This document shows, one piece after another, positions 1 through 24,066 of a stretch of 24,066 nucleotides of DNA. Every line of letters begins with the position of its first letter. Position 1 is the first letter of the stretch. Position numbers and translations under genes: made by a program. The DNA is from a virus (taxonomy: Duplodnaviria; Caudoviricetes): positions 1 through 24,066 of the IMG/VR virus record IMGVR_UViG_3300011334_000212; one strand, 5' to 3'. Under the pieces are notes generated by a model, which was not told where the DNA came from, made no database searches, and worked only from the letters and a program-made list of their open reading frames with translations.

Positions 1-181
1 GCTTTGGCTGTGCCAAGGCTTTTTTGATGGCGGCGGCAGCACCCGCCTCATACCCGCAGCGGTAAGAATATGCCTCTGCAACCTCACTGGTATAGGTTTG
101 TGTGTCATCGTCCTCGTCCCTCGCTGCTCGGCGCTTGGCTTCTGCCTCGATCCTCTTAAATTCGCTGTCTTCGGTGTTCAT
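1..181 (-). CDS. Hypothetical phage protein, truncated by window edge (MNTEDSEFKRIEAEAKRRAARDEDDDTQTY...ALAQPK)
   Basis: ATG at 181-179 overlaps the upstream TGA (ATGA); AGGAG Shine-Dalgarno just upstream; frame open to position 1. Not in ORF track. Confidence 0.75.
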   Translation of the reverse strand, partial: MNTEDSEFKRIEAEAKRRAARDEDDDTQTYTSEVAEAYSYRCGYEAGAAAAIKKALAQPK

Positions 182-474
182 GCTCCTAGCCTTTCTCCGT
201 TTATGGCTTTGTGCAATGCAACTTTGCAAGCGAGATAGCCTGTTGTGTATTCACCCTGAAGGCTTGGCTCGGGTACTTGTCGCATCAGCCATAATAGGGC
301 TTCATATAGTTCGGGGGCAGCAGCAATCATCCTTGCGTTTTCAAGGCGGTTGTCAGGCAGGCGCTTGTCGTGTTGCGCCGATGCCAAGGGCTTGTACCCT
401 CCTGTACTGCCGGGGCCTTTTGCTGGGCGTATTGACGCCCCCCTGCTAGACCAAGGTGCTGGTGTGTGTTTCAT
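178..474 (-). CDS. Hypothetical phage protein with the common HTPxPW / NARxIAAAPEL motifs
   Basis: Likely start MKHTPAPW (ATG 474, ATGA overlap with preceding stop); NARMIAAAPELYEAL is a recurrent motif in small phage proteins. Confidence 0.8.
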   Translation of the reverse strand: MKHTPAPWSSRGASIRPAKGPGSTGGYKPLASAQHDKRLPDNRLENARMIAAAPELYEALLWLMRQVPEPSLQGEYTTGYLACKVALHKAINGERLGA

Positions 475-590
475 GTCATTCCCCACAAGAATCCCGCCAA
501 CGCTGCAATGCCAACCACAGCAAACAGCGCCAAAATTACCGTAGCAATTGCGTACATCCAGTTCGCCAACTCATAGTCATCATCACTCAT
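471..590 (-). CDS. 39-aa single-pass membrane peptide (MSDDDYELANWMYAIATVILALFAVVGIAALAGFLWGMT)
   Basis: Exactly fills the gap between two genes with ATGA overlaps at both ends; acidic N-terminus then a long hydrophobic stretch. Below ORF-track cutoff. Confidence 0.8.
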   Translation of the reverse strand: MSDDDYELANWMYAIATVILALFAVVGIAALAGFLWGMT

Positions 591-847
591 AACGTCACCT
601 TCCTTGTTTTGAGTCCCCTGTGCGTGTAGCACTGCACTGACCCATCATCTAGTAGTTTCCACCCAGCGTTCTCACCACACAGTGTTTGTATTGCTTTCTC
701 AAGTGTCTCTCGATCTATTTGCTCTGCTTTGTTTGCACGATAGGTAGCAGCAGCATCTTGTGCTGCTTCTATTTCAGAGGGCCAATCCAACATGTAGCTA
801 GTAGACAAGATTCCTGTTATTAGTAACACGAGCAATAAGTTTTTCAT
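587..847 (-). CDS. Hypothetical exported or membrane-anchored protein (N-terminal hydrophobic segment, C-terminal Cys pair)
   Basis: MKNLLLVLLITGIL N-terminus; CGENAGW...QC; ATGA overlaps on both sides. Confidence 0.75.
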   Translation of the reverse strand: MKNLLLVLLITGILSTSYMLDWPSEIEAAQDAAATYRANKAEQIDRETLEKAIQTLCGENAGWKLLDDGSVQCYTHRGLKTRKVTL

Positions 848-1146
848 TGCTTTACAAACACTCCATTTGGTAGTAAACTACCCTTGCGATTTTTGATTTG
901 CAGGTATGCCACTTCAAGGCAGTCAGTGAGATTGATGTCCAACAGGGCACACATATTGATCAAACAGACTACCGTATCCCCAATAGCATCTTTGATGTCA
1001 TTGGGGTTTTTTTTGAGTAAAGCATCTGCCAGTTCACCCATCTCTGAAATTGCTTTCATGTATTGAGCTTCTGGGGTAGAGTTGGGAATTATTTTTTTAG
1101 CTTCAGCCCATTGAATAATATGTAACTCTAGGTCAACAAAAGTCAT
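844..1146 (-). CDS. mazG: MazG-like nucleoside triphosphate pyrophosphohydrolase
   Basis: Start refined to MTFVDLE (ATG 1146, SD GGAG, ATGA overlap); motifs QWAEAK, SEMGEL, DAIGD, AYLQIKNRKG...GVFVK typical of phage MazG-like proteins. Confidence 0.88.
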   Translation of the reverse strand: MTFVDLELHIIQWAEAKKIIPNSTPEAQYMKAISEMGELADALLKKNPNDIKDAIGDTVVCLINMCALLDINLTDCLEVAYLQIKNRKGSLLPNGVFVKQ

Positions 1147-1364
1147 TTGTTTTCTCCAAGATTTGTTGGTTCTATTTCTACTACATCCAATTTTGTAATA
1201 AGTAAACCCTCTGAAGCTAGGTGGGTACTTAGGTAATACTTGAGTGCGTTCCACCAAGTATTACTAAAAACTAATCCTGCTATCTTACGTTGAGAAGTTA
1301 AAAAATTATCTTGTTGGTGACAAGTAATGGTAATTTTAAAAGTTTGTTTTGGTTCAATACTCAT
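1143..1364 (-). CDS. Hypothetical protein
   Basis: 73 aa, ATGA overlaps with both neighbours. Confidence 0.7.
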   Translation of the reverse strand: MSIEPKQTFKITITCHQQDNFLTSQRKIAGLVFSNTWWNALKYYLSTHLASEGLLITKLDVVEIEPTNLGENK

Positions 1365-1762
1365 ATGTGTTTCTTAATGTATTCTGTCCAAGTATTTGTG
1401 TCTGCAAAAACACAGGCTTCTAATTCTTTTTTCTTTGCCCACTCCAGGTAAGTAGTGTTACTTTTTTTAGAAAGCTTTTGATCCCTATAAAGTACATACA
1501 AAATTTGTATTTCTGGATGTTGCTCTTTAATAAACAAGGCTTTTTTTCTGTCTACTGCTGCCCATAAACCCTTGGTTTCTATGTAAACGTTCTTAGTAAC
1601 AGTAAAGTCAGGCGTATAAGTGTGGTTGCTTTCAGGCACAACATACTTAATCCTATCTTTTTCATATAAAAGTTTCCAACCTTTTGCTTCGCAAATAGTT
1701 TGAAATCTTTCTTCTAAGCCGCTTTTATAAATGTTGCTATTGTGTCTGCTTGGTTTTGCCAT
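1361..1762 (-). CDS. T7 gp3-like endonuclease I / Holliday junction resolvase
   Basis: Start refined to MAKPSRH (ATG 1762); YKSGLEE, YTPDF, IETKG, QHPE motifs of the endonuclease I family. Confidence 0.9.
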   Translation of the reverse strand: MAKPSRHNSNIYKSGLEERFQTICEAKGWKLLYEKDRIKYVVPESNHTYTPDFTVTKNVYIETKGLWAAVDRKKALFIKEQHPEIQILYVLYRDQKLSKKSNTTYLEWAKKKELEACVFADTNTWTEYIKKHI

Positions 1763-1764
1763 TG

Positions 1765-2496
1765 TTATTGTTCCGTAATTCCCCCTTTCGGGGGAAGTAC
1801 GAGTGTTGTTGTTGCCTCGCTCTGCGAGGTTGTTGTTGGTTGTGGCGGTTCCCAACTATCGTTGGGTTTTTGCCAGATATAAAGTAGTTTCATGTTAAGG
1901 TGGTATCTGCTGTCATCGTTATAGAGTGCTCTACAAGCTTCGTAGTATTCATCTGGAAACAGTTCTGAAAGGGCTTTTTCTGCTTTAACTGGTCCAATAC
2001 CTGAAACTCCAAAGATGTTGTCGCTTCTATCTCCAACCAAGCTTTGTATATACAAAGTTTTGAGTCCTTGATCATGAGTTACTTCTTGTGCTATTTTTTT
2101 AACAAAGTTATAGTGTTTTCCTGGTATTTGTAGCAAGTCCTTGTCTATACTGCAAATAGTAGTGTTACCACTTTCTTTGTCTTGGTCTATACCCAACTGA
2201 TCATCAGCCTCAAACCCCTCACAAATAAAAGCTCTGTGTTGTGTTACTAGGAACTCTCGTACTGCTTTCCAATGCTGTGGTCTAGTGTCTGGTCTATTGG
2301 CTTTGTATTCGCTTGATAGCTCCCTTCTAAAGTTGCTATCTCCTGTAAGATAAACGCTATAGCAATCGGATGCTGTGTCAGCAAGAATGTCTTGGATCAT
2401 CTGGTCAGCCCTTGCTAGGGCTACCCATTGCTCCTCTTTTTCTGCTGAAGCAGCAGCCCTATAGACTACGATATCACCATCTATAAGTGCCTTCAC
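1765..2496 (-). CDS. 5'-3' exonuclease (T7 gp6 / flap endonuclease family)
   Basis: LIDGD, YKANR, EADD, SIDKDL, GDRSDNIFGVSGIGPVKA (helix-hairpin-helix) motifs; GTG start. Confidence 0.93.
   Translation of the reverse strand: MKALIDGDIVVYRAAASAEKEEQWVALARADQMIQDILADTASDCYSVYLTGDSNFRRELSSEYKANRPDTRPQHWKAVREFLVTQHRAFICEGFEADDQLGIDQDKESGNTTICSIDKDLLQIPGKHYNFVKKIAQEVTHDQGLKTLYIQSLVGDRSDNIFGVSGIGPVKAEKALSELFPDEYYEACRALYNDDSRYHLNMKLLYIWQKPNDSWEPPQPTTTSQSEATTTLVLPPKGGITEQ
1779..1829 (-). promoter_or_regulatory. Two GC-rich hairpins embedded in the exonuclease 3' tail just upstream of the endonuclease start
   Basis: Minus strand CCTCGC-AGA-GCGAGG (1829-1815) and TTCCCCC-GAAA-GGGGGAA (1796-1779), flanked by CAA-rich spacers. 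Confidence 0.5.
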
Positions 2497-2741
2497 ACTT
2501 TAACCCTATAAAACAAAGCAAGCAATTGGAGGGTAGTTGCTGTAGGCATTTGGGTTTTCCAATAGTCATAGAAACTAGCAAGCTCTAACAAGTTTACTTT
2601 TAAAAGACTCATTGGTTGCTCTATTGTTGTTGTAGTTTCTAGTTTAGCAATCAAGTCTCCTACGTAAGTGTTCATTGGTTGCTGTATTGCTTTAACGACT
2701 TTTTTAGGACGACCAGGACCACGTTTAATTTCTGTTGTCAT
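2493..2741 (-). CDS. Small protein with N-terminal AT-hook (KRGPGRPKK), putative DNA-binding
   Basis: GRP core flanked by basic residues; GTGA overlap with exonuclease start. Confidence 0.7.
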   Translation of the reverse strand: MTTEIKRGPGRPKKVVKAIQQPMNTYVGDLIAKLETTTTIEQPMSLLKVNLLELASFYDYWKTQMPTATTLQLLALFYRVKV

Positions 2742-2754
2742 AATGTTTCTTTCT

Positions 2755-2925
2755 TTAAAATTCTAACTCTAATTGTTTCCACTCTTTGAGTGCTTTGTCT
2801 TCATCTTTTTGATGTCGTTCTTTAAGTACGGCTTCAATAAACAAACAAAAAGTTTTTAATTGCCTTGTGTTTTGTTTACGAAGCCAACTTTTAACCTCAT
2901 CAACTTGGGTCTTTTGCTTCTTCAT
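2755..2925 (-). CDS. 56-aa helical protein (MKKQKTQVDEVKSWLRKQNTRQLKTFCLFIEAVLKERHQKDEDKALKEWKQLELEF)
   Basis: Fills the otherwise empty 2742-2899 gap; ATG 2925 to TAA 2755; 26-nt overlap with upstream gene. Not in ORF track. Confidence 0.7.
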   Translation of the reverse strand: MKKQKTQVDEVKSWLRKQNTRQLKTFCLFIEAVLKERHQKDEDKALKEWKQLELEF

Positions 2926-3439
2926 TGTCTTCTTTTATTGCTTCTGCAAGATCAATGTCTCCTGCTGTATAAGCTTCAAACTTACGAGCAAAAGAAATTA
3001 CTAGGTCAAGGGTAGATATTTCTAAGTCAAAAGGTTTTCCACCACGAGCAGCAACATACAAGTCTGTAGCTCTAGCCAAAGCATTTTGTCTAACAATGGC
3101 ACGATCTCCATGCAAGGCAGGAATAGGAAACACTTTTTCTTTATAAGAGTTACCACTACTATAAGACCTAGTAGGCGATACAGTTGGAGTAGCAACAGTA
3201 GGAACACTACTAGGAGCAGAAGTTGCTTTACTAATAATATTCACTGCTTTAGTTTCTAGTCCGTAGGTTCCAGTACTAGCATCAAAATCAACTGTATAAC
3301 CTACCGCAATGTTGGGATTTTTAAACCCACACTTAATCCAAGATCCTCCTACTTTAAAAGAATAGGTGGGTTTTACACCAAACTTAGTAGAGACTTCTTT
3401 TATAGCAGTCTCTTCTACAATACCATTCATCATTGCCAT
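2900..3439 (-). CDS. Probable single-stranded DNA-binding protein
   Basis: Start refined to MAMMNG (ATG 3439, 1 nt after the pol stop); beta-rich N-terminal domain, S/T/P linker, acidic C-tail; lies between polymerase and exonuclease. Function inferred from context. Confidence 0.5.
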   Translation of the reverse strand: MAMMNGIVEETAIKEVSTKFGVKPTYSFKVGGSWIKCGFKNPNIAVGYTVDFDASTGTYGLETKAVNIISKATSAPSSVPTVATPTVSPTRSYSSGNSYKEKVFPIPALHGDRAIVRQNALARATDLYVAARGGKPFDLEISTLDLVISFARKFEAYTAGDIDLAEAIKEDNEEAKDPS

Positions 3440-3440
3440 A

Positions 3441-5396
3441 TTACATTTCTTCCATGTTAAACCAATTTGTACCGAACGATGCTCCTGCATTGAGCTTTAG
3501 AGCCAACGGCGTATTAAAAACCTTGTAAAAGTATTTGTCTGTGTCTTTTAAAGTGTCTGTTACCTCCAAAATAAATTGAACAATTGATTCTCTCTTCACA
3601 TCAAACACAAGAGAATCGTGGATGGTATTAACCATTTTTACATCTTCTCTGTTTTTGAATTTGTCAAAGATAACTCCCAACATCATTGGGACAATATCTC
3701 CTGTAGCTAATCCTTGAATAGGATAGTTCTTCAATTCTGTAGGACTAAAGTTGTATGTTCTTGAAGACCAAGAAGCATCATTGTAGTATTCTGTAAATAC
3801 AAACCTTCTTCCTGTTTCTGTTTTCCAAACACAAGTCCTATATTTATCAATCAAACCCTCTTTGTTTGTTAAGTAAGTAGAACAAGCTTCTACATCTTTT
3901 AGAAAGTTATTGTGCCAAGTTGCTACTGAAGGATACCTAGTATAAAAAACATCAATAAACTTTTTAGCTTCTTCTAAACTACAACCTGCTTGTTTACTAA
4001 TAGCTTTAGCACCTGCACCATAGATGAGTTGAAATGTTCTACCTTTAAATGGTTTTCTTTCTTCTTTTGTAGGCATCCTTCCAAACATTGCGTTGTATAA
4101 AGCACTATGAATATCTATACCACTTGTTATGTCTGCTATTAGTCGCATGTCCTTAGTAACATGAGCTAGAGCAACTACTTCTAACTGATTAAAATCAACC
4201 TCAACAAGTAAACCACCTTCATATCTTGAAGTAAAGATTTGTTTAATGGGATTGTTGCTTATGTTTTGTAAGTTAGGATTTGTAGATGATAGTCTTCCTG
4301 TTACTGTTGCTGTGTGGTTTAGTTTGCCGTGAATAAAGTTTCCAATAGTGTGATTGCCCAATCCTTTTACATAAGTAGATAGTTGTTTAGATAGTTCTCT
4401 ATACTCCAATAGCTTTTTAATAAGTTTTACAGTCTTAGAATCATGAGTATGGTCTAACATATTAGTAAGAACAGAATCATCAACAGATACTTGCCCTGTT
4501 TTTTCAGATACTTTATCTGGATCAGGGGTATATTTAATATGAGGTTTAATTACAAGTTCTTTATCTACTTGTTTGTATTTAGTATTTCCATTTTTATATG
4601 TACCCACTTCTTCTTTTACTTTTATTTTTTTAGTACCACCAAAGAAAAACTGACTCCATTGTTTAGGGCTGTTAATATCTTCAACACCCTTTAAAAGGGC
4701 ACACATTTCTTCTAGGTCTAATTTACACTCAACAAATTTATTGGCTACTTCTAGAGTGTAATCAGCAAACTTAGTTGTATCAATATGTAAACCATTAAAC
4801 ATCATCTCAGTTGTTGCATGTAATGCTTTCATCTGAGATTGAATTAAGTTTAATTGGCCTTGTTCTACAGCAAGGTCATACTGTAAACGTGCTATTTTTA
4901 ATGTGTTGTTTAAATCTTGTTTTAAATATGGTAAAAGTTCTTCTTTGGGAATCTTTTCAGAACCCAATCCAGCTTGAAAATACTTTTTAATTTTGTCATC
5001 TTTTACAGGTAAATCATATTTAATGGAAAGCTCATCTAAACTAGAAAATTTAATACGTTGACCATTGAGGATATACTCAGCCAATTGAGTATCCCAGATA
5101 CTCATTTTTTGTAAGTATGTTTTAAAGTCTGCACTCTCCTTGTACAAATACATTAAATCAAAAGATATATTGTGTCCACATAAAGTAGCAGTTTCATCAT
5201 ATTTATAGTTTTTTAGTTTTAAGTTGTGTTCAAATTCTTTGAAGTTTTCAAAGACCATTGACGCAAAGGGTATGTCTGCCATTCCAAACAATACAATCTT
5301 ATTGTCTGGGTGCATAGGATGTGCTAGTCCTATTTCTTCATTACCATTAAGTGTTGTCTCAACATCAATGGCTATAAATTTAAGTGTGGTACTCAT
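3441..5396 (-). CDS. polA: Family A DNA polymerase with 3'-5' exonuclease domain
   Basis: ExoI IDVET, ExoII GHNISFD, ExoIII YLKQD; TGRLSSTNPNLQN; motif A DFNQLE; motif B RKPFKGRTFQLIYG; motif C IHDS. Confidence 0.96.
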   Translation of the reverse strand: MSTTLKFIAIDVETTLNGNEEIGLAHPMHPDNKIVLFGMADIPFASMVFENFKEFEHNLKLKNYKYDETATLCGHNISFDLMYLYKESADFKTYLQKMSIWDTQLAEYILNGQRIKFSSLDELSIKYDLPVKDDKIKKYFQAGLGSEKIPKEELLPYLKQDLNNTLKIARLQYDLAVEQGQLNLIQSQMKALHATTEMMFNGLHIDTTKFADYTLEVANKFVECKLDLEEMCALLKGVEDINSPKQWSQFFFGGTKKIKVKEEVGTYKNGNTKYKQVDKELVIKPHIKYTPDPDKVSEKTGQVSVDDSVLTNMLDHTHDSKTVKLIKKLLEYRELSKQLSTYVKGLGNHTIGNFIHGKLNHTATVTGRLSSTNPNLQNISNNPIKQIFTSRYEGGLLVEVDFNQLEVVALAHVTKDMRLIADITSGIDIHSALYNAMFGRMPTKEERKPFKGRTFQLIYGAGAKAISKQAGCSLEEAKKFIDVFYTRYPSVATWHNNFLKDVEACSTYLTNKEGLIDKYRTCVWKTETGRRFVFTEYYNDASWSSRTYNFSPTELKNYPIQGLATGDIVPMMLGVIFDKFKNREDVKMVNTIHDSLVFDVKRESIVQFILEVTDTLKDTDKYFYKVFNTPLALKLNAGASFGTNWFNMEEM

Positions 5397-5399
5397 AAG

Positions 5400-6662
5400 T
5401 TACTCAAATCTTGCTCTAATAGGATCTATGTTTACTATGTATTGCCCATGACGTTCTGACTCAACTTGCTTTAATCCACCACCAGGAAGTTTGTTCTTAG
5501 GAACATTGATTGTTCTGAGCATTTCTTCTTCTGGACTCTTAGGTTCTTTAAATTTGCCTATGGTTACAACTGCATCTGCTTCCCCTGGCTTGTCTGTCTT
5601 AGATCCTCTAAGAGCATCCATTCCTATAAACGGTGGGTCTTTCATTTCTACTGCTGATGCAGACAGTTGTGATGCTGCAATTACCGGGCCATAGGTTCTA
5701 GCAAGTTCTCTAGCCCACTTGTAAATTTTTCCTAGGGTAATATCTTCTCTCTCAGCTTCTTTAAATCCACCAACTTTATCAAGTTGATCAAACACAATTA
5801 GTCCAGGATTTACTTCTCTAAATAAAGTTTCTAAGTCTCTTACATGGTTAGTGTCTTTAGTTACACGTATCATGTTCTTATTTCCCCCCATTAGGGCTTC
5901 ATATGATGTCATCGCTTTTTTAGAGTCAGCAATAATTGTTTTGGATTCCTGTCCTAAAGCAGCTTGAACAATGCGAAAGAACACTATAGAAGACTCTTCT
6001 TCGTTGTTTACCCAGACTACAGGACGATCTTTAGGCAGTTGTTGGGCAATGTAGCTGACCTCACTAGCTAGAAACGTAGTCTTTCCAACCTCTACTCTAG
6101 CAGCTACAATGATAAAGTTACCCAACCTGAGTGGCCCCAAAGACCTATTGAGCACATCTAAGCGCCATTCATAGCCACTGCTGCTTATTCTGTCTGCAAT
6201 ACTAGAAAGATCAGCACTGACAAACAACTCATCTTTTTCAATATAACGCTCTACTCTCTTGAGAGCATCAGTTGCTAAGATATGTACGTGCTCTAAGTCA
6301 CTAGAGCCTTCTTTAACTTTCTCACACTCGTCCATAATTTGAGCTAAATAGTCCAACTCAATAAGAGTTTTGACTACTTCTTCATGTGCATGGTGTGGTA
6401 CAAAATCTCTTGCTTTTGTTATGGTCATTCTCAACTTAACAAGTGCATCATCTGTTAATCTTTTGCTTTGATCTGCTATTAAAAACGCAGAAAAAGATTC
6501 CCAGTTAAAAATTGTAATGGAAGTAAATGTCTTGTAGTACTTGTCCATACCATCAAGAATAATATTAGTTTCTTTAACAACTACATGCGGCTTTATGTAG
6601 CGTCTATATTTTTGAAAGTTTTCTTTACTTTGAGAGCAAAGATAAATGCAGTCATAGTCCAC
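5400..6662 (-). CDS. DnaB-like (SF4) replicative helicase
   Basis: Walker A ARVEVGKTT, WVNNEE, Walker B LIVFDQLD, ASQLS, KNK; GTG start with SD AAGGA. Confidence 0.92.
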   Translation of the reverse strand: MDYDCIYLCSQSKENFQKYRRYIKPHVVVKETNIILDGMDKYYKTFTSITIFNWESFSAFLIADQSKRLTDDALVKLRMTITKARDFVPHHAHEEVVKTLIELDYLAQIMDECEKVKEGSSDLEHVHILATDALKRVERYIEKDELFVSADLSSIADRISSSGYEWRLDVLNRSLGPLRLGNFIIVAARVEVGKTTFLASEVSYIAQQLPKDRPVVWVNNEEESSIVFFRIVQAALGQESKTIIADSKKAMTSYEALMGGNKNMIRVTKDTNHVRDLETLFREVNPGLIVFDQLDKVGGFKEAEREDITLGKIYKWARELARTYGPVIAASQLSASAVEMKDPPFIGMDALRGSKTDKPGEADAVVTIGKFKEPKSPEEEMLRTINVPKNKLPGGGLKQVESERHGQYIVNIDPIRARFE

Positions 6663-6686
6663 TATGTTCCTTTGTTTAGTAACTGC

Positions 6687-7484
6687 TTAGTCTTCAAGCA
6701 GTTTAAGTAATTCTTTTGGAGAACATTCTTTAGGTTCTTTGTTGAAATTAAGAATAGCAATACAAACATTTTTAGAAAGAAAGTAAGTTAATTTTTTGTA
6801 AGTTTTTTCTGCTCCCATATTTCCCGCTTCATCAGGATCAAGCCAAATAAATACATGTGTAAAGGCAAGGTCGTAGATCTCTCGTAGTGTTTTATCTGAA
6901 AGAGTTGTTTTGAGTAATGCAACAGAACTAAACTTGGTATCTTTGTTAATTCTATAAGCACTCAAGTAATCTTCTGTTATAACCAAGGTTTTGTTTTGGT
7001 TATAAAACCAAGCTGCATCTCCTGTGTTTGAGTTGCTATAGTAGTAAGTTAGGTATTTGGGTACTGCTCCTTTAGTTAGATTTCTTATTTGTAAACCAGT
7101 AAGATTGTTTTCACAGTCATACAAACTAAGAGCAACTTTATTTTGTTCTCCTACGATACCATCAAAGTTTTTATGTGCTGGATCACAGTAGTACTTACAC
7201 AACCAGATTTTGCCTTCAATAGATAGCTCAGTAACATTTGGTTTAGCATTAACTTTTGCTTTAGCATTTGTTTTAAAAAGCCAACCAGACAGCCTGTTTT
7301 CTAGGTCTGTAGCATACCCAGACTCACCGCAATGGTGGCAATAAGCAACCAAACCAGTTTGAGTACGCTTAATATACAACCTACGTTTAGTATCTTGACC
7401 AAAAGAACAGTTGGTGTGGTTGACATGCAACTGTTGCCCTATGTTATTAGGAGCGTTTTCTAGTATGAACTTACGGTCTATCAC
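6687..7484 (-). CDS. DNA primase (N-terminal zinc finger + TOPRIM)
   Basis: HTNC...CHHC zinc ligands; VITEDYLSA and IWLDPDEAG TOPRIM motifs; adjacent to helicase. Confidence 0.88.
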   Translation of the reverse strand: MIDRKFILENAPNNIGQQLHVNHTNCSFGQDTKRRLYIKRTQTGLVAYCHHCGESGYATDLENRLSGWLFKTNAKAKVNAKPNVTELSIEGKIWLCKYYCDPAHKNFDGIVGEQNKVALSLYDCENNLTGLQIRNLTKGAVPKYLTYYYSNSNTGDAAWFYNQNKTLVITEDYLSAYRINKDTKFSSVALLKTTLSDKTLREIYDLAFTHVFIWLDPDEAGNMGAEKTYKKLTYFLSKNVCIAILNFNKEPKECSPKELLKLLED

Positions 7485-7504
7485 TAGTTTCTTTCTTAAA
7501 GCTC

Positions 7505-7538
7505 AAAATAAATAGCCCTCCATTACTATGGAAGGCTA
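7505..7538 (-). terminator. Intrinsic terminator after the AAA+ gene
   Basis: Minus strand UAGCCUUCCAU-AGUA-AUGGAGGGCUA then UUUAUUUU; the U-G pair forms only on the minus strand. Confidence 0.8.
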
Positions 7539-7553
7539 TGTGGTTTTGTAGTT

Positions 7554-8672
7554 TTAATTTATATCTTTGCCGTAGATTTTTATAAATAGCTCATCAGCCA
7601 CTTTTCTTTGCGTGTCATTAAGTTTGTTTAAGTAAACAACAGTAAATGCTTTGCGTAAAGAACAGCCAAAAGACAGTTTTTTACAGATGTTAAACAAAGA
7701 CCTGGGAGAAATTGTCAAGTTAAACTGTCCTGCAACATACCCCTGCCTAATAAGGTTGGCAAGTTTAACAAGTTCCTTGGTTGTTTTTTCAGTGATGATC
7801 TCTCCCCACTTGTTTAGCAACATCTTTTCTTCAATGTTTGGAGGAAGATATCCAATGTAGATTGCTGTTCCAAACCGATCCAAGGTAGCACTGTTCTGAA
7901 CATTTGTTCCTGCATGTGCTCCTGTGTCGTCACCTTGACCTTGTGTGTTACCAATAGCAACAAGCCTAAAATGCTTGTGAGGCACGATTTGCTTTTCACT
8001 AGTACTACCGGGCATCTCCTTCAAGAAAAGCTTGCCATCGTCCTCTAAGAGCCACTGTAGGCCCATTGCAATTTCGGGAGGGGTAACGTCCCACTCATCC
8101 CAAGCAAAGACGGCCCCATGCTTAACGGCTTCTGTTACAGAACCATCTACCCACACTGTTGTTCCATCTTTAGCTGTTAGCTGCCCAAAGATCATAGAAG
8201 AATCCATGTCTCCAGTACAGTTTATACGGATAAATGGACGCTTAGTACGAGCACAAAGCTGCTCAATAAGACTAGATTTACCAGACCCAGTAGGTCCAAA
8301 ACACAAGACTTTTTCGTTGAGTTCCCAAGCTCTAAGAATGTTGCTTGCATGTTCTCTGTCAAGAACATAGTTGTTGTCAACTGTTGGAATAAAAGAACTA
8401 ATTGTTTTATCCCATTCATAGTCATTGAAAACAGTAACACCAAAGTCTTCATCTTCAACAAGAGATTTGTCATTAATAACATCTGACAAACGTACTTGGC
8501 CTACTCCTAAAATGCTCTTACTAAAATCTAAGGACACTTTAGGACACATTGATTCTAAAATAATTTCCATAGTTTCTGTAGCAGGAGTAATACTAAGAGC
8601 AGCTATTTTGCGCTTGTCCATTGCTTCTTTCAAAGCTTTTTTAACTAAATCTTCAACTTTTTCACTAGACAT
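7554..8672 (-). CDS. CobS-like / MoxR-family AAA+ ATPase
   Basis: Walker A GPTGSGKS, Walker B FAWDEWD, IGNTQGQGDDTG...GTNVQNSATLDRF, sensor-2 ISPR. Confidence 0.9.
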   Translation of the reverse strand: MSSEKVEDLVKKALKEAMDKRKIAALSITPATETMEIILESMCPKVSLDFSKSILGVGQVRLSDVINDKSLVEDEDFGVTVFNDYEWDKTISSFIPTVDNNYVLDREHASNILRAWELNEKVLCFGPTGSGKSSLIEQLCARTKRPFIRINCTGDMDSSMIFGQLTAKDGTTVWVDGSVTEAVKHGAVFAWDEWDVTPPEIAMGLQWLLEDDGKLFLKEMPGSTSEKQIVPHKHFRLVAIGNTQGQGDDTGAHAGTNVQNSATLDRFGTAIYIGYLPPNIEEKMLLNKWGEIITEKTTKELVKLANLIRQGYVAGQFNLTISPRSLFNICKKLSFGCSLRKAFTVVYLNKLNDTQRKVADELFIKIYGKDIN

Positions 8673-10515
8673 TTAAAACCTTACTTTCTATGAGAGAGAT
8701 CAACTTACTCGGAATTTCATTTGGGTCATTAATAACACTGTTTGCTTTGTAATAATCACAAACAGATTTACTACACAAACCCAAACCATAGATACTTACT
8801 TTCTTTGCTGCTTCTATTTCTTTAATAACTTTTAAAGTAAACTTTTCTAAGCCAAAAGAACTTTTAGAAGCTGCAGGACTACCATCAGACATAACTATTA
8901 GTATTCTTTTCTTTTCCTTTCTTTTTAGTAACCTATCATATGCCCACAAAATGTTTTCACCATCTGGATTACCTGCCATAAAATTACTACTTGTAGCAAA
9001 ATACTTTGTCAAGTCTTCGGTACTTACTTTAAGATTTGAAAAACTTTTATAGATAAACATCATTGGTGATACTTCTGATTTTAAATCTCTACCATCTGTA
9101 AAACCTAGTATTTCTATTGGTACAGTTAGAGTGGAACAAACCTCATTGAGAAGTAATGCTGAAGCTAGTGCGTTGTAAGCTTTGGTTCCTCCCATTGAAC
9201 CTGACATATCAATCAATACAGTAAGTGCAACATCACGTGTTTTATTCTCAATTTTTGTTTTAAAGATTTTGTCACTAAAACCTGGAGCCTTAAAACAAAT
9301 TCTAGACAGTTTTGATTGGTCTAGTTTTCCTTTTTTTGTTCCATATTGAGTTTGTACTTTAGCTCTAATTTGAATTAGCTTTCTAACTTGTTGTGCAAAA
9401 TTTTCTTGGGTAACTAACTTAGACTCCACTTCAAATTTATACCCCTTAAGAAATTTATCATTGTTAATAGTATTAAAATAAACATCTTGACCCAGTTTAT
9501 TTGGATAATCAATAACAATAAATTTGTTGTAGTCTGTAACATCCCAATTTACTACACTAGAAAGATCAACAGGTTTAAAGTTAATAACAACTTTGCCCAA
9601 CTCATCGCCTTCTTCAGGCATAGTCAAAGAAAAATTATCGAGGTCTTCTTTGGTAAGAACAATCTCTAAGATTTGATACTCTTCTTCTTTTAACCGTTCT
9701 TTTTTTTCGGAACTGTCTAAATCACCAGTTTTAATATCATCTTTTGTACTTTCTTTTGGTATTTCTTCATCTTTGTCGTCTTCATAATCCACGCTAGACG
9801 ACTTACCTTCCACTTCACTGAGCATTGGTTTGTTTTTAGTATCATCTGTAGCCTCTACTTTTACAGGTTTTTCTTTAAATGTGCATTTTTTCCCTATTTC
9901 TGTAAGAATATCAAAAGCTAATTGATATGTTGTTTCAGTACCTAGTCTTTTCTCAAGTATTTTATGACAAGCAATAAGACGATCACTGTAGTTATTAAGA
10001 ACATTTGTTATTTTTTTGTCTGGTATTGTTGTGCTAGTACTCAGTTCTATACTAGGAAAGAAAGAGCTTGACAGTTTAGTTTCCCAACATAATAGTGCTA
10101 CAGTTATTTTTGAAACAGGACTATTTTCTTTTTTTGCTTTGTTTAAAATAACAGATATTATTTTTGAGGTAGTTTCATCGTAGTTGTTTTTAAAACCTTT
10201 ATACTCTTTTGCTTCAATAGCATTAACTCTAGAATCTTCTAGAAAATTCCAGACAAAAGCTAAGATGTTGTTAGCAAGAACTTTCTTTTCTTTTAATACT
10301 TCAAAACAACTAAATCTATCGTGAGCAACTTCATGGTCTACAGATGCCATGAGTTCTTTTAGTTGGTCTTCAGTAGTTTTGTAAGTAATTTTAGGCAGAT
10401 AAATTGTTTTACCATCATGCCTAGGTTTATTTTCTTCTTCAAATACTACAGCAAGGCCAGATCTACCAGCACTTGCTCGTATGTATTTCATTACCTCAAT
10501 AGCTTGAGTAAGCAT
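8665..10515 (-). CDS. CobT-like vWA-domain protein with N-terminal HExxH metallopeptidase-like domain
   Basis: DHEVAH followed by NFLEDSRVN; acidic low-complexity linker; MIDAS DMSGS, NPDGE, VMSDGSP. Confidence 0.85.
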   Translation of the reverse strand: MLTQAIEVMKYIRASAGRSGLAVVFEEENKPRHDGKTIYLPKITYKTTEDQLKELMASVDHEVAHDRFSCFEVLKEKKVLANNILAFVWNFLEDSRVNAIEAKEYKGFKNNYDETTSKIISVILNKAKKENSPVSKITVALLCWETKLSSSFFPSIELSTSTTIPDKKITNVLNNYSDRLIACHKILEKRLGTETTYQLAFDILTEIGKKCTFKEKPVKVEATDDTKNKPMLSEVEGKSSSVDYEDDKDEEIPKESTKDDIKTGDLDSSEKKERLKEEEYQILEIVLTKEDLDNFSLTMPEEGDELGKVVINFKPVDLSSVVNWDVTDYNKFIVIDYPNKLGQDVYFNTINNDKFLKGYKFEVESKLVTQENFAQQVRKLIQIRAKVQTQYGTKKGKLDQSKLSRICFKAPGFSDKIFKTKIENKTRDVALTVLIDMSGSMGGTKAYNALASALLLNEVCSTLTVPIEILGFTDGRDLKSEVSPMMFIYKSFSNLKVSTEDLTKYFATSSNFMAGNPDGENILWAYDRLLKRKEKKRILIVMSDGSPAASKSSFGLEKFTLKVIKEIEAAKKVSIYGLGLCSKSVCDYYKANSVINDPNEIPSKLISLIESKVLNV

Positions 10516-10955
10516 TAAACACTCATTAAAAAGTTATGAACTTCTTTATGAACAACACCTTTATCTAAGTGTTCTGGAACACTGCTTAATAGCCTACAGA
10601 TACGGGCTACATAATCAACTTCAGTCACTGTTTCTTTAGTGTCTGTTTTCAAATCTTTAATTTTGTTTTGAAGAAATGTTTTACCATGAAACTTTCCATT
10701 GTCATCAATTAGTGTGATACCCAACTTCAAAGCTCCAAGTACTACACTCTTGCCTGATCTCCAAGGACCGGGCATAAATGTAATTTCAAAGTCTTTCTTG
10801 ATCAGTTTTTCAGTCTCCCGTAGTTCTTTAGCAAATGTTTCTAAAGTAGCATGTGTGTATGCTACGTTAATCATTTTTTCATAGGTACTGGTAGCTGATG
10901 CATCTGAAACTAAGCTTTCAGTTGCTGCTGTGTACAACGTCGATGGTGTATCCAT
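10515..10955 (-). CDS. Hypothetical protein coupled to the vWA gene
   Basis: SD GGAG; stop overlaps the vWA start (TAATG). Confidence 0.8.
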   Translation of the reverse strand: MDTPSTLYTAATESLVSDASATSTYEKMINVAYTHATLETFAKELRETEKLIKKDFEITFMPGPWRSGKSVVLGALKLGITLIDDNGKFHGKTFLQNKIKDLKTDTKETVTEVDYVARICRLLSSVPEHLDKGVVHKEVHNFLMSV

Positions 10956-10986
10956 GTTTTCTCCAAAACGGGCACGATTACCCTAC

Positions 10987-11016
10987 ATATCTCACTGTAT
11001 TTAAACAATGAGATAT
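10987..11016 (-). promoter_or_regulatory. Intergenic 12-bp stem-loop without a U-tract (possible processing or stability signal)
   Basis: Minus strand AUAUCUCAUUGU-UUAAAU-ACAGUGAGAUAU; U-G pair only on the minus strand. Confidence 0.5.
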
Positions 11017-11025
11017 ATAAGTCTT

Positions 11026-11250
11026 TTATTGCCAAGCAAGTGTGTGTCTAGGCCACAGGAACATACTGCTTTTCTTAGCTCCCAACTCTACTAACTCGTT
11101 TTCTGTCCACAGTTTCATAGGGTTGTCGTTGCTAAACCCCGGTGTAACATAGCACGGCAAGGTGTAGTGTGGTAACAATGTTATGCCATTTAGCACATAA
11201 ACTGTTTGTTCTGTTTTGTCGCTGATATCTGCTCTCATAATATCTTTCAT
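11026..11250 (-). CDS. Hypothetical early protein
   Basis: 74 aa, ATGA overlap with upstream gene. Confidence 0.72.
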   Translation of the reverse strand: MKDIMRADISDKTEQTVYVLNGITLLPHYTLPCYVTPGFSNDNPMKLWTENELVELGAKKSSMFLWPRHTLAWQ

Positions 11251-11444
11251 TTGTCAAACTCACTCATTTCACCATCATAAAACCAATTAAGGTACGTATA
11301 TATTCCATGCATAAAACTATTGTCTGTCTCGTTTGTTTCTTCTAAACCTGCTTCTTCCAAAGTAATTTTTTCTACTTTTGGAGAATCTTCCCAATTCATC
11401 TCATCAACAAGGTCTAATTGATTACAGATGTCTGATGTTTTCAC
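11247..11444 (-). CDS. Small highly acidic early protein
   Basis: GTG start with SD TAGGAG; about 17 D/E versus 4 K in 65 aa. Confidence 0.72.
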   Translation of the reverse strand: MKTSDICNQLDLVDEMNWEDSPKVEKITLEEAGLEETNETDNSFMHGIYTYLNWFYDGEMSEFDK

Positions 11445-11476
11445 AATAATAACTCCTATATTAAGTTAAATAAACT

Positions 11477-11605
11477 AAGGGCGAAGCCTCACGGCCCCCC
11501 CTTAAAGGGGCCGGGAGGTTAGCCCCTTTGTAAGCAAGCACCGACCCTAGCGGCCCGTATGCCAAACCGCTTGGCGGTTGGCATCTCGGGTTGCTGGGAG
11601 GGGCG
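11477..11605. ncRNA. Putative structured cis-element or ncRNA filling an early intergenic region
   Basis: GC-rich island with nested stems GCCCCT/AGGGGC, CCC/GGG, AGC/GCT, CCCG/CGGG, ATGCCA/TGGCAT, ACCGC/GCGGT, plus a second stem CCTC-A-CGGCCCC/GGGGCCG-G-GAGG and GGC-GAA-GCC. No family recognised. Confidence 0.55.
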
Positions 11606-11608
11606 CTA

Positions 11609-11821
11609 TCAATCTCCACCAAAGATTTCATCTTGACAAGGTTGGCAGATACCACTGATACCATATTCTTTTTCTGAAATATGATTACGAAAGCCTAAGT
11701 TATTAACTTTCTTTTTGCAGTTAATACATAGACCAGCATTGAGCCATGCTTTTGTTCCTGGGAACATATGCTCTAGTGCGTCCACCATCTCTGGTGATTT
11801 GTTAGACAAGGGTGTCTTCAT
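11609..11821 (-). CDS. Small zinc-finger protein (CxxC...FRxxxSxKEYxISGxCQxCQD)
   Basis: Two CxxC pairs; SD AGGAG; ATGA overlap. Confidence 0.8.
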   Translation of the reverse strand: MKTPLSNKSPEMVDALEHMFPGTKAWLNAGLCINCKKKVNNLGFRNHISEKEYGISGICQPCQDEIFGGD

Positions 11822-12033
11822 TTATCTTCTCCTTCTATAGTTACGTAGTCGGGCGCATCTTGGCGCTTAAGTACTACCATTTTGCATAGCAACTTGCGGT
11901 ATAGCTTGGACGCAACGTAATCAACCAAATCCCCAAAAGCATTGTCTGACATGTGCTCATCGTTGTTGTTAAGTGTGGCAAGCACGGCAAAGTCGCCGTC
12001 CTCTCGGTGGTATCCGATTGATACAGTTTTCAT
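11818..12033 (-). CDS. Hypothetical early protein
   Basis: 71 aa, ATGA overlaps on both sides, SD AAGGA. Confidence 0.75.
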   Translation of the reverse strand: MKTVSIGYHREDGDFAVLATLNNNDEHMSDNAFGDLVDYVASKLYRKLLCKMVVLKRQDAPDYVTIEGEDK

Positions 12034-12245
12034 ATAGTTGTCCTTTTAGGATTGAGTTGCTTTAACTCTTCTACATTGCTAATGAGCATGTAGTTGCTTT
12101 TATTGATGGGTGCTATGGTGTGCTGCACCTTACGTGCCAAGACTTCACCACAGGCCATACAGGTAGGTCTAAATGCCTTTGACCTGTGTGGCTCTACTCT
12201 TACCGCATAACACGACATACAGATTGGAAGATAGTTCTCGTTCAT
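12030..12245 (-). CDS. Small zinc-finger protein (CxxC...TCxxCGE...KSNY)
   Basis: CMSC and CMAC pairs; coupled to downstream gene. Confidence 0.8.
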   Translation of the reverse strand: MNENYLPICMSCYAVRVEPHRSKAFRPTCMACGEVLARKVQHTIAPINKSNYMLISNVEELKQLNPKRTTI

Positions 12246-12264
12246 GTGTTTTTACCGTTCCTAC

Positions 12265-12435
12265 TTACTCAATCAAATTAGAAGAAATAGCAACAGTACA
12301 TGAGATTAATCCCAAGAAACCAAACACATCAATTAAAAACTGAGTTTCTAAGTAGTCGTGTTGAAACAGTATTGCAGATAAACCCATGCCCACAAAGCAA
12401 GTAAAACCTATTAATGATGAAAGTTTTAAAATCAC
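12265..12435 (-). CDS. 56-aa two-TM membrane protein (MILKLSSLIGFTCFVGMGLSAILFQHDYLETQFLIDVFGFLGLISCTVAISSNLIE)
   Basis: GTG at 12435 with SD TAGGAG 8 nt upstream; fits the gap between neighbours without overlap; two hydrophobic segments. Not in ORF track. Confidence 0.72.
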   Translation of the reverse strand: MILKLSSLIGFTCFVGMGLSAILFQHDYLETQFLIDVFGFLGLISCTVAISSNLIE

Positions 12436-12449
12436 AATATATTCTCCTA

Positions 12450-12719
12450 TTAATAAATAGTACGATTACTATCCCATTTGTCCACAATTGGGGTAGAGAA
12501 GTTGTTACTAGGAACAAACTCTTCTAAACCAATAAAGATGTTCCACTCTTCCTTGCTAAGAATGTCTATGTCCTGATCGAGTAGCATCTCTACTACTTTA
12601 TCCATAGAGGTTTCAATCAACGAGCTATGTTTTACCCCGAGATCAAACTCGAAGTCAGTAATGCCATCACTCGCTTTGCGAATGACAGCATTGTTATTGA
12701 GAAGAAGTGCGTGGTACAT
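12450..12719 (-). CDS. Hypothetical acidic early protein
   Basis: SD GGAG; 89 aa. Confidence 0.75.
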   Translation of the reverse strand: MYHALLLNNNAVIRKASDGITDFEFDLGVKHSSLIETSMDKVVEMLLDQDIDILSKEEWNIFIGLEEFVPSNNFSTPIVDKWDSNRTIY

Positions 12720-12751
12720 AGTGGTGTATCTCCAAGAAAGAGTATGAACAG

Positions 12752-12784
12752 AAAAAAAGGTAGTAGCTATTAACTACTACCTTT
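12752..12784 (-). terminator. Intrinsic terminator after the first leftward gene
   Basis: Minus strand AAAGGUAGUAG-UUAAUAG-CUACUACC followed by U7. Confidence 0.88.
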
Positions 12785-12797
12785 AATCAACGCACTA

Positions 12798-13025
12798 TCA
12801 AGAAACCTTGCTACGTGCCGCTGCATCATCCTTGAGGAGAGAGCGAACAATCTTGATATCAGTGAAGATGTCCCGAACCGCTTGTGAACGAGGATTGTCA
12901 AACTTTTCCATGCTCCAGAGAGCATTAGCAATCAGTTGCTGTGCGAGAAAGATCTGCAATCCTGCAGGTTTGCCTTCCGACAGTTTGTTGAAAGCGTTGA
13001 AGTCGAAGTCGTTTTGCTGTGCCAT
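12798..13025 (-). CDS. First leftward (earliest) gene, 75-aa helical protein of unknown function
   Basis: Strong SD AAGGAG; followed by its own terminator; many C-ending codons (TTC, AAC, ATC). Confidence 0.82.
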   Translation of the reverse strand: MAQQNDFDFNAFNKLSEGKPAGLQIFLAQQLIANALWSMEKFDNPRSQAVRDIFTDIKIVRSLLKDDAAARSKVS

Positions 13026-13060
13026 TTGAAGCTCCTTGGTTGGTTAATGAGGAGGGAGGT

Positions 13061-13263
13061 AATTCGCCCCCCTCACAGGAGCCGGGCGTGAGGGCAAGCC
13101 CCGCAGGGGCGTAGTCGCCGAAGGCGATTGCCAAGGCAGAAAGGCGCAGCCCGTAGCCATGCCATAAAGGAGCAGAGCGACGACTGGCGTGGTTTCTGCA
13201 AAGTGAACGGAGCGAAGCGGAGAGAACGGTGGCAACCCGAACAAGAGGCGGGGGGGGCGTATT
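13061..13263 (+). other. Multibranch hairpin element rich in C-GNA-G triloops (putative ssDNA/cruciform signal)
   Basis: GCCCC-GCA-GGGGC, TCGCC-GAA-GGCGA, GGC-GCA-GCC, GC-GAA-GC; junction-closing stems GGCAA/TTGCC and GCAGAAA/TTTCTGC; outer stem CGCCCCCC/GGGGGGCG. Confidence 0.65.
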
Positions 13264-13536
13264 ATCGGAACCTTATTAGCTTGAAAAGGACGAAAGGCTG
13301 TGTAGGAAAGGATGGAAATAAGTGGGAATGTAAGAGGAAAGAACTGTGAGATTAGATGTGGTGTCTTAGAGCCACGATGATGGTGTACCTAGGGGTTGGT
13401 ATCAAACAATGTTTATCGTCGAAGGAAGGGCTGTTTAAACAGGTCCTAGAGGCATTGACGGTCGAGGAGAATGCTCGCACTCTCCGAGTGCTCCGCGTAT
13501 GAAGGAGAAGAGGAATGAGGTTGGTAAGGAATGAGG

Positions 13537-13549
13537 TAAGTTATTGATT
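13537..13549 (-). promoter_or_regulatory. IHF binding site
   Basis: Reverse complement AATCAATAACTTA matches the IHF consensus WATCAANNNNTTR exactly. Confidence 0.65.
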
Positions 13550-13577
13550 GGTAAAGGGTTGCATAAAACACCCTAAA

Positions 13578-13904
13578 TGTATATACAGTATACACCTACT
13601 TGTTGTAGAAATACAACAGTAAACAACTACTACAAAAGCTTTAAGTAGGTGGTGGTAGTAGGGGGAAGGGTAGGGTATACCCCTAGCGTTATAGTAGGGG
13701 GGAGGGGGGAAATGTTATTATAATAAATATATATATATAACAACTTATAACAATTGTTATAAGAAATAAACAAGGGGGGGATAGTACTTATAGTAGTTAT
13801 ATATATATATATATATATATATATAGCTATATATAGGTATACCTGTGTAACTACATACAGTTGTTCTAGGAGAACAAGTACTTGCTCTCATCCTAAAAGG
13901 ATGA
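13578..13904. repeat. Dense array of short palindromes/inverted repeats and G-tracts upstream of terS
   Basis: At least 11 dyads, including the perfect 20-mer CTTATAACAATTGTTATAAG (13744-13763). Confidence 0.8.
13798..13825. repeat. (TA)14 dinucleotide tract
   Basis: Direct read of the sequence; a shorter (AT)6 tract lies at 13727-13738. Confidence 0.95.
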
Positions 13905-13910
13905 TACAGT
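13882..13910 (+). promoter_or_regulatory. Putative sigma70-type promoter for the packaging/structural operon
   Basis: TTGCTC-N17-TACAGT with TGn extended -10, ending 29 nt before the terS ATG. Confidence 0.5.
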
Positions 13911-13939
13911 AGTAGGAGTTACAAAAAAGGTTAAAAGAT

Positions 13940-14488
13940 ATGAAAAGAAAGGTATCACTTGATCGTAGATACAAGAAGTCTGTATGGACAACTAACCAAA
14001 GGTTAGAAGCTGTCAGTACTTACTTGATGTTAGGATCAATGACAGAGACTGCCATTGTTACTGGTATTCCACTACCAACCTTAAAGACATGGAGATACCT
14101 AGAATGGTTTAAGGAGTATGCTCTTCAGCTTCAAAGTGAAGATGTTCAACAAATGGACTCTAATCTCAGGAGAGTTGTAGATAAATCACTTAAAGCAGTA
14201 GAGAATCGTTTAGACCTAGGAGATGCTCAGTTTAATCAAAAGACAGGGAAAATCACTCGTATTCCTGTTAAAGCACATGTAGCCTTAAAAATCACTACTG
14301 AACTCCTCAGTAAAAGAGAGAAAAACAAAGAGAGTCCTATGAAGGAACACCTAGAGAAGACTATTGATGACAGGCTACTTAAACTGTCAGAAGAGTTTGC
14401 TAGGTTTGCTAATACCAATAAAAAGGTATCAAAAGAACTTTTAGATGTTGATGTTGTAGCTACAGAAGTAACAACTAGTGTCAATTAA
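13940..14488 (+). CDS. terS: Terminase small subunit (N-terminal HTH)
   Basis: HTH-like GSMTETAIVTGIPLPTLKTW, helical C-terminus, overlaps the terL start. Confidence 0.75.
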   Translation: MKRKVSLDRRYKKSVWTTNQRLEAVSTYLMLGSMTETAIVTGIPLPTLKTWRYLEWFKEYALQLQSEDVQQMDSNLRRVVDKSLKAVENRLDLGDAQFNQKTGKITRIPVKAHVALKITTELLSKREKNKESPMKEHLEKTIDDRLLKLSEEFARFANTNKKVSKELLDVDVVATEVTTSVN

Positions 14489-16016
14489 ACCGAGTACATC
14501 TAAGCTCAACTCTTCAGTTATGGAAGGGTTTGTCAACTCTATCCTTAGAAAGAACTTTGATAAACCTGCTCCTACTCCAAATTTCCATAAAGAGATATGG
14601 GATTTTGTTACTAGTAGCAGCAAGCAAGTAGCCATAGCTGCACCTCGGTATCATGCCAAAAGTACTGCAGTAACTCATGCATATACCCTAGCTTCAGTTC
14701 TCTTTAGAGAGTCTAGGTACGTCCTTATAGTCTCAGATACTGTTACCCAAGCTGTTCAGTTCCTAGGAGACATTAAGAAAGAGATGCTAGACAACGAAGA
14801 CTTGAGGTCACTCTTCAGCATTAAAGATGGTCCATTCCCCAAAGATACGGAAGATGACTTGATTGTTGAATTAGAAGATGGACATACTTTTCGTATTCAA
14901 GCTAAAGGTTCTGAACAGAAACTTAGGGGTTTAAAGTGGGCTAATCTTCGTCCTGATCTCATCATTGGTGATGATATGGAAAACGATGAGATTGTTATGA
15001 ACAAGGACAGGCGTACCAAGTTCAAACGATGGTTTTATGGTGCTCTCATTCCTTGTGTTTCATCTACGGGTAAGATTAGGATTGTAGGAACTATCCTCCA
15101 CCTAGACAGTCTTTTAGAGAACTTAATGCCCAACTCTCAGTTAAGTTCTCATAGGGGTGTTAGGAGCCTTATTCAAGAAGACTTGAAGGAGTACTCTCTA
15201 AACGTATTGCCTTGGAGATCCATCAAATACCGTGCTCATACAGATGACTTTAAGACCCTCTTGTGGCCTGAAATGAAGTCTGCTGCAGAGTTTAAATTGC
15301 AGAAAGATGACTACGTTAGGCAGGGATTGGCTGATGTCTACTCCCAAGAAATGCTCAATATCCCTATGGATATAACCAGCACTTTCTTTAAAAAGCTTGA
15401 CTTTGTTCCTGTAAAGCCAGAAGATCGCAAAAAAAAACTGGTGTACTATGCCACCTGTGACTTGGCAGTATCCCAAGCACAAACAGCAGATTACTCTGCT
15501 TTTGTTGTAGGTGGCATGGATGATGAAGGAAGACTATACTGCATCCATGTTGTTAAAGAACGCATGGATGCCTTAGAAATTGTAGATACAATTTTAATGC
15601 TGCAAAAGATTTATAAGCCCGTACTCTTTGGAATCGAGCAGGGTACTATTCAGAAAGCTATTGGCCCATACTTAAATGAGGAAATGCTCAAGCGAGGAGA
15701 GTTTGTCAGTATTGTATTGTTAAAACCAAGCGGTGACAAACTTACTAGAGCTAGGAGTATTCAAGCTCGTATGAGAAGCGGAGCCTGTAAGTTTGATAAA
15801 GAAACTGATTGGTATCAGGACTTTGAAGATGAGCTACTCAGATTTCCTAGAGACAAACATGATGACCAAGTAGATGCTTGGGCTTACTTGGGCTTGATGC
15901 TTGATAGGATGTGGGAAGCTCCTTCTGAAAAAGAAATTGAGGAAGAAGAGTACGTGGCCTATTTAAAGGAAAACAACAAAACTGACTCAGGTCGTTCTGT
16001 TACTTGTGGGTACTAA
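14478..16016 (+). CDS. terL: Terminase large subunit
   Basis: Walker A APRYHAKST, Walker B LIIGDDME, coupling motif GTI, nuclease CDLA and HDDQVDA. Confidence 0.95.
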   Translation: MSIKPSTSKLNSSVMEGFVNSILRKNFDKPAPTPNFHKEIWDFVTSSSKQVAIAAPRYHAKSTAVTHAYTLASVLFRESRYVLIVSDTVTQAVQFLGDIKKEMLDNEDLRSLFSIKDGPFPKDTEDDLIVELEDGHTFRIQAKGSEQKLRGLKWANLRPDLIIGDDMENDEIVMNKDRRTKFKRWFYGALIPCVSSTGKIRIVGTILHLDSLLENLMPNSQLSSHRGVRSLIQEDLKEYSLNVLPWRSIKYRAHTDDFKTLLWPEMKSAAEFKLQKDDYVRQGLADVYSQEMLNIPMDITSTFFKKLDFVPVKPEDRKKKLVYYATCDLAVSQAQTADYSAFVVGGMDDEGRLYCIHVVKERMDALEIVDTILMLQKIYKPVLFGIEQGTIQKAIGPYLNEEMLKRGEFVSIVLLKPSGDKLTRARSIQARMRSGACKFDKETDWYQDFEDELLRFPRDKHDDQVDAWAYLGLMLDRMWEAPSEKEIEEEEYVAYLKENNKTDSGRSVTCGY

Positions 16017-16020
16017 AGAC

Positions 16021-18144
16021 ATGAAACTTAAAGATAAATTTAAAATTGAAGACCTCATGTATGAGGCCAATATTGCCGAGCTTTTAGGTAAAGAAGATCT
16101 TCAAACAATTGGCTATCAAATAGTTTCAGATTTTGATAATGATCTTTTATCCCGTACCCAATGGGAAAAACGAACAGAAGCTTCTTTAAAACTTGCTCTT
16201 CAAGTAGCTGAAACTAAAAATTTTCCTTGGCCTAATGCAAGCAATGTTAAGTTTCCCCTTATCACTATTGCTGCACTTCAGTACCATGCTCGTAGTTACC
16301 CTGTTTTAATTGACAGTGACTTGCCTGTAAAGTGCCGTGTTATTGGAGATGATAAAGATGGACTTCGTGCTCTTCGTGCTGCTCGTGTAGAGCAACACAT
16401 GAGCTACCAACTTCTTGAAGAAGATGAAGATTGGGAATCAGAAATGGACAAGGTTCTTATTACACAACCTATAGTAGGCTGTGCTTTTAAGAAAACCTAC
16501 TTTGATCCTATTCGTAAGCACAACATTTCTGAGAATGTTCTAGCTAAAGACTTGGTTGTTAACTATTGGACCAAAAGCCTAGAGACAGCTAGTCGTATTA
16601 CGCATGTGCTCCAGATGACCAAGAACGAAATCTATGAGCGAGTAGCTCGTGGATTGTGGCTAGAAATATCAGAAGACAAGCAACAACAATCTGCTTCTAT
16701 TCTTGCGGGTAGTGGCTTACAGAACCTACAAGACAAGATCCAAGGTTTAACTCCTCCTGAACCCAGCGACTCAAGCACTCCAATAGAAATTCTTGAACAG
16801 CACTGCCATATTGACTTTGATGATGATGGCTATGCAGAACCATATATAGTCTATGTTAGAAAAGACAACAAACAAGTAGCCCGAATTGTAGCTAGGTACA
16901 CCAAACCCGATGTTGAGTACAACAGTAAGGACGTAGTACTCAGTATTAAAGCAGAGCAGTACTTTACAAAGTACCCTTTTGTTCCTTCTCCTGATGGTGG
17001 ATTCTATGACTTAGGCTTTGGGGTTCTTCTTGGACCTCTTAACGAGTCTATCAACACAATTGTTAACCAATTGGTAGATGCAGGAACAATGTCAAATACG
17101 GCTGGAGGATTTCTTAGCCGTGGAGTCAAACTTAGAGGAGGAAGTAGTTCTTTTAACCCTATGGAATGGAAACCAGTAGACACTACTGGTGATGATTTGC
17201 GTAAAGGCATTGTTCCACTGCCAGTTAGGGAGCCTTCCCAAGTACTCTTTACCCTTTTAAACCTACTAATCAACTACGGGGAACGAATTGGAGGTTCAGT
17301 AGACATCCTAACTGGGCAAAACCCTGGTCAAAACACCCCTGCCGAGACTACTAGGACTATGGCAGAGCAGGGAATGAAGGTGTTTAACGGTATTTTTAAG
17401 AGAACACACCGTAGCTTAAAGCAAGAGTTTCGTAAACTGTACCGTCTTAACCAGATATTTGTTACTGATAACACCAAGTACTTTTCAAACGTAGAAAACC
17501 AAGGAGTTATATTGGCAACAGACTATAACGGCCCAGTTACAGACGTTATGCCTACTGCTGATCCTAGTGTTACGTCTGATTCACAGCGTATCCAACAGGC
17601 AATGGCTATTGCTCAACGAGTAAGCACTGCTCCCGGTCTTTACAACCGATATGAAGCAGAGTATGCATTTTTGAAAGCAATGAAAGTTACCAACATTGAC
17701 AAACTTCTTCCTGATCCTGCTGGTCCAAATGCCATACCTTCACAACCAGATCCCAAGCTCCAGATAGAACAGATGAAAGCTGAAACCAGAAAGGTTGAGG
17801 CAGAACTAGCCATGAAAATGGGGCTTCTTAAACTTATGGGTGAAGCAGAACTCAACCAAGCAAAGATTAAAAAGCTTGAAGCAGAAGCAGAATCAACCAA
17901 AATTGGTATTGCTACAGAAGGACAGAAGATACGTATCCAAGAAATCAACAGCCAAATTGGATTACAAAGAGAACGTAGAGAAGGTATTCTTAGTTCTATA
18001 GATACCATGAACAAGGTCTATTCGTATATGACGGAAGACCAAAAGAGGCAACAACCCTCCCAGATGCCACAAGAAACGTCAGAAATGACTAGTGTGGACA
18101 ACATGGGAGAGATGAAGCAAGCAGAGCAACAGCTATTACAGTAA
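16021..18144 (+). CDS. Portal protein (podovirus type, long C-terminal coiled coil)
   Basis: Follows terL; about 700 aa; PWPNAS, GCAFKKTYFD, NQLVDAG motifs; Q/E/K-rich C-terminus. Start ATG 16021 (alternative GTG 16006). Confidence 0.9.
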   Translation: MKLKDKFKIEDLMYEANIAELLGKEDLQTIGYQIVSDFDNDLLSRTQWEKRTEASLKLALQVAETKNFPWPNASNVKFPLITIAALQYHARSYPVLIDSDLPVKCRVIGDDKDGLRALRAARVEQHMSYQLLEEDEDWESEMDKVLITQPIVGCAFKKTYFDPIRKHNISENVLAKDLVVNYWTKSLETASRITHVLQMTKNEIYERVARGLWLEISEDKQQQSASILAGSGLQNLQDKIQGLTPPEPSDSSTPIEILEQHCHIDFDDDGYAEPYIVYVRKDNKQVARIVARYTKPDVEYNSKDVVLSIKAEQYFTKYPFVPSPDGGFYDLGFGVLLGPLNESINTIVNQLVDAGTMSNTAGGFLSRGVKLRGGSSSFNPMEWKPVDTTGDDLRKGIVPLPVREPSQVLFTLLNLLINYGERIGGSVDILTGQNPGQNTPAETTRTMAEQGMKVFNGIFKRTHRSLKQEFRKLYRLNQIFVTDNTKYFSNVENQGVILATDYNGPVTDVMPTADPSVTSDSQRIQQAMAIAQRVSTAPGLYNRYEAEYAFLKAMKVTNIDKLLPDPAGPNAIPSQPDPKLQIEQMKAETRKVEAELAMKMGLLKLMGEAELNQAKIKKLEAEAESTKIGIATEGQKIRIQEINSQIGLQRERREGILSSIDTMNKVYSYMTEDQKRQQPSQMPQETSEMTSVDNMGEMKQAEQQLLQ

Positions 18145-18160
18145 ATTTTAAGGAGTAAAA

Positions 18161-18376
18161 ATGCCTATTGAGTTAGTTACTTTAGAAAGTTTTGAAGAAT
18201 GGAAACATCATCCAGTTACTAAGCGGATTATGAAGATGTTAGTAGCAGACCGAGAAGCTATGAAAGAGGGTCTAATTAGCAATTCATATCAGGAAGAAAT
18301 GGAAGTAAAAGGTAGGTGTCGAGCCATTGCTAACATACTTAATATTGAGTATGAAGATCTGTTTGAAAACAAGTAA
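18161..18376 (+). CDS. Hypothetical protein between portal and GroES
   Basis: SD AAGGAG; 71 aa. Confidence 0.8.
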   Translation: MPIELVTLESFEEWKHHPVTKRIMKMLVADREAMKEGLISNSYQEEMEVKGRCRAIANILNIEYEDLFENK

Positions 18377-18387
18377 AAAGGAAGTTT

Positions 18388-18735
18388 ATGAGTAATGAGT
18401 CAGGAATCAACCCTTGTGGTTGGAGAGTTTTAATCAAACCTCAAGAAGTAAAAGATATTTCTAAGGGTGGTATTATTATTGCTACAGAAGTTTCTAAAGA
18501 ACGGGAACAAATGGGCAACACAACTGGCGTTGTAATCTCTATGGGAAAACAATGCTATGCTGACGAACCTGCACCCTGGTGTCAGGTTGGAGATAAAGTA
18601 ATTTTTGCAAAGTATGCTGGCTTGCTTTACTTAGGTAAAGATGGGAGTCAATATAGAATGGTCAACGACAAGGACATTACAGGCATCCTAGATACTGATG
18701 TGGACCTAGTTGATCCTTACCTTGCAAAACACTAA
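18388..18735 (+). CDS. groES: Co-chaperonin GroES (Cpn10)
   Basis: PCGWRVLI, mobile loop SKGGIII, GVVISMG, VGDKVIFAKYAG, NDKDITGI. Confidence 0.92.
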   Translation: MSNESGINPCGWRVLIKPQEVKDISKGGIIIATEVSKEREQMGNTTGVVISMGKQCYADEPAPWCQVGDKVIFAKYAGLLYLGKDGSQYRMVNDKDITGILDTDVDLVDPYLAKH

Positions 18736-18751
18736 AAGATAGGAGTAAGAT

Positions 18752-19582
18752 ATGGAAAATGAAGTTAGCCAAGAAATAGAACCTAAAGTTCTACAGGAAG
18801 CAGAATCCCAAGGATGGGTTCCAAAAGAGAAGTTTCGGGGCAATGAGCAAGATTGGGTTGATGCCAATACTTTTGTAAAGCGTGGTCGAGAGATTCTTCC
18901 TATTCTTCGTAAGAACAATGAGAACTTGATCAAAGACCTAAACAGCACAAAAGAACAACTTAAAGAGTTTCGTGAAGCTGCTGAAGAGTTTAAAAACTTT
19001 CAAAGAGAAAGCTATGAACGCAAGGCAAATGAATACGAAAGGCGTATTCAAGACATTAAAGATAGCCGTGCTCAAGCCATTACTGATGGTGATGGACAGA
19101 AAGTTAGTGCTTTAGATGATGCATTAGATGAAGCCAAGGAAAACTTTAAAGAGGCCAAACAAGCCGTTAAAGATGTAATTAGTACAAAAGAACCTGATCC
19201 AACACCAGCAACAGTTGACCCAAGTCTTCAAACTTGGCTTGACAACAACGCTTGGTTTGGTCAAGATCGACGTATGACGAGCATGGTTAATGGCATAGGA
19301 GAGAATCTCCGTATGGAATTTCCGGGTCTTAAAGGACAAGCCTTTCTTGACAAGTTAGATGAAGTTTTGGTAGAAGAGTTTCCAAATAAGTTTGGTACAA
19401 AGAAGCAAAGTTCTTCAGGAAATAGTCGTGTAGAGTCTGGTTCAGGTAGGCAAAGTCGAGCTAATGGCGGTAGTCATAGCTATGAAAACCTTCCTTCTGA
19501 TGCCAAAACTGCTTGTGATCGGTTTGTTAAGCAGAAGCTTATGACCCGAGAACAGTATGTACAGGACTTTGATTGGAACTGA
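18752..19582 (+). CDS. Probable capsid scaffolding protein
   Basis: Charged coiled coil, S/G-rich linker, short C-terminal helix-loop-helix (LPSDAK...MTREQY); position upstream of the capsid gene. Confidence 0.7.
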   Translation: MENEVSQEIEPKVLQEAESQGWVPKEKFRGNEQDWVDANTFVKRGREILPILRKNNENLIKDLNSTKEQLKEFREAAEEFKNFQRESYERKANEYERRIQDIKDSRAQAITDGDGQKVSALDDALDEAKENFKEAKQAVKDVISTKEPDPTPATVDPSLQTWLDNNAWFGQDRRMTSMVNGIGENLRMEFPGLKGQAFLDKLDEVLVEEFPNKFGTKKQSSSGNSRVESGSGRQSRANGGSHSYENLPSDAKTACDRFVKQKLMTREQYVQDFDWN

Positions 19583-19611
19583 TTTAATACCAACTTAACA
19601 GAGGAAACAAC

Positions 19612-20115
19612 ATGCCAGCAGCACTAACTTACCAAGAAAAAGTAGAGCGTATTAATGCTAAACTTTTAGAGAAACAAGAAGGATCATCCCCTGCCGTGGA
19701 TGGTGCAACTCGTAAACGTAGAAATGTATTTAATGGCACAGAAGCCAAATTAGGTGTAAGATCACAGATTCCTGGATACCATCTTCACATCTTCACAGAT
19801 GTTGGTAGTAGGGTCCAAGAAGCCATAGATAGTGGTTATGAGTTTGTCACCCCTACTGAAATTGGTGGTGTGAGTGAGAATGTAGTTAGTCGCAATGGCG
19901 ACCTTGGAGAAAGAATTAGGTATCTTGTAAACCCTCGTGCTGAAGGCACAGAGCAGTTTGGATACTTAATGAAAGTTCGGCAAGAATGGTTTGAGGAAGA
20001 TCAAGCTGAACTTCAAGCAAAGAACAATCGTATTGATTCTGCAATTCGTAAAGGCAAGATGGGTGGCGATAGTCCACAATTCTATGTCCCGAATGGTGGC
20101 ATCAAACTCACATGA
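19612..20115 (+). CDS. Hypothetical head-module protein
   Basis: SD GAGG; PGYHLH, GYEFV, YLMK motifs; position between scaffold and capsid. Confidence 0.7.
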   Translation: MPAALTYQEKVERINAKLLEKQEGSSPAVDGATRKRRNVFNGTEAKLGVRSQIPGYHLHIFTDVGSRVQEAIDSGYEFVTPTEIGGVSENVVSRNGDLGERIRYLVNPRAEGTEQFGYLMKVRQEWFEEDQAELQAKNNRIDSAIRKGKMGGDSPQFYVPNGGIKLT

Positions 20116-20136
20116 AATTTTATTTAGGAGTTTTAA

Positions 20137-20736
20137 ATGGCTAACGAAAATCGACCTTCTGGTCTAAAGCCCGTCAGCTACCTCAATGGAGCACCTTACA
20201 CAGGACAAGCTCGGTTGTATTCGGTAGCTTCTGGTAATGCTACGGCAATGTACATTGGTGATCCTGTTACCCTTAGTGGTACAGCAGATGCTAATGGTGT
20301 TGCAGGTATCTCAATTGGTGTTGCTGGATCAGCAATTATTGGTGTTGTAGTTGGTTTTCTAGTTGCTGTTCCCGGCGTAAGCTTGGTTGCTGCAACACTA
20401 GACCTAACTGTTCGTAGGATTCCAGCCAGTACTGCTGCTCAAGTCCTAGTAGCTGATGATCCAAACCTAATCTTTGAGATTCAAGATGGACAAACTGTAG
20501 CTACGGCTCTTGTTGACATTGGTCAAAACACAAACTTTCTTGTGGCTGCTGGTGCAACAACTGCTAGTGACTCAGGAACTACAACTGCTGCTACTCTTAC
20601 TGCTTCTACTACCGCTAACTTGAAGCTTATGGGGTTTGTACAACGGATTGATAACACTCCCGCTAGTGCCTACGCAAAGTTGCTAGTTAAGATTAACAAT
20701 CATGTCTATGCCAGTACTGGCACAGCAGGCATCTAA
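20137..20736 (+). CDS. Probable head decoration / minor capsid protein
   Basis: SD TAGGAG; A/G/T/V-rich; MAN...GLKP, IGDPV, DDPNLIFEIQ; directly upstream of the major capsid gene. Confidence 0.65.
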   Translation: MANENRPSGLKPVSYLNGAPYTGQARLYSVASGNATAMYIGDPVTLSGTADANGVAGISIGVAGSAIIGVVVGFLVAVPGVSLVAATLDLTVRRIPASTAAQVLVADDPNLIFEIQDGQTVATALVDIGQNTNFLVAAGATTASDSGTTTAATLTASTTANLKLMGFVQRIDNTPASAYAKLLVKINNHVYASTGTAGI

Positions 20737-20752
20737 TTAAGGAGAATAGATT

Positions 20753-21673
20753 ATGGCTGGAATTATTACAACCAGTTCCCACCCCAAAGCACTTTGGCCT
20801 GGAATCAAAGCTTGGTGGGGACAAATGTATGATGAGCATCCCGAAGAGTTTTGCGATATTTTTGATAAAGACACTTCTACTCAGAACTACGAAGAAGATG
20901 TCCAACTGACAGGATTTGGCCTTGTGCCAATCAAGTCAGAAGGCTCTGGTGTTCAGTATGACTCTGAAGTTCAAGGCTTTACAACTCGCTACACTCATGT
21001 TGCATATGCAATGGGGTACATCGTAACTAAAGAGGAAATGGACGACAATCTTTATGAGGTTGTTTCCAAAAAACGTGCGGCTGCACTTGCTATGTCTTTC
21101 CGTCAAACAAAAGAAAACATTGCTGCTAACGTCTACAATCGTGCATTTAATGCTACGTATCTTGGTGGGGATGGCAAATCACTTTGCGCTACAGATCACC
21201 CCAATACAACGGGTGGAACGTGGGCTAACAAGCCTACTTCAGATGCCGATTTGTCTGAGGCTTCTCTAGAAGACGCAGTTATTGCTGTTATGGGCACAAC
21301 TAATGATCGTGGACTATTGGTTTCTATCCAACCTAATAGCCTACACATTGCTCGTCAAGAAGTGTTTAATGCTCAACGCATCCTTAACTCTAGCTACCAA
21401 GTAGGTAACTCCAACAATGACATTAACGTCATTAAGTCTGGTAATTACATCCCTGGTGGCTTTAAGGTAAACCACTACTTTTCAAGTGCTCATGCTTGGT
21501 TTCTTCGGAACACAATTCCAGGGGGTACTGGCATGAAGTACTATGAGCGCCATGCAATTGCCTTTGACCAAGACAATGACTTTGATACCATGAACGCTAA
21601 AGCAAAAGGCTACGAACGCTATTCATTTGGCTGGTCTGATCCTCGTGCTATTTTTGGTGTAAATGGTCCGTAA
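20753..21673 (+). CDS. Major capsid protein (HK97 fold)
   Basis: KALWPG, KSEG, TKENIAANV, DGKSL...HP, AWFL, ERYSFGWSDPR; strong SD; followed by a terminator-like hairpin. Confidence 0.9.
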   Translation: MAGIITTSSHPKALWPGIKAWWGQMYDEHPEEFCDIFDKDTSTQNYEEDVQLTGFGLVPIKSEGSGVQYDSEVQGFTTRYTHVAYAMGYIVTKEEMDDNLYEVVSKKRAAALAMSFRQTKENIAANVYNRAFNATYLGGDGKSLCATDHPNTTGGTWANKPTSDADLSEASLEDAVIAVMGTTNDRGLLVSIQPNSLHIARQEVFNAQRILNSSYQVGNSNNDINVIKSGNYIPGGFKVNHYFSSAHAWFLRNTIPGGTGMKYYERHAIAFDQDNDFDTMNAKAKGYERYSFGWSDPRAIFGVNGP

Positions 21674-21687
21674 TTGTTCTTAGTAAC

Positions 21688-21716
21688 AACTCCTCTCTCA
21701 CAAGGAGAGGAGTTTT
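21688..21716 (+). terminator. Probable (leaky) terminator after the capsid gene
   Basis: AACTCCTCTC-TCACAAG-GAGAGGAGTT with a short U4 tail. Confidence 0.7.
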
Positions 21717-21730
21717 AAAAGGAGTACACT

Positions 21731-21817
21731 ATGAGCTATGAACGTGAAAAAGAAAAGGGCAAGCGCCCTGAACCTATGAAGAGATCACCTAGCAAATCTC
21801 CTCGTAAAAAATATTAG
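21731..21817 (+). CDS. 28-aa basic peptide (MSYEREKEKGKRPEPMKRSPSKSPRKKY)
   Basis: SD AAGGAG 6 nt before ATG; TAG at 21815-21817. Not in ORF track. Confidence 0.62.
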   Translation: MSYEREKEKGKRPEPMKRSPSKSPRKKY

Positions 21818-21897
21818 CACTTGTGCTACCCTGATGATGACGCTATCAGACTAGATAGTGTTGTTTGTTAACACTTATGTCAACTTAGGAGTTTAAA

Positions 21898-22884
21898 ATG
21901 GCTTTGCCCCAATCCCCCGCATCTAATTTCCCCGGTGGTTTTAATAACGTAACCATTCGTGGTGTTCCAATTACACAAACCCATCCCGGACAAGTCTACT
22001 GGCTATCTAACGCTTCTGCGACTCTTCTCCCTGGTCAAATAGGTGGTTCTGATGGTAATCCAGGAACTTTTAATGCTCCCTTTAAAACACTAGAGTACGC
22101 TATTACTCGTTGTACTGCTAATCGTGGTGACATTATTTGTATCAAACCAGGACATGCTGAAACAATAAGCAGTGCTACTGCTCTTATGTTTGATGTTGCT
22201 GGTGTAGCAATTGTTGGTTTGGGTTTGGGTACTAAGCGTCCTACTTTTACTTTGGACACTGCAGCAACAACTACCATTCCTGTATCTGCTGACAATATAT
22301 CAGTTCTTAATTGCCGTTTTATTGGCAACTTCTTGTCTATTACTTCATGCTTTACAGTAGCTGCTGCTGCCAACTTTACCATTGACAACTGCTCATTTAC
22401 TGATACAAGTGCTATCCTCGGTTTCTTGTCGGTAGTCAAAACTACAGTAAGTGTCAACTCTGACTTCTTGCAAGTATCTAATTGCTTTATTAAATCAGAT
22501 GCTACAACTAAGAGTGTTGCTCCCATTGTTGTGCTTAACACAATGACAGGTTTGACATTGACTGATAACCTAGTTGTTCAAACTGTTGCTCAAAACAACG
22601 TGTCTCAGTTCTTGAGTCATGCTGCACTTGTTATGACTGCTGCTTTGATTTCAGGTAATAAGGTATATAGCGTTAATACTGATAGTGCTACTGGTGCTTT
22701 CTTGGTTACTACTTCTGCTATTACTGGTTCAGGTATCATTCAAAACAACGTAGTTCGTGGTTTAGATGTTGCTGGTGCTTTGATGATTACCGCTGCGGCT
22801 GTTCAATATGGGTTGTTTAACAACCTTTATATTGGAGATGTTGGATTCTCTGGATTTGTACTTCCTGCTATTGGTACGGATTAA
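21898..22884 (+). CDS. Virion protein with right-handed parallel beta-helix (pectin-lyase-like fold), possible head fibre
   Basis: SDGNPGTFNAPFKTLEYAI cap motif, GDIICIKPG, repeated NC(R/S/F) and N-x-V turns; SD TAGGAG. Confidence 0.72.
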   Translation: MALPQSPASNFPGGFNNVTIRGVPITQTHPGQVYWLSNASATLLPGQIGGSDGNPGTFNAPFKTLEYAITRCTANRGDIICIKPGHAETISSATALMFDVAGVAIVGLGLGTKRPTFTLDTAATTTIPVSADNISVLNCRFIGNFLSITSCFTVAAAANFTIDNCSFTDTSAILGFLSVVKTTVSVNSDFLQVSNCFIKSDATTKSVAPIVVLNTMTGLTLTDNLVVQTVAQNNVSQFLSHAALVMTAALISGNKVYSVNTDSATGAFLVTTSAITGSGIIQNNVVRGLDVAGALMITAAAVQYGLFNNLYIGDVGFSGFVLPAIGTD

Positions 22885-22889
22885 TATAA

Positions 22890-22930
22890 ACAAAATTGTA
22901 AAAGAAGAGAAATCTTCTTTTACGTTTTGT
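22890..22930 (+). terminator. Stem-loop, probable terminator
   Basis: GTAAAAGAAGA-GAAA-TCTTCTTTTAC (GNRA loop) extended by ACAAAA/TTTTGT. Confidence 0.65.
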
Positions 22931-22965
22931 AAGTACTAGTCTAAAACTTTATTTAGGAGTCAAAC

Positions 22966-23331
22966 ATGAGTAACACTGTTTTTATTAAGAGTGGCGAACA
23001 ACCTCGTTACTTTGCTTTTGGTGGAGTAAACTCAACAACTATTGTTGCTGCTTCTTCTCCTATCTACAAAGAAAGCCCCTATGGTGCTTTCCAAGCTATT
23101 GTTACTGGTACTGGTGCTGTAACAGCAACCATTGAAATTCAAGTATCTAACCAACTTGATACCTTTAATGCAGTTAAAGCCAATTGGATAGTTATGGGAA
23201 CAATTACTTTAAGCGGTACTACAACAGCTACAGATGGGTTTACAACAGTTTGTCCTTGGAAATACGTAAGAGCTAATGTTTCTGTTGTTACAGGTACAAG
23301 TGCAACTGTTGAAATTATTATGGGTGTATAG
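22966..23331 (+). CDS. Hypothetical virion protein, beta-sandwich-like
   Basis: SD TAGGAG; T/G/V-rich; IEIQVSN and WKYVRANV strands. Confidence 0.72.
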   Translation: MSNTVFIKSGEQPRYFAFGGVNSTTIVAASSPIYKESPYGAFQAIVTGTGAVTATIEIQVSNQLDTFNAVKANWIVMGTITLSGTTTATDGFTTVCPWKYVRANVSVVTGTSATVEIIMGV

Positions 23332-23333
23332 TT

Positions 23334-23519
23334 ATGAGCGTTATTGCTGATAGCAAATATGGGGGGTTTGAAGAACCAAGACCACCTACTATTACACAGT
23401 ACGGTGTAGCTACAGATTTGTACGGAGTTACTTCTGATCCTTACATAGACTCTCTTTTGTTACTAGAAACAGAAGACCTACTACTACAAGAAAACAGTAG
23501 TAACATTTTGTTGAACTAA
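23334..23519 (+). CDS. Small virion-associated protein with C-terminal LLLE-x-LLLQE motif
   Basis: Tightly packed between neighbours; LLLETEDLLLQENSSNILL resembles a motif often seen beside phage fibre genes. Confidence 0.68.
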   Translation: MSVIADSKYGGFEEPRPPTITQYGVATDLYGVTSDPYIDSLLLLETEDLLLQENSSNILLN

Positions 23520-23527
23520 GGATACTT

Positions 23528-24066
23528 ATGACTTCAACTGTATTTACAAGTGGAACAGTTATTGTGTCTCCTTGGCTCAATGATATTAACGCTGCTATCT
23601 ATACGGCTATTGCAAATTCAAGTGGTAGTCCACCCACTACTACAGCACAAGTAGTAACAAACCTAAGTCAAGCAGGTGGACTAGCTACACAAGATACAGC
23701 ACAAACCTTAACTAATAAAACTTTAACAAATCCAACAGTCACTACAGGAACATTTACCAGCCCCGCATTAGTGACACCTGTGTTGGGTACAGTAGCCAGC
23801 GGCAATATCAGCGCCTGCACCAGCACTAGCATGGTCATGGTTACGCCCGTTCTAGGTGCAGCCACCGGCACTAGCTTGGCAGTAACTGGTGCAGTCACAT
23901 CATCTGGCACAGCCGGTGTTGGTTACGCAACAGGCGCTGGCGGTGCTGTAACTCAAATAACCAGCAGCACCACGGGCGTGACGCTAAACAACACAGCTGG
24001 TTCTATTACTTTGGTGAGTGCAGCCGGATCACCTACTCTTGCATCTTTCACAGTCACGAATAGCAC
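23528..24066 (+). CDS. Tail fibre protein, N-terminal part (truncated by window edge)
   Basis: ATG 23528 with SD AAGGA; MTSTVFTSGTVIVSPWLNDIN...QTLTNKTLTNP...LVTPVLG...MVTPVLG...GVGYATGAGGAVTQ; open to the end of the window. Confidence 0.8.
   Translation, partial: MTSTVFTSGTVIVSPWLNDINAAIYTAIANSSGSPPTTTAQVVTNLSQAGGLATQDTAQTLTNKTLTNPTVTTGTFTSPALVTPVLGTVASGNISACTSTSMVMVTPVLGAATGTSLAVTGAVTSSGTAGVGYATGAGGAVTQITSSTTGVTLNNTAGSITLVSAAGSPTLASFTVTNS

Follow-up and report, generated by a model that had tools for sequence, protein, structure and literature searches.

In a T7-like podophage, the strand serving as template for the first early gene carries a conserved sequence able to fold back on itself through nested helices, on one strand only. 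We examined this element in a 24,066-nucleotide genome fragment (IMG/VR record IMGVR_UViG_3300011334_000212; hereafter the window), where it lies just upstream of a leftward gene, gene 1; it recurs across related freshwater phages, which form a widespread group. The foldback is real, and we did not find it described in the open-access literature searched. The sequences show a fold confined to the plus strand, whose helices covary and whose loops and mismatches are of the DNA type, together with a non-coding imitation of the gene start and another copy ahead of a further early gene. Our confidence in the nested fold of the template (plus) strand is high, and it is very probable that the folded molecule is DNA rather than RNA. 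We predict a promoter role for the element, with the evidence about evenly balanced. Our tentative reading of its form is a promoter resembling Frpo, situated on the single-stranded template of gene 1, with a sigma54-like core and read by host RNA polymerase.

Profile matches of its open reading frames identify the window as a podophage fragment with two divergent arms. The leftward arm encodes CobT/CobS-like proteins, a primase, a DnaB-like helicase, a family A polymerase, an exonuclease, and endonuclease I, and the rightward arm encodes terminase, portal, GroES, and capsid. The family A polymerase is nearest to those of Vibrio ICP2-like phages (33-35%), and the capsid to those of Manatee Spring phage and Alcaligenes phage QDWS535; ICP2 itself, Manatee Spring phage, and QDWS535 lack both the core of the element and a long foldback. 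Metagenome runs containing the window phage are of viral, freshwater, drinking-water, and sediment origin. Positions 13061-13263 are identical in an independent assembly (a contig from run X1 covering 10500-16433). Relative to the window, three runs have a 4-nt insertion at 13865 and four have a G>T change at 12751. Contig ends near 13600-13980 are consistent with an AT repeat or low coverage, not with termini.

Relatives were gathered through the gene 1 protein, terminase, and DNA patterns; four are complete (G001, G003, G004, and G005; 44-50 kb). The DNA pattern yielded 117 loci, mostly chance matches, from which those with an upstream Shine-Dalgarno (SD) context were kept (46 rows, 3 dropped). 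The sequences are related, and the counts given below are accordingly not independent events. BLASTN of 12700-13950 against GenBank phages returned chance matches only, the element pattern was not found in GTDB genomes, and gene 1 was found neither in GenBank phages nor in GTDB genomes. The features of the region are as follows.

12756..12784, minus strand: intrinsic-terminator-like hairpin ending gene 1, assigned from sequence
12798..13025, minus strand: gene 1, encoding a 75-residue, three-helix protein (184 homologues; AF2 pLDDT 88)
13032..13052, plus strand: left outer arm, comprising an anti-SD (13032-37) and an 11-nt strand (13042-52), pairing with 13271-81 and 13286-90
13059..13076, plus strand: 5′ strand of closing stem P0, with a conserved CCCTCAC at its end; flanking pairs compensatory in 5-12 of 27 sequences
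13081..13094, plus strand: 5′ strands of P1 (13081-83) and P2 (13088-94, with tandem G·A), from covariation
13098..13127, plus strand: two GNA-triloop side hairpins (13098-110 and 13115-27), exchangeable modules
13128..13142, plus strand: 5′ strands of P3 (13128-33) and P4 (13136-42), with compensatory pairs in 4/5 and 3/6
13143..13156, plus strand: GCA-triloop hairpin and linker, looped out of the core template arm
13157..13164, plus strand: 5′ arm of core stem P5 (RTGMCA)
13165..13184, plus strand: apical arm with tandem G·A pairs and a triloop
13184..13200, plus strand: core 3′ arm, CTGGCGTGGTTTCTGCA, with invariant TGGCG and GC ten bases apart, resembling sigma54 -24/-12 boxes
13205..13227, plus strand: optional tandem-G·A/GAA mini-hairpin
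13230..13266, plus strand: 3′ strands of P3, P2, P1, and P0, from alignment and covariation
13271..13500 (right limit approximate), plus strand: right outer arm, non-coding and purine-rich
11474..11600, plus strand: element 2, a paralogue with core arms at 11550-64 and 11578-94

A first-pass annotation made from the letters alone had described 13061-13263 as a cloverleaf of GNA-triloop hairpins with two identically built three-way junctions, and every sequence that it quoted is present at its position. C-GNA-G hairpins with stems of at least three pairs number three in this interval, which 4 of 5000 dinucleotide shuffles match. The hairpins stand up as real and conserved features of one strand, but the unit then outlined is only the tip of a fold that extends further, across the start of gene 1, and its first junction was mis-paired. 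Covariation upstream of gene 1 homologues supports a nested plus-strand fold. For this analysis we used 27 type-A sequences of the 40 parsed, excluding three of another architecture and near-duplicates; RNAalifold on these 27 recovers the closing stem and P1-P3. The resulting 31-pair structure is 97.0% paired, with compensatory changes at 11 of its 31 pairs, and outscores all 500 shuffles and all slid controls, a score that is not a p-value because the structure was drawn from the same, related sequences. Covariation bears out the second proposed junction (P4, 13136-42/13193-99; P5, 13157-64/13185-92) and the stem closing the whole unit. The pairing proposed for the first junction (GGCAA/TTGCC) fails: just 77.8% of cells are paired, 16 of 27 sequences disrupt the second G-C pair, and 35 of 500 shuffles reach as high a covariation score. 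TTGCCA (13128-33) covaries instead with TGGCAA (13230-35), producing a four-way junction. The two junctions are therefore not built alike.

Variation between runs points the same way for P2, where 13092 G>A co-occurs with a compensating 13238 C>T in three further runs. Folding energies of 13050-13280, which the annotation had suggested comparing between strands, are unremarkable for DNA (z -1.5 plus, -1.1 minus), and for RNA are z -3.0 on the plus strand and -0.8 on the minus strand. The GTAG linker common to both proposed junctions is not conserved, occurring in 5 of 27 rows at linker 1 and 3 of 27 at linker 2 (by eye, alignment A3). Together with the finding of a Y1 HUH nuclease (PF01797) in 0 of 5 records (the control was detected in 6 of 14 genomes), this variability speaks against the REP/RAYT signature once read into the linker. 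CCCTCAC in the closing stem may resemble T3/T7 phage promoters, though no such polymerase is present here. By eye, the C-rich strand of the closing stem may pair instead with a G-rich stretch on its left (window 13048-13074); this alternative is available in most relatives and would form a hairpin in the gene 1 leader.

The element is tied to its gene, and its constant part is a core stem to which the annotation gave no special place. It lies just upstream of gene 1 in 62 of 63 distinct relatives, counting upstream regions of at least 300 nt. The core RTGMCA...CTGGCGY occurs in 62 of these 63 regions, the remaining one carrying a compensated variant, and in 42 of 43 members of a set gathered by protein only, where the single miss is an incomplete contig. 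The invariance of the anchors TG and CTGGCG, carried by 62 of 63 upstream regions, is partly by construction. The core lies 117-181 nt from the start codon (130-146 nt for the 10th-90th percentile), and this distance holds in two unrelated architectures, the second of which is poor in GNA loops, forms a 5′ hairpin of its own, and carries, below the same core, a bubble rich in C/A. In several relatives, a terminator read by eye stands directly right of the element, so that gene 1 must have a transcription start inside the element. No conserved sigma70 box appears among right-flank k-mers or in the alignment. Translation of the element is unlikely, since its overlapping reading frames have TTG starts and indels of any length are tolerated. 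Rfam returned nothing at the gathering score and, by E-value, only chance matches to AT repeats. Among the contigs of RNA run X20, one, from a relative, spans 12870-13059 and none spans the element; they are uninformative on starts or on absence. The gene 1 protein has no match in Pfam, PHROG, or PDB, and fold searches returned uncharacterised phage proteins only, with none from the PDB.

Strand polarity, loops, and mismatches agree on a plus-strand, DNA-type fold, as the annotation had favored. Across 43 elements, C-GNA-G hairpins number 149 on the plus strand and 2 on the minus strand, with 21 in shuffles. The plus-strand triloops use all four middle bases (GAA 66, GCA 46, GGA 21, GTA 16), and GNRA tetraloops make up 22 of 182 plus-strand GNA/GNNA/TT loops. 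The apical triloop is AGA in the window and GNA in close relatives, and side hairpins are exchanged as modules between relatives. GCGNAGC and GCGNNAGC are described as extraordinarily stable DNA mini-hairpins that are far weaker as RNA (excerpts of PMC13037366). On the plus strand the core contains one T·G pair and one position that is C-G or A·G (41/21); its R-Y pair is A-T in 37, G-C in 23, and G·T in 2 of 62 elements. A cruciform, also raised by the annotation, does not fit, as its minus strand would bear A·C and pyrimidine mismatches.

The plus strand is the template of gene 1, and this template forms the left arm of the foldback; the right outer arm is, in relatives, a degenerate inverted copy of gene 1, eroded beyond ~13300 in the window. 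The right flank pairs with the template of the gene 1 SD and first codons at z>3 in 49 of 62 elements versus 2 of 54 control windows, and deeper into gene 1 in 10/61 and 11/55 versus 0 and 4/53 in controls. The arms reach 14-338 nt into the gene. A recognisable, frameshifted inverted copy is present in 8 of 62, extending 238-338 nt from the start codon, and these 8 span most or all of gene 1, some including its terminator; alignments show that the outer arm extends to the equivalent terminator hairpin in relatives L259, L035, L300, and L168. The long right arms are non-coding, with stop-free runs of just 37-49 codons. Considered alone, the window’s outer arm is not significant (z -0.1, 0.2, 0.2), and only an 11-bp helix (13042-52/13271-81) and the SD helix are apparent. 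We gave every mismatch type the same score and corrected for composition in 24 of 36 non-redundant arms; on the plus strand, G·T mismatches are enriched (2.06), as are G·A (1.51), A·G (1.45), and T·G (1.43), while those containing C are depleted (0.26-0.47). This pattern argues against a cruciform or an mRNA fold, either of which would call for the reverse. Single-strand deamination could add G·T but not G·A mismatches, and either cause points to a single plus strand.

The core resembles a sigma54 promoter when it is read through the fold. In published descriptions, the GG and GC of the nifH promoter stand ten bases apart and sigma54 polymerase binds tightly to a -12/-11 mismatch (PMC5505868); this polymerase requires an AAA+ activator (PMC7057263). 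The element resembles such promoters in its TGGC/TGC boxes, in a mismatch or fork after the -12 GC, and, in some copies, in the ten-base GG-GC spacing. GC follows ten bases after GG on the 3′ arm in 45 of 62 copies of element 1 and 12 of 27 of element 2, compared with 46 of 757 in the background. The linear spacing of this arm is off in 17/62 and 15/27, respectively, and off-spacing copies retain about ten pairs in the fold through bulges. Between the same two points the 5′ arm measures 6-54 nt, its partner arm 10-12, and the linear minus strand of element 1 has GG and GC ten bases apart in 17 of 62. With hairpins looped out of the 5′ arm, the spacing is kept solely in the fold, where the two boxes lie one helical turn apart, which differs from sigma54 promoters as described. 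The -12-like pair is the G-C at 13136-37. The helix is never fully paired at both -11 and -10 (62/62, with the partner picked automatically), and breaks at the first or second pair past the GC in all 62. On duplex DNA the 3′ arm would be a promoter of the opposite direction, and a leftward reading of the duplex is interrupted by inserts or by GG->GT (21/62 have A at the M position). The window site scores 11 of 14 against a sigma54 consensus, and six other window sites score as well or better. No activator or enhancer was seen, and the phage’s CobS-like ATPase lacks a GAFTGA-like loop. From this analysis, sigma54 is a possible but doubtful reader of the promoter.

Element 2 lies directly upstream of the SD of the gene at 11247-11444 and shares a 20-nt stretch with element 1. 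Its position directly before an early-gene SD recurs in 28 of 44 loci, and TTGC is found in 22 of 27 copies (TGC being required by the search pattern). It has no outer arm; its GNA loops number 35 on the plus strand versus 9 on the minus strand. Model R1 did not detect it. A 67-residue reading frame at 11461-11664 overlaps element 2 and is probably no gene. The core 5′ arm also recalls the nick sites TACT/RTGMC of tf/LUZ24-like phages, in which RTGMC has the same degenerate positions (excerpts of PMC3517423, PMC11780129), but TACT is absent before the core and TACTRTGMC occurs 0-3 times per 15-24 kb here.

Promoters that act on single-stranded DNA are known from conjugative plasmids and ssDNA phages. 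We propose that, once single-stranded, the template strand of gene 1 would fold back on itself and the fold would rebuild a promoter. The 3′ arm would serve as non-template strand opposite a template formed by the 5′ arm, which would direct synthesis leftward into gene 1, probably from a start ~100 nt before its start codon. The outer arm may furnish the downstream non-template strand and let the RNA leave its template, and the mini-hairpins may keep SSB and nucleases away. The template for gene 1 transcription would then be single-stranded DNA at the early end of the genome, which might arise when the entering end is resected, when a lagging strand is left unfinished, or by displacement as terminal repeats are copied. 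In the Caulobacter phage RLK, a distant relative with a 33% identical capsid, the terminal repeat stops 278 bp short of the first rightward gene; by this geometry, the early template strand would have its 3′ end at the early terminus and would be the one left by 5′ resection or by an unfinished lagging strand. To our knowledge, no single-stranded stage is known for such tailed phages. A broader and unlikely proposition is that these phages plan for a single-stranded early end, the foldback duplex carrying a sigma54-type promoter, a ribosome-binding site, and up to the whole of gene 1 with its terminator, so that gene 1 would switch on upon loss of the partner strand, for example when a host nuclease attacks the entering end.

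The nearest parallel to this promoter is Frpo/ssi of plasmids F and ColIb-P9, whose fold, as described in excerpts of PMC9849209 and PMC11541004, restores promoter boxes while the plasmid DNA is single-stranded and falls silent once that DNA becomes duplex. Frpo, as those excerpts present it, is a stem-loop, long and imperfect, that lies on the template strand ahead of the first-expressed genes, with boxes rebuilt in the fold, two homologous copies, and use of the host polymerase. We find such a stem-loop on the template strand upstream of the presumed first-expressed gene here. The boxes differ: those of Frpo are -35/-10, and the stem of the element lacks canonical -35/-10 boxes and has a -24/-12-like core with no conserved sigma70 boxes. 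Delivery differs as well, in that the plasmid leading region arrives single-stranded and the terminase, portal, capsid, and polymerase here are those of a tailed dsDNA phage. The element further departs from Frpo, as far as those excerpts describe it, in its multibranch GNA apex and in a stem that can span a whole gene. No Frpo-like device for tailed dsDNA phages is reported in the open-access literature searched. If the proposal is true, the conserved foldback of one strand over its first gene implies that a dsDNA podophage passes through an overlooked single-stranded stage, a phage without an RNA polymerase would couple gene expression to the state of its DNA, and folding would assemble a sigma54-type core, a promoter of a new architecture. 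The element itself is small, and dozens of natural variants carry compensatory changes.

A promoter or priming role, as the annotation had proposed, is plausible, and other functions must be weighed. The element could be a single-strand initiation signal, bound on the lagging-strand template by the phage primase/helicase or by host PriA and priming minus-strand synthesis in the manner of phiX174/ColE1, G4, or RSF1010 ssiA, which we judge unlikely. The phage does encode a primase, a DnaB-like helicase, and a family A polymerase. Two stretches that we take to be primosome assembly sites, one in the phiX174 F-G intergenic region and one downstream of the ColE1 origin, contain the same modules, GC-GNA-GC mini-hairpins flanked by tandem G·A or AA/GC loops. 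Mini-hairpins also mark the G4 and RSF1010 priming sites (excerpts of PMC13037366). These modules, however, are optional in the element, model R1 finds nothing in the phiX174 and ColE1 loci, and priming leaves the fixed start-codon distance, the two copies before an SD, and the pairing with the gene start unexplained. Priming is compatible with the favored promoter reading, since Frpo also primes, according to the title of the cited paper. Somewhat less probable is an end-processing device, in which the plus-strand 3′ end folds back to protect itself and to prime its own extension or terminal-repeat copying; the inverted gene 1 copy would then stem from fold-back synthesis of this kind and have decayed at rates that differ. 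Excerpts describing Streptomyces telomeres (PMC5449611) report packed palindromes, GNA loops with sheared G:A pairs, a cloverleaf, and a 3′ single strand. The element shares this GNA/tandem-G·A vocabulary, with 22 nt of a Streptomyces plasmid telomere identical to the mini-hairpin 13205..13227 (E 0.6, a likeness of design only). The terminal-repeat geometry of RLK would place the plus-strand 3′ end beyond the element, the arms vary from 14 to 338 nt, and deamination of single-stranded DNA could account for C>T and A>G changes on the right arm. Against this, element 2 is internal with the same core, assemblies run through the region, some relatives have genes right of the element, and G·A and A·G transversion mismatches are enriched too. 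The element is also linked to a gene start, and no terminal-protein match (nor any Tap/Tpg) was seen among the ORFs scanned.

A plus-strand RNA, antisense to gene 1 and regulating it through its own fold, is improbable. G·U pairs are native to RNA, the plus-strand RNA energy noted above is low, and some loops are GNRA tetraloops, but the 149 triloops, many on 2-bp stems, and the non-GNRA GNYA loops follow DNA rules; Rfam has no match, and no rightward promoter was found left of gene 1. We give still less weight to an ordinary duplex sigma54 site directed toward the late arm, lying in an old inverted duplication with the hairpins secondary. In its favor, most copies have the N10 spacing, and one relative lacking the foldback (L046, MW202796.1) has a 13/14 sigma54-like site at 18082, directed toward the late arm, ~100 nt from an early gene start and at the same place as the element. 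Covariation across the whole fold and the retention of about ten pairs by bulging in off-spacing copies argue against it, as does element 2, where it would run antisense into early genes. The lead of the annotation, N4-type cruciform hairpin promoters read by an injected virion RNA polymerase, is highly improbable. N4 promoters are described as a 5-bp, GNA-capped hairpin on the template strand (excerpts of PMC13037366), which the element’s hairpins fit. The N4 hairpin is constant in form and position, whereas the hairpins here vary or are absent, the fold covers 200-700 nt, and the minus strand cannot mirror it. The remark that no RNA polymerase gene was in view in the window extends to whole genomes: a T7-type RNA polymerase was found in 0 of 4 complete relatives (the T7 control was detected at E 1e-109) and, in a separate search, in 0 of 5 records. 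No virion polymerase was found either; 30 chosen ORFs of the four complete relatives, including the largest (1151-1960 aa), gave no polymerase match in Pfam or PHROGs. That large virion protein is unassigned, a point in favor of the N4-type reading, its single-sequence AF2 model reaching only pLDDT 40 and Atlas searches leading to unnamed clusters.

The large virion protein, the product of the largest ORFs in L245, L248, L251, and L255, combines a common C-terminal part with long, variable inserts, and a GARS-like ATP-grasp gene follows it directly in two complete relatives. A 20-nt match to the element in ~1000 F-like plasmids was rejected as chance, since it falls in coding sequence without further hairpins. 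The Mycolicibacterium plasmid NZ_KY349138.1 carries, beside parB (880-1035 of locus L243), a cluster of GNA mini-hairpins matching 13098-13126 at 29 of 31 nt, a possible single-strand signal. Window positions 13692-13841, upstream of the small terminase gene, contain purine tracts and a long TA repeat and are a candidate packaging or origin region; 13692-13785 is kept in relatives, and TA-rich tracts occupy the same position in QDWS535 and L046. Finally, a near-palindromic motif, TGTTACTAG(T/G)AACA, occurs at 2242, 12503, and 14606 of the window and in 12-24 copies per complete relative, often within genes. Its non-palindromic form lies mostly on one strand and its start resembles the TACT nick motif of tf-like phages, making it a candidate nick or binding site.
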